A stretch of DNA of 64,000 bases, taken from NCBI GenBank assembly GCA_016292255.1, contig JAEEZZ010000139.1:171-64170 (forward strand). Direction: 5' to 3'. The notes under the pieces are model-generated. The model was given only the letters and a program-made list of their open reading frames with translations. It was not told where the DNA came from and ran no database searches. Source of the stretch: Oscillospiraceae bacterium (GTDB lineage Bacteria > Bacillota > Clostridia > Oscillospirales > Oscillospiraceae). Positions 1 to 64,000 of this stretch are shown here, one piece after another; position 1 is the stretch's first letter; each line of letters opens with the position of its first letter. The position numbers were made by a program, and so were the translations under genes.

Positions 1-9
1 TTGGTATGA

Positions 10-1725
10 CTATGCCGTGGGAGTTTTCGGGACGTATTCGACGGATACGCCTCGACGGGTGTCGGATCTCACGTTCTGCTTGTGCTTCGGCAGTTCCGGG
101 AGTTCAATGTACCCGACGAAGCGGTAGTAGATCGCGACGCGCTGCGTGCGGTTTTTGCCGACGCCTTCCGTCTCGAACACGTCAATATGATCGATCAGCT
201 CCTGGAGCAGCGGACGGGAAAGCGTCTGCACCTGAAGGAAGCGACGAACCGCATTCACAAACGACTGCTGGCCGAGTTTGAGCGCGTCTGCCTGGGAAAG
301 CTGCCTGCGGAGCTGACTGATTTTGTTCTTCAGTTCCAGCCGCTCTGCCTCGTATTTCTGCGACATGTGCATGAACCACTCTTCTGAAACCTTGTTCTCC
401 GCGTAATCCTCATAGAGCCTTTCGTACAAGCCGGAGACTCGCTCGTTTCTGGCAGCAGCCTTGTTGATCTCATCCTGCAAATACTTCTGCTCCTTGAGAA
501 TATCGCCGTTCGTCTTTTTCGTCAGAATCTCAATGAAGGCGTCCTCGTCGTCCTGCAAAAAAGCGGCCAGGCGGCGCAGCTCCAGCATCACGACCTGCTC
601 CATGGCGTCAGCTCGGACGTAGTGTCTTGTCGGGCAGGTGCCGCGATAGTCCGAGGCGTAATTGGAACACGCAAAATAGTGAATCTCCTTGTTGATCGTG
701 TTCGTGTGATACCAGAGCTTTTCGTGGCAGTCACCGCAGAACAGAAAACCGGAAAGCAGGTGCTTTTCGCCGTCGTCGTTCTTTGGCGCGCGGCGTTTGG
801 ATTGGGCTTTGATCTCCTGCACTCGTTCAAAAACCTCGCGTTCGATGATCGGCTCATGAACGTCTTTGAAAATCACCCAGTTTTCGGGATCGTTGGCAAT
901 CCTTTTCTTATTGCGAAAGTTCTTGGAGTAGGTCTTGAAGTTGATAATATCGCCACAGTACGCTTGGTTTTGCAGGATGGCCCAGACCGAAACACCTTTC
1001 CACTTGCACGGGTCGCTCGGCGGCTTTTTCCCGCCGCGTCCGCTCCCACGCTCCCGCCAGTATGACGTTGGATTTACAATCTTGCGCTCTGACAGAATCC
1101 GTGCGATTTTCTCGTTTCCGTTTCCTTCCATACACAGCTTGAAGATCTCGCGCACGACCTCCGCTGCGCCGGGCTCAATGATCCACTTTTTCTTGTTCAG
1201 CGGGTCCTTGATATACCCATAGGGCGGCTGACTGAGCGGCTCTCCGCAGTTCCCGCGAATACGATGTGCCGAGCGTACCTTCTTGCTGATGTCGCGGGCG
1301 TACATCTCGTTCATGACGTTTTTGAACGGAGCAATTTCGTTTTCACCGTCATTGCTGTCAACCATGTCGTTTACAGCGATAAAGCGGACGTCGTGTTCGG
1401 GGAAGTAGTTGTCCATGTACATTCCGACGGTCGGCGCGTATCTGCCGAGACGGGACAGGTCTTTCACCATCACGGTTGTGATATAGCCCGCCTCTATGTC
1501 GTCCAGCATTTGCTGAAAACCGGGACGGTTGAAGTTGGTGCCGGTATATCCGTCGTCCACATAGCACCGTGTATTGCTCAGCCCGTACTCCTTTGCTTTC
1601 TTTTCGAGCATCCGTTTTTGATTGGCAATGGAGTTGCTTTCCACCTCAGCGCCGTCGTCACGGGACAGACGGCAGTAGAGCGCGGTTGTACCAGCGATTT
1701 TATTCAGTTTTGATTTCGACTGCAT
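10..1725 (-). CDS. Large serine recombinase (resolvase/invertase catalytic domain plus recombinase and zinc-ribbon-like regions)
   Basis: 571-aa ORF. The N-terminus ALYCRLSRDD...NQ...GYTGTNFNRPGF...VKDLSRLGR is typical of the resolvase catalytic domain of TnpX/TndX/Ccr-type large serine recombinases. The C-terminal half contains Cys pairs (FCGDCHEKL...FACSNY...GTCP) and a coiled coil. GGAGG lies upstream of the ATG. Confidence 0.9.
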   Translation of the reverse strand: MQSKSKLNKIAGTTALYCRLSRDDGAEVESNSIANQKRMLEKKAKEYGLSNTRCYVDDGYTGTNFNRPGFQQMLDDIEAGYITTVMVKDLSRLGRYAPTVGMYMDNYFPEHDVRFIAVNDMVDSNDGENEIAPFKNVMNEMYARDISKKVRSAHRIRGNCGEPLSQPPYGYIKDPLNKKKWIIEPGAAEVVREIFKLCMEGNGNEKIARILSERKIVNPTSYWRERGSGRGGKKPPSDPCKWKGVSVWAILQNQAYCGDIINFKTYSKNFRNKKRIANDPENWVIFKDVHEPIIEREVFERVQEIKAQSKRRAPKNDDGEKHLLSGFLFCGDCHEKLWYHTNTINKEIHYFACSNYASDYRGTCPTRHYVRADAMEQVVMLELRRLAAFLQDDEDAFIEILTKKTNGDILKEQKYLQDEINKAAARNERVSGLYERLYEDYAENKVSEEWFMHMSQKYEAERLELKNKISQLRRQLSQADALKLGQQSFVNAVRRFLQVQTLSRPLLQELIDHIDVFETEGVGKNRTQRVAIYYRFVGYIELPELPKHKQNVRSDTRRGVSVEYVPKTPTA

Positions 1726-1958
1726 GCGTCCTCCTTCCCGGCAGCCGAACGTACATATTCAGTGTCAATTATATCCGGGCTTGGTTCTGCTGTCAAATCT
1801 GCAAAGTCACTTCCAATAAAGGATTTCATTTTGTCTGCGAGCGTCTGTCGGTGCTTGCTTCCCGGCTCTGCAAAGTGAGACGTTACGATATACGTTACGC
1901 TTCCAATCTGATATGAGTGTTCTCCCGCACCGAGACCGATGATCCAGTTTCCTCCCAT
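1704..1958 (-). CDS. Small transposon-associated protein, TnpW-like
   Basis: 84-aa ORF immediately upstream of the recombinase, overlapping it by 22 nt. The motif IGSVTYIVTSHFAE...QTLADKMKSFI resembles the IGxTTYxVxxHFS...K(E)TLxDK core that I recall for the TnpW family. GAGGT lies upstream of the ATG. Confidence 0.5.
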   Translation of the reverse strand: MGGNWIIGLGAGEHSYQIGSVTYIVTSHFAEPGSKHRQTLADKMKSFIGSDFADLTAEPSPDIIDTEYVRSAAGKEDACSRNQN

Positions 1959-1963
1959 CCTGC

Positions 1964-2989
1964 TTACCTCGCATTCATATCACGTTGACGTTCTTTCCTT
2001 TGGAGCTCCTGCTGTTTTTGCTTTTCGAGGGCTCCAAGGATAGCTTTGATGATCTGCTCCGGCGTGTAGGACGGCGGGAAGTACTTTGTCAGATCCTCCC
2101 GCCGGATCGACACCTTTTCGATCTGATTCGGCTTCTGCTCGTCCATGATTGCCGCAACGTCATCGTAAGAAATACTGCCGTCTTTTGCGACGATCTCACG
2201 GATGCGGCGCGTCTGCGCGTGGGACGGAAAGATCGTCTTGCCGCTGTCGTCGATTCGGTCAACGATACAGCGCTGGGTTTCTTCGTCGAGATAAGACATC
2301 TCGACGGCGGGGCGCATCCCGATCTTGCCCTCGTCAACGAACTGCAAAAGCTCGGAGACAAGATAGGTCAGACGAATATAGCGGTCAATCTGCGCTCTGC
2401 TCTCCCCAGCTTCTTTGGCGATGATTTCGCTCGAACGTTTTTGTGTCTCCACTGGAGACACATTTTCAGCGGGTTTTCTGCCGGGCATTCTTTTGATCGC
2501 GTCCATCTTCATTTTGTACGCAAACGCTTTCTCGGACGGGAGCAACTCGGTGCGCTGGCAGTTGGAGTCCACCATCATCACGGTTGCGGCGTCGCGGTCG
2601 ACGTAGTGGACGGTACACGGCACTTTCTTCATGCCGAGCTTCTGCGCGGCAAAGAAGCGCCGATGCCCGGAAATGATCTCATACCTGCCATCCTTGCTTT
2701 CCAGCGGACGGACAAGCAGCGGGTTCAAAATCCCGTGAACGCGGATGCTGTCGATCAGCTCGGTCATGCTGTCGTTCTCGATCACCTTGTACGGATGTTC
2801 CTTGAACGGCTCCAAATCCTCCAGCTTGATGATCAGCGACTTTGCTTTCGGCGCGGCAGCCTCCGGCTTTGCTTCGGCGACGTTGACCTTGATTTCGGTA
2901 TCGGTCACGGTAGCGTCTTTCTTGTCAATTACAACGCTGTCCTTCTTCTTTGCGGCCTTTTTGGCCGCTTCTTTGGTTTCCATCTTCAT
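1964..2989 (-). CDS. ParB/Srx-like nuclease-domain protein
   Basis: 341-aa ORF. LEDLEPFKEHPYKV...LIDSIRVHGILNPLLVRP...YEIISGHRRFFAAQKLG is a classic ParB N-terminal box. GGAGG lies 8 nt upstream of the ATG. This gene type is common in Clostridial mobilizable elements. Confidence 0.8.
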   Translation of the reverse strand: MKMETKEAAKKAAKKKDSVVIDKKDATVTDTEIKVNVAEAKPEAAAPKAKSLIIKLEDLEPFKEHPYKVIENDSMTELIDSIRVHGILNPLLVRPLESKDGRYEIISGHRRFFAAQKLGMKKVPCTVHYVDRDAATVMMVDSNCQRTELLPSEKAFAYKMKMDAIKRMPGRKPAENVSPVETQKRSSEIIAKEAGESRAQIDRYIRLTYLVSELLQFVDEGKIGMRPAVEMSYLDEETQRCIVDRIDDSGKTIFPSHAQTRRIREIVAKDGSISYDDVAAIMDEQKPNQIEKVSIRREDLTKYFPPSYTPEQIIKAILGALEKQKQQELQRKERQRDMNAR

Positions 2990-3083
2990 GGGAAAACCTC
3001 CTTCAAAACATATTTTTGCTGTTTTTACAGAGGTGCAGAAAAATATATGTCAGGCCAACAGCGGGCCGTAATTGTCACGTTGA

Positions 3084-4748
3084 TTATCGTTCAATGTCTT
3101 CTCTGTGCTTGATTAAAGTTGGTTGCCTGGATTTTTGCTTCGGGAATACGATCTGCGCGTCTGCTTCTTCGCCCAAAAGTGCCGCGGCGTTTTTCTGGCT
3201 GGCTTGGAGGCAATCCATATCGCAGATCCAGTGTTGCTTTTCAATGACGTCATACGCTTCCGCGTATTTCTCCGGGCGCAGCCGCAAGCGCTCGTTGCGC
3301 AGCTTCTCTTGATCGAGGGAAGCTGCCTCTTTTTCCTTTGCCTTGAAGGTTTCAACGGCTTCGTCGATTGCGTCGTCAAGCTGTTTGCTCAATGCTTCCA
3401 GTTGTCCCAAGCGCTCCTCCGCCGTTTTGATTCGCTGTTGTGCAAATGCAACGGAGCTGCCGGCAAGCTGGCTCAAACGGTCGTGTTCCGTCATCCACTC
3501 GGAAATCTCTTCTGTCAGGCCGAAAAGCTGTGTTTCAATTGCCTTACGCCGTTTCTTGAATAGGCCGGGCGTGTGTTGCAGTTCTTTTTCAAGGGCTGCC
3601 TTTTCGTTCTGCTTTTGGGCGAGCGTATCAATGGTCGGCTGGATATACGGAAGGGCTTTCTTCATTTTGGCGATCTCGTCCCGCTGCTCGTCTATTCTGA
3701 CCTTGTTGTATTTCCAGTCGTACAGGAGAACAAGCAGCCGCACACGAATTGTCTCCAACACGTTTGCGATTACGGGGATCAGAAGTACGACGGCTTTTGT
3801 CAGCAAGACGACCGTTTCCGCCCAATACGCCAGGGCGCTGTTGTCCTTGAAGATCCTGCGGTTCAGCTCGCAACGGTCAGACCGCCTGCCCTTGCGCTCC
3901 ATACGGATTGCAAATACGCCCTCATGGATCGTCGGCTGACGGTCAATTTCCTGATCCTTGAAGCTGCGGTGATCCACGCGAACGTCGAACCCGGCCAGCT
4001 CCAAATGCTTGTTGATCGCCTCCGCCCACGTTTTGCGCCAGACGGTCAATTGCTCCGGGCTGTTCCAGCGCCGGGAGATCGGATTCTGCCTGCCGCGTGG
4101 CGTGCTTTTGGGGTGCTTGGATAAGCGTTCGTATCCTGCGGCCTGCGAGGGCGGCAGATACCGACGCAGACCGCCGACGCGGTAAAGATACTGCTTTTCC
4201 CATCCGTCCTTTTGCACGGAGCGGTATTCTGCCGCGGTGAAGCCCTGTTCAATTCCGTCCTTCACACACAGGTATTCCTTTTCGGTCTTGGCCTGCCAGC
4301 TTCCGTTTTGGTTCAGCGGGCGGATCGTGAGAAGAATATGTGCGTGCGGATTATGGCTGTCACCGTCGTGAATACAGACGTCGGCACACATTCCGTCGGA
4401 GACGAACTGCGCTTGCACGTATTCTTCAAGCAGTCGGACGTTCTGCGAAAGGGTCAGTTCCATCGGAAGCGCCACAATGATCTCGCGGGCAAGGCGGCTG
4501 TCCCTGGTTTTCTCGGCTGCCTCGACGACGTTCCACAGTACCGCGCGATCCTTCCACGCGGGCGGCGCGTGCGCCGGGAGAAAGACGCGCTCGTATTTCA
4601 AGCCGCGCTTGCGAGAATAATCGTGCGGAAGGCCGTCATAGTCGTTGTAGATAAAAGAACAACTGATATAGGCTGCTGCCGCCACAACAGAGCGGCCTTC
4701 TCCTCTTGTGACAGGTTTTGCTTCTAAATGAAATATCGCGATAAACAT
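3084..4748 (-). CDS. MobA/MobL-family (MOBQ) conjugative relaxase
   Basis: 554-aa ORF. The N-terminus (A)IFHLEAKPVTRGEGRSVVAAAAYIS...REIIVALPMEL...NPHAHILLTIRP carries the catalytic Tyr region and the HxH histidine triad of MobA/MobL relaxases. The C-terminus is coiled-coil. Confidence 0.9.
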   Translation of the reverse strand: MFIAIFHLEAKPVTRGEGRSVVAAAAYISCSFIYNDYDGLPHDYSRKRGLKYERVFLPAHAPPAWKDRAVLWNVVEAAEKTRDSRLAREIIVALPMELTLSQNVRLLEEYVQAQFVSDGMCADVCIHDGDSHNPHAHILLTIRPLNQNGSWQAKTEKEYLCVKDGIEQGFTAAEYRSVQKDGWEKQYLYRVGGLRRYLPPSQAAGYERLSKHPKSTPRGRQNPISRRWNSPEQLTVWRKTWAEAINKHLELAGFDVRVDHRSFKDQEIDRQPTIHEGVFAIRMERKGRRSDRCELNRRIFKDNSALAYWAETVVLLTKAVVLLIPVIANVLETIRVRLLVLLYDWKYNKVRIDEQRDEIAKMKKALPYIQPTIDTLAQKQNEKAALEKELQHTPGLFKKRRKAIETQLFGLTEEISEWMTEHDRLSQLAGSSVAFAQQRIKTAEERLGQLEALSKQLDDAIDEAVETFKAKEKEAASLDQEKLRNERLRLRPEKYAEAYDVIEKQHWICDMDCLQASQKNAAALLGEEADAQIVFPKQKSRQPTLIKHREDIER

Positions 4749-4796
4749 TACCTCCGTTCGGGATCGCGATCATTGTTCCGGCTCTCCGCAGGAGCG

Positions 4797-4834
4797 CACG
4801 ACCGCCGCTTCGCGGTGGTGAGTAAGTGCGCCCT
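4797..4834 (+). other. Candidate oriT: imperfect inverted repeat followed by a MOBQ nic-core sequence
   Basis: Inverted repeat CACGACCGC (4797-4805) / GCGGTGGTG (4812-4820), 8 of 9 bases complementary. It is immediately followed by AGTAAGTGCGCCCT (4821-4834). TAAGTGCGCCCT is the conserved nic-region core of MOBQ oriTs (RSF1010/R1162 type and pIP501 type), recalled from the literature. It sits in the 100-bp gap between the DUF3847 gene and the relaxase gene. Confidence 0.7.
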
Positions 4835-4849
4835 TCGGGAAAAGCCTCG

Positions 4850-5065
4850 TCAGTCCTGCGTCGTTCTTCTGGAAATGGCGAACAGCTTTGCCTCCAGCTC
4901 CGCGAGATTATCCAGGCCTGCCGCCCAGGGAAAGACCTTCTCCAGGATGGCTCCCTCCTGGATCAGCCGCCGCGTCCGCGCCTTGTGTTCCTTCGAGCGA
5001 TTCCGCATCTGTGCTTCTTCCAACCTGTGTTTTGCCTGCAAGAGCTTCTTTTCTTCGTCTGTCAT
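4850..5065 (-). CDS. DUF3847-like small coiled-coil protein (relaxase accessory candidate)
   Basis: 71-aa ORF. MTDEEKKLL...KEHKARTRRLIQEGAILEKVFP matches the ...R(K)ERTRRLIERGAILE signature I recall for DUF3847, which is usually found directly upstream of MobA/MobL genes in Clostridia. AGGAGG lies 8 nt upstream of the ATG. Confidence 0.7.
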   Translation of the reverse strand: MTDEEKKLLQAKHRLEEAQMRNRSKEHKARTRRLIQEGAILEKVFPWAAGLDNLAELEAKLFAISRRTTQD

Positions 5066-5127
5066 TTCAGATTCCTCCTTTCTGCCTTTCGGCGTTTTTC
5101 AACATTCGGATCGGCCTGCAAAAAAGA

Positions 5128-5427
5128 TCCCCTCATAAGGTAGCCAGCGAAAAAGACCAAAAATCACCCGTTTTCCGAAATGTTTACAAAAAATTTACTT
5201 TTACCGATAAAAAGGAATCAGTCGAGAACGGCCACAACTAAGCTGTGAGAAAAAGTCTCCTCATAAGGTAGGCAGCGAGAATGGCTCATAATTAACCTTT
5301 TTCGTAATTGTTTTCAAAAAGTTTACATTTCTCAAAAAGATTTCTCTATAATGTAGCAATCGAAGAAGGGGAAAAAGGGCAACCTCAAAATAAAAATTGA
5401 AAACACTCCCTCAAAAGGTAGCCAGCA
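5128..5427 (+). repeat. Three dispersed imperfect direct repeats (about 22-bp box, each followed by a similar A/T-rich tract)
   Basis: TCCCCTCATAAGGTAGCCAGCGA (5128-5150), TCTCCTCATAAGGTAGGCAGCGA (5256-5278) and CTCCCTCAAAAGGTAGCCAGCA (5406-5427). Each is followed about 35-45 nt later by a related tract (TTCCGAAATGTTTACAAAAAATTTAC / TAATTGTTTTCAAAAAGTTTACAT / TTTCCAAAAACGTCAAAAAGTTATTC). Spacing is 128 and 150 bp. Confidence 0.7.
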
Positions 5428-5638
5428 CAAAAGGCAAAAAAGTATCATCTTTCCAAAAACGTCAAAAAGTTATTCGTCGCTTTATAGCAGAAAAGCCTCC
5501 CAATTATTCGGGAGGCAATGAGATATTTCGTCGCATTTCTGCAATTAAGAATTATCCTGCGTTGTCGATGATGGAAAACACTAAATAATGCATATTTGTC
5601 AGCTTTCGCTCCCGCTTGCAATTCGCACGAGCCAATTA

Positions 5639-6610
5639 TTAACGTTGCTTCTTAAGCGAACTCTTTGCAAATAATAATAAAGCAAATTTGATCAGCAGCC
5701 ACAGCAGAAGAATATTTGAAAGGGTTAAAATGCACTGCCAAGCACAGAGCTTTCGCTCTGCGAGGCGGGCGGCCTGCTCCCAGGGTGGGAAGGGCGGCGT
5801 CGCTTCCGGCGGTGCTTGAAAGAAGGACTTTGCTTTCTTCCATAGGCGGGACAGACGGAAGCGGCCCGTAGAGCTCGTGACAACCTGCCCCGTTGCGTTT
5901 TGGAGGCGCTGCGCGGCGTAGCCGCCGTAATACTCCGGCAGCACGGCTTCATAGAAGCTCACCTCTGCGTCCTCCGTAATCGGTAGATAGATTCGCGGCG
6001 TATTGCCGAAAGCGGATTTATTTGCCGCGTCGTCCGGCTCCTTCAGTACGGCGATCACGCGCCGCCCGGCATCGTTGATTTGCACGTACTCTCCAAGACA
6101 GTGAAAGGAGCCGAAGAGCGCATAGGCCGCCGCCTCGTTCAGGATTGCCTCGGTACCGTCGGAAGCGAAGCTCGCGGCGCCTCCCTCCGTCATGGGGAAG
6201 GAGTGCAGCGTAAAAAAATCCTTTGATACGTACCACAGCTCCGTCTCCGCTGTACGACGCTCGTAGGCGGCGAGACCGGAGCTTTTTGTACCCCAGGCTG
6301 TGACAAAGGGCGGGATTTCTTCCGTTGGGAAGGCAGCGCGGAGTTCAGTTGTCAACGTTTCTGCCTGGGAGACGTCCATTTCGCCCTCGTTCCAGAAGAC
6401 GGAAACCTGAGAATAGGTCTGCTCCGACGCCCCCCGCCAACGTTCTGCCTCGTATTGGAGCGTCTGGCTTGATAGGATGGCGTGAATGGAACGGATGGAG
6501 AAAAGGAGTACGACTGCGAGCAACAGCGTAACGACAATGCTTATTCTCTGCATCCCTGCGGCCGGTTCCTTGGGCGGGCGGCCGACCGCCCCTACAGTAC
6601 TGCTGCGCAT
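5639..6610 (-). CDS. MacB/FtsX-type ABC permease-like protein (N-terminal TM plus periplasmic core domain plus a single further TM). Apparently truncated.
   Basis: 323-aa ORF whose ATG is 3 nt after the HlyD stop. It has an N-terminal TM (ISIVVTLLLAVVLLF) and a MacB_PCD-like region (AILNEAAAYALFGSFHCLGEYVQINDAGRRVIAVLKEP...RIYLPI). Only one more TM follows, and the usual FtsX TM2-4 bundle is missing. The last 30 or so codons lie in AT-rich DNA continuous with the mobile-element tail. Confidence 0.6.
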   Translation of the reverse strand: MRSSTVGAVGRPPKEPAAGMQRISIVVTLLLAVVLLFSIRSIHAILSSQTLQYEAERWRGASEQTYSQVSVFWNEGEMDVSQAETLTTELRAAFPTEEIPPFVTAWGTKSSGLAAYERRTAETELWYVSKDFFTLHSFPMTEGGAASFASDGTEAILNEAAAYALFGSFHCLGEYVQINDAGRRVIAVLKEPDDAANKSAFGNTPRIYLPITEDAEVSFYEAVLPEYYGGYAAQRLQNATGQVVTSSTGRFRLSRLWKKAKSFFQAPPEATPPFPPWEQAARLAERKLCAWQCILTLSNILLLWLLIKFALLLFAKSSLKKQR

Positions 6611-6613
6611 GAC

Positions 6614-8227
6614 TCAATCTCCGAAGCGCACGGCCTGGCCGTCGGACAGCGGCACGCTGGACAGGATCACAACGTAGTCCCGTGCGGTCAACTCCCCGCT
6701 GATAGCGCTATAGCTGTCATCCTGCCGTATGAGCTCCACGTCCACGCGGCGTACCTTAGATCTGGAGCCGAGCGGCGTAGTTTTTGTTTCCACTGCGTAG
6801 ACGAATGACCCGATGGAATCCTTGTAGAGCGCTGCATTGGGGACGACCAGATCGTGCTTGGTGGTTTTCAGCGCCACAGTTAACGTCAGATACTGTCCCG
6901 GTGCCGCGTTTGACCCGGTGATCGCAAAACAGAGGGTCTTCCGATTCGCGGGATCCGTTTGATCCGCCTCAATCGCGGTCAAAACAGCCTTGCTTCCGCC
7001 GCCGGATTGGTTCGTGATCCGAGCCTCATCACCAACCGTCAGCAGCGCGGCGTCCACGAGCGGAACGGAGCAGCGCAGGGTGAAGGCCTCCGTGCTTTGC
7101 AGACAGGCGAGCGTTTCGCCTGCCTCAAACGAATCCGATTCAAGCAGACTGCCAATGATTCCGTCAGACGCAACGCATACGTCCGTTTCCCCGAGCTTCG
7201 CCTCCAGTTCGGCAAGCTCCTGCCGCGTCTTCCCGATCCGCGTTTCCAACTCCGCAAGCCGCGCTGCTGTCAGCTCATCCTGTATCGCCGCGTTCTGCTG
7301 CCGTTCATAATAGGCGGCAAGGGCGCTTTTAGCGGACAGCACCGCGTTCTCGCAGGCTGTTTCATCGGTACAGCCGACGTATTCCATTTCCAGCGCCGAA
7401 ATCTGCGCGTTCAAGGACTCCGCGTCCTGCTGCGCCGCGTCCAGCGCAGGCTTATGCTGTGATACGAGTTCTTGCAGAAGGGTATCCGCTTCGTAGCAAC
7501 GGTTCTGGGAGGCCAAGACCGCTGCGTTTGCGGCGTCCAGGGCTGCCCTTGCATCGGCGCAGGCCTCCGATTCTGGATTCACGGAAGCTTGATAGTTGTA
7601 ATTTGCCTGTGCGTTTTCCTGTTTCCGCTGTGCGGCAAGCAAATCCTCGCGTGCAGTATCAGCCTCCGCCGCAGCAGCATCCACGGCTGCGTGATAGGCG
7701 TCCTGCGCTTGCAACAGCGAATCATTCGCCGCGGAAAGCTGCTCGTTGAGCGCGTTCCGCTTTTCCGTGTATTCCTCGCAGCGAGCCTGCCGCTGCTTCG
7801 CGTCCTCCAGATTGTTCCGCATGATCTGATACTCCGTCCATGCGGAGGCGTCGGAGGTAAGAGACGCGTTCAGCACGGCCTCGGCATAGGCTTTTTCCTG
7901 CTGCTCCAGCTCGGCCTGCTTTGCTGCCAGGCTGCCGTCGTCCCGGTATTCCAGCTTCAGAATCACGTTCCCTGCTTTGACCGCTTCACCCGGCGCGGCA
8001 AATCGCGCAAGCACGGTGCCTTTGTGCTGTGCTGTTAATTCTGTCATGGCTCCGGCCTCCGTCAGACCGGCTCCGCTCACCACTGGGGTGATGGCGCCGG
8101 CGGTAACGGGCTTGGTCGTGACCTGCGGCAGGGTCCAATTTCGGATCGTGCCGGAAAAGAAGGTCAGGAGCAGCATCATGGCGAAAAACACAACGGCTGC
8201 TTTTTTCACCCAGGTTCGTTGTTTCAT
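6614..8227 (-). CDS. HlyD-family periplasmic adaptor / membrane-fusion protein with a very long coiled coil
   Basis: I used the internal start MKQRTWVKKAAVVFFAMMLLL (ATG at 8227), which forms an ATGA overlap with the upstream permease stop. The protein has an N-terminal TM, a lipoyl-like hairpin (VLARFAAPGEAVKAGNVILKLE), a roughly 280-aa Ala/Gln/Glu-rich coiled coil and a C-terminal beta-barrel-like region (DLVVPNAALYKD...). The 93-aa N-terminal extension in the track overlaps the permease gene and I rejected it. Confidence 0.8.
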   Translation of the reverse strand: MKQRTWVKKAAVVFFAMMLLLTFFSGTIRNWTLPQVTTKPVTAGAITPVVSGAGLTEAGAMTELTAQHKGTVLARFAAPGEAVKAGNVILKLEYRDDGSLAAKQAELEQQEKAYAEAVLNASLTSDASAWTEYQIMRNNLEDAKQRQARCEEYTEKRNALNEQLSAANDSLLQAQDAYHAAVDAAAAEADTAREDLLAAQRKQENAQANYNYQASVNPESEACADARAALDAANAAVLASQNRCYEADTLLQELVSQHKPALDAAQQDAESLNAQISALEMEYVGCTDETACENAVLSAKSALAAYYERQQNAAIQDELTAARLAELETRIGKTRQELAELEAKLGETDVCVASDGIIGSLLESDSFEAGETLACLQSTEAFTLRCSVPLVDAALLTVGDEARITNQSGGGSKAVLTAIEADQTDPANRKTLCFAITGSNAAPGQYLTLTVALKTTKHDLVVPNAALYKDSIGSFVYAVETKTTPLGSRSKVRRVDVELIRQDDSYSAISGELTARDYVVILSSVPLSDGQAVRFGD

Positions 8228-9084
8228 TTGACGCCTCCCGTTACGATCCCCTCTTCCAGGTGTTTTTCGCCATTGGCAAAGAGCAGCAGGCAGGGAATCA
8301 TGTAAATCGCAGCTGCGGCAAAGGCCAGTCCCAGCTCGCCTTGGTTGATTTTGCTCAGATAGAGGGAGAGGGGCTGCAAATCCTCGCTTTCCAGGAGCAC
8401 CATTGGCTGCTCGACCATGTTCCAGTAGTCGAAGAAAATCAGCATCCCCACAGCAAACAAGGCGCTTTTGCACTGGGGCAGGAAGATTCTGCGGAAGATT
8501 TGCCATTCATTGGCTCCGTCCAGCTGCGCAGCCTCCAGATATGCCTTTGGGATTCGCTGCATGTACTTCGTCAGTAGAAAAACGGCAAAGGGAGAGAAAA
8601 TGCCCGGCAACAGGATCGCCCAGATCGTATCATAGGTTTTCAGCCACTTGCTGCCCAGGTAATTCGGCACAAGGGTCACCTGATAGGGCATCAGGGTCAG
8701 CACCAAATACCCGAAGAAGATCGTCCGCCGCAGCCGGGATGGTTTTCGGCAAAAGCCGTAGGCCGCCAATGCGGAAATCAGCGTTTGCAGCACAGTGATG
8801 GGAACCGTGTACAGCACGGAATTCCAGAACTTTTGCAGGTACTCCGGGCTTTGCAGCAGGAAGGTCTTGTACTGCTCCCCTGTGACGATATCGGGCACCA
8901 GCTTCAGGATGATCCGCTCCTTCATGTACCCGCCGCTGCCCAGAGCGGCTCCGTAGCTGCGCTCGATCTCCGCGGCGGAAAGGAAGGAATTGACGACGGT
9001 CAGCACCGTCGGAAGGACGAACAGAATTGCAAGTATGACAAGCGCCAGCCAGAGGCAGCCGTCTTTCAATCGTTGTTTTTTCAT
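8224..9084 (-). CDS. Carbohydrate-type ABC transporter permease (MalG-like, BPD_transp_1)
   Basis: 286-aa ORF with six predicted TMs and an EAA-like loop EAAQLDGANEWQIFRRIFLPQ. Confidence 0.9.
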   Translation of the reverse strand: MKKQRLKDGCLWLALVILAILFVLPTVLTVVNSFLSAAEIERSYGAALGSGGYMKERIILKLVPDIVTGEQYKTFLLQSPEYLQKFWNSVLYTVPITVLQTLISALAAYGFCRKPSRLRRTIFFGYLVLTLMPYQVTLVPNYLGSKWLKTYDTIWAILLPGIFSPFAVFLLTKYMQRIPKAYLEAAQLDGANEWQIFRRIFLPQCKSALFAVGMLIFFDYWNMVEQPMVLLESEDLQPLSLYLSKINQGELGLAFAAAAIYMIPCLLLFANGEKHLEEGIVTGGVK

Positions 9085-9086
9085 GC

Positions 9087-9947
9087 TTATTCGTTTTCGG
9101 TGTCGCGGTCGAGCCGGGATTCCACGCCCAGCAGGACGGAGATCCCCGCACCCATGACGACGGCCAGCAGCAATGCAGCGGCGCTGAGCTTCTGGTAGTC
9201 CATGGCGCGGTAGGTGTTGTTCATAAAGTGCTGAAGCAGGTAGAGGGTCTCGTAGGGATAGGAGCCCGTCAGGAGCCAGACCTCCCGGAAGAGTTTCATG
9301 GAGGCAATCAGGCTCATCAGAACCACGAAAAAGATCGTCGGCGCGAGAAAATGGAGCTTGATCGCAAAGAACTGCCTGCTTCGACCCGCACCGTCCAAAT
9401 TTGCCATATCAATATACGCTTTTGGGATGGCCGCCAGCGCAGCCGTAAACAGGATCGTATGGTAGCCGACGTTCTTCCAAAGGAAAAGCAGCAGCACCAT
9501 GAGAATACTCCAGGGGGAATGGAACCAATTCAAACGGGTTCCTAAATAGGCGTTGAGGGTTCCGTTCTGATGAAACAGCACCTGCCAGACCAGAATGACG
9601 GAAGCGACGGGCACCAGCATGGGACTGAGAAAGGCCGTGCGAAGATGGCTTTTCATCGGGATCGCCCGTTCCAGCCAGAGCGCCAATCTCAAAGGCAGCA
9701 GCACCGCCAGAGGTACCGAGAGGCCGATCAGGATCGTGGTGTTCTTTGCGCCAAGCAGAAAAGCTCTGTTTTGCAGCAGGCTTTTGAAGTTTTGCAGCCC
9801 CACAAATTCCCCGTTCACAGGCCGGTTCACCAGGCTGTAATAAAGCACCATCCCAAAGGGCAGGACGAAGAAAAGCGCCACACCAAGAAGACTTGGAAGC
9901 AGGAAGAAGAATGTATGCGGTTTTTTTGCTGACAAACGCTTCTTCAT
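9087..9947 (-). CDS. Carbohydrate-type ABC transporter permease (MalF-like, BPD_transp_1)
   Basis: I used the internal start MKKRLSAKKPHTFFFLLPSLLG (ATG at 9947, 1 nt after the upstream stop). The EAA-like loop is DMANLDGAGRSRQFFAIKLHFLAP. Confidence 0.9.
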   Translation of the reverse strand: MKKRLSAKKPHTFFFLLPSLLGVALFFVLPFGMVLYYSLVNRPVNGEFVGLQNFKSLLQNRAFLLGAKNTTILIGLSVPLAVLLPLRLALWLERAIPMKSHLRTAFLSPMLVPVASVILVWQVLFHQNGTLNAYLGTRLNWFHSPWSILMVLLLFLWKNVGYHTILFTAALAAIPKAYIDMANLDGAGRSRQFFAIKLHFLAPTIFFVVLMSLIASMKLFREVWLLTGSYPYETLYLLQHFMNNTYRAMDYQKLSAAALLLAVVMGAGISVLLGVESRLDRDTENE

Positions 9948-9948
9948 A

Positions 9949-12015
9949 TCAACCTCGTTCAGCCAGATAGATCTCCACTCGGTTCTGGATACGCCGGGCA
10001 GCCTCCTCAGCGGTACAGTCGCCGTTAAAGAAAGCCTGGGCTTCCGAATAAACAAAATCCAAAGAAGTGCTCACGTTTAGGAATCGATTTGTTTCTTTTA
10101 GAAGGCAATCTACTGTCTCCATGGAAGCGAGAAAAATCACCTCAGCCTCCGGCACGATTACGGAACTGGACAGGTACTCCTCCGTTCGTTGTGTCTGGTC
10201 GGCTTCGGTCCATTCTCGATTGAGAAACACGGATTCAATTGCGTTTGAAAAGCTTGATTGCGTCCTAATGTATCGGTGCCATCCCTCGTCAAACAAAACC
10301 GTCTCCATAACAGCACGGACGGCACCCCCATCCGTATCCGCTGCGGCTGCCAGATAGAAGAATGCATCCAGGCGTATAGTGCTCAATTCTGGGAAAGGTA
10401 AACTAAAATACTGATAGTTGAAGGCTGCAGCATAAGAATACCGCAGTTGATGGTCAAGCTGAAAAAGAGTGTTTTCTGCTTCTGAATCCGATCCGTTTTT
10501 TTGAAAAGCCGAAGCTTCCTCCGGGGTCTGTGCACACTGGTTGCAGAATCGAAGCAACGCAATGAATTCCGAACTGTCAAAACAGGCAGTATGATTATCA
10601 AAATCGATCCAATGCTGTAAGGATGCCTCAAACCACCTGCTGAACATTGCTTCTTTTGTTGTCTCTCGAAGTGCCTCGGGTTCCTTCTCTTCCAAAAATA
10701 CAGTCAGAGCAGATAAACTATTAAATGTATCTGATTCGACGCAGTAACGGGAGGGCATCAAACTGACACATGGAACCAAAAGTCCTGGCAGACAATATAG
10801 CTTCCCATCTGTCTGAAGCCCATTGATCATATTCTGGTAAAGAGAATCGGACTGGATCATTTCAGGGGCTGAAATCGTATAATCCTGCAATAATCCCTTT
10901 TCCCCATAATTGTTCAGAAGCAGCAGGTCAGAGTCGCCAACGAAATCGATTTCACCGGTCAGGAGGCCGCGATTCAGCGCCTCAGCATCTGTATACACTT
11001 TTTTGTCAAACTTCCATTCCGTGTGGGTTCGGTTGAAATAGGAAATAAATTCCGAAAAGGTCGGGTATTCGCCGATTGTTCCAATCAGTAGTGTCTTCGA
11101 CTCCACCGGGTCGTGTTGCCCGGTTTCCGCTGCCTGTTCGCGGGAATCCAGCACCAAAAGGCTCCGCTTTTCCAGACAGAGGATCGTACTGAAGTCTGGC
11201 ATCAGCACCCGCAGAAGGTTGGCAGAATTCACACCGCAATGGTTCAAATCGGCCACAGGGGAAAAACAGTCGCCCGATAGACGCCACAGCTTCCCTGCTG
11301 AAACAATTAAACCGGTTTCTGGAGGGCAGCAGGATTTTGCATCCAAAAGTTCCGCAGGTAAGGCGAGTCCGTGCTCCGGAGTCAGAGATGTTTCCGTCCC
11401 ATCAAGGAGTAAAAGAACGCCAGAAATCGGTTTATAGCTCGCTGCATCTAAACGGCTTAGGCAAGCAAAAAGGCCGTCTTGTGTTTCAATCAGAGCACGG
11501 GCTTCCCAGTAGTAATCTGCGTCTCTCGGAAGTTCGAGCACGACCCCATTTCGATATAACGCGCTCCCATCGCAAAGCCAGATGGAGTTTGCTACTTGGA
11601 TGAGCTGGATTGGAGCTGATCCGATTCTTGATTTCACTGGAAAGATCGTGCCGTCTTTGGCCCGGATTTCATAGCCATCTTCACCGTCGACGATTTGAAG
11701 CCGTCCGTCTTTTCGGAGGGAAATCACGTATATTTGTTCCATATCGGACACATCAGTCCGGTGAAAGCTGTTGTCTATCCTGTATACGCCATACGATGTG
11801 CTTAGCAGGTATCCGTCGCCTTCCGGCCATATTTCATACAGGCTATCAGCGTCATAGCTGCACGTCTGCCCGTAATAGTCAGGAGTTTCTACAGACGCAA
11901 CGTGGAGAGTCTCTTCCACGGATTTAGAGGGCACAGTCTCATTCTTGCAGGCAGCAAGAAGCACAGCAAGAAAAACTGCCACGCAGAACAGCGTTGAATG
12001 AATGGCAGACTTCAT
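9949..12015 (-). CDS. Lipoprotein: unknown beta-rich N-terminal domain of about 290 aa fused to an ABC solute-binding-protein-like C-terminal half
   Basis: I used the start MKSAIHSTLFCVAVFLAVLLAACKN, which has a lipobox (LAAC). The C-terminal half (LLIGTIGEYPTFSEF...FDKKVYTDAEALNRGLLTGEIDFVGD...) resembles family-1 extracellular solute-binding proteins. The gene is visibly lower in GC than the permease genes to which it is translationally coupled. Confidence 0.65.
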   Translation of the reverse strand: MKSAIHSTLFCVAVFLAVLLAACKNETVPSKSVEETLHVASVETPDYYGQTCSYDADSLYEIWPEGDGYLLSTSYGVYRIDNSFHRTDVSDMEQIYVISLRKDGRLQIVDGEDGYEIRAKDGTIFPVKSRIGSAPIQLIQVANSIWLCDGSALYRNGVVLELPRDADYYWEARALIETQDGLFACLSRLDAASYKPISGVLLLLDGTETSLTPEHGLALPAELLDAKSCCPPETGLIVSAGKLWRLSGDCFSPVADLNHCGVNSANLLRVLMPDFSTILCLEKRSLLVLDSREQAAETGQHDPVESKTLLIGTIGEYPTFSEFISYFNRTHTEWKFDKKVYTDAEALNRGLLTGEIDFVGDSDLLLLNNYGEKGLLQDYTISAPEMIQSDSLYQNMINGLQTDGKLYCLPGLLVPCVSLMPSRYCVESDTFNSLSALTVFLEEKEPEALRETTKEAMFSRWFEASLQHWIDFDNHTACFDSSEFIALLRFCNQCAQTPEEASAFQKNGSDSEAENTLFQLDHQLRYSYAAAFNYQYFSLPFPELSTIRLDAFFYLAAAADTDGGAVRAVMETVLFDEGWHRYIRTQSSFSNAIESVFLNREWTEADQTQRTEEYLSSSVIVPEAEVIFLASMETVDCLLKETNRFLNVSTSLDFVYSEAQAFFNGDCTAEEAARRIQNRVEIYLAERG

Positions 12016-12115
12016 ATGGAACCTCCAGTCAAAACGCACCAATACCGGTTTTACAACAGAGGGACACCAGCTCATTTCTAAGAAACCGAGCAGTTGCCCC
12101 TCTGTTTTTACTTAC

Positions 12116-12604
12116 TCATGAGACATCTGCGCGAGTAACATACCCAGCTCCTCCATAATTACTCGAAGAAGCAATTTGCGCATATACTCGTGTGCCGCCA
12201 CCACTATATCCAGGAATGTACAGATATGTACCATAACTTAAACTATAGTTATAGCTACTGCCTGTCAGATTTGTGTAAAGGTAGGTGGACGATACTGTTA
12301 CATTATAACAATCATAAGTAGGACAAACATAGTTTGAAAGAACATACCCATAAGTTGATCCATAGTATACATAGATTGCAGTAGGATTTCCAAAAGTCCA
12401 TGTGCCTGAACTATAGGTAACCTTAGTGCCTGGAGAAAGAGTCGCAATAGGATTACCGCCTGAGTCAAAAAGATTAGTCGAGCGGCATACAGTATACCTA
12501 GCAGCAGGGCGCTCGCCGCCGGGCTCTTTGTCTTCCTTGCTTGTCGTTGCTTCAACCATTGGCATCATCTGAAAGAGTAAAAACACTACAAGAACAAGAG
12601 CCAT
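12116..12604 (-). CDS. Secreted Tyr/Ser/Gly-rich protein with two SH3b-like repeats (tentative)
   Basis: 162-aa ORF with a hydrophobic N-terminus ending VEA. Two repeats have the pattern Y(T/N)V...(T/S)xL(F/Y)...G..V...GYV(L/T). AAGGAGG sits 23 nt upstream of the ATG and at ideal spacing to an in-frame ATC, which would add IIKKA to the signal peptide, so the true start is uncertain. Confidence 0.45.
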   Translation of the reverse strand: MALVLVVFLLFQMMPMVEATTSKEDKEPGGERPAARYTVCRSTNLFDSGGNPIATLSPGTKVTYSSGTWTFGNPTAIYVYYGSTYGYVLSNYVCPTYDCYNVTVSSTYLYTNLTGSSYNYSLSYGTYLYIPGYSGGGTRVYAQIASSSNYGGAGYVTRADVS

Positions 12605-12809
12605 TGCTTTTTTTATGATACAAGATACCTCCTTTATGCGTGTATTGTTTTGCAGCCTGCGCTTCGCGATGCGTAGGCCAAACTACCGAATGACATCCCG
12701 GATGTCCTTGATTATTTTAGCACAATTTAATATATATGTCAATCCAATATATTGATTTTTTGTTTATATGTGATATAACTATAAATGAAAAAAGTTAGGA
12801 GGTGCAGCA

Positions 12810-13160
12810 GTGGTAGAGGCAAGCCATTCTTTTTCAGCATACTATAAGCGTGCGGTTAGTCCGCTGCTTGTACTGGCCATGCTGCGGGAGCGACCAATGT
12901 ATGGGTACGAGATTTCTTCCAGAATCTCGGCACAGAGCGGCGGGGCGCTGGCTCTGTCCGTTCTCTATCCGGTGTTGTTCCGGCTTCAGGAGCAGGAATT
13001 CATTGCGGAGGATTCCTGCGTCATTGTGGACGGAAGAGCGCGAAGCTATTATCGGATTACGGAAAGCGGCACGGAATACCTGAAAAAAACCTTGCGGGAA
13101 TACCGAGAGCTTGACCGATTGTTTTCAGACATTACGGGGGAACAAGACCATGAAAAATGA
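12810..13160 (+). CDS. PadR-family transcriptional regulator
   Basis: 116-aa ORF with a GTG start 7 nt after AGGAGG. LLVLAMLRERPMYGYEISSRI...VLYPVLFRLQEQEFI...RSYYRITESGTEYL is a canonical PadR winged helix. Confidence 0.9.
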   Translation: MVEASHSFSAYYKRAVSPLLVLAMLRERPMYGYEISSRISAQSGGALALSVLYPVLFRLQEQEFIAEDSCVIVDGRARSYYRITESGTEYLKKTLREYRELDRLFSDITGEQDHEK

Positions 13161-13563
13161 CAAGATTGTGCACTATTGCAAGCAAGTTGGACAGCGAATA
13201 CTATGCGGCAAAGAACACAGGAAAGCACTGCTTGCTGGGTTGAAGGACGAGTTGCTCGAGCGGGAATTGCCAGACACAATCTCCATGAAGGGGTTGTATG
13301 AGCAAATAGGCACCCCTGAAGTTGTCGCGGCGCAACTCCAGGCTTCCCTGGAGCCTGGAGAAATCCGAACTGAACAGAAGCGAAGAAAACGCAGACATGT
13401 GGTTGCTGCGGCAATCACGTTTGCAGTTCTTTGTGTTGCTTTTGCCCTTGCCGTTCATTTTATCAACTCCCATGAGCCGAAGTTTGTTAAGACTTATATT
13501 ATTTATGGAGATGATTATGATGACCCGAATACTACTTGGTATTCAACAGAACAAAAACCGTAG
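13150..13563 (+). CDS. Membrane protein downstream of PadR (DUF1700/HAAS-like position)
   Basis: I used the start MKNDKIVHYCKQVG (ATG at 13150, overlapping the PadR stop). It has a soluble helical N-terminus, a KRRKRR stop-transfer and one TM (VVAAAITFAVLCVAFALAV). The family assignment rests on position and architecture only. Confidence 0.55.
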   Translation: MKNDKIVHYCKQVGQRILCGKEHRKALLAGLKDELLERELPDTISMKGLYEQIGTPEVVAAQLQASLEPGEIRTEQKRRKRRHVVAAAITFAVLCVAFALAVHFINSHEPKFVKTYIIYGDDYDDPNTTWYSTEQKP

Positions 13564-13576
13564 GAGGATGCAAAAA

Positions 13577-14032
13577 ATGAAACGAATGTTGATTATCTTG
13601 GTTTGTATTAACTTGATTGTCAGTCTTTTCCCGACAAGCGTGAACGCAGAGACGCCGACTAATTCGGAAAGTGTTGCAATTACCTACTTTGAGGACGGGA
13701 GCTACTGTATTACAACGATTACTGTTGTGCAGCACATTTTGGACAGGGCGACAATTACTGGAACCAAAACAAATCAATACTACGATTCTAATGATGTAGC
13801 GCAATTTTCTGTCTCAGTTAAGGGAACATTCACTTATGACGGTACTACCGCAACAGCGACAACCGCTTACTACAGTTATCAAGTGTTCAATAGTTTTTGG
13901 CCTTTTGTATCAGGCAATGCTTCCTGCTCTGGTAATACAGCAACAGCATCCTGCACATTTGCTCTTTTGGGTGTCCTGAATCGGACGCTTTCTGTCTCTC
14001 TAACCTGCTCTCCAACAGGTGTTTTGAGCTGA
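13577..14032 (+). CDS. Small secreted Thr/Ser-rich beta protein of unknown function
   Basis: I used the start MKRMLIILVCINLIVSLFPTSVNA (ATG at 13577, 9 nt after AGGAGG). It has a clear signal peptide and Cys residues in the mature part. I recognise no family. Confidence 0.6.
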   Translation: MKRMLIILVCINLIVSLFPTSVNAETPTNSESVAITYFEDGSYCITTITVVQHILDRATITGTKTNQYYDSNDVAQFSVSVKGTFTYDGTTATATTAYYSYQVFNSFWPFVSGNASCSGNTATASCTFALLGVLNRTLSVSLTCSPTGVLS

Positions 14033-14058
14033 TTCAACTGCGGAACAATAAATAATAT

Positions 14059-14098
14059 GTTAGCGTCGGGTGAAAGGTTAGAATCACCCGACGCTAAC
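14059..14098. terminator. Strong hairpin between convergent genes (likely a bidirectional terminator)
   Basis: Perfect 15-bp stem GTTAGCGTCGGGTGA (14059-14073) / TCACCCGACGCTAAC (14084-14098). An A/T-rich tract on the left gives a U-run for minus-strand transcripts. Confidence 0.6.
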
Positions 14099-14152
14099 AG
14101 TACGGATCATTTACCGTTTACTCGTTGGGTTTTCACTTCATTTTATCTGTGT

Positions 14153-14452
14153 TTACGCGTTTACGAAATCACTCAAAACAAATTCTTCGACGCGGTTGCG
14201 GATAGAATTCATGCGGCGCGTCCATTCGAGGTTATCTGCTGCTTTGAGCGCTTCTGTGACGCCCTCGATCTCTGCGTACTGACGGACAAGCATCTCATAG
14301 CTTTCCTGCGCGTCGCGGTCAAGATCAGTCAGATACTGTTCCAGCGTTCCCTTTATTCGCATGACGTTGATAACAGCGGGGCTGTGCTTCTTCAGATAAT
14401 TGTAATGGCGCTGTCCCCAAACGCCGATCTTGCTGATGAATTCGTCTTTCAT
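14153..14452 (-). CDS. TnpV-family transposon-associated protein
   Basis: 99-aa ORF. IGVWGQRHYNYLKKHSP...GTLEQYLTDLDRDAQ...AEIEGVTEALKAADNLEWTRRMNSIRNRVEEFVL matches the TnpV pattern I recall (...GVTEALKAADQMxWVxxMNNIRxRAEE...). Confidence 0.8.
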   Translation of the reverse strand: MKDEFISKIGVWGQRHYNYLKKHSPAVINVMRIKGTLEQYLTDLDRDAQESYEMLVRQYAEIEGVTEALKAADNLEWTRRMNSIRNRVEEFVLSDFVNA

Positions 14453-14643
14453 TTTGAACCCTCCATAACCTTGATTTTCTTGGTCGGCGCTTCAATGAGC
14501 TTGAGCAGGATCTCATTGATGAAATCCACATATCCGCCCTCGTCGATGACCAACTTGCGGTATTCGTTGATCACGTTGACCAACTCTTTCCATTCGTAGT
14601 AGTCCAGAGCAAGGTACCGTTTTTCTTGCTTCTTGTATCTCAT
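14449..14643 (-). CDS. Small hypothetical protein upstream of TnpV
   Basis: 64 aa from the internal ATG at 14643, preceded by GGGAGG. It overlaps the tnpV start by 4 nt. The longer 120-aa version in the track has a Cys/His-rich, non-protein-like N-terminus. Confidence 0.5.
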   Translation of the reverse strand: MRYKKQEKRYLALDYYEWKELVNVINEYRKLVIDEGGYVDFINEILLKLIEAPTKKIKVMEGSK

Positions 14644-14876
14644 AGCGTCTCCGCCTCCCTTCGCCGTTACTGTATAACAGAACGGCGGAAAACAAAAATG
14701 TGCGTTTTGGCAGCAATGGTGCGATGAATATGTACATTCAGCTCCGTTAAAACAACGATTTATCAAGTCCGTTATCAATATTCGCACCACGTCGGAAGAA
14801 TGCTGCTCCATTCCGTTTCCGCAGATTCCTTACAGAACTGCGAAAACTCCATATCCGCAGCATCCCTCCTCCTTCT

Positions 14877-14922
14877 CCCCACGCGACCCGCTCCGCTGGG
14901 CTCGCGTGGGGTCCCCTTTTTC
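14877..14922 (+). terminator. Orphan terminator-like hairpin (plus orientation)
   Basis: CCCCACGCGA (14877-14886) / TCGCGTGGGG (14902-14911), followed by TCCCCTTTTTCC. No plus-strand gene ends just upstream. Confidence 0.4.
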
Positions 14923-15073
14923 CTGCGCTGACAGTTGGCAGCTTTTTCCACAACCTGTGCATATCGGGTATCCATGCTCAATGATATTTTTCCCGAAGAA
15001 ATAGCCTGCATTTTCCGGAAGATTTTGTAAAATAGAAAACGTCGCGCATTGAAGCTTACACTTTTTTCGGTGA

Positions 15074-15245
15074 GGAAATCACTGCGTGATCTCCAAGGAA
15101 TTTGAATGGGCTCTGTTCTTCGACCGGAACCAGGGCAGCTTTGGCCTGATTCCCTACAACACTGCGGATTACGACGACCTCAGATTCTCCTTCTGGCAGC
15201 CCAAGCCCTTTACCAACATCTACTTCACGGAGCTTCCCGAATGAG
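15074..15245 (+). pseudogene. GC-rich orphan 3-prime gene fragment (about 56 codons, no convincing start)
   Basis: The open frame ...VISKEFEWALFFDRNQGSFGLIPYNTADYDDLRFSFWQPKPFTNIYFTELPE ends at TGA (15243-15245). Its chromosome-like GC contrasts with the AT-rich DNA to its left. A stop lies in frame at 15071-15073. A canonical terminator follows about 40 bp downstream. Confidence 0.3.
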
Positions 15246-15283
15246 ACGGAATCGGGAATAAATTTCTATGCTATGCAAATAAA

Positions 15284-15320
15284 AGAAAATCGCCGGAAAC
15301 GGCGATTTTCTTTTATTTTC
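15284..15320 (+). terminator. Rho-independent terminator
   Basis: AGAAAATCGCCG (15284-15295), GAAA loop, CGGCGATTTTCT (15300-15311), then TTTTATTTTC. Confidence 0.65.
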
Positions 15321-15392
15321 TTCTTGAAAAAGCTTTGCTTTTGCATTTTTTTGTTATATAATAACAGAAGGATCATGATGGGAGGCAATTTC

Positions 15393-16049
15393 ATGGACTA
15401 CAAGCAGAGTGTGACGATGAATCCCTCCGGCTTTGTGGTGCTGGCGGATTTTGTGCCCAGCATCGTGCAGGAGATCCGTTATCATTCTTCCTACAATTTC
15501 ATCGGAGAGCGCATCGACGGCTACGAGGAACCCGTCGCGCTGCTGACGAAGGAGGCGGCCCGGGCGCTCAAATCCGTGGCCGGGGAGCTGATCGTCCAGG
15601 GCTACCGGCTCAAGGTGTTCGACGCCTACCGCCCGGCCTGCGCGGTGAAGCACTTCGTCCTCTGGGGCATCGAGGACCAGGACGTCCGCATGAAGCCCTA
15701 CTTCTATCCGGAGCTGGAGAAGCAGGAGCTGTTTGCAAAGGGCTATATCGCCAAGCAGTCCAGCCACAGCCGCGGCAGCGCGGTGGATCTGACGCTGCTG
15801 GATATGAAAACCGGCAAGGAAGTGGACATGGGCAGCCCCTTCGACCTGTTCAGCGAGGCCTCCCACCCGGATTACAGAGGCATCACCGACGAACAGTACG
15901 AGAACCGGATGCGCCTGCAGCGGGTGATGCTCCGCAACGGCTTTCAGCCCATCGATTGCGAGTGGTGGCACTTCGCCCTGGCCGACGAGCCCTACCCGGA
16001 CACCTACTTTGCCTTCCCGGTGTCCTCAGGATACCTTCGCAGATCCTGA
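15393..16049 (+). CDS. D-alanyl-D-alanine dipeptidase (VanX/DdpX family, peptidase M15D)
   Basis: I used the start MDYKQSV (ATG at 15393, after GGGAGG). The zinc-site motifs SSHSRGSAVDLTL and EWWHF are present, and the length is typical of VanX. Confidence 0.9.
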   Translation: MDYKQSVTMNPSGFVVLADFVPSIVQEIRYHSSYNFIGERIDGYEEPVALLTKEAARALKSVAGELIVQGYRLKVFDAYRPACAVKHFVLWGIEDQDVRMKPYFYPELEKQELFAKGYIAKQSSHSRGSAVDLTLLDMKTGKEVDMGSPFDLFSEASHPDYRGITDEQYENRMRLQRVMLRNGFQPIDCEWWHFALADEPYPDTYFAFPVSSGYLRRS

Positions 16050-16104
16050 ACAAGTGAAACAGATTCCGAGAAACAGAAAATACATTCAGAAGTGAGGAAA
16101 AGCT

Positions 16105-16404
16105 ATGCTGAACATCAACAAAACCGTGGAAAACAATACCGCCGCCGTTTCTCTGGAGGGACGGCTGGACACCGTCACCGCGCCGGAGCTGGAGAAGGCT
16201 CTGATGGAGCTCATACCCGATCTGACGGAGCTGAAGCTGGATTTTACCGACCTGGACTACATCTCCTCGGCCGGCCTGCGGGTGCTGCTGGCTGCCCAGA
16301 AGGCGATGAACAAGCAGGGCAGCATGACGCTGACCCATGTCAATGAGGCTGTGATGGAGATCCTGGAGGTCACCGGCTTTACCGACATTCTGACGATCCG
16401 ATGA
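16105..16404 (+). CDS. STAS-domain anti-sigma-factor antagonist (SpoIIAA/RsbV-like)
   Basis: 99-aa ORF. LDFTDLDYISSAGLRVLL carries the conserved phosphorylatable Ser context, and the C-terminus is EILEVTGFTDIL. Confidence 0.9.
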   Translation: MLNINKTVENNTAAVSLEGRLDTVTAPELEKALMELIPDLTELKLDFTDLDYISSAGLRVLLAAQKAMNKQGSMTLTHVNEAVMEILEVTGFTDILTIR

Positions 16405-18563
16405 AGATCATAAAGGGGATCAAGATCGGGGGCCTGCAGCAGAAGATATTCAATCTCATGCTGTTCTTCCTGATTGCGCTGATCGGCGCGTTCCTGGCCA
16501 TTTCCGCCTACCAGCAGAAGAATCTGACCCGCACGGTGCAGGACGCGAACGACAGGCAGCAGAAGTCCATCGAGGCTGTTTCCGAGGAGACGATGCTGGC
16601 GGTGCTGAACAGCACCATGACCCAGACCACCGAGCTGCAGGCCTATATCGCGGACGACCTGTTCTCCCAGGTCCGCTCCGATGTGCTGACGCTGCAGACC
16701 TTTGCCACGGAGCTGTTCACCCATTCGGAGAGCTTCAATGACCATCCCATCGAGCCTCCGTCGGCGCAAAACGACGGGACGCCCACAGCGCAGCTCATCC
16801 ATGAGCAGGGGGTGGATCCGTCCCAGTCTCAGACCCTGGGCCTGGTAGCCCATATGAGCGAGATCATGGTGGCCATGTATGAATCCACCAACACCATCAG
16901 CAGCGTCTACGTGGCCACTGCCGACGGGAACATGGTCCTTGTGAACGACCGCCCCGGCACCTTCATCGGGGACGACGGAGCGGTCCTGACGCTGGACATC
17001 CGTCATCGCCCCTGGTATACCCAGGCGGTGGAGGCCGGGGAGCTGATCTTCACAGGGGTGGAGATGGACGCCTATACCAGCACGCCCATGCTGGTCTGCG
17101 CTGCACCGGTCTATGACGGCGGGAAGCTTGTAGCTGTGGTCGCCGCGGATATCTACCTCACCTCGATCAACGATTACGTGGCCGGCAAGGCCTCCGAGGG
17201 CAGCTTCGTCTGCGTGATCAACGGCAGCGGGCAGATGCTGTTTTCTCCGAAGCAGGAGGGCAGCTTCCGCGTGGAGCTCGCCGCCGACGCCCCCGATCTG
17301 CGAGAGAGCAAAAACCAACAGCTTGCGGCCTTCGTCCGCTCTGCCATGGAGGCCAACACCGGGCTCCGCCTGGTGGAGGTGGACGGGGAATCCTATTATA
17401 TGTGCGGCGCGCCCATGAAGACAGTGGGCTGGACGGCCGTCTCGGTGGTGGATCGGGAGATCACCCGGCAGCCCACCACCGCGCTGCTGAGCAACTATGA
17501 CCGCATCAACGGGGAAGCCCTGTCCACGTTCGAGGACGGCGCGAAGAACTCGGTGCGGACGCTGGTGGTGCTGCTGTCCGTGATCTGCCTGCTGGCGATC
17601 GGCGCTGCGCTGCTGATCGCCTCCAAGGTGGTGCGGCCCATCGAGCATATGACGAAGCGCATCAACGCCCTGAGCGGCAGCGACGGGGTGTTTGAGATGG
17701 AGCCCATCTATCGCACGAAGGATGAGATCGAGGTGCTGGCCGAATCCTTTGCGACCCTGTCCAAGCGGACGAGGGACTACATCACCCAGATCACCCAGAT
17801 CACCGCCGAGAAGGAACGGATCAGCACGGAGCTTTCCCTGGCGACCAAGATCCAGGCGTCCATGCTGCCCAGCATATTCCCGCCCTATCCGGATCGCCCG
17901 GAGTTCGACCTCTTTGCCTCCATGGATCCTGCCAAGGAGGTGGGCGGCGACTTCTATGATTTCTTCCTGGTGGATGACGACCACCTCTGCGTCGTGATCG
18001 CCGACGTCTCCGGCAAGGGTGTTCCCGCGGCCCTGTTTATGATGGCCTCCAAGATCATCCTGCAGAGCTGCGCCATGCTGGGCCAGCAGCCGGCGGAGAT
18101 CCTGACGAAAACCAACGAGGCGATCTGCTCCAATAACCCGGAGAGTATGTTTGTGACGGCCTGGGTGGGCATTCTGGAGATCTCCACCGGCAAGCTGACT
18201 GCCGCCAACGCCGGCCACGAATACCCGATCCTCAAAGCGCCCAACGGCGATTTCGAGGTGTATAAAGACCGCCACGGCCTTGTGATCGGCGGCATGGCGG
18301 GGCTCAGATACCGCCAATATGAGCTGACCATGGAGCCGGGCTCCAAGCTCTTCCTCTACACGGACGGCGTCCCCGAGGCGACGGACGCAAAGCAGCAGCT
18401 TTTCGGCCTGGATCGAACCGTCGCAGCACTGAATGAAGCCAAAAACGAGACGCCCAGGCAGACGCTGAAAACAGTTCGCCGGAAGGTGGACGAGTTCGTG
18501 GAGGACGCCGAGCAGTTCGACGATCTCACCATGCTATGCCTGGAGTATAAGGGAAAGGAATAG
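16401..18563 (+). CDS. Membrane sensor PP2C phosphatase (TM, dCache-like domain, TM, HAMP, SpoIIE/RsbU-type PP2C)
   Basis: 720-aa ORF that overlaps the STAS stop by 4 nt. It has an extracytoplasmic Cache-like region (YVATADGNMVLVND...RPWYTQAVE...), a HAMP domain (VVRPIEHMTKRINALS...) and PP2C motifs (ELSLATKIQASMLP...VGGDFYDFF...VIADVSGKGVPAALFM...TDGVPEA). Confidence 0.9.
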   Translation: MKIIKGIKIGGLQQKIFNLMLFFLIALIGAFLAISAYQQKNLTRTVQDANDRQQKSIEAVSEETMLAVLNSTMTQTTELQAYIADDLFSQVRSDVLTLQTFATELFTHSESFNDHPIEPPSAQNDGTPTAQLIHEQGVDPSQSQTLGLVAHMSEIMVAMYESTNTISSVYVATADGNMVLVNDRPGTFIGDDGAVLTLDIRHRPWYTQAVEAGELIFTGVEMDAYTSTPMLVCAAPVYDGGKLVAVVAADIYLTSINDYVAGKASEGSFVCVINGSGQMLFSPKQEGSFRVELAADAPDLRESKNQQLAAFVRSAMEANTGLRLVEVDGESYYMCGAPMKTVGWTAVSVVDREITRQPTTALLSNYDRINGEALSTFEDGAKNSVRTLVVLLSVICLLAIGAALLIASKVVRPIEHMTKRINALSGSDGVFEMEPIYRTKDEIEVLAESFATLSKRTRDYITQITQITAEKERISTELSLATKIQASMLPSIFPPYPDRPEFDLFASMDPAKEVGGDFYDFFLVDDDHLCVVIADVSGKGVPAALFMMASKIILQSCAMLGQQPAEILTKTNEAICSNNPESMFVTAWVGILEISTGKLTAANAGHEYPILKAPNGDFEVYKDRHGLVIGGMAGLRYRQYELTMEPGSKLFLYTDGVPEATDAKQQLFGLDRTVAALNEAKNETPRQTLKTVRRKVDEFVEDAEQFDDLTMLCLEYKGKE

Positions 18564-18569
18564 AACGCT

Positions 18570-20117
18570 ATGACAGTTCAACTCAAGGGACGGATCGACT
18601 CCTCCAACGCGGCCCGGATGGAGCAGGAGCTCCTGCAGCAGGTGAACGGACAGAGCGAGGTCGTGCTGGACGCGGCGGAGCTCGCGTATATCTCCAGCGC
18701 CGGCCTGCGCGTCATTCTGCGGATCCGGAAGGATCACCCCACGCTGCGTATCGTCAACGTCAATGCCGACGTGTATGAGATCCTGGACATGACCGGCTTT
18801 ACCGACATGATGTCGGTGGAGAAGGCCTACCGGGTGGTCTCCGTAGAGGGCTGCGAGGAGATCGGCCACGGAGCCAACGGCACCATCTACCGCATCGACA
18901 GGGACAACGTGGTCAAGGTCTACAATAACCCCGAGGCGCTGGAGGATATCCAGCACGAGCGGGAGGTGGCCAAGCTGGCCCTGATCCTGGGGATCCCCAC
19001 GGCCATTTCCTACGACGTGGTCAAGGTGGGGGACAGCTACGGCTCCGTGTTTGAGCTGCTCAACGCCAGCTCCTTCGCCGAGATCCTGGCAAAGGAGCCG
19101 GAAAAGCTGGATTGGTGCGTGGCGGAATACGTGAAAATGCTCCGGCTGATCCACGATACGCCGGTTCCCGCCGGGAAGCTCCCGGACGTGAAGGAAACGG
19201 CGATGAGCTGGGTGACGTATTTGCAGAACTATTTGCCCCAGAGCGCCTGGGACAAGCTGGTGTCGCTGGTGGAGGCTGTGCCCCACGACGACCACATGAT
19301 CCACGGGGACTACCATACCAAGAACCTGGAGCTGCAAAACGGCGAGGTCCTGCTCATCGACATGGACACCCTTGCGGTGGGCAATCCCATCTTCGAGCTG
19401 GCGTCCATGTACAACTCCTTTGTGGGCTTCTATGAGATCGACCATGATGCCATCAAGCAATTCCAGGGCTATGACTGGGAGACCGGCCGGAGCTTCTGGC
19501 GCAAATCCCTTGCGGCCTATCTGGACACCCAATGCCAGGCAAAGATCAAAGAGGTGGAAGACAAGGCCCGCGTGCTGGGATATTCCCGTTTGCTCCGCCG
19601 CGCCATCCGCCTCGGCGGCCTGGACGACGAGAAGAAACGGGCAGAGATCGAGCTCTGGAGATCAGAGCTGCTGGAGCTGCTGGAAAAGACGGATACGCTG
19701 ATGTTCGACCGGAACGAGCTGGAGCTTGAGGCGGTCAAGGAGAATCTGGATGACGTGATCGCCTTTCTGGAGGAGCGGCTCGCAGGCACCAACTGTACCC
19801 CGAAGGCGCTGATGCAGATCAATCTGGCTGTGGAGGAGATCTTCGTCAACATTGCCAGCTACGCCTACAGGCCGGAGACCGGCAAGGCCACGGTGCGCTT
19901 CGAGGTCTCGGAGGAACCGGTCACAGTTACGATCACCTTCCTGGATCACGGGGTCCCCTATGACCCGCTGGCAAGGCAGGATCCGGACGTGACCCTCCCC
20001 GCGGAGGAGCGGGACATCGGCGGCCTGGGCATCTTCCTGACCAAGCAGATCATGGACGATGTGAGCTACGAATACTGCCGCGGGCAGAACATCCTGCGGA
20101 TCAAGAAAACCGTGTAA
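18570..20117 (+). CDS. Three-domain fusion: STAS domain, APH/choline-kinase-like phosphotransferase domain, and RsbW/SpoIIAB-like HATPase_c domain
   Basis: 515-aa ORF. The N-terminal STAS has AELAYISSAGLRVIL...YEILDMTGFTDMM. The middle has a kinase-fold Gly loop plus Lys (IGHGANGTIYRI...VVKVY) and a Brenner motif IHGDYHTKNL plus IDMD. The C-terminus has an N-box-like LAVEEIFVNIASYAY, a G1-like FLDHGVPYDP and a G2-like GGLGIFLTKQIMDDVSY. Confidence 0.85.
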   Translation: MTVQLKGRIDSSNAARMEQELLQQVNGQSEVVLDAAELAYISSAGLRVILRIRKDHPTLRIVNVNADVYEILDMTGFTDMMSVEKAYRVVSVEGCEEIGHGANGTIYRIDRDNVVKVYNNPEALEDIQHEREVAKLALILGIPTAISYDVVKVGDSYGSVFELLNASSFAEILAKEPEKLDWCVAEYVKMLRLIHDTPVPAGKLPDVKETAMSWVTYLQNYLPQSAWDKLVSLVEAVPHDDHMIHGDYHTKNLELQNGEVLLIDMDTLAVGNPIFELASMYNSFVGFYEIDHDAIKQFQGYDWETGRSFWRKSLAAYLDTQCQAKIKEVEDKARVLGYSRLLRRAIRLGGLDDEKKRAEIELWRSELLELLEKTDTLMFDRNELELEAVKENLDDVIAFLEERLAGTNCTPKALMQINLAVEEIFVNIASYAYRPETGKATVRFEVSEEPVTVTITFLDHGVPYDPLARQDPDVTLPAEERDIGGLGIFLTKQIMDDVSYEYCRGQNILRIKKTV

Positions 20118-20136
20118 TATCCGGGAGGCTGGGAGC

Positions 20137-21108
20137 ATGAAACACAAAACGCTGAAAACACTTCTTGTGGCGGGGATCATTTTGGCCTGGATGCTGAGCT
20201 TCGCCGCCTGCACGGACGCCAAAACAAGCGCCGAAACCACCAAGGCGACAAAGCACGAGGCATCGCCGTCGGAGACGGAAGCCCAGAAGCTCCAGGCGCA
20301 GCTTGCCCAGCTGGAGCGGGAGCTTTCCGACGTGAAGGCGGAGCGGGATACGCTCCAAACCCGGCTGCAGGAATGCGAGGGCAAGCTCACCCAGACCCAG
20401 AGCGACCTGGCGGAGGCCAATGCGGCCCTGGAGGAGCTGGCGGATACCGCCGTGACGATGGAGGAGCTGACCGCCGAATACAAGTGCTACAAGAACGTCA
20501 TTTCCCAGGAGGAGGTCAGGAAGACCCTGTTCGGCCAGCCCATCTCCGAGGAGCGCAGCGGCGAATACCGCATCGGCATCGAGACGGCCATCGACGGGGA
20601 TTTTCATGCCAAGCTGACGGTCTATCAGGCCCAGGGCGGCAAATACGTGGAGGTCTTCTCCTGCGATGCCGTGGTGGGCAAAAACGGCCCCGGCAAGCAG
20701 TCTGAGGGCGATACCAAAACGCCCCTCGGCACCTGGACGGTGGGCGAGGCCTATGGCATCAAGGAGGATCCGGGCAGCCTGCTGCCCTACACCCAGGTCA
20801 CCGACGATATGTACTGGTGCGCCACCGGCTCCAACGGCAAAAAGTATAATACCCTGATCTACAAGAGCGACGACCCGGACAACGACTACAGCGAGGACGA
20901 GCATCTGGCGGACTATACCGTTCCGTATGCCTACCTCCTGGATCTGGGATACAACGCTTCCTGCGCGCCGTACGCGGGCAACGCGATCTTCCTGCACTGC
21001 TGGAAGGGGCCGGACTACCCCACCGGCGGCTGTGTGGGTGTTTCCGAGGAAAGCATGATCAAGATCCTCCAGACCATCACTCCCGGCACCTCCGTGACGA
21101 TCTACTGA
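20137..21108 (+). CDS. Lipoprotein L,D-transpeptidase (YkuD/ErfK family) with an N-terminal coiled coil
   Basis: 323-aa ORF with a lipobox (LSFAAC). The coiled coil is roughly aa 45-110. The C-terminal catalytic region has GKNGPGKQSEGDTKTPLGTW...IFLHCWKGPDYPTGGCVGV (an H...GC motif). Confidence 0.8.
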   Translation: MKHKTLKTLLVAGIILAWMLSFAACTDAKTSAETTKATKHEASPSETEAQKLQAQLAQLERELSDVKAERDTLQTRLQECEGKLTQTQSDLAEANAALEELADTAVTMEELTAEYKCYKNVISQEEVRKTLFGQPISEERSGEYRIGIETAIDGDFHAKLTVYQAQGGKYVEVFSCDAVVGKNGPGKQSEGDTKTPLGTWTVGEAYGIKEDPGSLLPYTQVTDDMYWCATGSNGKKYNTLIYKSDDPDNDYSEDEHLADYTVPYAYLLDLGYNASCAPYAGNAIFLHCWKGPDYPTGGCVGVSEESMIKILQTITPGTSVTIY

Positions 21109-21137
21109 CGAGATAATACGAGATAAGAGGTAATACG

Positions 21138-22007
21138 GTGCGGATCCCGACTAAGATTGATTTGCATACCCATTCCACGGTCTCCGACGGCACCGATACG
21201 CCGGAGGCGCTGCTGCAGTGCGCCCGTGCGGCCGGGCTGGAGCTGTTTTCCCTCACCGACCATGACGCGATCAAGGGCTGTGAGCAGATCCAGGCGCTGC
21301 GGGGGGCGGACGATCCGCGCTTCCTCCCCGGCGTGGAGTTTTCCTGCAGGGATGAAGAAGGGAAATACCATATCCTCGGCTATGGGTATGACGCGAAAAC
21401 AGAGGCGATCCGATCCACGGTGGCCCACGGCCACAGCATCCGGATGCGTAAGCTCCGGATGCGGCTGGACTATCTGAAGACCCAGTTCGGCTTTGCCTTC
21501 CCGGAAGCGGAGCTGGAAGCGCTCCTGGCGCTGGACAATCCGGGCAAGCCCCACATCGGCAATCTGATGGTGAAGCACGGCTTTGCCCCCACGAAGGAGA
21601 TCGCCATCAAGGACTATCTGGATCAGCTTCGGATCCGTTCGGAGTACATCCGCCCCGAGGAGGCCATTGCCGGCATCCTGGGCAGCGGCGGTATCCCGGT
21701 GCTGGCCCACCCCTGCTACGGCAGCGGGGATGAGCTGATCCTCGGGCCGGCGCTGGAGGAGAGAGTCAAAAAGCTGATGGCCTTCGGCCTGCAGGGCGTG
21801 GAGGCGTTCTACTCCGGCTTTTCCGAAAAGCTCCGGGCGGAGCTGCTTGCCCTGGCGGAGCGCTGCGGGCTCTACGTCACCGCCGGCAGCGACTACCACG
21901 GCACGAATAAGCTCGTTCCCCTGGGCTTCACCGGCCTGGAACCGAAGATGGAGCTCGTAGACGGTATGCGCCGTTTTCTGGAGCGTGTGAGCGGCGCGCC
22001 GGGTTAG
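21138..22007 (+). CDS. PHP-domain metal-dependent phosphoesterase (TrpH/YciV-like)
   Basis: 289-aa ORF with a GTG start. IDLHTHSTVSDGTDTPEAL...LTDHDAIKG...GIPVLAHP...GSDYHG are PHP motifs. Confidence 0.85.
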   Translation: MRIPTKIDLHTHSTVSDGTDTPEALLQCARAAGLELFSLTDHDAIKGCEQIQALRGADDPRFLPGVEFSCRDEEGKYHILGYGYDAKTEAIRSTVAHGHSIRMRKLRMRLDYLKTQFGFAFPEAELEALLALDNPGKPHIGNLMVKHGFAPTKEIAIKDYLDQLRIRSEYIRPEEAIAGILGSGGIPVLAHPCYGSGDELILGPALEERVKKLMAFGLQGVEAFYSGFSEKLRAELLALAERCGLYVTAGSDYHGTNKLVPLGFTGLEPKMELVDGMRRFLERVSGAPG

Positions 22008-22074
22008 CCCTTCGCCGTCCCTCGCCGCTGCAGGCTTCCCCACGACACCGAACGACGCGCAGGAGGAGAGAACA

Positions 22075-23604
22075 ATGTTTGAAAGCATCTTGTCACGTTC
22101 CGATATGATCCGCTGTGTGCTCTGCCAGGACGCGCCCTGCAGCTCCGCCTGCACCCGGCTCGACCCTGCCGCGCTGCTGCGGGGCATCTGGTTTCGCAAT
22201 GACAAGACGGCGGCGCTCAGGCTCCCGGAGTCCGACTGCTGCCGGGGCTGTGACGCGCCCTGCGAGGCAGCCTGCGTCCGGCCCCATGAGGTTCCGATCC
22301 AAGGCTTGATGCTGCGGCTTCGGGAGGAACTGCGCCCCAGGCTGGAGCTGCCCCTTCCGGAGGACGAAGGTCTCCTTCGCACGGAGCTCTGCGGCGTTCC
22401 GCTGGAGAACCCCTTCCTGCTTTCCTCCTCGGTGGTTGCCAGCACCTACGATATGTGCGCCAGGGCCTTCGAGGCGGGCTGGGCAGGCGCTTGCTTCAAA
22501 ACCATTTGCTCCTTTGAGATCCATGAGGCTTCGCCGCGATTCTCCGCCATCACCGGGGACAACGGCAGCATCATCGGCTTCAAGAATATCGAGCAGCTCT
22601 CCGACCACAGCGTTGCGGAGAACATGATTATTTTCCGCCGTCTGAAGCAGAACTATCCCACCAAATTCATTCTGGCCTCCATTATGGGGCAGAACGACGC
22701 CGAGTGGGAGGAGCTGGCGCGCCAATGCGAACAAAGCGGCGCGGACGCCATTGAGCTGAACTTCTCCTGCCCCAATATGGCGGACGGGGGCCTGGGCTCG
22801 GATATCGGCCAGGTCCCGGAGCTGGTGGAGCGCTTCACCGCCGCAGCCCGGCGGGGGACAAAGCTGCCGATCCTTGCAAAGCTGACGCCAAACGTGGCCT
22901 CCATGCTCCCCGCAGGGGAGGCTGCCCGGCGCGGCGGCGCAGACGGGCTCGCGGCCATCAATACCATCAAAAGCATCACCGGGATCAATCCCCATACCTA
23001 CGTCTCCGCGCCTGCGGTGCACGGGATGTCAGCCGTGGGCGGCTACAGCGGAAACGCGGTGAAGCCCATTGCTCTGCGCTTTCTGGCGGAGCTGGGGCAG
23101 GATCCCGCCCTGGCCGGAATGCATATCAGCGGCATGGGCGGGGTGGAGACCTGGCGGGATGCCCTGGACTTCATTCTCCTGGGTGCGGGAAGCATCCAGG
23201 TCACCACGGCTGTCATGCAGTACGGCTACCGGATCATAGAGGATCTGAAGGCCGGCTTGAATTACTATCTGGCGGAGAAGGGCTTCCGAAGCGTAAAGGA
23301 GGCCGTGGGCCTGGCGCTGAGCACCGTCAGCGAGACGACGGACGTCCTGGAGCGGGATACCGTTGTTTTGCCGAAATTCCTGCGGGAAAAATGCGTCGGC
23401 TGCGGCCGCTGCGCCATCTCCTGCGCGGACGGCGGCCACCAGGCCATCCGTCTGAACGGGGAGCGGAGGCCGATGCTCAACGGCAAACGCTGCGTCGGCT
23501 GCCATCTGTGTGTGTTGGTGTGCCCCCAGAACGCGATCCGTCCCGGCAGAAAGCGGATCACAAAGCCGAAGACGGAAGAGAACTCTGACAGGGAAGTGAA
23601 CTGA
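22075..23604 (+). CDS. Dihydroorotate/dihydropyrimidine dehydrogenase-like flavoprotein (PreA-like) with a C-terminal 2x[4Fe-4S] ferredoxin domain and an extra N-terminal Cys-rich segment
   Basis: 509-aa ORF. It has a TIM-barrel core (LENPFLLSSSV...IELNFSCPNM...GGVETWRDALDFILLGA) and a C-terminal CxxCxxCxxxC motif twice (CVGCGRCAISC, CVGCHLCVLVCP). The N-terminus has CVLCQDAPCSSAC and CCRGCDAPCEAAC. Confidence 0.8.
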   Translation: MFESILSRSDMIRCVLCQDAPCSSACTRLDPAALLRGIWFRNDKTAALRLPESDCCRGCDAPCEAACVRPHEVPIQGLMLRLREELRPRLELPLPEDEGLLRTELCGVPLENPFLLSSSVVASTYDMCARAFEAGWAGACFKTICSFEIHEASPRFSAITGDNGSIIGFKNIEQLSDHSVAENMIIFRRLKQNYPTKFILASIMGQNDAEWEELARQCEQSGADAIELNFSCPNMADGGLGSDIGQVPELVERFTAAARRGTKLPILAKLTPNVASMLPAGEAARRGGADGLAAINTIKSITGINPHTYVSAPAVHGMSAVGGYSGNAVKPIALRFLAELGQDPALAGMHISGMGGVETWRDALDFILLGAGSIQVTTAVMQYGYRIIEDLKAGLNYYLAEKGFRSVKEAVGLALSTVSETTDVLERDTVVLPKFLREKCVGCGRCAISCADGGHQAIRLNGERRPMLNGKRCVGCHLCVLVCPQNAIRPGRKRITKPKTEENSDREVN

Positions 23605-23605
23605 G

Positions 23606-25360
23606 ATGATAAAAAAGCTGTTCCGGCAGATGCTGGTGACCCAGATCGTTTCCTCCATGACCGTGACCCTTTGTATGCTGATCGACAGTATCATGATCGG
23701 CCGCTTTCTCGGGGTGGATGCCATGAGCGCCTACGGGCTGGCAAGCCCGCTGCTGTTGGTCTTTGCCGCCTTCGGCAGTCTGATCTCCTCGGGCGTGCAG
23801 GTCATGTGCGGAAAGACCGTCGGCGCGGGGGACCGGGAGGCCACCGACGCCTGCTACACGGTGTCTGTGCTGCTGGCAGCCGGGATCTCCGCAGTGGGTC
23901 TGATCCTGGTGTTCCTGTTCCTGGGCCCGCTGACGAGCCTGCTGGGCGCGGGGGAGCCCGGCCCGAACAACCCGGTCTTCGGGCTGACCAAGGACTATAT
24001 CACCGGCTTTATCATCGGCGCGCCCGCATTCCTTTGCGCCCAGATCATGGTGCCCTATATGCAGCTGCTGGGCAGCCGTACCAGGCTTGTGGCGGCAGTG
24101 ATCGCCATGACCGCGGCGGACATCGCCCTGGATCTTCTGAACGTGTTCGTATTCGAGGGCGGGACGCTGGGCATGGGCCTGGCCTCCACCGTGAGCTATT
24201 ACATTGCCGTTGGGGTGGGCGCAGGCGTCTTCCTGCGTAAGGACTGTATGTTCCGCCTCCGGCCCCGGCTGTTTCAGCGGAAGGTATGTCGGGAGCTGGC
24301 CTCCTACGGCGTTCCCACGGTGGTGAATCAGATCAGCATGGTGTTCCTGGTATTCCTGCTGAACCGTCTGCTTCTGAGCGTGGAGGGGACGGTTGCGGTC
24401 GCCGCCTATTCCGTGATCTCCACAGTGGGCAATATCTGCTATTGCTTCGGCTCCGGCACGGGCTCGGTGGCCATGATGCTGGCGGCGATCTTCTATGCGG
24501 ATCGGGACAGAACCTCCATCCGGGAGCTGGTGCGGGTCATGACCCGCAGCGCCGTGGTGCTGGATGTGGCCGTTACGGTGGTGGGTCTGCTGGCCGCCAC
24601 GCCGCTGATCACCCTGTTCCTGGGCCAGGACGTGGGCGCGAAAGCCATCGCGGTCTTCGGTCTGCGGCTGTTTGTGCTGTCCATCCTGCCCTCCTCGCTG
24701 AACTCCACCTTCAAGAACTACTACCAGGGTGTCAACCGCCTGCGGCTCACGGAGCTGATTTCCGTCCTGCAGAACTTCGTCTACCCGGTGGCCTTTGCCT
24801 ATCTGCTCAGCCGTTTCCTCGGCGTGACCGGCATCTGGCTCGGCTTCGTCTGCGGCGAGACGGCCACGCTTCTCAGCTTCTCCGTCCTGGTCTGGCGGCA
24901 TCATGGCGGCTTCTCCCTGTCCGCCGATGCCTACAGTATGCTGGATCCGACCTTCGGCGCCGCGCCGGAGCAGTGCTTCGAGCGCACGATCCAGTCTGCG
25001 GAGGAGGCGGTAGAGGCCTCCGAGCAGATCTGCGCGTTCTGCAGATCCCGGGAGATCGACCGGAAAACCGCCATGCTGATCGGCCTGAGCGTGGAGGAAA
25101 TGACAGTCAACATCATTGAGCACGGCTTCACCAAGGACAGCCGGGAGCACAACGTAGACGTCCGCCTGGTGCTGGAGCAGGACAGCCGGGTCATCCGCAT
25201 CCGGGATAACTGCGTCAGCTTCGACCCGACCAAGTATCTGGAGCTGCATCATTCCGACGACCCTGCCGCCCACATCGGCCTGCGTATGGTGATGGGCATG
25301 ACGAAGGAAGCCTTTTATATCAACACCCTTGGCCTGAACAATCTGACGCTGACAATGTAA
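23606..25360 (+). CDS. MATE-family efflux transporter fused to a C-terminal RsbW/SpoIIAB-like HATPase_c domain (G1 box degenerate)
   Basis: 584-aa ORF whose ATG is 1 nt after the PreA-like stop. About 12 TMs with MATE-like repeats fill aa 1-435. The C-terminal 146 aa or so (24920-25357) has an N-box LSVEEMTVNIIEHGF, a G1 position reading IRDNCVSFDP (no Gly) and a G2-like HIGLRMVMGMTKEAFY. Confidence 0.8.
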   Translation: MIKKLFRQMLVTQIVSSMTVTLCMLIDSIMIGRFLGVDAMSAYGLASPLLLVFAAFGSLISSGVQVMCGKTVGAGDREATDACYTVSVLLAAGISAVGLILVFLFLGPLTSLLGAGEPGPNNPVFGLTKDYITGFIIGAPAFLCAQIMVPYMQLLGSRTRLVAAVIAMTAADIALDLLNVFVFEGGTLGMGLASTVSYYIAVGVGAGVFLRKDCMFRLRPRLFQRKVCRELASYGVPTVVNQISMVFLVFLLNRLLLSVEGTVAVAAYSVISTVGNICYCFGSGTGSVAMMLAAIFYADRDRTSIRELVRVMTRSAVVLDVAVTVVGLLAATPLITLFLGQDVGAKAIAVFGLRLFVLSILPSSLNSTFKNYYQGVNRLRLTELISVLQNFVYPVAFAYLLSRFLGVTGIWLGFVCGETATLLSFSVLVWRHHGGFSLSADAYSMLDPTFGAAPEQCFERTIQSAEEAVEASEQICAFCRSREIDRKTAMLIGLSVEEMTVNIIEHGFTKDSREHNVDVRLVLEQDSRVIRIRDNCVSFDPTKYLELHHSDDPAAHIGLRMVMGMTKEAFYINTLGLNNLTLTM

Positions 25361-25414
25361 GAAGCGGTCGGAACGCACCATCGAAAATAATCCGAAAGAA
25401 AGAGAGGGATCGGT

Positions 25415-27346
25415 ATGAAAGAGATCTATTTTCATATTTGCGCCATCCCTCTGTTCACTATGATCCTGATCGTCTGCTATTCCAGAAAGATGACCAAGGG
25501 AAACGCCAATCGCCTCTTCCTTGCGATGACCGTACTGTCGCTGATCAGCACTGTGGCGGATCTGATCATGGTGATTCTGTCCTATCAGCTGCCTTTGACC
25601 GACGCAGAGCGCTTGCTGGATGAGGTGCTGGGCTACGTCTACCTTTCCCTCCACAACCTTACAAACGTTGTAATCCTGCTGTTCCTTCTGTCTCTGACCC
25701 GCATGACCTCGCTGATCCAGAAAAAACGGATCAAGTTCGTCATCAGTCTGCCGTATGTTCTGATCGTCGCTTTTTTGATCCAGAACATCTTTACCCATAC
25801 CATTTTTTCCGTTACGTCTGAGGCAGGATATGCGCGGGGCGTGCTGATGCCGATGATCTACATCATGGCCGCGCTGTACGGCATCGGCGGCCTGGGCTAC
25901 TGCATCTATTCCAAGCGCTTTCTTGCGAAGAACAAGTGGGTTTCTCTGCTGTGTATGTATCTGCTGTCCTATTTCGCTGTTGCGGTCCAGTTTTTCAAGC
26001 CCAAGCTCCTGCTGGAAATGTTCTGCAACGGCCTTGGGATTATGGGCGTCATGCTGTCGGTGATGCGCCCGGAGGAGCGCATGGACAGCATGGTGGGCAT
26101 GGAAAGCTGGAAATCCTACCGGGAGGATCTCCGCAATATCCTTCGCTCCGGCGAGCAGGTGGCCATCGTCGTCATTCGGCTGCCGAATTCCCGGGAGATC
26201 CTCAGCTTCCTGGGGGAGCACAAGTACAACGATTATGTGTCCGAGATCGGAAATGCGCTGCGCGCCCTTCCCTGGAATCACCCGAACCACGTGGAGCTCT
26301 ACTTCGAACGTCCGGGCACGATCTATCTGATCGTGGACAAGGACGAGAAGGAGATGGAGTCGATCGGAGACCGCCTGTATGCGGAGCTTGGGATCCGGCT
26401 GCAGGAATACGCGGCCAACGGCGTTCGCTTCGAGCCGCAGGTGTGCCTGATCCGCTGCCCGGATGATCTGAAGAAGGCGGAGGACATCATCAGCCTGGGC
26501 CATATGTTCTATACCTTCGACAGCGGCAGGGAGAACACCTTCCAGGCAAAGGAGCTCGTTTCCTCCCGGGTCTTTGCCATCCGCTCGCACATGGAGGAGA
26601 TCCTCAAACGCGCCATCCAGGAACAGAATATCGTGATGCACTACCAGCCGATCTACGACGTCCGTACGGGCTGCTTCCACTCTGCGGAGGCCCTGGCCCG
26701 CATTGTGGATCCGGAATTCGGTCTGATCTCTCCCGGCATCTTTATTCCCGCGTCGGAGGAGCTGGGCCTGATCGTCCACATCGGCGACGAGGTGCTGGAG
26801 CAGGTGTTCCGCTTTATTTCCGAGCATGACCTGGAGGCCCTGGGGCTGGAATACATAGAGATCAACCTGTCCGTGGCCCAGTGTATGCAGAGCGTGCTTC
26901 CGGAAAAGATCCGTCATTTGCAGCAAAAATACAACGTAGATCCGCGCCATGTCAATCTGGAGATCACCGAAACGACCTTTGAGAACATCAGCGAGGTGGT
27001 GATGGAGAATGTCCATGAGCTGATCCGCATGGGCTATACCTTCGCGCTGGACGATTATGGCATTGGATATTCCAGCATCCAGCGGGTCAATCATTTCCCG
27101 CTGAAGCTGATCAAAATCGATAAGAGTATGCTGGACGAGGTCTCCTCCAGAAACGGGCGGATGATCCTGGAGCATACGGTGCATATGATGCGGAGCATTG
27201 AGAAGCAGCTCGTGGTGGAGGGCGCGGAGACCCGTGTCGCCGTGGATCTGCTGAAGAAAATGGACTGCGATTATATCCAGGGCTACTATTTCTCCCGGCC
27301 GCTTCCCGCAGAGGACTTTGTCCGCTTCCTGGAAGAACACAAATAA
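25415..27346 (+). CDS. Membrane EAL-domain protein (polytopic N-terminus, degenerate GGDEF-like linker domain, EAL c-di-GMP phosphodiesterase)
   Basis: 643-aa ORF with about 7 TMs at the N-terminus. EAL motifs are YQPIYD...SAEALARI...EITET...ALDDYGIGYSS...KIDKS...VVEGAETR...QGYYFSRP. No GGDEF signature occurs in the middle domain. Confidence 0.85.
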   Translation: MKEIYFHICAIPLFTMILIVCYSRKMTKGNANRLFLAMTVLSLISTVADLIMVILSYQLPLTDAERLLDEVLGYVYLSLHNLTNVVILLFLLSLTRMTSLIQKKRIKFVISLPYVLIVAFLIQNIFTHTIFSVTSEAGYARGVLMPMIYIMAALYGIGGLGYCIYSKRFLAKNKWVSLLCMYLLSYFAVAVQFFKPKLLLEMFCNGLGIMGVMLSVMRPEERMDSMVGMESWKSYREDLRNILRSGEQVAIVVIRLPNSREILSFLGEHKYNDYVSEIGNALRALPWNHPNHVELYFERPGTIYLIVDKDEKEMESIGDRLYAELGIRLQEYAANGVRFEPQVCLIRCPDDLKKAEDIISLGHMFYTFDSGRENTFQAKELVSSRVFAIRSHMEEILKRAIQEQNIVMHYQPIYDVRTGCFHSAEALARIVDPEFGLISPGIFIPASEELGLIVHIGDEVLEQVFRFISEHDLEALGLEYIEINLSVAQCMQSVLPEKIRHLQQKYNVDPRHVNLEITETTFENISEVVMENVHELIRMGYTFALDDYGIGYSSIQRVNHFPLKLIKIDKSMLDEVSSRNGRMILEHTVHMMRSIEKQLVVEGAETRVAVDLLKKMDCDYIQGYYFSRPLPAEDFVRFLEEHK

Positions 27347-27361
27347 GCGTCAAAGGGGCGC

Positions 27362-27399
27362 AAAAAACGGAGTCTGCGGCAGGCAGACTCCGTTTTCTT
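27362..27399. terminator. Bidirectional rho-independent terminator between convergent genes
   Basis: AAAAAACGGAGTCTGC ... GCAGACTCCGTTTTCTTG. An 11-bp stem (27367-27377 / 27383-27393) is flanked by an A-run and a T-run. Confidence 0.75.
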
Positions 27400-27424
27400 G
27401 CGCTTGTTCGCTGTTTCTTGTCGG

Positions 27425-28594
27425 TCAGATCCTGGCCACGCCGCTCTCCACGGCGGCCCGCTTCACGGCCTCGGCCACGGCAGGGCCCACACGGGGATCG
27501 AAGGCGGCCGGGATGATGTGCTCCGCGTCCAGCTCCCCGTCGGAGATCAGTCCGGCCAGGGCGTAGGAGGCGGCCTGCTTCATGGCCTCGTTGATCCGGC
27601 TGGCCCGCACGTCCAGAGCGCCGCGGAACAGGCCGGGGAAGACCAGCACATTGTTGATCTGGTTCGGCTGGTCGCTGCGTCCGGTCCCCACCACGGCAGC
27701 GCCCGCAGCCCGGGCAAGCTCCGGGGTGATCTCCGGAACGGGATTTGCCATGGGGAAGACCACGGGATCCTTGGCCATGGAGCGGATCATCTCCTGGGAG
27801 ACGACCCCCGGCGCGCTGACGCCGACGAACACGTCCGCGTCCCGCATGGCGTCCGCCAGCGTACCGCTCAGATGCTCAGGATTGGTCCTCTCGGCCATTT
27901 CCGCCTGGGCGGGGTTCATATCCGTGCCCTCGCAGAGGATGCCGCAGCGGTCCACCAGCTTCAAATGCCGCACGCCCAGGTTCAGCAGGTGCTTGCCGAT
28001 GGCAATGCCCGCGGAGCCTGCGCCGTTGATGACCACGTGTACCTGCTCCATCTGCTTGCCGACCACCTTCAGCGCGTTGATCAGCGCCGCGCCCACCACC
28101 ACGGCGGTGCCGTGCTGGTCGTCGTGGAAGATGGGAATATCGCAGAGCTCCTGGAGCTTCCGCTCGATCTCAAAGCAGCGGGGGGCGGCAATGTCCTCTA
28201 AGTTGACGCCGCCGAAGGAGCCGGAGAGCAGCCAGATCGTCCGCACGATCTCGTCCACGTCCTTGCTGCGGACGCAGAGGGGGATGGCGTCCACCCCGCC
28301 GAAGGCCTTGAAGAGGACGCATTTGCCCTCCATCACCGGCATACCTGCCTCGGGGCCGATGTCGCCCAGGCCCAGGATCGCGGTGCCGTCGGTGACCACG
28401 GCCACGGTGTTCCAGCGCCGGGTGAGCTCATAGCTCTTTTCCGGATGGCGCTGGATCTCCAGGCAGGGCTCCGCCACGCCGGGGGTGTAGGCCAGGCTGA
28501 GGGCCTCCTTGGAATCCACCTTCACCCGGGGGGTGATCTCCAGCTTTCCCCGCAGCTCCCCGTGCAGCCGCAGGGATTCTTTTGCATAGTCCAT
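27425..28594 (-). CDS. NAD(P)-dependent malic enzyme (short form, oxaloacetate-decarboxylating malate dehydrogenase)
   Basis: 389-aa ORF. LSLAYTPGVAEPC...VAVVTDGTAILGLGDIGPEAGMPVMEGKCVLFKAFGGVDA...INGAGSAG is a canonical malic enzyme. Confidence 0.9.
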   Translation of the reverse strand: MDYAKESLRLHGELRGKLEITPRVKVDSKEALSLAYTPGVAEPCLEIQRHPEKSYELTRRWNTVAVVTDGTAILGLGDIGPEAGMPVMEGKCVLFKAFGGVDAIPLCVRSKDVDEIVRTIWLLSGSFGGVNLEDIAAPRCFEIERKLQELCDIPIFHDDQHGTAVVVGAALINALKVVGKQMEQVHVVINGAGSAGIAIGKHLLNLGVRHLKLVDRCGILCEGTDMNPAQAEMAERTNPEHLSGTLADAMRDADVFVGVSAPGVVSQEMIRSMAKDPVVFPMANPVPEITPELARAAGAAVVGTGRSDQPNQINNVLVFPGLFRGALDVRASRINEAMKQAASYALAGLISDGELDAEHIIPAAFDPRVGPAVAEAVKRAAVESGVARI

Positions 28595-28699
28595 AGTGAT
28601 TCTCCTTTTCTGTCTATCTGTTCAGCAGTCCGTAGGGGCCGATGCCTACATCGGCCCTTTTGCCGTTTTTGGCCCGGAAGCTCCTTTTTGTTTCGAGAA

Positions 28700-30076
28700 T
28701 CATACCATCTGCTCCGGGCGGACGGCTTTGTCAAACTGCTCCGGGCTCAGAAAGCCCAGCGCGGCGCAGGCCTCCCGCAGGGAGATCCCCTGCGCCGAAG
28801 CAAGCTGTGCCACCCGTGCGGCGTTTTCGTATCCAATGTGGGGGGACAGGGCCGTTGCCAGCATCAGAGAGCGCTCCACGTTCTGCCCCATGCGGGCCCG
28901 ATCCGCCCGAATGCCGCTGACACAGCGTTCCGTAAAGGCCGCCATGGATTCCGCCAGCAGCCGGGCGGACTGCAGGAAGTTGTAGGCGCAGACCGGCAGG
29001 AAGGTGTTCAGCTCAAAATAGCCCTGGGAGGCCGCGAAGCCGATGGCCGCGTCGTTGCCCATGACCTGGACTGCCACCATCGTCACCTGCTCGCACTGGG
29101 TCGGATTGACCTTGCCCGGCATGATGGAGGAGCCGGGCTCGTTGTCCGGAATCGTGATCTCCCCCAGGCCGCAGCGGGGCCCGGAGGCCAGCAGGCGCAC
29201 GTCGTTGGCGATCTTCATCAGATCGGCTGCAAGGGCCTTCATGGCCCCGTGGGCGAACACCAGCTCGTCCAGGCTGGTCAGCGCGTGGAATTTGTTTGGC
29301 GCGGAGCTAAAGGCCATGCCGGTGAGCGCGGAGAGCTTCTCCGCCACCATGGCGTCAAAGCCTGCAGGCGCGTTCAGCCCGGTGCCCACGGCAGTGCCGC
29401 CCAGAGCAAGCTCCTTCAGCGGCGGCAGGGAAGCCGTCAGCATCCTGCGATCCTGCTCCAGGCTGGCCCGCCAGCCGGAGATCTCCTGGGAGAAGCGCAG
29501 CGGCGTGGCGTCCTGCAGATGGGTGCGGCCGATCTTGAGCACGTCCTCGTTTTCTGCCTCCAGGCGGCGCAGGGCGTCGATCAGTTCGTCCATAGCCGGG
29601 AGCAGCCTCTGCTCCACGGCCATCGCCGCCGCCACGTGCAGGGCGGTGGGGAAGGTGTCGTTGGAGGACTGGGAGCGGTTGACGTCGTCGTTGGGGTGCA
29701 GCAGCCGCTTGCCGGCCTGGGCGTTGCCCCGGTTGGCAATGACCTCGTTGACGTTCATGTTCGTCTGGGTGCCGGAGCCGGTCTGCCAGACCACCAACGG
29801 AAAATGCTCCGCCAGAGCGCCGTCCAGGATGGCGTCCGCCGCTTCGCAGATGGCGTCGCACTGCGCCTGGGTCATTTTTTCGGGCAGCAGGGCGCGGTTG
29901 GTTAGCGCGGCGGCCTTTTTGATCTGGGCAAAGGCGCGGATGATCTCAGTGGGCATCGTTTCCAGGCCGACGCCGATGGGGAAGTTGCGGCGGGAGCGCT
30001 CTGTCTGCGCCCCCCAGAGGGCCCAGGCGGGAACCTGCATCTCGCCCATGCTGTCGTGCTCGGTGCGGTAATCCAT
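28700..30076 (-). CDS. fumC: Class II fumarate hydratase
   Basis: 458-aa ORF. TEHDSMGEMQVP...LWGAQT...GSSIMPGKVNPTQCE signature. Confidence 0.95.
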   Translation of the reverse strand: MDYRTEHDSMGEMQVPAWALWGAQTERSRRNFPIGVGLETMPTEIIRAFAQIKKAAALTNRALLPEKMTQAQCDAICEAADAILDGALAEHFPLVVWQTGSGTQTNMNVNEVIANRGNAQAGKRLLHPNDDVNRSQSSNDTFPTALHVAAAMAVEQRLLPAMDELIDALRRLEAENEDVLKIGRTHLQDATPLRFSQEISGWRASLEQDRRMLTASLPPLKELALGGTAVGTGLNAPAGFDAMVAEKLSALTGMAFSSAPNKFHALTSLDELVFAHGAMKALAADLMKIANDVRLLASGPRCGLGEITIPDNEPGSSIMPGKVNPTQCEQVTMVAVQVMGNDAAIGFAASQGYFELNTFLPVCAYNFLQSARLLAESMAAFTERCVSGIRADRARMGQNVERSLMLATALSPHIGYENAARVAQLASAQGISLREACAALGFLSPEQFDKAVRPEQMV

Positions 30077-30089
30077 GCCTGCCGCCTCC

Positions 30090-31505
30090 CTACACGTTCA
30101 GCTCCGCGCTGCCGCCCTCTGCGGATTCAAAGACGCTGCGGTTGCGTGCCAGGAAGGCTTCCACCTGCTCCTTGCAGCGGCCGATATAGTTCTCCGGGGA
30201 GAGCAGCTCCAGCATTTCAGCCTCCGTCATGCCGAATTCACCGGTGGCTGCCAGGCGCTGGATCAGATCGGATGCTTCTCCGTTCTGCAGCTTCCGGGCG
30301 GCCTCCATGGAGCAGCGGCGGATGACTTCGTGGAGGGCCTGCCGGTCTCCGCCCCGCTTGACGGCCTCCATCATCAGATTTTCGGTGGCCAGGAAGGGAA
30401 GGTACTCCCGGATGGTCTTGTCCACGATGGCCTCGTTGACCCGCAGACCGTTCGTGATGTTTTGCGCCAGACGCAGGATCGCGTCGGCGCAGAGGAAGCC
30501 CTCCGGCATGGAGATCCGGCGGTTGGCCGAATCGTCCAGAGTGCGCTCCAGCCACTGGGTGGAGGCGGTCATGGGCGCGTTGGCGGCGTCCGCCATCAGA
30601 TAGCGGGCCAGGGAGCAAATGCGCTCGCTTCGCATGGGGTTGCGCTTATAGGGCATGGCGGAGGAGCCGATCTGGGTGCTCTCAAAGGGCTCCTGCAGCT
30701 GACGGTCATGCTGCAGCAGACGGATATCGTTGGCCATGCGGTAGCAGCTCTGGGCCACGGAGGACAGGGCGTTGAGGATCCGGCTGTCCAGCTTGCGGGG
30801 GTAGGTCTGGCCGCAGACGTCGAAGCAGCGGGTAAAGCCGAAGGCTGCCGCCAGCCGGCGGTTCAGCTCCTCCACCTTTTCCCCGTCTCCGTCGAACAGA
30901 TCCAGCAGGCTGGCCTCGGTGCCGGTGGCGCCCCGGCAGCCCAGGAAGCGGATGGCGTCGATGGCGAAATCCAGCTCCTCCACGTCGGAGATCAGATCCT
31001 GCATCCAAAGGGTGGCCCGCTTGCCCACGGTGGTGGGCTGGGCGGGCTGATAGTGGGTGTAGCCCAGGGTTGGGATGGCCTTGCAGCGTTCCGCAAAGTC
31101 TGCCAGATTGGAGATCACCTTCAGAAGCTCACCCCGCAGATAGCGCAGACCGTCCCGGTAGAGGATCAGGTCCGCGTTGTCGGTGACATAGCAGCTTGTA
31201 GCGCCCAGGTGGATGATGCCCGCGGCGCAGGGGGCCACCTGGCCGTAGGCGTACACATGGGCCATCACGTCGTGGCGCACCTTTTTCTCCTGGGCGGCCG
31301 CAACGTCAAAGTCGATGTCCGTGATATGCTCCCGCAGCGCCGTCACCTGCTCCTCGCTCACAGGCAGACCCAGGGCGTGCTCCGCCGCGGCCAGCTCTGT
31401 CCAAAGCTGCCGCCAGGTCTCGATGCGGGTCCGCTGGGAAAAGAGCCTCAGCATATAGTCGGACGCGTAGCGGGTGGATAAGGGGGATTCGTATTTGTCG
31501 TACAT
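30090..31505 (-). CDS. purB: Adenylosuccinate lyase
   Basis: 471-aa ORF. YESPLSTRYAS...MLRLFS... and SSAMPYKRNP signature. Confidence 0.95.
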   Translation of the reverse strand: MYDKYESPLSTRYASDYMLRLFSQRTRIETWRQLWTELAAAEHALGLPVSEEQVTALREHITDIDFDVAAAQEKKVRHDVMAHVYAYGQVAPCAAGIIHLGATSCYVTDNADLILYRDGLRYLRGELLKVISNLADFAERCKAIPTLGYTHYQPAQPTTVGKRATLWMQDLISDVEELDFAIDAIRFLGCRGATGTEASLLDLFDGDGEKVEELNRRLAAAFGFTRCFDVCGQTYPRKLDSRILNALSSVAQSCYRMANDIRLLQHDRQLQEPFESTQIGSSAMPYKRNPMRSERICSLARYLMADAANAPMTASTQWLERTLDDSANRRISMPEGFLCADAILRLAQNITNGLRVNEAIVDKTIREYLPFLATENLMMEAVKRGGDRQALHEVIRRCSMEAARKLQNGEASDLIQRLAATGEFGMTEAEMLELLSPENYIGRCKEQVEAFLARNRSVFESAEGGSAELNV

Positions 31506-31520
31506 GGTAGCCTCTCCTGT

Positions 31521-32963
31521 CTATTTTTCGTGGATGGGTCGTTCAAAGCGGGATTTGCTGCCGGGCTTCGGAATATCCGTGGGGTACTCCCCGCCGAAGC
31601 AGGCGGTGCAGAAGCCGCTGTCCTCGCCGGTCAGCAATCTGGCGTGGGTGAGGCTGAGGTAGCCCAGGGAGTCCGCGCCGATGTGCTTTGCGATCTCCGG
31701 TACGGTGTACTGATTGGCGATCAGGCCCTTTGCGCTGTCGATGTCGGTGCCGTAGTAGCACGGGGCAATGAAGGGGGGCGCGCTGATGCGCATATGGATC
31801 TCCTTTGCGCCGGCCCGCCGCAGCATCTCCACCGTGCGGCGGCAGGTGGTGCCCCGGACGATGGAGTCGTCGATCAGCACCACCCGCTTGCCCTCGATCA
31901 CGCTGCGGATGGGGTTGAGCTTGAGATTGACGCCCATTTCCCGCTCGCTCTGGGTGGGCGCAATGAAGGTGCGGCCGATGTATTTGTTCTTGGTCAGGCC
32001 GATGGCGTAGGGGATCCCGGAGGCGTGGGCGTAGCCGATGGCCGCGTCCAGCCCGGAGTCCGGCACGCCCACCACCACGTCGGCGTCCACGGGGTGCTCC
32101 TGGGCGAGGAACTCTCCCGCCCGCTGCCGGGCGAGGCAGACGCTTTTTCCGTCCAGCACCGAGTCCGGGCGGGCGAAATAGATGAATTCAAAGACGCACA
32201 TACTGCGCCGTACCTGGCCGCAGTGGCTCCGATCCGAATGCAGGCCGCGCTCGTCCACGGTCACCACCTCGCCGGGCTCCACGTCCCGCAGGAAGCTCGC
32301 GCCCACCGCGTCCAGCGCACAGCTTTCCGAGGCGGCCACGATGGAGCCGTCGGCCCGCTTGCCCAGGCAGAGCGGCCGGAAGCCGTGGGGATCCCGGGCC
32401 GCGATCAGCTTGGTGGGAGACCCGATCACCAGGGAATACGCGCCCTGGATCACGTCCATGGCGGCGGAGACGGCGGCCTCGATGCTGCCGCAGCGCAGCC
32501 GCTGCCCCACGATCACATAGGCGATGACCTCGGAGTCCGTGGTGGTGTGGAAGATAGAGCCCCGCTGCTCCAGCTCCGTGCGGAGCTCAAAGGCGTTGGT
32601 CAGGTTCCCGTTGTGGGCCAGGGCCATGCTGCCCTTGTGGTGGTTGATCAGCAGGGGCTGGACGTTGCGGAGCTTGTCCGCGCCGGTGGTGGCGTAGCGC
32701 ACGTGGGCCACTGCGATGTGGCCCTGCCCCAGAGCGTCCAGCTTTTCCCGGCTGAACACCTCGCTCACCAGACCCACGTCCCGGCAGGCCCGGAAGACGC
32801 CGTCGTTGTTCAGGGCGATCCCGGCGCTCTCCTGCCCCCGGTGCTGCAGGGCGTGCAGGCCGAAGCTGACCAGGGGCGCAAGATCCGCCAGGGCGGAGGA
32901 ATAGATCCCGAATACGCCGCATTCCTCGTGAATGCCGCGGTCTGTGACAGCCTTATTCATCAT
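31521..32963 (-). CDS. purF: Amidophosphoribosyltransferase
   Basis: I used the internal start MMNKAV.... ECGVFGIY is the N-terminal nucleophile Cys, a PRPP-binding loop [13 protein letters not shown] is present, and the C-terminus has Fe-S Cys residues. It overlaps the purC stop by about 11 nt. Confidence 0.95.
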
Positions 32964-33669
32964 GCTCACGCAGACGGCGCATGACCTCCGCGTAGGCATC
33001 CTCCACGCCGCCCAGGTCGCGGCGGAAGCGATCCTTGTCCAGCTTTTCCTTGGTCACGCTGTCCCAGAGGCGGCAGGTATCGGGGCTGATCTCGTCAGCC
33101 AGGATGATGGTGCCGTCGGCCAGCTTGCCGAATTCCAGCTTGAAGTCCACCAGGGTGATCCCGCAGGAGGCCCAGAATTCCCGCAGCAGCTCGTTGACCC
33201 GGAAGGCGTAGCGCCGGATGGTATCCAGCTCCTCCGCGGTGGCCAGATGCAGGGCCATGGCGTGGGTGGAATTGATCAGCGGATCGCCCAGCTCGTCGTT
33301 CTTGTAGGAAAATTCGATGGTGGGCTGGTCGAAGACGATGTCCTCCTCCACGCCGTAGCGCTTGGCGAAGGAGCCCGCGGAGATGTTTCGCACGATGACC
33401 TCCAGGGGGACGATCTTGACGCGCTTGACCAGGGTCTCCCGCTCGGAGAGCTCCTTGACGAAGTGGGTCGGCACGCCGCCCCGCGCCAGGCGCTGCATCA
33501 GGCGGTTGCTCATCTGGTTGTTGATGACGCCCTTGCCCACGATGGTTCCCTTTTTGACTCCGTTGAAGGCGGTGGCGTCGTCCTTGTAGTCCACGATCAG
33601 CAGCTCCGGATCGTCAGTGGCGTAGACCTTCTTCGCCTTGCCCTCGTACAGCATTTCCAGCTTTTCCAT
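32953..33669 (-). CDS. purC: SAICAR synthetase
   Basis: 238-aa [13 protein letters not shown]...[12 protein letters not shown]...PLEVIVRN...[14 protein letters not shown]. Confidence 0.95.
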
Positions 33670-33684
33670 GATAATACCTCCTGT

Positions 33685-34959
33685 TTATCGTTCGATGAAC
33701 GCGTTTCTTTCCGCGCCGACGGATACGTATTGAATGTGGCAGCCCACGGCCTGCTCGATGCGCAAAACGTAGGCCTTGGCCTGGGCGGGCAGCTCCTCCC
33801 AGCTGCGGACGGCTGAAATGTCACAGCCCCAGCCGTCCATGTATTCGATCACCGGCTTGGCGCTGCCCAGCGCAGCCGGGAATGGGAACTCGTCTGTCCG
33901 GACGCCGTCCAGCTCGTACTGAACGCACAGCGGGATCCGATCCAGATAGCTCAGCACGTCCAGCTTCGTCAGCGCAAGGGCGGTAGCGCCCTGCATCTGC
34001 ACGCCGTAGCGCGTGGCCACCAGGTCGATGGGCCCCACCCGGCGGGGACGTCCGGTCTTGGCGCCGTATTCGGCTCCTGCCTCCCGCAGGGCGTCCGCCT
34101 CCGGCCCAAACATCTCACAGGTGAAGGGGCCCTCGCCCACGCAGGTGGAATAGGCCTTGGCAATGCCCAGCACCTCGTCCACCTTCAGCCAGGGCGCGCC
34201 GGAGCCCACCGGTGCGTAGGCGGCCAGCGCGTGGGAGGAGGTGGTGAAGGGGTAGATGCCGCAGTCCAGATCCCGCAGCGCGCCCAGCTGGGCCTCAAAG
34301 AGGATGCGCTTGCCGGCGGCCTGGGCCTCCCGCAGCTCCACGGCTACGTTGCAGAGGTAGGGCTTGAGCTTCTCGCCGTAGTCCTCCAGCCAGCTCAAAA
34401 GGGACTCCCGGGTGAAGGGCTGCGCCCCATAGACGCCGGTGAGGATCAGATTCTTCCATTCCAGCAGCTCGTCCAGATGCTCCCGCAGATGGGCGGGGTA
34501 GCGCAGCTCCCCGGCGAGCAGGGTCTTCTTCTGGGCCTTGTCCGAGTAGAAGGGCGCGATGCCCTGCTTGGTGGAGCCGTATTTCTTGTCCTTGAGCCGG
34601 GCCTCCTCCAGGGCGTCCAGCTCCCGGTGCCAGGGCAGAAGGATCGAGGCACGCTCGCTGATCTTCAGATTCTGCGGCGTGATCTCCACCCCGGAGGCGC
34701 GCAGGGTCTCGATCTCGTTCCAAAGGTTTTCCAGATCCAGCGCCACGTCGTTGCCCAGGATGTTGACGACTCCGGCACGGAATACGCCGGACGGGAGCAG
34801 ATGCAGGGCAAATTTGCCCCGGTCGTTCACCACCGTGTGGCCGGCGTTGCCGCCGCCCTGATAGCGGACGACGTAATCATAGCGCTCGGTCAGCAGATCG
34901 ACCATGCGGCCCTTGCCCTCGTCGCCCCAGTTGATTCCTACGATTGCACAGCTTGCCAT
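33685..34959 (-). CDS. purA: Adenylosuccinate synthetase
   Basis: 424-aa ORF. INWGDEGKGRMVD...YQGGGNAGHTV...GTTKQGIAP-like motifs (GSTKQGIAPFY). Confidence 0.95.
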   Translation of the reverse strand: MASCAIVGINWGDEGKGRMVDLLTERYDYVVRYQGGGNAGHTVVNDRGKFALHLLPSGVFRAGVVNILGNDVALDLENLWNEIETLRASGVEITPQNLKISERASILLPWHRELDALEEARLKDKKYGSTKQGIAPFYSDKAQKKTLLAGELRYPAHLREHLDELLEWKNLILTGVYGAQPFTRESLLSWLEDYGEKLKPYLCNVAVELREAQAAGKRILFEAQLGALRDLDCGIYPFTTSSHALAAYAPVGSGAPWLKVDEVLGIAKAYSTCVGEGPFTCEMFGPEADALREAGAEYGAKTGRPRRVGPIDLVATRYGVQMQGATALALTKLDVLSYLDRIPLCVQYELDGVRTDEFPFPAALGSAKPVIEYMDGWGCDISAVRSWEELPAQAKAYVLRIEQAVGCHIQYVSVGAERNAFIER

Positions 34960-34981
34960 TTGATAACCCTCCAGATCCTGT

Positions 34982-36648
<1,667 letters not shown>

Positions 36649-36669
36649 ACGTCTTTGCTCAACGGGCAA

Positions 36670-36698
36670 ATCATACTACAAGATGCCTTGCTTGTCAA
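36670..36698 (-). promoter_or_regulatory. Sigma-A-type promoter for pyrG
   Basis: The minus strand reads TTGACA (36698-36693), a 17-nt spacer, then TATGAT (36675-36670). Confidence 0.6.
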
Positions 36699-36788
36699 TA
36701 GGACACAGCTATGTTTTCCGCAATTTTGCGTCATTTTTCCAGCCCTCCTTCTATGATCCTGCCCGGTTCTGTTCCTGCTCTGCCGCGC

Positions 36789-37973
36789 CTACGCGAAATA
36801 GGCGATCAGCCGCTCGGCCGCCTCGGCTGTGACCGCCGGGGTGCTGAAGCAGGAGAAGCGGAACCAGCCCTCTCCGCAGGCGCCGAAGCCGACGCCCGGG
36901 GTGCCTACCACGCCCGCGCGCTCCATCAGATCGTCAAAGAAGGCCCAGCTGTCCATGCCCTCGGGGCAGCGCAGCCAGAGATACGGCGCGTTCTGTCCGC
37001 CGAAATAGCGGACGCCGCAGCGATCCAGCGCGGCGGTGAGCAGCTCCGCGTTTTTCTGGTAGACGCCCAGGTTGGCCCGGCTCTGGCGCAGGCCCTCCTC
37101 CGTCAGGGCGGCTTCTCCCGCCCGCTGCAGCAGGTAGGACACGCCGTTGGTGCAGGTGCTCCGGTTACGCACCCACATCTGCTGCAGAGAGCGACCCTCC
37201 CGGATCAGCGCCTTCGGCACCACGGTATAGCCCAGACGGGTCCCGGTAAAGCCGGCGGATTTGGACAGGGAAAACATCTCAATGGCGCATTCCCGGGCGC
37301 CGGGCAGCTCATAGATGCTGTGGGGCACGTCGGGATCGGTGATAAAGGCCTCGTAGGCGGCGTCAAAGATAATGACCGCCTGCTGCTCGTTGGCCCAATC
37401 CACCCAGCGCTGCAGCTGGGCCTTGGAATAGGCCGCCCCGGTGGGGTTGTTCGGGGAGCAGAGATAGACCAGCTCCGCCTCCAGCTCCGGGGAGGGCAGG
37501 GGCAGGAAGCCGTTCTCCTCCGTGCCGGGGATCGGGACGATGGTCCGGCCGGACATGATATTTGTGTCGGCGTAGGCCGGATAGGCCGGCTCCACCACGG
37601 CCACCCGGTTTTCCCGGGCAAAGAGGCCGCCGATGGCCCCCAGGTCGTCTCCGATGCCGTAGCAGACAAAGACCTCCTCGGGATCCACCGTCACGCCGCG
37701 GCGGGCGTAGTTGGCAGCCGCGGCCTGCTTCATAAAGCCCATGCCAAGCTCCGGCATATAGCCGTGGAAGCTCTCCTGCCGCGCCTGCTCGTCCACGGCC
37801 TTGTGCAGCGCCTCGATCACCACGGGAGCCAGGGGCAGGGTCACGTCCCCGATGCCCAGCCGCAGCAGGCGGCGTTCGGGGTGGGCGGCCTCAAAGCGCT
37901 CGGCCCGCAGCTTGGTCTCGTAAAACAGATAGCTTTCCGTCAGCTTGGAATAATCGGAATTGATATGTGTCAC
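36789..37973 (-). CDS. dapL: LL-diaminopimelate aminotransferase
   Basis: 394-aa ORF with a GTG start in a GTGA overlap with the dapF stop. INSDYSKLTESYLFYE...LGIGDVTLPL... is the class I/II aminotransferase fold characteristic of DapL. It is adjacent to dapF. Confidence 0.85.
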   Translation of the reverse strand: MTHINSDYSKLTESYLFYETKLRAERFEAAHPERRLLRLGIGDVTLPLAPVVIEALHKAVDEQARQESFHGYMPELGMGFMKQAAAANYARRGVTVDPEEVFVCYGIGDDLGAIGGLFARENRVAVVEPAYPAYADTNIMSGRTIVPIPGTEENGFLPLPSPELEAELVYLCSPNNPTGAAYSKAQLQRWVDWANEQQAVIIFDAAYEAFITDPDVPHSIYELPGARECAIEMFSLSKSAGFTGTRLGYTVVPKALIREGRSLQQMWVRNRSTCTNGVSYLLQRAGEAALTEEGLRQSRANLGVYQKNAELLTAALDRCGVRYFGGQNAPYLWLRCPEGMDSWAFFDDLMERAGVVGTPGVGFGACGEGWFRFSCFSTPAVTAEAAERLIAYFA

Positions 37974-38728
37974 AGCTCGATCTCTCCCTCGAAAACCGTC
38001 TCGGCGGGGCCTTCCATATACAGCTCTCCCTGTTGGCCCACCGTGATCTGCAGCGCGCCGCCGTCCAGCAGCACCGTGATCGGCTCCATCGGCCGGCAGA
38101 GGCCGCGCCGGACTGCAGCGGCAGCCGAGGCGCAGGCGCCGGTGCCGCAGGCCAGGGTGATCCCGCTGCCCCGCTCCCAGACCCGCATCCGCAGGCGATC
38201 CGGGCCGAGCACCTGTACAAATTCCACGTTGATCCCCCCGGGAACAGAGGCGCAGAGCGCCGGGCCCAGGGTGCTCAAGGGCGCACCCTCCGCGTCGGAG
38301 ACGAAGCGTACCAGGTGGGGGTTGCCCACGTCCACAAGATCCCCCTCTGTGCCGGGGATCACCGCAGCGCGGCCCATCTCCGCCGTGACGGAGACAACCC
38401 TGCCGTTTTCGGGGCGGAGCCGGAGGCGGCGCAGACCTGCGCCGGTCTCGATCAGCAGCTCGGTTTTGTCGGTGAGGCCCCGGTCATAGACGTACTTGCC
38501 CACACAGCGGATGCCGTTGCCGCACATCTCCGCCTCGCTGCCGTCGGCGTTGAAGATCCGCATCCGGAAGTCCGCACAGTCGGAGGGAGAAATGAAGATG
38601 ATGCCGTCCGCGCCCGGCCCGAAGTGCCGGTCGGACAGGCGTCGGCTCAGCGCCGGAGCGTCCGCGGGAGCCTGCCCGTAGATATATAAATAATCGTTGC
38701 CGAGGCCCTGCATTTTCGTAAAGCGCAT
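37970..38728 (-). CDS. dapF: Diaminopimelate epimerase
   Basis: I used the start MRFTKMQGLGNDYLYIY (ATG at 38728, AGGAG upstream). The two catalytic Cys contexts are NADGSEAEMCGNG and ACGTGACA. Confidence 0.9.
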   Translation of the reverse strand: MRFTKMQGLGNDYLYIYGQAPADAPALSRRLSDRHFGPGADGIIFISPSDCADFRMRIFNADGSEAEMCGNGIRCVGKYVYDRGLTDKTELLIETGAGLRRLRLRPENGRVVSVTAEMGRAAVIPGTEGDLVDVGNPHLVRFVSDAEGAPLSTLGPALCASVPGGINVEFVQVLGPDRLRMRVWERGSGITLACGTGACASAAAAVRRGLCRPMEPITVLLDGGALQITVGQQGELYMEGPAETVFEGEIEL

Positions 38729-38755
38729 GGGAGCTCCTTTCCGCGATCGCAACGT

Positions 38756-38810
38756 AAAAAAGGCAACTTGGAGATGCGGGGGAATTGTCCCAAAGACTCC
38801 ATTGCCTTTT
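38756..38810. terminator. Long hairpin flanked by an A-run and a T-run between divergent dapF and glnA (terminator-like on both strands)
   Basis: AAAAAGGCAACTTGGAG (38756-38772) ... CTCCATTGCCTTTT (38797-38810). The stem is imperfect (one 2-nt bulge) with a 24-nt loop. It lies only about 27 nt upstream of the dapF ATG on the minus strand. Confidence 0.45.
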
Positions 38811-38852
38811 GACGACTTATTATATATAATGGAAAAAACAATGTCAACCCCC

Positions 38853-38881
38853 TTTTCAAATCTGTTGCGCTGGTGTATAAT
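38853..38881 (+). promoter_or_regulatory. Candidate promoter for glnA
   Basis: TTTTCA (38853-38858), a 17-nt spacer, then TATAAT (38876-38881) with GTG immediately upstream. This leaves a leader of about 20 nt before the SD GGAGGG. Confidence 0.4.
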
Positions 38882-38907
38882 ACGGAAAAATGATTGGAGG
38901 GACTTTT

Positions 38908-40116
38908 ATGCGCTACTCCTGGGAGGACGTTCAGACCTTTGTGCAGGAAGAAGACGTCCGATTCATCCATCTTGTGTTCTGCGACGTGTTCGGGCGGCAA
39001 AAGAATATCGCCATTCTGCCCGCCGAGCTCTCCCGGGCCGTCTCCTGCGGGATCGCCATCGACGCGTCCGCGATCTCCGGCTTCGGCGGCGCGGTGCATT
39101 CCGATCTGTTTCTGCATCCGATCCCGGACAGCCTCACCCTGCTGCCCTGGAGACCGGAGCAGGGCAAGCTGGTGGAGCTGCGCTGCTTTGTGACCTACCC
39201 GGACGGACGGCTGTTTGAAAATGACACCCGCTCCCTGCTGCGCGAGGCCGTTGCCAGAGCGGAGCAGGCCGGTCTGTCCTTCTCCTTCGGGCCGGAGCTG
39301 GAATTCTATCTCTTCCGGCTGGACGACGAGGGCGAGCCCACCCGGCGGCCCTATGACAACGCGTCCTATATGGACGCCGCCCCGGAGGACAAGGGGGAGG
39401 GGATCCGGCGGGAGATCTGCATGATGCTCCAGGCGCTGAACATCCAGCCCGAGGGGGCCCACCACGAGGAGGGCCCCGGCCAGAACGAGATCGACTTCCG
39501 CTACTCCGACGCCCTGACGGCTGCGGACAACGCGATGACCTTCCGCTCCGTGGTAAAGACCGTTGCCGCCCGGAACGGCCTGTACGCGGATTTCTCCCCC
39601 CGGCCCCTGAAGCACAGCCCTGGCAGCGGCCTGCATATCAACATTTCCGTCAAGGCGGAAAGCGGCGCGGATCTGCTGCCCCATGTGATCGCCGGCATCC
39701 TGGAGCACGTCCCCGAGATCACCGTGTTTCTCAACCCCACGGAGGGATCCTATGACCGTCTGGGCCGGGACAAGGCGCCCAGCTATGTCTCCTGGTCCAG
39801 CGAGAACCGCTCGCAGCTGGTGCGCGTGCCCGCTGCGGAGGGGGAGTTCCGCCGGGCGGAGCTGCGCTCTCCCGATCCCGGCGCGAATCCCTACCTGGCC
39901 TTCGCCCTGCTGATCCATGCCGCCCTGGACGGGATCGAGGCCGGGCTCTCTCTGCCCGAGCCTGCCGATCTGAACCTCTTCACCGCGGACGAGCAGACCC
40001 TGGCCCGGTTCAGACGGCTGCCCGCCAGCAGATCGGAGGCCGCGCGTCTGGCGCGGGACAGCGATTTTGTGCAAAAGCATCTGCCGCAAATGCTGATCGC
40101 CGCCTATTGCGGCTGA
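38908..40116 (+). CDS. glnA: Glutamine synthetase (short GlnA-family enzyme)
   Basis: I used the start MRYSWEDVQ (ATG at 38908). VRFIHLVFCDVFGRQK..., GPELEFYLF, HHEEGPGQNEIDF and NPYLAFA are GS catalytic motifs. Confidence 0.85.
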   Translation: MRYSWEDVQTFVQEEDVRFIHLVFCDVFGRQKNIAILPAELSRAVSCGIAIDASAISGFGGAVHSDLFLHPIPDSLTLLPWRPEQGKLVELRCFVTYPDGRLFENDTRSLLREAVARAEQAGLSFSFGPELEFYLFRLDDEGEPTRRPYDNASYMDAAPEDKGEGIRREICMMLQALNIQPEGAHHEEGPGQNEIDFRYSDALTAADNAMTFRSVVKTVAARNGLYADFSPRPLKHSPGSGLHINISVKAESGADLLPHVIAGILEHVPEITVFLNPTEGSYDRLGRDKAPSYVSWSSENRSQLVRVPAAEGEFRRAELRSPDPGANPYLAFALLIHAALDGIEAGLSLPEPADLNLFTADEQTLARFRRLPASRSEAARLARDSDFVQKHLPQMLIAAYCG

Positions 40117-40172
40117 GCAAGGCCACAGACAGCGGAAAACTGCTGCCGTAACGCGGAAAGGAGGGATGGCGC

Positions 40173-40778
40173 ATGGTCTTTTCCCAGCAATGCTTCAGCG
40201 TGCTGATCGTGTCGGACTCGGCCCGCTTCAACCAGGCGATCACCGAGCTGATGCCGGCCTCGGGCTATGCGCCCATCCGGATCGTTCCGTCCGTCAGCGC
40301 GGCCAAACGGGCCGCCCTGGAGCGGGTCTATGATTTCGTGGTGCTCAACACGCCCCTGCCCGACGACTTCGGCACGGCCTTCGCCGCGGCCCAGAGCGGC
40401 AATCGGCAGACCGTGGTGCTGATGCTTGTGCGGGCATCCCTGCAGGAGCAGATCCAGAGCCAGGTGACAGACCGGGGCGTCTTCACCCTGCCCAAGCCTA
40501 CCACCCGGCAGGCGCTGCAAACGGCCCTGCAATGGATGGGCGCGGCCCGGGAGCGGCTCCGCAGAATGGAGGAGGCCGACCGGAGCGTGGAGGACAGGAT
40601 GCGGGAGATCCATCGGATGAACCGGGCCAAATGGCTGCTGATCGAGCGTCGCGGCATGAGCGAGTCCGAGGCGCATCATTACCTGGAGCAGCAGGCCATG
40701 GCGCAGTGCGTCAGTAAGCGCGCCATCGTCGATGAGATCCTCTCCGGGCTGGAAGCCCTGCCGCCCACGGAGGGGTAA
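40173..40778 (+). CDS. ANTAR-domain RNA-binding antiterminator with a pseudo-receiver domain
   Basis: 201-aa ORF. The C-terminal ANTAR has REIHRMNRAKWLLIERRGMSESEAHHYLEQQAMAQCVSKRAIVDEIL. The N-terminal receiver-like fold lacks the acidic pocket (VLIVSDS) and has Asn where the phospho-Asp is expected (FVVLNTPLP). Confidence 0.85.
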   Translation: MVFSQQCFSVLIVSDSARFNQAITELMPASGYAPIRIVPSVSAAKRAALERVYDFVVLNTPLPDDFGTAFAAAQSGNRQTVVLMLVRASLQEQIQSQVTDRGVFTLPKPTTRQALQTALQWMGAARERLRRMEEADRSVEDRMREIHRMNRAKWLLIERRGMSESEAHHYLEQQAMAQCVSKRAIVDEILSGLEALPPTEG

Positions 40779-40852
40779 GCCCACCAAAGCCCCCGGAGCC
40801 CCCCAAAGCCCCCGGCGTTTGCCCGCCGTACAAGTGAAAAGGAACAGAAAAA

Positions 40853-40886
40853 CTCCCGGCATCGCAAGGATGCCGGGAGCTTTTTT
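40853..40886. terminator. Bidirectional rho-independent terminator
   Basis: AAAAACTCCCGGCATC-GCAAG-GATGCCGGGAGCTTTTTT, an 11-bp perfect stem between convergent genes. Confidence 0.8.
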
Positions 40887-40894
40887 GCATAAGA

Positions 40895-42217
40895 TCAGTC
40901 GATCACAGTGGTGTAGTAGGTGGTGGTCGTGCCGCCGGTGGTGGTCTGCTTCCAGAAGTACAGGCCGGTGGGAGCGGAGGAGTTCACCATGAAGTACTTG
41001 TTGGAGGAGAAGGCCAGGTAGGGATAGCGGCTGCTGGCGCTGTTGGCAGCGGTCACGTTGCTGCCGCTGATGGACAGGCTCCACTGGCAGTAGCTGGAGG
41101 AGTAGCTGGAGCGGCTGTAGAGGTAGCTGCTGTAGCTGCCCAGGTAGGTGTTGGTGGAGGCGTTCCGGATGCTGTACTTGGAGCCGGTGGAGGCCACGTT
41201 GAACACGTAGGCGTCGGTGGCGCCGGTCAGCACGTCGCCGGAGCAGGTCATGCCGGTGTTGGCAATGGCCACAGCGCCGCCCGCGGAAGCGGATTCATAC
41301 TTGGTGTTGCCGGACAGGCCCTTCAGCACGTACATACTGCCGGTGTTGGTGCCGTAGGTGATGACGTAGCTGCCGGTCCAGTCGGAGGGAGCGGAGCTCA
41401 GCTTCTGGTAGCCTGTGCCGCTGCTGCCGGAGGTGGAGGTGTAGGAGTACAGAGCCCGCAGCGTCACGTTGCCGGTGACCCGGTAGGAGCCGGTGAGGAT
41501 GTTGCCGGGCTGGGTGGTGGAGTTGTTCACCGCAGCGGTGACCCAACCCAGGAAGGTGTAGCCGGCGGGAGCCGCAGCGGTGGGCAGGGTGACGGTGCTG
41601 CCCGCAGTCACGGTCTGGCTGGCGGGAGCGGTGACGCCGTTGGGCACGGAGTAGCTCACCGTGTAGGTGGTCTCAGGCTCGGGGGTGGAGGCGCTGGGGC
41701 TGGTGGTGTAGTAGGTGGTGCCGGTGGCAGTCGCCTTCCACAGCCGGAGCACGTTGGCGTTGTTGGTGCTGGCGGACCAGAAGTACTTGTTGCTGGTGGA
41801 GAAGCCGAAGTAGGGGTAGCTGCCGTTGGCGTAGTTCTTCAGCTGAGCAGCGCCGCTGGAGTTGACCGCAGGCGTCCATCTGCAGTAGGAGGAGTTGTAG
41901 CTGGTGTAGCCGGCCAGGTAGGAGCTGGAGTTCATGCCCATGTAGACGCCGGTAGAAGCGCTCTGCAGGGTGTAGTAGCTGCCGGTGGCGGCCAGGGTGA
42001 AGACGTAAGCGTCGGAGACGTTGGACAGGGTGTTGTTGGACAGGCTCATGCCGGTGGAGGCGTAGGTGGAGGCATTGTTGCTGTTTTCAATCTGGCTGCC
42101 GTTGGAGCTGGGGGTGACGCCCTTCAGCACGTACATATTGGTGGAGTTGCCGTTGGTGATGACGTAGTTGCCGGCCCAGGTGGAGGGCGTGGAGCTCACC
42201 AGCTGGTAGACGTTCTC
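40895..42217 (-). repeat. Copy 1 of a direct repeat of about 1.3 kb shared by the two protease genes (3-prime stalk region)
   Basis: Long runs are identical by eye to 44352-45653, e.g. CAGGTAGGGATAGCGGCTGCTGGCGCTGTTGGC and GATGGACAGGCTCCACTGGCAGTAGCTGGAGGAGTAGCTGGAGCGGCTGTA. The encoded modules look roughly 85-90 percent identical by eye, which I have not computed. Confidence 0.8.
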
Positions 42218-44224
42218 GCCGCCGTTGCCCTCGGTGCGGGCGTAAACGGCGTACAGCGTGACGTTGCCGCTGGGGGTGTAGGAGCCGCTCAGAACAGCGG
42301 GACGGGTGGTGGTCTCGGCGACGGTGTTGGCAGCCCAGCCCACGAAGCTGTAGCCGCTCACAGCGGTGGCCGTGGTGGGCAGCGTCACAGATTCGCCCTG
42401 GTAGCAGCTCAGGGTGTTGTAGGTGGCGCCGTTGGCCTTCAGGGTCACGGTGTACTGGGTCTTGGCGGCGAAGTTGATGCGAACCGTGCAGTCAGAGGAG
42501 GGGTTCACCGTGAAGGTGTTGCCGTTCTGGGTGACGGTGGCGGTGCCGCTGGTGACGGTGTAGCCCGCCGCGTAGTAGCCGGTCTTCGGGCTGGCGGTGA
42601 TCACGTTGCCGCTGATGGAAACGGTGCCGTAGCCGGTGTTGTTGGAGACGGCGGTCACCGTGTAGGTGGGCGCGGGCGTGGAGTTGACCTTGATGCCGAA
42701 GTATCTGAGGCTGGAGCTGGCGCCGGAGGGAGGATTGTAGACGCCGTTCACGGGCTTGACGGTGATGGAGCCGCCGCCCTTGATGGAGCAGCTGGAGCCG
42801 GTGAAGACCACGGGAGCCAGCAGGTCGTAGGGGCTCTGAACGTCATGATACTTGCTGGGATCGTAGCCGTTCTGCACCTTGAAGCCGTAGATGCCGTTGT
42901 AGTCGCTCTGGGCCGCGTTGGCGGTGACAGCGATGCGGAAATCCCGAACCAGATCGGCGCAGCTCACGCCGGTGGCGTTGGTGATGGCGGAGACGTCGCT
43001 GGAGGAGAACTTGTTGGAGATCTGTCTGTAGATGGTGTTGCCGAATCTGGAGTACAGATACTGGGCGAAGAAGGAGACCTGGGAGTAGAGCGCCAGGATA
43101 TCGCTCAGGTTGTTGTTCCAGGCGTACATGGAGTAGCCGTTGTGCAGGTTGTAGCTGGACTGATACTTGAACTCGGAGGGAGGATTCAGCCAGTCGTTGT
43201 TGTCGGCGTAGTAGTAGTTTTCCCAGGACTGGATGCGGCTGACAAGGGAGCTGCCGGGATAGCAGATCTCCTCGGCCGCGGCGGAGAAGCACTCGTTGAG
43301 CCAGGTGCTCATGCCGCTGGTGTTGGAGTAGTTGATCAGGTGCTGATACTCATGGACCATGGTGTTGTAGGTGGTGTCCATGCTCTTGTATTCAGTGCCG
43401 CTGGAATTCTTGTAGTAGACGCCGGGGTAGGTGTCGATGTTCAGGATGGGCAGGCCGTTGTTGGAGATGTCCACCTGGTAGAAGAAGCCGGCGATGTAAC
43501 CCTGGCCGGGCTGCCAGCCGTCGTTGATGTTGTAGTACAGCATATGCAGCTTGCCGTCGCCGGAGGAGCCGTTGGTGTGGTTGCCGAAGGAGGACTGCAT
43601 CAGGCTGAACTTGGAGTCGAACTCATCGGCGGCCTTCTTGGCGAAGCTGGAGTCGATGGTATCCAGGGGGTAGGTGTTGTTGGCGGAAGAGCTGGGGGTC
43701 CAGATGTAGCAGTGCTGGCCCACGTACAGGCACTTGAACTGCACGCTGCCGCTGCCGGTGGGGGAGTAGGTGGAGTAGATGTTGAAGGTCTTGGTGGAGC
43801 CAACGTTATAGGAAGCTCTGGTGGGGACGGGCTCCTTGATGACCGCGGTCTTGGCTTCCTCAGCCATCAGCGGATCCACGTCGAGCTTGAAGGGACGGGC
43901 TTCGTCCCGGGCGGCCCGGAGGAGCTCGGCGTTGGCGTTTGCGTTGGTGTTGACGGTGGTCTCAATGAGGCCGGTCATGGTGCCGGTGGAGGCGGAGCTG
44001 CTGGAGCTGGTGGAGGGGTTGTAGATCACAACGTAGTCGCCCTCGTAGCCGCCGGCGGCGTCAGAGTCTACTACGATCCCGGAGTATACGGCGCGTACCT
44101 GGGAGCTGACGGCCTCGGCGCGTTCACCCGTCTGTGCGCCCACAGCGGGAACCATCAGGCTTCCCATCAAAGCGAGGATCAAAAACAGAGAGAGCAGATG
44201 ACGAAATGTATGGTGATGCAGCAT
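40895..44224 (-). CDS. Giant secreted HExxH zinc metalloprotease (possibly M30/hyicolysin-like head) with InlB-B-like and Listeria-Bacteroides repeats and two copies of an unknown module of about 160 aa
   Basis: I used the start MLHHHTFRHLLSLFLILALMGSLMVPAVGA (ATG at 44224, AAAGGAG 7 nt upstream; the track start is a TTG inside the SD). The zinc motif TMVHEYQHLINY is at 43340-43354. The stalk has YTVTAVSNNTGYGTVS..., two Flg_new-type repeats (...GYSFVGWA..., ...GYTFLGWV...) and two W.G.YVIT...LWK modules. There is no LPXTG, SLH or choline-binding tail. Confidence 0.8.
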   Translation of the reverse strand: MLHHHTFRHLLSLFLILALMGSLMVPAVGAQTGERAEAVSSQVRAVYSGIVVDSDAAGGYEGDYVVIYNPSTSSSSSASTGTMTGLIETTVNTNANANAELLRAARDEARPFKLDVDPLMAEEAKTAVIKEPVPTRASYNVGSTKTFNIYSTYSPTGSGSVQFKCLYVGQHCYIWTPSSSANNTYPLDTIDSSFAKKAADEFDSKFSLMQSSFGNHTNGSSGDGKLHMLYYNINDGWQPGQGYIAGFFYQVDISNNGLPILNIDTYPGVYYKNSSGTEYKSMDTTYNTMVHEYQHLINYSNTSGMSTWLNECFSAAAEEICYPGSSLVSRIQSWENYYYADNNDWLNPPSEFKYQSSYNLHNGYSMYAWNNNLSDILALYSQVSFFAQYLYSRFGNTIYRQISNKFSSSDVSAITNATGVSCADLVRDFRIAVTANAAQSDYNGIYGFKVQNGYDPSKYHDVQSPYDLLAPVVFTGSSCSIKGGGSITVKPVNGVYNPPSGASSSLRYFGIKVNSTPAPTYTVTAVSNNTGYGTVSISGNVITASPKTGYYAAGYTVTSGTATVTQNGNTFTVNPSSDCTVRINFAAKTQYTVTLKANGATYNTLSCYQGESVTLPTTATAVSGYSFVGWAANTVAETTTRPAVLSGSYTPSGNVTLYAVYARTEGNGGENVYQLVSSTPSTWAGNYVITNGNSTNMYVLKGVTPSSNGSQIENSNNASTYASTGMSLSNNTLSNVSDAYVFTLAATGSYYTLQSASTGVYMGMNSSSYLAGYTSYNSSYCRWTPAVNSSGAAQLKNYANGSYPYFGFSTSNKYFWSASTNNANVLRLWKATATGTTYYTTSPSASTPEPETTYTVSYSVPNGVTAPASQTVTAGSTVTLPTAAAPAGYTFLGWVTAAVNNSTTQPGNILTGSYRVTGNVTLRALYSYTSTSGSSGTGYQKLSSAPSDWTGSYVITYGTNTGSMYVLKGLSGNTKYESASAGGAVAIANTGMTCSGDVLTGATDAYVFNVASTGSKYSIRNASTNTYLGSYSSYLYSRSSYSSSYCQWSLSISGSNVTAANSASSRYPYLAFSSNKYFMVNSSAPTGLYFWKQTTTGGTTTTYYTTVID

Positions 44225-44303
44225 ATAGATACTCCTTTTCAAATTTCAGATTGGTTTTTCTATTGAATTGCGCTGCGTAGGACGTTTCGTTCGTCTGGGA
44301 AAG

Positions 44304-44335
44304 GGATGCCCACCATCTTGCGGTGGTGGGCATCC
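44304..44335 (-). terminator. Hairpin downstream of the C1 protease gene (weak T-tract)
   Basis: GGATGCCCACCA (44304-44315) / TGGTGGGCATCC (44324-44335), a 12-bp perfect stem. The minus-strand downstream sequence is CTTTCCC, so it may terminate only partially. Confidence 0.45.
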
Positions 44336-44351
44336 TGCGAGTGTCAGGGGA

Positions 44352-45653
44352 TCAGGTGGTGTAGTAGGTGGTGGAGCTGCCGCCGGTGGTCTGCTTCCAG
44401 AAGTACAGGCCGGTGGGCACAGAGGAGCTCACCATGAAGTAGTTGCTGGAGGCGAAGGCCAGGTAGGGATAGCGGCTGCTGGCGCTGTTGGCGGCGGTCA
44501 CGTTGCCGCTGCTGATGGACAGGCTCCACTGGCAGTAGCTGGAGGAGTAGCTGGAGCGGCTGTACAGGTAGGAGTTGTAGCTGCCCAGGTAGGTGCCGGT
44601 GGACTTGTTGCGGATGGTGTACTTGGAGCCGGTGGAGGCGATCTCGAACACGTAGGCGTCGGTGACGTCAGTGAGCTTGCCGTCGGCGTAGGTCATGCCG
44701 GTGTTGCTGTACAGGACAGCGCCGCCCGCGGAGGCGGACTCATACTTGGTGTTGCCGGACAGGCCCTTCAGCATATAGAGGCTGCTGGTGTTGGTGCCGT
44801 AGGTGATGACGTAGTTGCCGGCCCAATCGGTGGGCGCGGAATCCAGAAGCTCATAGGCGGTGCCTTCGCCGGAGGTGGAGGTGTAGGAATACAGAGCCCG
44901 CAGCGTCACGTTGCCGGTGACCTTGTAGGAGCCGGTGAGGATGTTGCCGGGCTGCGTGGTGGAGTTGTTCACCGCGGCGGTGACCCAGCCCAGGAAGGTG
45001 TAGCCGGCGGGAGCGGCGGCAGTGGGCAGGGTGATGTAGCTGTTGGCGGCAGCCGTCTGGCTGGCGGGAGCAGTGATACCGCTGGGAACGGAGAAGCTGA
45101 CGGTGTAGTTGGTTACGGGAGCGGCAGAGCCGATCTCGGTGGTGTAGTAGGTGGTGCCGCCGGCGGTCTGCTTCCACAGACGGAGCACGTTGGCGTTGTT
45201 GGTGCTGGCAGACCAGAAGTACTTGCTGCTGGTGTTGAAGCCGAAGTACGGATAGCTGCCGTTGGCGTAGTTCTTCAGCTGAGCAGCGCCGCTGGAGTTG
45301 ACAGCGGGGGTCCATCTGCAGTAGCTGGAGTTGTAGCTGGTGTAGCCGGCCAGGTAGGAGCTGGAGTTCATGCCCATGTAGGTGCCGGTGGCAGCGCTCT
45401 TCACGGTGTAGTAGCTGCCGGTGGCATCCAGGGTGAAGACGTAGGCGTCCGCCACGTTGGTCAGAGCGTTGTTGGACAGGCTCATGCCGGTGGAGGCGTA
45501 AGCGGTGGCATTGGAGCTGGCCTCGATCTCAGCGCCGTTGGAGCTGGGGGTCACGCCCGTCAGCACGTACATACTGGTGGAGTTGCCGTTGGTGATGACG
45601 TAGTTGCCGGCCCAGGAGGAAGGCGTGGAGCTCACCAGCTGGTAGGCGGAAGC
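44352..45653 (-). repeat. Copy 2 of the direct repeat of about 1.3 kb shared by the two protease genes
   Basis: See copy 1. The off-frame shadow ORFs of the two regions in the track are also near-identical (MEPVHQRQQRDRCQQRQQPLSLPG vs MEPVHQQRQRDRRQQRQQPLSLPG). Confidence 0.8.
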
Positions 45654-48600
45654 GCCGCCCTCGGTGTAGGAGTAGAGCGCCTTGAGGGTGATGTTGGCGG
45701 TGGGCTTGTAGGAGCCGGTCAGAACGGTGGGCAGGGTGGTGGCGTTGTTGACCGTGGTGCTGACCCAGCCCAGGAAGGTGTAACCCGCGGGAGCCGCGGC
45801 GGTGGGCAGGGTGACGGAGTTGCCGGAAGCCACAGTCTGGCTGGCGGGAGCGGTCACGCCCTCGGGCACGGAGAAGCTCACCGTGTAGTAGGTGGTAGCG
45901 CCGGTGGCGGGCAGGGTGGTGTGCTCGCGGCTCAGCTCGGCGTTGCAGCGGGTGCAGTAGACCACGGTGTCGTAGCCGCCGTCGGTGGTGGCAGTGGGAG
46001 CAACGTAGTTCTCCTGGACGGAGGCGCCGGGGTTGTGGCCAAGAGCGGCCACGGTCTTGTGGCTGCGGCTCATTTCCTCACCGCAGGTGGCGCAGTAGAC
46101 GACCTCGTCATAGCTGCCGGCAGCGGTGCAGGTGGGGGCGACCACGTTCTCCTGAACGGCGGCCGCGGCGGTGTGGGTGTGGGTCTGGGCGCTGGGGTTG
46201 GTGTTGTAGTAGACGGTGGAGGCGGTGGTCTGCTTCCACAGCTGGGTCTTGTTGGTGGTGTAGCCGGTGTTGACCACGAAGTACTTGTTGGAGCCGACGA
46301 CCAGGTAGGTGTACTGGGTGCTGCCCACGTTGGAGATCTTCATGCAGATGTTATAGGTATCATACTCGATATTCCAGTCGGAGTAGCTGGACTGATAGCT
46401 CTGCATGTTGTGCAGGTAGGTGCTCTGGGTGCCGATCCAGTAGTTGGTGGGGCTCTTGATGGTGTAGGTGGAGCCGTTCTTCGCGATGGTGAACACGTAG
46501 TTGGCGGGGACGTTCTTCAGAACGGTGCCGTCCAGGGTCATGCCGGTGCTGGCGTAGGCCACGGAGGCGCCGCAGGTCGAATTCTCCAGACGCTGGTCGG
46601 AGCTGACGCCCTTGAAGGCGATCAGGCTCGTGTCCTTGCCGCTGGTGATCACGTACTTGCCGGTCCAATCGGTGATGGGCTCGGCCACGATCTCGTAGAT
46701 GATCTCGCTGCTGCCCTCGGTGCGGGTGTACAGGGCGTAGAGGGTGGCGTTGGCGGTGACGGTGTACTCCGCGCCGGGCGCGTAGTAGCTGGGCTTGGTG
46801 GTGGTCTCAGCGACCTGGGAGGCAGCCCAACCCACGAAGCTGTAGCCGTTGACGGCGGTGGCAGTGGTGGGCAGGGTGATGGTGTCGTTGATATAGGCGG
46901 TCTGGCTGCCGGCGGAAGCGCCGCAGGCCATGAAGTTGACGGTCAGCTGGGGCTTCACCGCAAAGATGACCTTGACGGTGCAGTCGGAGGAAGGATTGAC
47001 CGTGATGATGTTGCCGTTGATGGAAACCGTGGCGGTGCCGGAGGTCACCTGGGCGTCGGAGACATAGTAGCCTGCCTTGGGCGTGGCGGTGATCTTGTTT
47101 CCGTTGACGGAAACCGTACCGTAGGAGGTGTTGTTGGAGACGGCGGTCACAGTGTAGCTGGCGTCGTCGGTGTAAGCCTTGATGCGGAAGTCGCCGTTGT
47201 TGGGCACGTCAGTCCAGGAGCCGTTGGCTTCCTTGTAGAAGGAAGTGTTGCCGCGGTTGGCGTGGGTCCACTTGCACCAGGAGATGCTGGCGGTGGCGTC
47301 GTAGGGGATGTGGACGTACTTGCCGTCGTCGGGATCGGCGGAGGGGGTGCTCAGGGTGAAGACCACGGCAAACTTATCGCCGGCGGAGAGGGCGACGGGG
47401 TTGTTCAGCTCGATGGTGTAGTAGCCGGCGTAGGGCATCGTGCCGGTCTGGCTGGTCATCAGCGTGCCGGAGCTGGGGTTGGTGGCGCTGGTGGGGTTCT
47501 TGTAGATGCTCAGGGTGTAGGAGGTCGCCTCGTCCCAGGGAGAGATGGCGACAGCCTTCAGCGTCTCGGAGCCGTTGGCGGTGAAGATGTTGGCAACCTG
47601 GCAGTTGTTGTTCATGGACTGGTAGCTGGCCAGGTTGGTGGTGCCGTCGTACTGATAGCAGTTGGCGTAGTTGCCAACGTTGCTCATCTTGTAGAAGTAG
47701 ACGGAGTCGTTGAGAGAAGCGGAGTCCTCGTAGGAGAGGTAGAAGTAACCGCTCTTGCCCCAGGAGGTGCCCCAGGAGTTCTTGATGATCCAGGCGCCGT
47801 TGCTGCTGGGTCCGTAGGAGGACTTGAAGTTGGACTTGGAGTAGTTGTCGTCCCAGCCGACGACGGTGACGGCATGGTTGCCGTACTGGTAGTTGTTGGA
47901 GCCGTAGGCAGCGCTCTGCTTGAAGCAGTAGCCGCCGGTGCTGGAATTATAATAGGAGTCGTTGTGGTAGTAGCTGATGGTGCCCGCGCCGTACTCCATG
48001 ATGGCTTCCTTGATCGCCTGCATATTGGAGACGGGGATCCACTCAACGCTTTCTACGTGAGCAACGTCATAGTCGTAAGCATATTGAGAGTTGAGGCCGG
48101 AGGTGGAAACATTGCTGTATTTCAGCGCGGAGGTCTTCTCGGAGGCGGGGCCTTCCCAGCGCATCAGCGTGTAGGTGGCCATGGCGCCGTTGCCGCCCAT
48201 ATCCAGGTAGGAGCTGGCGCCGGAAGCGGAGAGCACAGGGCTGGAGCTGTCGCCGGAGAGCATGCCCAGCTTATCGTAAGCATTGGTGTAGTTGAACCAA
48301 GCAAGATGAGATTCAGAAAGATCCATGCTGGTGGTGGCCGCAGCGCCGGTATCGTTGTTGATGATGCCGTGCTTGATCATGTAGGCCTCGACGGAGGCCA
48401 TGGTGCCGAAGGCCCAGCAGGTGCCGTAGGGGTTCTGGTTTTTGACGGAGGTGATGTAGTTGTAGTTGCGGGAGTCATAGCTGGAAGGGAGGGTCGCACG
48501 GGTGCCGTTGGTTTCGTCCGCACCGCTTAGATAGCGTTCTGTCAGGGCGCGGCTGCCGTGGTAGATCATGGGGATGTAACCGGAAATGATCTCTGCGGGT

Positions 48601-48713
48601 TCGTTTGCTTTGCCCTGACCGATCCCGACTGCGAATGCCGCTGTCGGAAGCAGGCCAATGATCAGGAGTACGGTCAAACAGATTGCGAGTAGCTTTTTGC
48701 CGGTTCGTCTCAT
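44352..48713 (-). CDS. Giant secreted papain-like (C1A) cysteine protease with the same repeat stalk, three copies of the unknown module of about 160 aa, and a duplicated Cys-rich insert
   Basis: I used the start MRRTGKKLLAICLTVLLIIGLLPTAAFA (ATG at 48713, GAGGAG upstream). Catalytic motifs are NQNPYGTCWAFG (Cys codon 48417-48419), NHAVTVVGWDD and NSWGTSWG. The stalk is as in the neighbouring gene, and the protein ends ...YFWKQTTGGSSTTYYTT with no recognisable anchor. Confidence 0.85.
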   Translation of the reverse strand: MRRTGKKLLAICLTVLLIIGLLPTAAFAVGIGQGKANEPAEIISGYIPMIYHGSRALTERYLSGADETNGTRATLPSSYDSRNYNYITSVKNQNPYGTCWAFGTMASVEAYMIKHGIINNDTGAAATTSMDLSESHLAWFNYTNAYDKLGMLSGDSSSPVLSASGASSYLDMGGNGAMATYTLMRWEGPASEKTSALKYSNVSTSGLNSQYAYDYDVAHVESVEWIPVSNMQAIKEAIMEYGAGTISYYHNDSYYNSSTGGYCFKQSAAYGSNNYQYGNHAVTVVGWDDNYSKSNFKSSYGPSSNGAWIIKNSWGTSWGKSGYFYLSYEDSASLNDSVYFYKMSNVGNYANCYQYDGTTNLASYQSMNNNCQVANIFTANGSETLKAVAISPWDEATSYTLSIYKNPTSATNPSSGTLMTSQTGTMPYAGYYTIELNNPVALSAGDKFAVVFTLSTPSADPDDGKYVHIPYDATASISWCKWTHANRGNTSFYKEANGSWTDVPNNGDFRIKAYTDDASYTVTAVSNNTSYGTVSVNGNKITATPKAGYYVSDAQVTSGTATVSINGNIITVNPSSDCTVKVIFAVKPQLTVNFMACGASAGSQTAYINDTITLPTTATAVNGYSFVGWAASQVAETTTKPSYYAPGAEYTVTANATLYALYTRTEGSSEIIYEIVAEPITDWTGKYVITSGKDTSLIAFKGVSSDQRLENSTCGASVAYASTGMTLDGTVLKNVPANYVFTIAKNGSTYTIKSPTNYWIGTQSTYLHNMQSYQSSYSDWNIEYDTYNICMKISNVGSTQYTYLVVGSNKYFVVNTGYTTNKTQLWKQTTASTVYYNTNPSAQTHTHTAAAAVQENVVAPTCTAAGSYDEVVYCATCGEEMSRSHKTVAALGHNPGASVQENYVAPTATTDGGYDTVVYCTRCNAELSREHTTLPATGATTYYTVSFSVPEGVTAPASQTVASGNSVTLPTAAAPAGYTFLGWVSTTVNNATTLPTVLTGSYKPTANITLKALYSYTEGGASAYQLVSSTPSSWAGNYVITNGNSTSMYVLTGVTPSSNGAEIEASSNATAYASTGMSLSNNALTNVADAYVFTLDATGSYYTVKSAATGTYMGMNSSSYLAGYTSYNSSYCRWTPAVNSSGAAQLKNYANGSYPYFGFNTSSKYFWSASTNNANVLRLWKQTAGGTTYYTTEIGSAAPVTNYTVSFSVPSGITAPASQTAAANSYITLPTAAAPAGYTFLGWVTAAVNNSTTQPGNILTGSYKVTGNVTLRALYSYTSTSGEGTAYELLDSAPTDWAGNYVITYGTNTSSLYMLKGLSGNTKYESASAGGAVLYSNTGMTYADGKLTDVTDAYVFEIASTGSKYTIRNKSTGTYLGSYNSYLYSRSSYSSSYCQWSLSISSGNVTAANSASSRYPYLAFASSNYFMVSSSVPTGLYFWKQTTGGSSTTYYTT

Positions 48714-49049
48714 GGGGTAGGTCTCCTCTTTCATAAAAATTTTTGCTGTGCGTCTTCCGGACGCCAGCGTAGCAATCATAGCACTAAGATCGAAAAAAGT
48801 CCACAGATTATACATAAATTTTCGTAAAATATTCAGTATTTTTTTGTTCAATATGCCGAATATTAAAAAACGGAGCAGAGTTTTAAAAATGTTTTAACGC
48901 TATGTGTTTTTGTTGTGGAGACAAGGAAAAAATGTGTTTTTTGTGTGAAGATTTCAGAGCTGCAAAAATGAATAGAAACAGGAAGCCGCAGCTTCCGAGG
49001 ATCCAAAAAATGAATACTGTTTTTTTGCCTGCGGAGCCCCCATGGCCGC

Positions 49050-49078
49050 TTGCATTTTTGCGGGCTTTCCTCTATAAT
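49050..49078 (+). promoter_or_regulatory. Sigma-A-type promoter for the MBL-fold gene
   Basis: TTGCAT (49050-49055), a 17-nt spacer, then TATAAT (49073-49078). Confidence 0.55.
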
Positions 49079-49136
49079 GGAGTGGTCAAACAGAAACACC
49101 GGCGGGAAGGCCGGCGTCAGATCGGAGGAGGATCGG

Positions 49137-49784
49137 ATGGAACGCAAAATCGACACGGAGCATTGGATCACAGTCAACAAGCACAGCAGCGTGTGCATCG
49201 CGGCGGAGGGGAAGCTGCTCTACGTGGATCCCTTTGAGCTGCCGGCGGACGCGGCGCCCGCGGACGTCATTTTTCTGACCCATTCCCATTTTGACCATTT
49301 TTCGCCCCAGGACATCGGGAAGATCTGCAAGCCGGATACCCTGTTTGTCCTGCCCGCGTCCATGGCCCGGGAGGCCGCTCAGACGACGGCAGGCCACCGG
49401 GTCGCGGCAGTCGCCCCCGGAGAGCGCGGGGAGGCCGCCGGGATCCCCTTTGAGGCGGTTCCGGCCTACAACCCCAACAAGCCCTTCCATCCCCGGGAGA
49501 ACAACTGGGTGGGCTACCTGCTGCAGGTGAACGGCCTGCGGGTCTATATCGCCGGCGACACCGACGCCACCCAGGAGGCCGCCGCAGTGCGCTGTGACAT
49601 CGCCATGCTGCCCATCGGCGGGAAATACACCATGGACGGGCCGGAGGCAGCCGCTCTGACGGATCGGATCCGGCCCCGGGTCGTCATTCCGATCCACTAC
49701 GGCTCCGTGGCGGGCAGCCCCCAGGACTTTGACCGCTTCGCAGCCAAGGTCGATCCGTCCGTCACGGTACGGCGGGTCATATAG
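49137..49784 (+). CDS. MBL-fold metallo-hydrolase
   Basis: I used the start MERKIDTEHW (ATG at 49137, GGAGGAGG upstream). The HxHxDH motif is FLTHSHFDHF, and later IAGDTD and PIHYG are present. Confidence 0.85.
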   Translation: MERKIDTEHWITVNKHSSVCIAAEGKLLYVDPFELPADAAPADVIFLTHSHFDHFSPQDIGKICKPDTLFVLPASMAREAAQTTAGHRVAAVAPGERGEAAGIPFEAVPAYNPNKPFHPRENNWVGYLLQVNGLRVYIAGDTDATQEAAAVRCDIAMLPIGGKYTMDGPEAAALTDRIRPRVVIPIHYGSVAGSPQDFDRFAAKVDPSVTVRRVI

Positions 49785-49788
49785 CAAC

Positions 49789-49830
49789 AAAAAAGGATGA
49801 CCGCGACAGGTTCGCGGTCATCCTTTTTTT
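49789..49830. terminator. Bidirectional rho-independent terminator
   Basis: AAAAAAGGATGACCGCGA-CAGGT-TCGCGGTCATCCTTTTTTT, a 14-bp perfect stem between convergent genes. Confidence 0.85.
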
Positions 49831-49837
49831 AACGGCA

Positions 49838-51472
49838 TCACACATTCAGAGGGAACTCCAGGGTGATGGAGGTCCCGCGCTCGGGGATGCTGTGGAGCGA
49901 AAGCTTCGCGTTGTGGAGCATCGCGCCGTGCTTGACGATGGAAAGCCCCAGGCCGGTGCCGCCCACGCGCTTGGAGTGGCTCTTGTCCACCCGGTAGAAA
50001 CGCTCGAAGATCTGATTCTGATCCGCGGCCGGGATGCCGATGCCGGTGTCCGCCACCGTGAGCTGCACGGCAGTCGGGAGCTTTTTCACGGTCACCGTGA
50101 CACTTCCGCCGGGACGGTTGTACTTGATGGCGTTGTCGCAGAGGTTGTAGACCATCTCATGCAGCAGCTGCCAGATGCCCATGATCTCCCCGCGCTCTCC
50201 CTCCAGGGAGAGATGCACGTCCTGCCGGGCGGCGATGGCGCTCAGACTGTCCAGCACGTCCCGGGAGACTGTGTACAGATCCACCGGCTCCTTTTCCGGC
50301 AGGCTGGCGTTTTCGTCCAGCTTGGAGAGCTTCAGAATATCCTCAATCAAGGCGATCAGACGCTGGGCCTCCCGGTGGATGTCGGAGGAGAACTCCCGCA
50401 CCTTGTCCGGCGGGACGCTGCCCTGGGCCATCAGCTCGGCAAAGCCGGAGATGGAGGTCAGGGGCGTTTTCAGCTCGTGAGAGACGTTGGCGGAGAACTC
50501 CTGCCGCAGCCGTTCCCGCTGGGTGCGTTCGGTGACGTCCATCCAGAGCAGCACCGCACCCACGATGGCGCCGCGGGATCGGACAGGGCTTGCGATCAGC
50601 TGCCAGCTGCGGCCGTTGATCTGCAGCTCCGTCTCCTTGTGGCTGCCGCTGAGGGCGGTCTCTGCGGCGGTCTTTGCCTGCTCGTCGGTGAGCTCCGCGT
50701 CGTCCTGGTCCAGATCCGGCAGCAGCTGCCTGGCGCAGGCGTTGGCGCTGAGCACCTTGCCGCTCTTGTCCATCAGCAGGAAGCCCTCGCTCATACTGTC
50801 GGTCAGAGCGGTGAATTCCTTTTGCTGCCGGTGCAGGGCCTCCATCTGCTCGTCGTTGGTCAGACGCAGCTCCTGCAGGCGGGAGACCAGGGGAGAGAGC
50901 TCCGAGTACACCGGCGTCTCCTCCGGGTGATCCAGGTTCAGCTGGTTGATGGGCTGGACAATCTGCTTCGCGGCCCGGGAGGACAGCAGACCGGCCATGG
51001 TCAGCACCAGCACGAAGACCCACAGCACAGGGGTCAGCGTCACCAGGGCTGTGTGGACTGCGCTGACGGGGGTGGACAGGCGCACCACGGAGCCGTCCTT
51101 TGCGCGCAGGGCGTAGAAGATGCTGGAGCCCGACTCTCCTTCGGATCTGCGGAGCACCTGGCCCTCTCCGTCCCGGAGGGCGGCCTGCACCTCCTCCAGA
51201 TCCTTCTGGTTGGGGAGATCTGCGTCCTGGGTGTCGTAGCGGACGTTCCCGTCCCCGTCGATCCAGGTGATACGCACGTCGGATTCCAGATTCTCGAAAT
51301 AATCGATCCCGCTTTGCTCCAGGCCGTGGGCGATCAGACGGGATTCCTGCTTCAGCGTGTCATAGGCGTCGTCCATGATCAGCCGGTATTGCAGCCCGAA
51401 GAACACGGCCGCGCAGAGCAGCAGCGCCAGCGCGCCCACGAGAAAGCAATAGTTGAATATCTTCTTTGTCAT
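49838..51472 (-). CDS. Sensor histidine kinase (PhoR-like: two TMs, extracytoplasmic loop, PAS, HisKA, HATPase_c)
   Basis: 544-aa ORF. The H-box is FSANVSHELKTPLTSI, the N-box is LCDNAIKYN, and the G-boxes are DTGIGIP and GGTGLGLSIV. It overlaps the response regulator stop by 4 nt. Confidence 0.9.
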   Translation of the reverse strand: MTKKIFNYCFLVGALALLLCAAVFFGLQYRLIMDDAYDTLKQESRLIAHGLEQSGIDYFENLESDVRITWIDGDGNVRYDTQDADLPNQKDLEEVQAALRDGEGQVLRRSEGESGSSIFYALRAKDGSVVRLSTPVSAVHTALVTLTPVLWVFVLVLTMAGLLSSRAAKQIVQPINQLNLDHPEETPVYSELSPLVSRLQELRLTNDEQMEALHRQQKEFTALTDSMSEGFLLMDKSGKVLSANACARQLLPDLDQDDAELTDEQAKTAAETALSGSHKETELQINGRSWQLIASPVRSRGAIVGAVLLWMDVTERTQRERLRQEFSANVSHELKTPLTSISGFAELMAQGSVPPDKVREFSSDIHREAQRLIALIEDILKLSKLDENASLPEKEPVDLYTVSRDVLDSLSAIAARQDVHLSLEGERGEIMGIWQLLHEMVYNLCDNAIKYNRPGGSVTVTVKKLPTAVQLTVADTGIGIPAADQNQIFERFYRVDKSHSKRVGGTGLGLSIVKHGAMLHNAKLSLHSIPERGTSITLEFPLNV

Positions 51473-52146
51473 GGCGTTTCCTCATGCAGGCGATATCCCA
51501 CGCCCCGGACGGTCTCCACCAGGCTGCCTGCGGTCCCGAGCTTGGCCCGGAGGGTACGGATGTGGACGTCCAGCGTCCGGTTCTCCCGCTCCGCCGTCTG
51601 ATCCCAGATCCGATCCATCAGGATCTCCCGGGTCAGCACCTTGCCCCGGGCCTCCAGCAGCATCCGAAGCAGCTCGTATTCCTTGAAGGTCAGGGGAACG
51701 GAGGAGCCGTCCACGCGAACCTCCCGCCGGGCGGGGAGCATCTGCAGATTCCCGATGCGGTATTCCGTCTCCCGGCTGGGCCGCTCGGCCCGGCGCAGGA
51801 CGGCCCGCACTCTGGCGGTGAGCTCCATCATGCCGAAGGGCTTTGTGATGTAGTCGTCCGCGCCCAGATCCAGCCCGTAGGCCTTGTCGTATTCCGTGTT
51901 CTTGGCGGTCAGCATCACCACGGGCAGATCGGCGGTCTGGTCATTCTTCCGGAGCTTGGAGAGGACGGAGAGCCCGTCCTCCTGGGGCAGCATGATATCC
52001 AGCACCACCAGATCCGGAATGGCGTGGCGCAGCGCGTCCCAGAATTCGGACGGCAGGGAGAAGCCCTCCGCCGTGTAGCCCTGGCTTTCCAGCGCGTAAA
52101 CGACCAGCTTGCGAATGCTGTCGTCGTCTTCCAGAATATAAATCAT
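51469..52146 (-). CDS. OmpR/PhoB-family response regulator
   Basis: 225-aa ORF. The receiver has YILEDDD...DLVVLDIMLP...LTAK, and a winged-helix C-terminus is present (LTFKEYELL...VHIRTLRAKL...VRGVGY). Confidence 0.9.
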   Translation of the reverse strand: MIYILEDDDSIRKLVVYALESQGYTAEGFSLPSEFWDALRHAIPDLVVLDIMLPQEDGLSVLSKLRKNDQTADLPVVMLTAKNTEYDKAYGLDLGADDYITKPFGMMELTARVRAVLRRAERPSRETEYRIGNLQMLPARREVRVDGSSVPLTFKEYELLRMLLEARGKVLTREILMDRIWDQTAERENRTLDVHIRTLRAKLGTAGSLVETVRGVGYRLHEETP

Positions 52147-52171
52147 CGAATCACCTCTGTTTGAGATTATT

Positions 52172-52199
52172 GTAACACATTTCTTACAGAAATGACAAC
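52172..52199. promoter_or_regulatory. Pho-box-like direct hexamer repeats at 11-bp phasing
   Basis: GTAACA (52172-52177), N5, CTTACA (52183-52188), N5, GACAAC (52194-52199). The Bacillus PhoP box is TT(A/T/C)ACA repeated with 5-nt spacers. The site lies in the divergent region between the response regulator gene and the Na/Pi cotransporter gene. Confidence 0.45.
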
Positions 52200-52292
52200 T
52201 GTTATCCGGAAAATTTTACGAAAATTTAATGCGTTTCTGGGCGCGGATTTAACCTTATTATGATATCGTTATTGCAGAGAGAGGTGGATTGA

Positions 52293-54044
52293 ATGGATAT
52301 CTCTGAGATCATTTCCCTTTTCAGCGGGATCGCGCTGTTTTTATTTGGTATGACCCTTATGGGCGATGGGCTCAAGCGCGTAGCCGGCAACCGGCTGGAG
52401 CTTGTGCTCTATCGTCTTTCCAGCACTACACTGCGCAGCGTCCTGCTGGGCACCGGCGTCACAGGCGTGATTCAGTCCTCCTGTGCCACCTCGGTGATGG
52501 TGGTCGGCTTTGTCAACGCAAACATGATGAAGCGCCGCCAGGCCATCGGCGTCATCCTGGGCGCCATTCTGGGCACCTCCGTCACCGGCTGGGTCGTCAG
52601 CCTGAGCTACCTGGAGGGCAGCGGCGATTGGCAGCAGCTGCTTTCCACCAACACGCTGACAGGCCTTGTGGCTGTGACCGGTGTCATCCTGCGGGTGTTC
52701 TCCAAGGATCAGACCAGGCATCACATCGGCGATATCCTCATGGGCTTTGCCGTGCTGATGTTCGGTATGCATACCATGAGCGGTGCTGTTTCCGGCCTGA
52801 AGGAGCAGCCCTGGTTCACAAAGGTCCTGTCCTCTCTTTCCAACCCGGTCCTGGGCATTCTGGTAGGCACCGTGTTCACCGCGATCCTCCAGTCCGCCTC
52901 TGCGGCTGTGGGTATCGTTCAGGCCCTGTCCGCCTCCGGCGCCATGGCCATGGAGACGGCGCTGCCGCTTTTGATGGGCGTTGCCATCGGCGCGTCCTTC
53001 CCGGTGCTGCTCTCTGCCCTGGGCGCGAACACCGACGGCAAGCGCACAGCGTGGATCTATCTGGTGGCCTCCACCATCGGCGTGCTGGTATGCGCGTCCA
53101 TCTTCTATCTGGCGGATACCATCTTCCGCTTTGAATTCCTGCTCAAAACCATGAACCCCTTCTCTCTGGCGCTGGTCAATTCCGTGCTGCGCCTTGTGAT
53201 GGTGCTGCTCCTGCTGCCCTTCATCGACGCGCTGGACGCGCTGGTGTGTATGATCGTGCGGGATGAAAGACCCGGCGAGGAGGATCCGGCCATGCGGCTG
53301 GAGGATCGCTTCCTGGCCCACCCGTCCCTGGCTGTGGAGCAGAGCCGTCTGACCGTCAACGATATGGCCGAGCGGGCCAGAGAGGCCATCTCCTCCGCGC
53401 TGGCGCTGACGGCGAACTTCAGCAAGGTGGGCTTTGAGGCGGTCAAGCGGATGGAAAACGACTGCGACCGCTATGAGGACGCCCTGGGAAGCTATCTGGT
53501 GAAGCTGACCGGCCGGGAAATGACCCGCCGCCAGAACGAAGACGTCTCCAAATATCTGCACACCATCTCAGATTTTGAGCGCATTTCGGATCACGCCCGG
53601 AATATCGCCGAGAGCGCCGCTGAGATCCACAATAAGAAAATGGACTTCTCCTTCGACGCCACCCGGGAGCTTGCCACCATCAGCGCTGCTGTCCGGGAGA
53701 TCGTCCGGCTGACGGTGGAGGCCTTTATCGAGAACGATCTGACGGAGGCCACCCGGGTGGAGCCCCTGGAGGAGGTCATCGACCGGCTCTGCGACGAGGC
53801 CAAGAGCCACCACGTAGAGCGCCTGCAGCACGGCCTTTGCACCATCCAGCAGGGCTTCGTGTTCAACGACCTGCTGACCGGCATGGAGCGCGTGGGCGAC
53901 CACTGCTCCAATATCGCTCTGGCGATGCTGGAGCTGGCGGAGGACGCCTTCGACACCCACGCCTCCCAGCACCGGATGACCAGCGAGCAGTCCCAGGACT
54001 TCCAGACGGCCTTCGAGGACTATTCCGCCCGCTTCGCACTTTGA
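52293..54044 (+). CDS. Na/Pi-cotransporter family protein with C-terminal PhoU-like repeats
   Basis: 583-aa ORF. LFLFGMTLMGDGLKR...GTGVTGVIQSSCATSVMVVGF is the Na_Pi_cotrans signature (duplicated). The C-terminal part is helical and PhoU-like (ERISDHARNIAE..., MERVGDHCSNIA). Confidence 0.9.
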   Translation: MDISEIISLFSGIALFLFGMTLMGDGLKRVAGNRLELVLYRLSSTTLRSVLLGTGVTGVIQSSCATSVMVVGFVNANMMKRRQAIGVILGAILGTSVTGWVVSLSYLEGSGDWQQLLSTNTLTGLVAVTGVILRVFSKDQTRHHIGDILMGFAVLMFGMHTMSGAVSGLKEQPWFTKVLSSLSNPVLGILVGTVFTAILQSASAAVGIVQALSASGAMAMETALPLLMGVAIGASFPVLLSALGANTDGKRTAWIYLVASTIGVLVCASIFYLADTIFRFEFLLKTMNPFSLALVNSVLRLVMVLLLLPFIDALDALVCMIVRDERPGEEDPAMRLEDRFLAHPSLAVEQSRLTVNDMAERAREAISSALALTANFSKVGFEAVKRMENDCDRYEDALGSYLVKLTGREMTRRQNEDVSKYLHTISDFERISDHARNIAESAAEIHNKKMDFSFDATRELATISAAVREIVRLTVEAFIENDLTEATRVEPLEEVIDRLCDEAKSHHVERLQHGLCTIQQGFVFNDLLTGMERVGDHCSNIALAMLELAEDAFDTHASQHRMTSEQSQDFQTAFEDYSARFAL

Positions 54045-54112
54045 TCCATACAGATACAGGAAACCCAGGCATCGCGGACAGCTTCCGCTTTGCCTGGGCT
54101 TTCCATTTTCGC

Positions 54113-55195
54113 TCAGCCGGCGATGGGGCTTTGGGAGATCCCGGGCTCCAGCGCCAGATCCGGATTCATCGCCCGAGCCAGCCAGCAGATGAAGACGCTG
54201 CGGGGCAGGGGATCGGAGGGACGGAACAGGAAATCGCTGCCCCGTTCCAGAATGCCCTTGGAGCAGCCCCAGTTGACAGCCTTGTAGTAATACTGATCGG
54301 GGCCGACGTCGGTATATGCCTGGGGCAGGCCCGTGGCGTCGCCCTTCATGGCCTTGAAGAGCACGGCGGCCACCTGGTCCCGGGTCATGGAATTGTTGGG
54401 ATTGAACAGGCCTTCCCCCGAGCCGGAGACAAGATGGATGCTGTAGGCCCAGAGGACAGCGGGATAGCAGCTGTCGGAGGCGGTAATATCCGTGAAGGGC
54501 ATTTCCGTCTGCAGGGGAGCCGGTCTGCCGAAGACCTTCCAAAGCAGCTCCATGACCTCGCCCCGGGTGAGGATCTGATCGCCGTTCAGCCGATCGCCGG
54601 ATATGACGCCGTTGGTGTAGGCCCAGAGGTACTCGTTGTAGCAGGGGTCGTCCTCGCTCACGTCCAGGAACGGATTGCCGGGGGCGGCCTCGGTGGCCGG
54701 GGCGGTAGGCGCTTCCGTGGCAGTGGCGACAGTCACAGGGGGCTGGGTAGCCGGTACGGTGGCGATGGTTTCCGGAGCGGTGGGCGCTTCCGTGGCATTG
54801 GCCGTGGCTGTGGTTGGCGCAGGCTCCTGCTTGTCGTTGAGGAAGCCGGGCCACACAAAGCAGGCCACAGCTCCCAGCCCGGCCAGAAGCAGAACGACCA
54901 GGCCTATGATCAGACCGGCCTTGCTCTTTTTCGGCGCCGGCTGCTGCCAGTTCTGATTCGGCTGCTTCCAGCCCTGATCCTGCTGCCAGCCCTGATCCTG
55001 CTGCTGCCAGCCTTGATCCTGCTGCTGCCAGCCTTGATCCTGCTGATAAGAATATTGGTTCTGGAATTGCTCCTGGGGAGCTTGGTACGCCTCATCCTGC
55101 GAGGCGGACTCCGTGTTGATCTCCTGCCCGCATTTCGGGCAGAATCTGCCGAAATCCGGAAGCGGATTGCCGCAGTTGGGACAGAAGCTTGCCAT
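54113..55195 (-). CDS. Zinc-ribbon, Gln/Trp-repeat, TM, Thr/Ala/Pro linker, 3x SLH-like domain protein
   Basis: I used the start MASFCPNCGNPLPDFGRFCPKCG (ATG at 55195, AAGGAGGG upstream). QDQGW repeats are followed by a TM (GLIIGLVVLLLAGLGAVACFVW) and three repeats of the type F.D(V/I)....(C)Y..(V)LWAY...(I/V)SG...F.P....TR.(E/Q)V..(L)(L/F)(W/K). Confidence 0.75.
   Translation of the reverse strand: MASFCPNCGNPLPDFGRFCPKCGQEINTESASQDEAYQAPQEQFQNQYSYQQDQGWQQQDQGWQQQDQGWQQDQGWKQPNQNWQQPAPKKSKAGLIIGLVVLLLAGLGAVACFVWPGFLNDKQEPAPTTATANATEAPTAPETIATVPATQPPVTVATATEAPTAPATEAAPGNPFLDVSEDDPCYNEYLWAYTNGVISGDRLNGDQILTRGEVMELLWKVFGRPAPLQTEMPFTDITASDSCYPAVLWAYSIHLVSGSGEGLFNPNNSMTRDQVAAVLFKAMKGDATGLPQAYTDVGPDQYYYKAVNWGCSKGILERGSDFLFRPSDPLPRSVFICWLARAMNPDLALEPGISQSPIAG
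54968..55045 (-). repeat. In-frame 18/21-nt tandem repeats (encode the QDQGWQQ(Q) units)
   Basis: On the plus strand: CCAGCCCTGATCCTGCTG / CCAGCCCTGATCCTGCTGCTG / CCAGCCTTGATCCTGCTGCTG / CCAGCCTTGATCCTGCTG. Confidence 0.85.
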
Positions 55196-55334
55196 GATGA
55201 CCCTCCTTATCGATTGATTTGCATTCATCATACTACAGATCCGTTCATTTCGCAAGACCATTTCCGTCAAACAGAGGATTTCTATTAAAAAATTATATTT
55301 ATGCAAAAAATAACTATACTTTTTCAGATAAATC

Positions 55335-55343
55335 TGATATAAT
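55335..55343 (+). promoter_or_regulatory. Extended -10 element upstream of the large SLH protein gene
   Basis: TGATATAAT matches TGnTATAAT. It lies about 45 nt upstream of the start codon in an AT-rich divergent intergenic region. Confidence 0.4.
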
Positions 55344-55389
55344 GAAACCGGGATTACTCGCGATGACAGGATAAAAAGGAGGTAAACTC

Positions 55390-58300
55390 GTGATGAAACG
55401 GAAGCTGATAACATTTCTGGTGATTCTTTGTATGCTGGCCTCACTGGTTCCTGCAATTCCTGCGGCGCAGGCGGCGGGGTCAAATATGATTCGTGTCTGC
55501 TATGACACCGGCTTTGGCTGTGTGTTCTGGTCAAAGGGCAACACGAATCCCACGGACAGCGCAGACGACTTTGCCTGCGACAACGAGCCGTTCTCTGTGA
55601 ACAGCACCACGCAGATCCGCCTGTGGATCGATCCCACCCGGGCAGTAGATCGCTGGCGCTGGGAGGAGGACAACGAGCTGGTGTTCATGGAGCCCATTTA
55701 TGCGGAGGATCGCAACATCTACGTCCGCGTGCGCTATCCCATGAGCAACGGCGACTGGTACGACGAATTGGTCGTGGATAAGGGCGTGGCCGTCAAAACC
55801 GGCTACACCTTCAAAAACAACATTCTGAGCTTCAAGGCGACGGAGGCCGACGGATCGGTGGACGTCGACATCTACTGGACGGATTCCGACTTTGCCTACA
55901 TGAGCTTCTGGCCCGAGGACGGCGAGATCATGGTAGACTACGGCTGGAACGGCGTGGAGCAACCGGTGCTGGCGGAGGAAGCCGCCGTGACCCGGGAGAT
56001 GTCCCAGCCGGATCGCTGCCGGCGTCGGGTGATCGTGCCCGCTTCCACCCAGAGCGTGAGCTTCAGCTGGAACAGCCATCTGCAGCGCATCTGGGGTGAC
56101 AACGTCAACCACGACGATCAGTGGGGCGATCTGACCCATCTTCCCGACAACGAGTTCACCCTCTACCTGGACGGCACCGACGGCGGGGAGCACCCCAGAA
56201 ACTGCTACAACATCGGCTTTGACTTTGCCCAGGACTGGAACTATCTCTTCTCCGTGGACTACGACATGAACGGCGGCCTGGTGTTCCAGACCGTGGGCGG
56301 CGGCACTCCCACTGCCACGGCGGACTGCTTCCTGCCCCGGCGGGGAGACGAGCGGGAGTCCTGGCCCTCTGAGCGCAGCTTTGCCGGCGCCGACGGAGCG
56401 GAGACCATCCGCCTGCTCTTTGACGAAACCAAGGCGATCGATTGGGAGGCCTGGGACAGAGAAGAGCCGGAGCTGCAATTCGTGGAGCCCTGGCACAACG
56501 ACGACCGGGTCATTTCCGTGATCGCCCGCTACAACGACGACGACGGCTGGAAAGAGGAAGCTCTGGTGGAGTATGGCGTGCCGGTGACAGGGGTCAGCTT
56601 TGCGGACAATGTCCTGAGCTATACCCCCGCAAGCGGCTTCGACGTGGAATTTTCCGTCTTCTGGACGCGGGACGACTATGAATTCTACCACTTCGTCGGC
56701 ACCGAGGAAAAGCCGGTGATGGTAGAGGTGAACTGGTGGGGAGACGGAGCCGTCAATCTGACGGACCCCATCGACCCGGCGGATACGATGATCCGCGACG
56801 GCCGTATGCGGATCCGGGTGGCGGAGGACGTGGAAAGCCTCACCTTCACCTGGAACGAGGACGACGAGCTGCGGCAAATCAATGTGGACGGCCTGGGCGA
56901 GGGCGGCCAGTGGCTCAGCATTATGCACCCCGAAGGCAACAGCTATACCCTGCAGCTGGACCAGACCTGGGACGACGGCCAACCGAAGGACTGGTACAAC
57001 ATCCAGTTCGAGTTTGAGGGCGGCGGCGAGTCCATGGCCATGGCCTTCTATGACCAGAACAAGGGCAGCATCTTCTGGGCGCTGGGGGACGATACCCCCG
57101 CGGCTGACGCCGCACACTACCTGAACTTCGGCTTTGACGGCGCGATCTGCTTCAAGCAGGACGGCCAGCTCCTGCCCATCCATCTGCTCTTTGACGGCAG
57201 CAAGGGCCTGGATTTTGACTACTACGATCAGCATAACGGCGCGATTCGCTTTGTGGATTCCACCGTGCCGGAGGAAGACCGGATCGTGGGCGTCTACGCG
57301 GTGAGCAGCTGGTGCGAGGGCCCTGTGTTCTGGGACGGCGAAGTCACCGAAAACGGCGCAGCGCAGGGAGTCAGCTATGAAAACGGCGTCCTGAGCTTCC
57401 AGCCCACAAACAGCAGCGACCTGATGCTCCACGTCTATTGGACCCAGGCGGACGCGGACTACGACGGCTTCCAGGGCACAGAGGAATGCCCGGTGATCGT
57501 GGAGTACCGCTGGTGGAACAACGGGGAGATCCCCATTCCCGAGGGCGTCTCTGAGGAGAATTATACCGCCTATTCGGGCGGCGGCATGGCCCGGGTCCGT
57601 GTGCCCCTGGAGCAGGAAAGCATCACCTTTACCTGGGCGGAGGAGTACGGCGTCCACCGGATCGGCTATTCCGTCCGCAGCGAGGAGGGGGAGGATTGGA
57701 TCGACTTTGAAGTGGATCAGTCCCAGCCCCACAGCTTCACCCTGGAGCTGAACCAGACGGAGATGTTCGACGGCCACGTGGAGCCCTGCACCTGGTACCA
57801 GGTGGAGTTTGAATTCTTTGAAGACAGCAGATACCAGCTCTGGATCAACTGGCGGGAGTCCGAGGGCAACGTCTACTTCGGCCTGAACGAGGCGCCTCCC
57901 CCGGTGGAGGACAGCGCCACCTACGATCTGGAGCGCTACTACGCCCACAGCAACGGCCAAGCCCCGATTTTTGCCACTCTGGATGAGAACGGCGACCCCG
58001 AGATCGGCAAGGTCTACCTGCGGCTGGATCCCACCCACAGCGTCAACTACTTCAACGATGCGCTCACCATGTACGATCTGGGCGCCTGGGAGGGCTACTC
58101 CCCCACGATCTATATGGAATACCCCCTGGAGGGAGCGCTGGGAGAATGGTTCGAGGGCCCCGTGGTGGTGGACGGCCGGGCCGTGTCCGACTTCGTCACC
58201 TTCGAAGACGACGTGCTTTCCTTCACCCCCATCAACGAGCAGCCGGTCATCATCCATATCCTCTGGAGCCATGAGGACGAGGCCTTCTGGGACTTCGATA

Positions 58301-59193
58301 CCACCCCGGAGAAGCCTGTGATGGTGGAGCTGATGCTGGGCGCTCGCGTCCCGGTGCAGCTTCCCGCGGATCTTCCCGCCGAGGACGTCCATATCTGGCA
58401 CGCGGCGGAGCACGACTACGTCCGGATCCGCGTCCCCGCCGACCGGGAGAGCGTGAAGATCACCTGGCCGAGAGTCGGCATCGTGGCCCTGATCGAGGAG
58501 GACGGCGCCGGAGAGAACGGCGAGCCCCTGCGTGTCAACTTCCCCACGGAGCGCGCCTATGAGATCCGCTTGAATCAGCAGAATTGGGACGGCAGCCCCC
58601 GGGAGTTCTACTCCGCCGTGTTCTGGGGCTATGGCTGGCAGGAGAATCCCTTCGAGGACGTAGCGGATAACGCGTGGTATCACGAGGCAGTCTGCTTCGC
58701 GGTGAGCATGGGCATCACCTCCGGCACCTCTCCCACGACCTTCTCGCCGGATAATACCCTGAAGCGCTGCGAGTTTATCACCTTCCTCTGGGCCGCCGCG
58801 GGCCGTCCGGAGCCGACCATTACCGAATGTCCCTTCGAGGACGTAGCGGACAACGCCTGGTATCGGAGGCCTGTCCTCTGGGCGCTGGAGAACCACATTA
58901 CCAGCGGCACCTCGGCCACCACCTTCGGCTCTGACGATCCCTGCACCCGCGCCCAGGTGATGATGCTTCTGTGGCGGGTCGGCGGCTCCCAGGAGCCCGA
59001 AAGCCAGGACTGCCCCTTTGACGACGTTAAGGACGGCATCTGGTACAGGAAGGCAGTCTGCTGGGCAGTGGAGCAGGGGATCACCGCCGGCACCACAGCC
59101 AACACCTTCAGCCCGGACGCCTCCTGCACCCGCGCCATGGCGGTGATGTTCCTCTTCCGTCAGACGCTGAACACCTGGCGCGACGGCGAATAA
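55390..59193 (+). CDS. Large acidic Trp-rich cell-wall protein: signal peptide, four tandem copies of an unknown module of about 265 aa, and three C-terminal SLH domains
   Basis: 1267-aa ORF. The start is GTG at 55390 or ATG at 55393, after AAGGAGG. The signal peptide is KLITFLVILCMLASLVPAIPAAQA. Modules are approximately 55486-56235, 56236-57027, 57028-57825 and 57826-58638. The SLH region (58645-59169) has three repeats of F(E/D)DV.D..WY...V.WA...GIT(S/A)GT....F.P. Confidence 0.85.
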   Translation: MMKRKLITFLVILCMLASLVPAIPAAQAAGSNMIRVCYDTGFGCVFWSKGNTNPTDSADDFACDNEPFSVNSTTQIRLWIDPTRAVDRWRWEEDNELVFMEPIYAEDRNIYVRVRYPMSNGDWYDELVVDKGVAVKTGYTFKNNILSFKATEADGSVDVDIYWTDSDFAYMSFWPEDGEIMVDYGWNGVEQPVLAEEAAVTREMSQPDRCRRRVIVPASTQSVSFSWNSHLQRIWGDNVNHDDQWGDLTHLPDNEFTLYLDGTDGGEHPRNCYNIGFDFAQDWNYLFSVDYDMNGGLVFQTVGGGTPTATADCFLPRRGDERESWPSERSFAGADGAETIRLLFDETKAIDWEAWDREEPELQFVEPWHNDDRVISVIARYNDDDGWKEEALVEYGVPVTGVSFADNVLSYTPASGFDVEFSVFWTRDDYEFYHFVGTEEKPVMVEVNWWGDGAVNLTDPIDPADTMIRDGRMRIRVAEDVESLTFTWNEDDELRQINVDGLGEGGQWLSIMHPEGNSYTLQLDQTWDDGQPKDWYNIQFEFEGGGESMAMAFYDQNKGSIFWALGDDTPAADAAHYLNFGFDGAICFKQDGQLLPIHLLFDGSKGLDFDYYDQHNGAIRFVDSTVPEEDRIVGVYAVSSWCEGPVFWDGEVTENGAAQGVSYENGVLSFQPTNSSDLMLHVYWTQADADYDGFQGTEECPVIVEYRWWNNGEIPIPEGVSEENYTAYSGGGMARVRVPLEQESITFTWAEEYGVHRIGYSVRSEEGEDWIDFEVDQSQPHSFTLELNQTEMFDGHVEPCTWYQVEFEFFEDSRYQLWINWRESEGNVYFGLNEAPPPVEDSATYDLERYYAHSNGQAPIFATLDENGDPEIGKVYLRLDPTHSVNYFNDALTMYDLGAWEGYSPTIYMEYPLEGALGEWFEGPVVVDGRAVSDFVTFEDDVLSFTPINEQPVIIHILWSHEDEAFWDFDTTPEKPVMVELMLGARVPVQLPADLPAEDVHIWHAAEHDYVRIRVPADRESVKITWPRVGIVALIEEDGAGENGEPLRVNFPTERAYEIRLNQQNWDGSPREFYSAVFWGYGWQENPFEDVADNAWYHEAVCFAVSMGITSGTSPTTFSPDNTLKRCEFITFLWAAAGRPEPTITECPFEDVADNAWYRRPVLWALENHITSGTSATTFGSDDPCTRAQVMMLLWRVGGSQEPESQDCPFDDVKDGIWYRKAVCWAVEQGITAGTTANTFSPDASCTRAMAVMFLFRQTLNTWRDGE

Positions 59194-59229
59194 ACGCCGC
59201 GCTGAAACGGCAGTAACTTGAAACCTAAC

Positions 59230-59267
59230 AAAACCCCCAAAAATCAGCTTTGATTTTTGGGGGTTTT
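59230..59267 (+). terminator. Rho-independent terminator
   Basis: AAAACCCCCAAAAATCA-GCTT-TGATTTTTGGGGGTTTT, a 17-bp perfect stem. Confidence 0.85.
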
Positions 59268-59344
59268 GAACATGGAAAAGCAATAAAAAATTTTGTATAA
59301 TCTTACTATTATCCTTGGAATACGGAACGAAAGGGGAGTGCGCC

Positions 59345-60703
59345 ATGTATATCCTTGCCAATGGCAGACTGATCACCCGGGATCCTGCGCTGGGCTATCT
59401 CAAGGACGGCGGCGTCGTCATCCGGGGCCGGAGCATTCTGGATCGGGGCACCACTACCGCGCTGCGAGCCAAATATCCCGAGGCGGAGTTCCTGGACGCC
59501 CGGGGCGGCGTCATCATGCCCGCCTTTATCAACGCTCACACCCATATCTATTCCGCCCTGGCCCGGGGCCTTTCCATCAAGGGCTGCAACGCTTCGAATT
59601 TCTATGAGGTGCTGGACGGCCTGTGGTGGGCCATCGACCGGAAGCTGACGCTGGAGGGCACGAAGGCCTCCGCCGACGCGCTGATGATCGACTGCATCAA
59701 GCAGGGCGTCACCACGATCTTTGATCACCACGCCTCCTACGGGGAGATCCCCGGCAGTCTGCATACCATCGCGGCGTCCGCCAGGCGCTTCGGCCTCCGG
59801 GCCTGCCTCTGCTATGAGGTCTCCGACCGGGACGGGGAGGAGAAAGCCCTCCAGGCGGTGCAGGAGAACGCCGACTTTATCAGCGAATGTGAGCGGGAGA
59901 AGGATCCCATGCTGGCTGCCATGTTCGGCGGCCACGCCCTGTTCACCATCTCCGATAAGACCTTCGACCGGATGGTGGCCGCCAACAACGGCAGGACCGG
60001 CTACCATATCCACGTCTCCGAGGGGATGAACGACGTGTACGACAGCCTGCAAAGCTATGGCCGCCGTCCGGTGCAGCGCCTCCACGACCACGGCATCCTG
60101 GGCCCCAAGACCATTCTGGGCCACTGCATCCACGTCAATTCCGCCGAGATCGAGCTGATCCAAAACACCGATACCATGGTGGTCAACAACCCCGAGTCCA
60201 ACATGGGCAACGCCGTGGGCACCTGCCCGGTGCTCCAGCTCTACAAAAACGGCGTGCTTCTGGGCCTGGGCACCGACGCCTATACCAACGATATGCTGGA
60301 GTCCGTCAAGGCTGCCCTCTGCGCCCAGCGGCAGAACGCCTGCCTGCCCAACGTGGGCTGGTGCGAGGTCACGGATATGCTCTTCCGCAACAACGCCAAA
60401 ATCGGGGCCAGGTATTTCCCGGACGAGCTGGGCGTGCTGAAGCCGGGGGCTGCCGCCGACGTGATCGTCATGGACTACAAGCCCTTCACCCCCTTCTCCG
60501 ACGCCAACATCGACGGCCACATCCTCTTCGGCATGACGGGCCGCCAGTGCCAGACCACCATTGCCGCAGGTCGGATCCTGATGAAGGACCGGGAGCTGGT
60601 AGGGATCGACGAGGAGGCCGAGAACGCCCATATCCTCGAAGCGTCCCGCAAGCTCTGGGGGGATCTGAACGGCTGCGCCTACAACGCGGAGGGCGAACGG
60701 TAG
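59345..60703 (+). CDS. ssnA: SsnA-type amidohydrolase (chlorohydrolase/aminohydrolase family)
   Basis: I used the start MYILANGRLITRD (ATG at 59345). PAFINAHTHIYSALARG...DGLWWAID...IFDHHAS...HVSEG...LGHCIH...LGTDA are motifs of the amidohydrolase superfamily. The gene is adjacent to ygfK, as in E. coli ygfK-ssnA. Confidence 0.8.
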   Translation: MYILANGRLITRDPALGYLKDGGVVIRGRSILDRGTTTALRAKYPEAEFLDARGGVIMPAFINAHTHIYSALARGLSIKGCNASNFYEVLDGLWWAIDRKLTLEGTKASADALMIDCIKQGVTTIFDHHASYGEIPGSLHTIAASARRFGLRACLCYEVSDRDGEEKALQAVQENADFISECEREKDPMLAAMFGGHALFTISDKTFDRMVAANNGRTGYHIHVSEGMNDVYDSLQSYGRRPVQRLHDHGILGPKTILGHCIHVNSAEIELIQNTDTMVVNNPESNMGNAVGTCPVLQLYKNGVLLGLGTDAYTNDMLESVKAALCAQRQNACLPNVGWCEVTDMLFRNNAKIGARYFPDELGVLKPGAAADVIVMDYKPFTPFSDANIDGHILFGMTGRQCQTTIAAGRILMKDRELVGIDEEAENAHILEASRKLWGDLNGCAYNAEGER

Positions 60704-60734
60704 GGGGCGGCGTCCCCGACGCCCCGTCTGTCAA

Positions 60735-60952
60735 AAAGTTGAAAGTTGAAACTGGAAAGTTGAAAGTGGAGGTATCGTTCAAATTGCGATTTGAACGATG
60801 AATGGATAAACGGATGATTTCAGAATACTTTTTCGTTGATTTGAAAATAGCTTGCCCATTCGCGTGAGCTTCTCCTATATCCGTCGTTTCATTTCTGTTT
60901 TTCAAATGGCAATTTGAAAAACTCCACCATTTTCAACTTTCAACTTTCAATT
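60735..60952. repeat. AT-rich palindromic insert (MITE-like or large structured element) between ssnA and ygfK
   Basis: The left arm is AAGTTGAAAGTTGAAACTGGAAAGTTGAAAGTGGAGGTATCGTTCAAATTGCGATTTGAACG. The reverse complement of the right arm is AATTGAAAGTTGAAAGTTGAAAATGGTGGAGTTTTTCAAATTGCCATTTGAAAA. Each arm carries its own perfect 9-bp hairpin (60776-60797 and 60899-20). The composition contrasts sharply with the flanking GC-rich genes. Confidence 0.55.
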
Positions 60953-61034
60953 ATCAATTCGATTGATTCCGCAGTCAGCGATGCGACTTTGCCGCACCCT
61001 TACTCCCCCAATCACATGGACAGGAGGAATCCCT

Positions 61035-64000
61035 ATGTCAGAAAAAATGTACCCCATTCCCTTTGACCGGCTCATGAACTGGGCCCTGGAGGAATATAAA
61101 CGGGAGGGAACTGTTTTCGGCGTCCGTCGCCATTACAGGGCCGACCCGGACAAGACGCTTCCCATCTTCGGCGAACGCATCGAGACCCCCTTCGGCCCCG
61201 CTGCCGGGCCGAACAGCCAGCTTGCCCAGAACCTCATCGCGGCCTACGTTGCCGGGGCGAGGTTCTTTGAGCTGAAGACTGTCCAGAAAATGGACGGCGA
61301 GGAGCTGGCCCGCTGCGTGCCCCGGCCCTGTATCCTGGCCGAGGACGAGGGCTACAATCAGGAATGGTCCACGGAGCTCACCGTGGAGCAGGCCCGGGAC
61401 GAGTATATCAAGGCCTGGTGCGCCCTCAAGGTCCTCTCGGGCCTCTGGGGCCTGGGGGATCCCAACGGCTTCGTTTTCAATATGTCCGTGGGCTACGACC
61501 TGGAGGGGATCCGGGGACCCAAGGTGGACGGCTTCATCGAGGCCATGAAGGATGCCTCTCATACGGCCCAGTTTGCGGAGTGCAGGCGGGTGCTGAAGGC
61601 CCTGCTTCCGGGGCATGAGAGCTGGATCGACGGCATTTCGCCCCGCGTTTCCCGCTCCGTCACCCTCTCCACCCTCCACGGCTGCCCGCCGGAGGAGATC
61701 GAGCGGATCGCAAGCTATCTGATCAACGAAAAGGGCCTGCACACCTTTGTCAAGTGCAACCCCACCATCTTAGGCTACCGCACCGCCCGGGATACCCTGG
61801 ATCAAATGGGCTACGACTACGTGGTCTTCGACGAGCACCACTTCAACGAGGACCTCCAATGGGCCGACGCAGTGCCCATGTTCGAGCGCCTGCGAAAGCT
61901 GGCAGGGGAGAAGGGCCTGGAATTCGGCCTCAAGCTCTCCAACACCTTCCCCGTGGACACCACCCGGGGGGAGCTGCCCAACGACGAGATGTATATGTCC
62001 GGCCGGGCCCTCTTCCCGCTGACCATCGAGATGTGCAGCCGCTTTTCCCGGCAGTTCGGCGGCAGCCTGCGGCTCTCCTACGCCGGGGGCGCGGACTGGT
62101 TCAACTGCGACAAGCTCTTCTCCGCCGGGATCTGGCCCATCACCGTGGCCACCACGATCCTCAAGCCCGGCGGCTACAACCGGCTGGCCCAGCTCTGCGA
62201 GAAGACGGAGGCCCTGCCCTTCGCCCCCTTCACCGGCACGGATACGGCGGCCATTGCGGCCCTCAGTGGGGCCTGCCGCTTCGATCCGCGCCACGTCAAG
62301 CCCGTCAAGCCTCTGCCCAGCCGGAAGTCCGAGGAGCCGGTGCCCTGGTTCAACTGCTTCTCCGCCCCCTGCGAGGGCGGCTGCCCCATCCGCCAGGATA
62401 TCCCCGAATACCTGGTCCTGTGTGAGCAGGGGCGCTATGAGGAGGCCCTGCGGCTGATCGTGGAGAAGAACCCCCTGCCCTTCATCACGGGCACGATCTG
62501 CGCCCACCGCTGCATGACCAAGTGCTCCCGCGGCTTCTACGAGGATCCGGTGCATATCCGGGCCGTGAAGCTGCTGGCCGCGGAGCGGGGCTGCGACGCC
62601 CTGCTGCGCTCCATTCGGCGCCCTGCCCCCGTCCCCGGGAAGCGGGTCGCCATCGTGGGTGGCGGCCCCACGGGCATGGCCGCGGCCTTCTTCCTGAGCC
62701 GGGCCGGGATCGCCTGCACCGTCTTTGAGCGGGAGGCCAAGCTGGGCGGCATCGTCCGCCAGGTCATACCCGGCTTCCGCATCCCGGAGGAGACCATCGA
62801 CAACGACGCGATCCTGATCGCCGCCTACGGCGCGGAGATCCGCACCAACACCGAGGCCCCCACCGTCGAGGCGTTGAAGGCGCAGGGCTACACCCACGTC
62901 TTCTACGCCGTGGGCGCCTGGAAGCCCGGCCGCCTGGAGCTGCCCGGAGCCGTCAAGCCGGTCATCCCCTGGATGAAGGCCCGGAAATCCGGCGCGGATC
63001 AGACAGTCCTGGGGAACGTGGCCGTGATCGGCGGCGGCAACACCGCCATGGACGCGGCGCGGCTTGCCGTCCGGGAGGGCGCAAGCTCCGTCACCCTGGT
63101 CTACCGCCGCACCAAGCGCTATATGCCTGCCGACGCCCGGGAGCTGGAGCTGGCCATGGCGGACGGCGTCTGCTTCCTGGAGCTGGCCGCCCCGGTGAAG
63201 CAAGAGGGCGGAACGCTGATCTGTGAGAGGATGCAGCTGGGCAGGCCGGACGCCTCCGGCCGCCGCAGCCCCGTTCCCACCGGAGAACTGCTGGAGATCC
63301 CCTGCGACCTGGTGATCTCCGCCGTGGGCGAGCAGGTGGATCCCGCCCCCTTTACCGCCTCCGGCATTGCGCTGGACGCCAAGGGCCGCCCCGCCTTCCG
63401 CACCAATCTGGAGAACGTCTACGCCGGCGGCGACGCCCTGCGGGGCCCTGCCACCGTGGTGGAGGGCATTGCCGATGCGGCCCGCTTTGCCGAGGCTGTG
63501 ATCGGGGAGTCCCACAGCTTCCGGCTGCCGGAAGCCGCCCGGATCACCTTGGGAGAGGCCGCAGCCCGGAAGGGCGTGCTGGCCCCGGCCGGAGGGGCTG
63601 AGCGGGAGGGCAGGCGCTGCCTGCACTGCAATACCCTCTGCGAAAACTGCGTGGACGTCTGCCCCAACCGGGCCAACGTACCCGTCACCCTGCCCGACGG
63701 CTCCGTCCAGATCCTGCACCTGGACGCCCTGTGCAACGAGTGCGGCAACTGCACCGCCTTCTGCCCCTATGCCTCTCAGCCCTGCAGGGACAAGCTGACC
63801 CTGTTCCATACGGCGGAGGCCTTCGCGGATTCCGCCAACTGCGGCTTCTGCTTCCTGCCGGAGGGCCGGGTCCGGGTCCGGCTGCAGGACGGCGTCCGGG
63901 ATCTGGACGCCTCGGGCCTGGCATCCCTGCCCGAGATGCTGGGGGAGATGATCGAAACTGTCCGCGACCGCTACCCCTGGCTCCGGACGGACACAACACT
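61035..64000 (+). CDS. ygfK: YgfK-type putative selenate-reductase / oxidoreductase subunit (DPD-like TIM barrel, Fe-S, GltD-like FAD/NAD domain, ferredoxin). 3-prime end is beyond the window.
   Basis: This ORF is not in the supplied track because it runs off the window end. I translated it by hand. The ATG at 61035 follows AGGAGG: MSEKMYPIPFDRLMNWALEEYKREGTVFGV...FGPAAGPNSQLAQN.... The same frame checks out at 61752 (KCNPTILGY...), 62340 (VPWFNCFSAPCEGGCPIRQDIPEY...VAIVGGGPTGMAAAFFL) and 63621 (LHCNTLCENCVDVCPNRA...CNECGNCTAFCP). Confidence 0.8.
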   Translation, partial: MSEKMYPIPFDRLMNWALEEYKREGTVFGVRRHYRADPDKTLPIFGERIETPFGPAAGPNSQLAQNLIAAYVAGARFFELKTVQKMDGEELARCVPRPCILAEDEGYNQEWSTELTVEQARDEYIKAWCALKVLSGLWGLGDPNGFVFNMSVGYDLEGIRGPKVDGFIEAMKDASHTAQFAECRRVLKALLPGHESWIDGISPRVSRSVTLSTLHGCPPEEIERIASYLINEKGLHTFVKCNPTILGYRTARDTLDQMGYDYVVFDEHHFNEDLQWADAVPMFERLRKLAGEKGLEFGLKLSNTFPVDTTRGELPNDEMYMSGRALFPLTIEMCSRFSRQFGGSLRLSYAGGADWFNCDKLFSAGIWPITVATTILKPGGYNRLAQLCEKTEALPFAPFTGTDTAAIAALSGACRFDPRHVKPVKPLPSRKSEEPVPWFNCFSAPCEGGCPIRQDIPEYLVLCEQGRYEEALRLIVEKNPLPFITGTICAHRCMTKCSRGFYEDPVHIRAVKLLAAERGCDALLRSIRRPAPVPGKRVAIVGGGPTGMAAAFFLSRAGIACTVFEREAKLGGIVRQVIPGFRIPEETIDNDAILIAAYGAEIRTNTEAPTVEALKAQGYTHVFYAVGAWKPGRLELPGAVKPVIPWMKARKSGADQTVLGNVAVIGGGNTAMDAARLAVREGASSVTLVYRRTKRYMPADARELELAMADGVCFLELAAPVKQEGGTLICERMQLGRPDASGRRSPVPTGELLEIPCDLVISAVGEQVDPAPFTASGIALDAKGRPAFRTNLENVYAGGDALRGPATVVEGIADAARFAEAVIGESHSFRLPEAARITLGEAAARKGVLAPAGGAEREGRRCLHCNTLCENCVDVCPNRANVPVTLPDGSVQILHLDALCNECGNCTAFCPYASQPCRDKLTLFHTAEAFADSANCGFCFLPEGRVRVRLQDGVRDLDASGLASLPEMLGEMIETVRDRYPWLRTDTT

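Follow-up and report, generated by a model that had tools for sequence, protein, structure and literature searches.

A heptamer-armed palindrome between ssnA and ygfK is probably a decayed, gene-less member of an insertion-element family of one genus of uncultured rumen and gut Oscillospiraceae

The window, that is the whole stretch of 64,000 nucleotides analysed here, lies on contig C162 of a 2.94-Mb MAG (G000; 168 contigs, 86% complete, 58% GC). Towards its right end it carries the genes ssnA and ygfK, and the profile matches to SsnA and YgfK agree with the names given to them in the original prediction. A spacer of 331 bp separates the ssnA stop codon (TAG, 60701-60703) from the ygfK start codon (ATG at 61035), and the ygfK reading frame continues past the window edge. 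The features of the locus are listed below, A and B being the two subfamilies into which the full-length copies of the element fall by alignment.

59315-60703, + strand: ssnA, putative aminohydrolase SsnA, the upstream gene (NF005540, 609 bits; TIGR03314, 540 bits; ORF listing).
60704-60725, + strand: GC-rich native hairpin GGGGCGGCGTCCCCGACGCCCC right behind the ssnA stop codon (sequence and fold).
60725-60737, + strand: left terminus, or shell, CGTCTGTCAAAAA, homologous to the subfamily B terminus CAGCGTGTCAAAAAA (alignments of 12 full-length copies and with L022 and C3).
60738-60772, + strand: left array of five heptamers, GTTGAAA, GTTGAAA, CTGGAAA, GTTGAAA and GTGGAGG (arm profile, E = 7e-18).
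60774-60799, + strand: left hairpin module ATCGTTCAAAT-TGCG-ATTTGAACGAT, with a perfect 11-bp stem and the apex CAAAT-NGCN-ATTTG.
60800-60896, no strand assigned: non-coding core of 97 bp, held in common only with the subfamily A copies (C3, L022).
60897-60922, + strand: right hairpin module GTTTTTCAAAT-GGCA-ATTTGAAAAAC, with a perfect 11-bp stem and an apex identical to that of the left module.
60924-60958, + strand: right inverted array of TTTCAAC-type units complementary to the left array (arm profile, E = 2.5e-16).
60959-60977, + strand: right-hand shell remnant (..CGATTGATTCCGCAGTCA; three-way alignment of the window copy, L022 and C3).
60978-61034, + strand: native spacer with the ygfK ribosome-binding site AGGAGG at 61022-61027, conserved with L022, L021 and L023.
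61035-63998, + strand: ygfK, putative selenate reductase subunit YgfK, the downstream gene (TIGR03315, 1231 bits).

The two GC-rich genes are indeed separated by a sharply AT-rich element, with a GC content of 0.39-0.44 in the block against 0.60-0.73 on both flanks. A repeat finder recovers its inverted arms at 60739-60795 and 60901-60957 (57 nt, 81% complementary, 105 nt apart). Each arm contains a perfect hairpin, as had been noticed, with a stem of 11 bp (60774-60784/60789-60799 and 60897-60907/60912-60922) and not of 9 bp. With at most two mismatches allowed, the word GTTGAAAGTTGAAA is found at five places in the 64-kb window, every one of them within the element, at an expectation of 0.29, and none of 100 shuffles matched this count. 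With the GC drop, the inverted arms and the GTTGAAA heptamers all computed, the AT-rich palindromic insert between ssnA and ygfK is real. Its bounds, placed at 60726-60955 by the original prediction, are moved by homology with paralogs and with an ortholog to about 60725 and about 60977, the right end being truncated. The element is about 250 bp long, contains no ORF and has terminal inverted repeats, which are the size and make-up of a MITE. Its left end adjoins the GC hairpin at 60704-60725, and the ygfK ribosome-binding site is intact.

The SsnA loci fetched from 80 Oscillospiraceae genomes permitted the spacer comparison with relatives lacking the insert that had been suggested for this locus. 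In three of the four closest genomes (SsnA identity 86-91%) the ssnA-ygfK spacer measures 62 bp (L021), 57 bp (L023) and 53 bp (L024), and it is 0-75 bp long in most other loci compared. The fourth close relative, L022 of genome G008, has the nearest YgfK (92.7% identity) and a spacer of 485 bp, filled by an orthologous copy with an intact right end and by a nested element. At empty sites a single GC hairpin stands behind the stop codon and is followed by the ribosome-binding site; at filled sites the element begins directly after the hairpin. The hairpin of L022 is the same as that at 60704-60725 and a comparable single one is present at the empty site of L023, and this native hairpin was probably the insertion target. 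The comparison shows that the element was inserted directly 3' of the ssnA GC hairpin before this genome and G008 diverged, in their common ancestor. According to the three-way alignment, the window copy lacks about 35 bp that are present in L022 and C3, the right terminus CTTTGRCAGTCTG included; this loss came later than the insertion, and the truncated copy is probably immobile.

Other insertions have been recorded at the same junction and in related elements. The nested element of L022 (G008:C14; also L111) is 124 bp long, sits in the loop of the right hairpin and is flanked by an 8-bp duplication, ATGGCAAT; with the ends GTATCTATTCAG and CTGAACAGATAG, it contains an inverted pair of GTAG-headed, GC-rich palindromes and is REPIN-like. 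A relative of it lies in the right array of another heptamer element, L121 (G008:C5). The spacers of L033, L038, L039, L042 (about 420-520 bp), L045, L076 and L091 contain inserts with small ORFs that have no relation to the heptamer element, among them a group encoding a hydrophobic protein of about 140 aa, and at L027 the spacer is filled by a RAYT-like fragment with REPs similar to those on contig C15. The ssnA-ygfK junction thus seems to tolerate insertions repeatedly.

Multiple copies in this genome and its relatives, named in the original prediction as the mark of a MITE, have been found. A 246-bp query returned about 12 full-length copies from its own genome, together with many places where only an arm is present, and the arm profile gave 121 matches there. 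In this genome subfamily A has two members, the window copy and its paralog on contig C3, at 82% identity; subfamily B comprises 9-10 copies of about 280 bp that are mutually 86-97% identical. The two subfamilies show 61-68% identity overall, and the link between them is drawn from their shared arms and ends and not from the core. The true ends lie outside the heptamer arrays, on the left as CAGCGTGTCAAAAAAG and on the right as ...CTTTGACAGTCTG, beyond an additional small hairpin; the window copy keeps the left one, CGTCTGTCAAAAAG, from about 60725. The family was detected in 17 of 25 sampled genomes of the same genus and in none of 16 genomes of other families of the order, and shell-bearing copies are restricted to four genomes.

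Copies range in size from about 80 to about 300 bp and share a modular plan. It starts with four or five heptamers in tandem, the word being GTTGAAA, ATTGAGA or some variant; in most copies a hairpin follows, then a core that differs between copies, and finally the hairpin and array in mirror image. The array lengths vary among copies. Across 40 distinct hairpin sequences of this genome the apex CAAAT-NGCN-ATTTG is nearly invariant, and the six outer stem pairs differ between copies with complementarity kept. In these hairpins 97.5% of cells are paired, a percentage that is partly circular since the sequences were gathered through a palindromy filter, and 74 double-sided changes fall in 8 of the 11 stem pairs. 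What the hairpins do show is an apex that stays fixed while the stem sequence is free to vary.

Several individual copies deserve separate mention. A complete subfamily B copy is located on the same contig (C162:71045-71317), about 7 kb past the window end and about 10 kb downstream of the window element. At C127:14486-14829 (G000) three arm-like arrays follow one another in the same orientation at a spacing of about 155 bp, where inverted pairs are usual. The heptamer elements at C101:1-252, C130:9991-10208 and C146:1-266 are each interrupted by a different multi-copy IS, the interiors of which are absent from the MAG and the ends of which form 141-bp overlaps common to several contig ends; AT-rich heptamer elements may be preferred or tolerated IS targets. 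In the metagenome contig L194 (JAEEGJ010006828.1) a single subfamily B element has the left flank of the C136 copy on one side and the right flank of the C119 copy on the other; either two copies have recombined in another strain or the assembly is chimeric.

Arms of the same type also enclose a gene. The full-size relatives carry, in place of the core, a PF05635/TIGR02436 four-helix-bundle gene of about 115-125 aa. The arm profile found window-type arms around such a gene at L144 (G003) and L145 (G004); at L144 the matches lie on either side of the gene (E = 8e-18 and 2e-14), and the window arms are 85-87% identical to those of L144 over 60 nt (E = 4e-17 and 2e-15). The order at L144 is an array, the hairpin TTTTGCAGATTGCCATCTGCAAAA, a leader with a ribosome-binding site, an ORF of 118 aa, the hairpin GTCGTTCAAATGGCAATTTGAACGAC and the inverted array. 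The L144 ORF matches PF05635 (1.8e-30) and TIGR02436 (1e-31), with the pentameric 2RLD as a PDB homolog (4e-34). We know of no enzymatic activity for PF05635 proteins. The core of the window copy contains no remnant of a PF05635 gene at the protein or DNA level and has no detectable homology to the leader or trailer of the full-length gene-bearing elements. At the sequence level the window copy is a gene-less relative of the PF05635 elements, and descent from them by deletion is no more than a possibility.

PF05635 itself occurs in 19 of 28 genomes of the genus, with 12 matches in the present one. Most of the copies here lie between inverted arrays of a tandem word or have a complete array palindrome just upstream, and every PF05635 locus of this genome has a word of its own. 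Of the 40 PF05635 genes of the genus, 27 lie within an inverted repeat that exceeds the 99th percentile obtained from 400 random segments, and nearly all of these repeats have a period of 7. Closely related PF05635 proteins go with identical words or words differing by one letter, a co-inheritance that could reflect orthologous positions and not co-mobility. One pair of loci occupies the same position, after a gene ending in ...YDSFVK*: at L144 (G003:C41) stands the intact GTTGAAA-armed PF05635 element, and at C115:18033-18422 (G000) a decayed one with an in-frame TAA, a sign that the gene-bearing form was inherited vertically and has decayed.

The traces left by insertion were analysed in 16 complete shell-bearing copies, comparing same-locus flanks with all 240 cross-locus pairs. 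Seven copies (L113, C136, C7, C30, L165, L117 and L118) score 13-34.5, above every control (maximum 10), and three further ones are marginal at 8-9.5. The right-hand duplicate starts 0-3 nt past the right terminus in all ten copies with any signal. In subfamily B the duplications comprise 13-37 bp of a terminator hairpin and are variable in length, and several copies have one locus-specific GC-rich hairpin on both flanks. The clearest case is L113 (G020), in which AAAAAAAGTCCGCTGACACAAGCCAGCGGACTTTTTT stops 2 nt before the left terminus and recurs directly after the right terminus, repeating 36 of 37 nt of a bidirectional terminator; of its surroundings, other species conserve only the upstream coding region. 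For all subfamily B copies, relatives at species level proved too diverged to yield an empty site. Differences between duplicate hairpins concentrate in the loops and spare the stems, as would be expected if both hairpins stay under selection as terminators. By eye, the left terminus seems to point toward the T-run of the terminator in several copies, a bias that carries no weight because most of these terminators are bidirectional. Judging from the filled sites, insertion of subfamily B next to a terminator-type hairpin duplicates the whole hairpin.

Target-site duplications, the search for which had been proposed at the outset, are therefore found only in part of the family: as these long hairpin duplications of subfamily B, with none recognisable at the window copy or L022 (score 5). 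Short duplications of fixed length, as left by MITEs, were not found. A flank duplication is likewise absent at the subfamily A copy C3, and its absence at C3 and L022 fits their greater age. The mode of insertion at ssnA-ygfK would be that of subfamily B, from which it is inferred and which is only 61-68% identical to subfamily A overall.

Candidates for the enzyme that moves the element were sought through the arms, the ends and the protein profiles. No transposase lies between any pair of arms detected by the arm profile in this genome. The IS30-type transposase profile NF033563 gave a single partial match across the 28 genus genomes, the genome of the window having none, and an IS30/IS1630-type parent was rejected as essentially absent from the genus. 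The solo arms at the ends of C101, C130 and C146, considered as parts of an autonomous parent, proved to be the heptamer elements split by unrelated multi-copy ISs. A metagenome scan for the outer terminus returned only known copies and contigs of the same organism. All genomes compared are MAGs and incomplete, so the absence of an enzyme, or of an autonomous IS with the same ends, is weak evidence.

Several other partners were dismissed as well. A reverse transcriptase, by analogy with Avd in DGRs, occurs in 14 of 28 genomes and is missing from the shell-bearing G007; the RT matches of the own genome belong to an RT-Cas1 fusion or to an RT that is conserved and single-copy. A Cas1/casposase-type integrase is present in 7 of 28 genomes and in just one of the four shell-bearing ones. 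Nothing supported a resemblance of the ATTGAAAG words to CRISPR tags, which was also considered. The RAYT on contig C15 carries its own REPs, GTAGGGGCGGCCATCGGCCGCC, and was rejected as the mover. That locus (C15:1290-2220, G000) is a canonical REP/RAYT locus, with a Y1-transposase-like ORF at C15:1586-2059 and several REP copies of this type on both sides. The RT-Cas1 frame is found at C52:10145-11713 (G000), where RVT_1 (10145-10762) and Cas1 (10883-11713) share one open frame of 638 aa; RT-Cas1 fusions like this one are associated with type III CRISPR adaptation.

The mRNA-sense strand of 60704-60990 is predicted to form two structures, first the native ssnA hairpin and then a single long hairpin across the whole element (-101.4 kcal/mol, z = -6.9; opposite strand -88.4 kcal/mol, z = -5.0). 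The scans detected no forward promoter-like or terminator-like site in the element. Since neither is predicted, ygfK probably still relies on read-through from ssnA. Rfam gave no relevant match (Gut-1 included), at E up to 10 for this region of the window and up to 0.1 for five other members. The element would be co-transcribed with ssnA and ygfK and fold into one long, mostly double-stranded hairpin. By analogy with the rRNA intervening sequences, its stem may be a substrate of RNase III, which would cut the hairpin and uncouple the stability of the two cistrons.

Taken together, the segment 60725-60977 is probably a decayed, gene-less member of a palindromic insertion-element family confined to one genus of uncultured rumen and gut Oscillospiraceae. 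The original reading as a MITE or RUP/BOX-type element inserted in an operon was right in substance, the element being multi-copy, dispersed, non-coding, genus-restricted and missing from the site in relatives. The smallness, copy number, mobility and non-coding nature implied by the name MITE stand; a transposase parent and a short fixed duplication do not. The departure from a classical MITE lies in the missing transposase parent, in the PF05635 gene found in place of a transposase and in the long hairpin duplications. Nevertheless, the outer ends CAGnnTGTCAAA ... TTTGACAGnCTG could be the TIRs of a DDE IS missing from the incomplete MAGs, the mover might be an IS30/IS1630-like enzyme cutting both sides of palindromic targets, and the heptamer-hairpin palindrome would then be a captured passenger. 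Such an origin accords with the ends, which form a 13/16 inverted repeat with TG..CA-type motifs at the tips, with the 86-97% identity among subfamily B copies over their full length, as after a transposition burst, and with the documented long duplications of IS1630 (IS30 family) that are bounded by inverted repeats; MAGs, moreover, lose multi-copy ISs, and several contigs here end in the 141-bp overlaps of unassembled repeats. We consider it unlikely, as the only genus genome with an IS30-type match lacks the element, the shell motif never occurs without the heptamer arrays, the arms in this genome and the terminus scan led to no transposase or new copy, and such arms were found to enclose no genes other than those of PF05635.

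The remaining explanations fare considerably worse. That the palindromes arose independently in place at many intergenic hairpins, through slippage and hairpin-templated repair, would account for the private heptamer word of each PF05635 locus and for the differing array lengths, and Coxiella strains do vary in heptamer copy number. Nonetheless, unrelated loci share 86-97% identity over about 280 bp, non-repetitive core and shell included, the window copy and C3 have a unique core in common (82%), and the boundaries are sharp and accompanied by flank duplications; the shared non-repetitive cores largely refute building in place for this family, which makes it very improbable. The alternative put forward at the outset, a structured leader RNA or a twin operator dedicated to ygfK and bound by a dimeric repressor at TTCAAAT-N4-ATTTGAA, draws on the two copies of a palindromic 18-mer directly upstream of ygfK and on the strong fold. 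It is already contradicted, and highly improbable, given that the same modules stand at more than 40 unrelated loci, that the closest relatives have an empty site yet keep the gene pair and the ribosome-binding site, that the Rfam scan yielded no family, and that the outer stem varies while remaining complementary, which does not suit a sequence-specific operator. A REP/REPIN-type element moved by a RAYT (Y1) transposase would share the architecture of a palindromic doublet, and Y1_Tnp matches occur in 4 of 4 shell-bearing genomes against 8 of 24 others. However, the Y1 matches of the genus are a mixed set, most of them weak, long duplications are not left behind when REPs or REPINs move, and the RAYT of C15 is flanked by GC-rich, GTAG-type REPs unrelated to the heptamer elements; contradicted already by that locus, this explanation is the most remote of all.

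For the preferred reading, a decayed insertion element, the odd AT-rich block within a conserved gene pair of selenium-dependent purine catabolism is a passenger and not a regulator. Dozens of hairpins of about 100 kcal/mol in operon spacers could affect mRNA processing in these rumen bacteria. A broader interpretation can be offered only tentatively and is, in our estimation, not the likely one: PF05635 (Avd-like) genes and heptamer palindromes would constitute one widespread selfish class that targets nucleic-acid hairpins, with the window element as a gene-less rider. Its targets would be the tips of rRNA helices for the classical intervening sequences and, for the elements described here, the terminator hairpins of mRNA spacers. 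Integration would involve a step that measures structure and cuts on either side of a hairpin, thereby duplicating it; the apex CAAAT-NGCN-ATTTG and the heptamer arrays would be the recognition sites, read by an integrase or by the PF05635 pentamer together with a host enzyme. The literature search found no paper on PF05635/heptamer elements outside rRNA or on their miniatures, and the exact sequence also gave no match. New here are the arm homology between miniature and gene-bearing forms, the genus-wide statistics and the duplication of terminator hairpins.

Among known systems, the arrays of Xanthomonas (GGGAATC) and Nostoc (GGGGAYT) are also tandem repeats with a period of 7, enriched between co-directional genes near stops and starts (PMC4692102). 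In contrast to the heptamers described here, they are G-rich and have been studied as quadruplex formers, and they are not described as inverted pairs around hairpins or a PF05635 gene (PMC4692102). The REP/REPIN-RAYT systems (PMC3116915) resemble the present family in their abundant intergenic palindromic doublets, long hairpins and a single-copy protein gene flanked by repeats. They differ in the partner, a Y1 transposase in place of PF05635, and in the repeats, which lack heptamer arrays and consist of short GC-rich GTAG palindromes; moreover, a separate canonical REP/RAYT system is present in this genome.

The MITEs RUP, BOX, Correia and bcr1 (PMC3184786) are likewise small, non-coding, dispersed and intergenic, have TIRs and a strong predicted RNA hairpin, and often lie in operons. 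The heptamer family is distinguished from them by arms that are tandem heptamer arrays, by the lack of a found transposase-encoding parent and by flank duplications of 13-37 bp, variable and located on a hairpin, where MITEs have a short fixed TA or 2-9 bp. Variable-length duplications of an inverted repeat, 16-26 bp long, are described for IS1630 of Mycoplasma fermentans (IS30 family; Calcutt et al. 1999, cited in PMC2853133 and PMC3317919). Subfamily B does the same at its target, the feature being not visible at the window copy, whereas IS1630 is an IS of 1.2-1.4 kb encoding an IS30 transposase, a gene found associated with none of the heptamer elements.

The closest likeness in design is to the 23S rRNA intervening sequences (IVS) of Coxiella burnetii, Leptospira and others (PMC4990558), palindromic inserts with a long stem containing tandem heptamers. 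The Coxiella IVS is a 428-nt palindromic insert in which an S23p (PF05635) ORF is preceded by a tandem run of three or four GACAGAT heptamers; RNase III cuts in its stem, and the heptamer copy number differs between strains (PMC4990558). Both elements are AT-richer than the host, both have, where an ORF is present, the PF05635 "S23p" four-helix bundle, which is lost or decayed in both, and both show a sporadic distribution suggesting mobility. There are also clear differences. The window element lies in the ssnA-ygfK mRNA spacer and not in helix 45 or 25 of rRNA, has no ORF, and possesses additional fixed-apex hairpin modules and an outer shell; its family has dozens of copies per genome; and excision by RNase III, proven for the IVS, may be supposed for it by comparison. 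To our knowledge, the origin of the 23S rRNA IVS and the role of the S23p/PF05635 gene have been open questions for more than 30 years. Here the PF05635 gene and the heptamer-stem design occur many times per genome outside rRNA, together with gene-less miniatures, and the hairpin duplication of subfamily B offers a tangible case, present in many copies, in which to study the movement of such elements.
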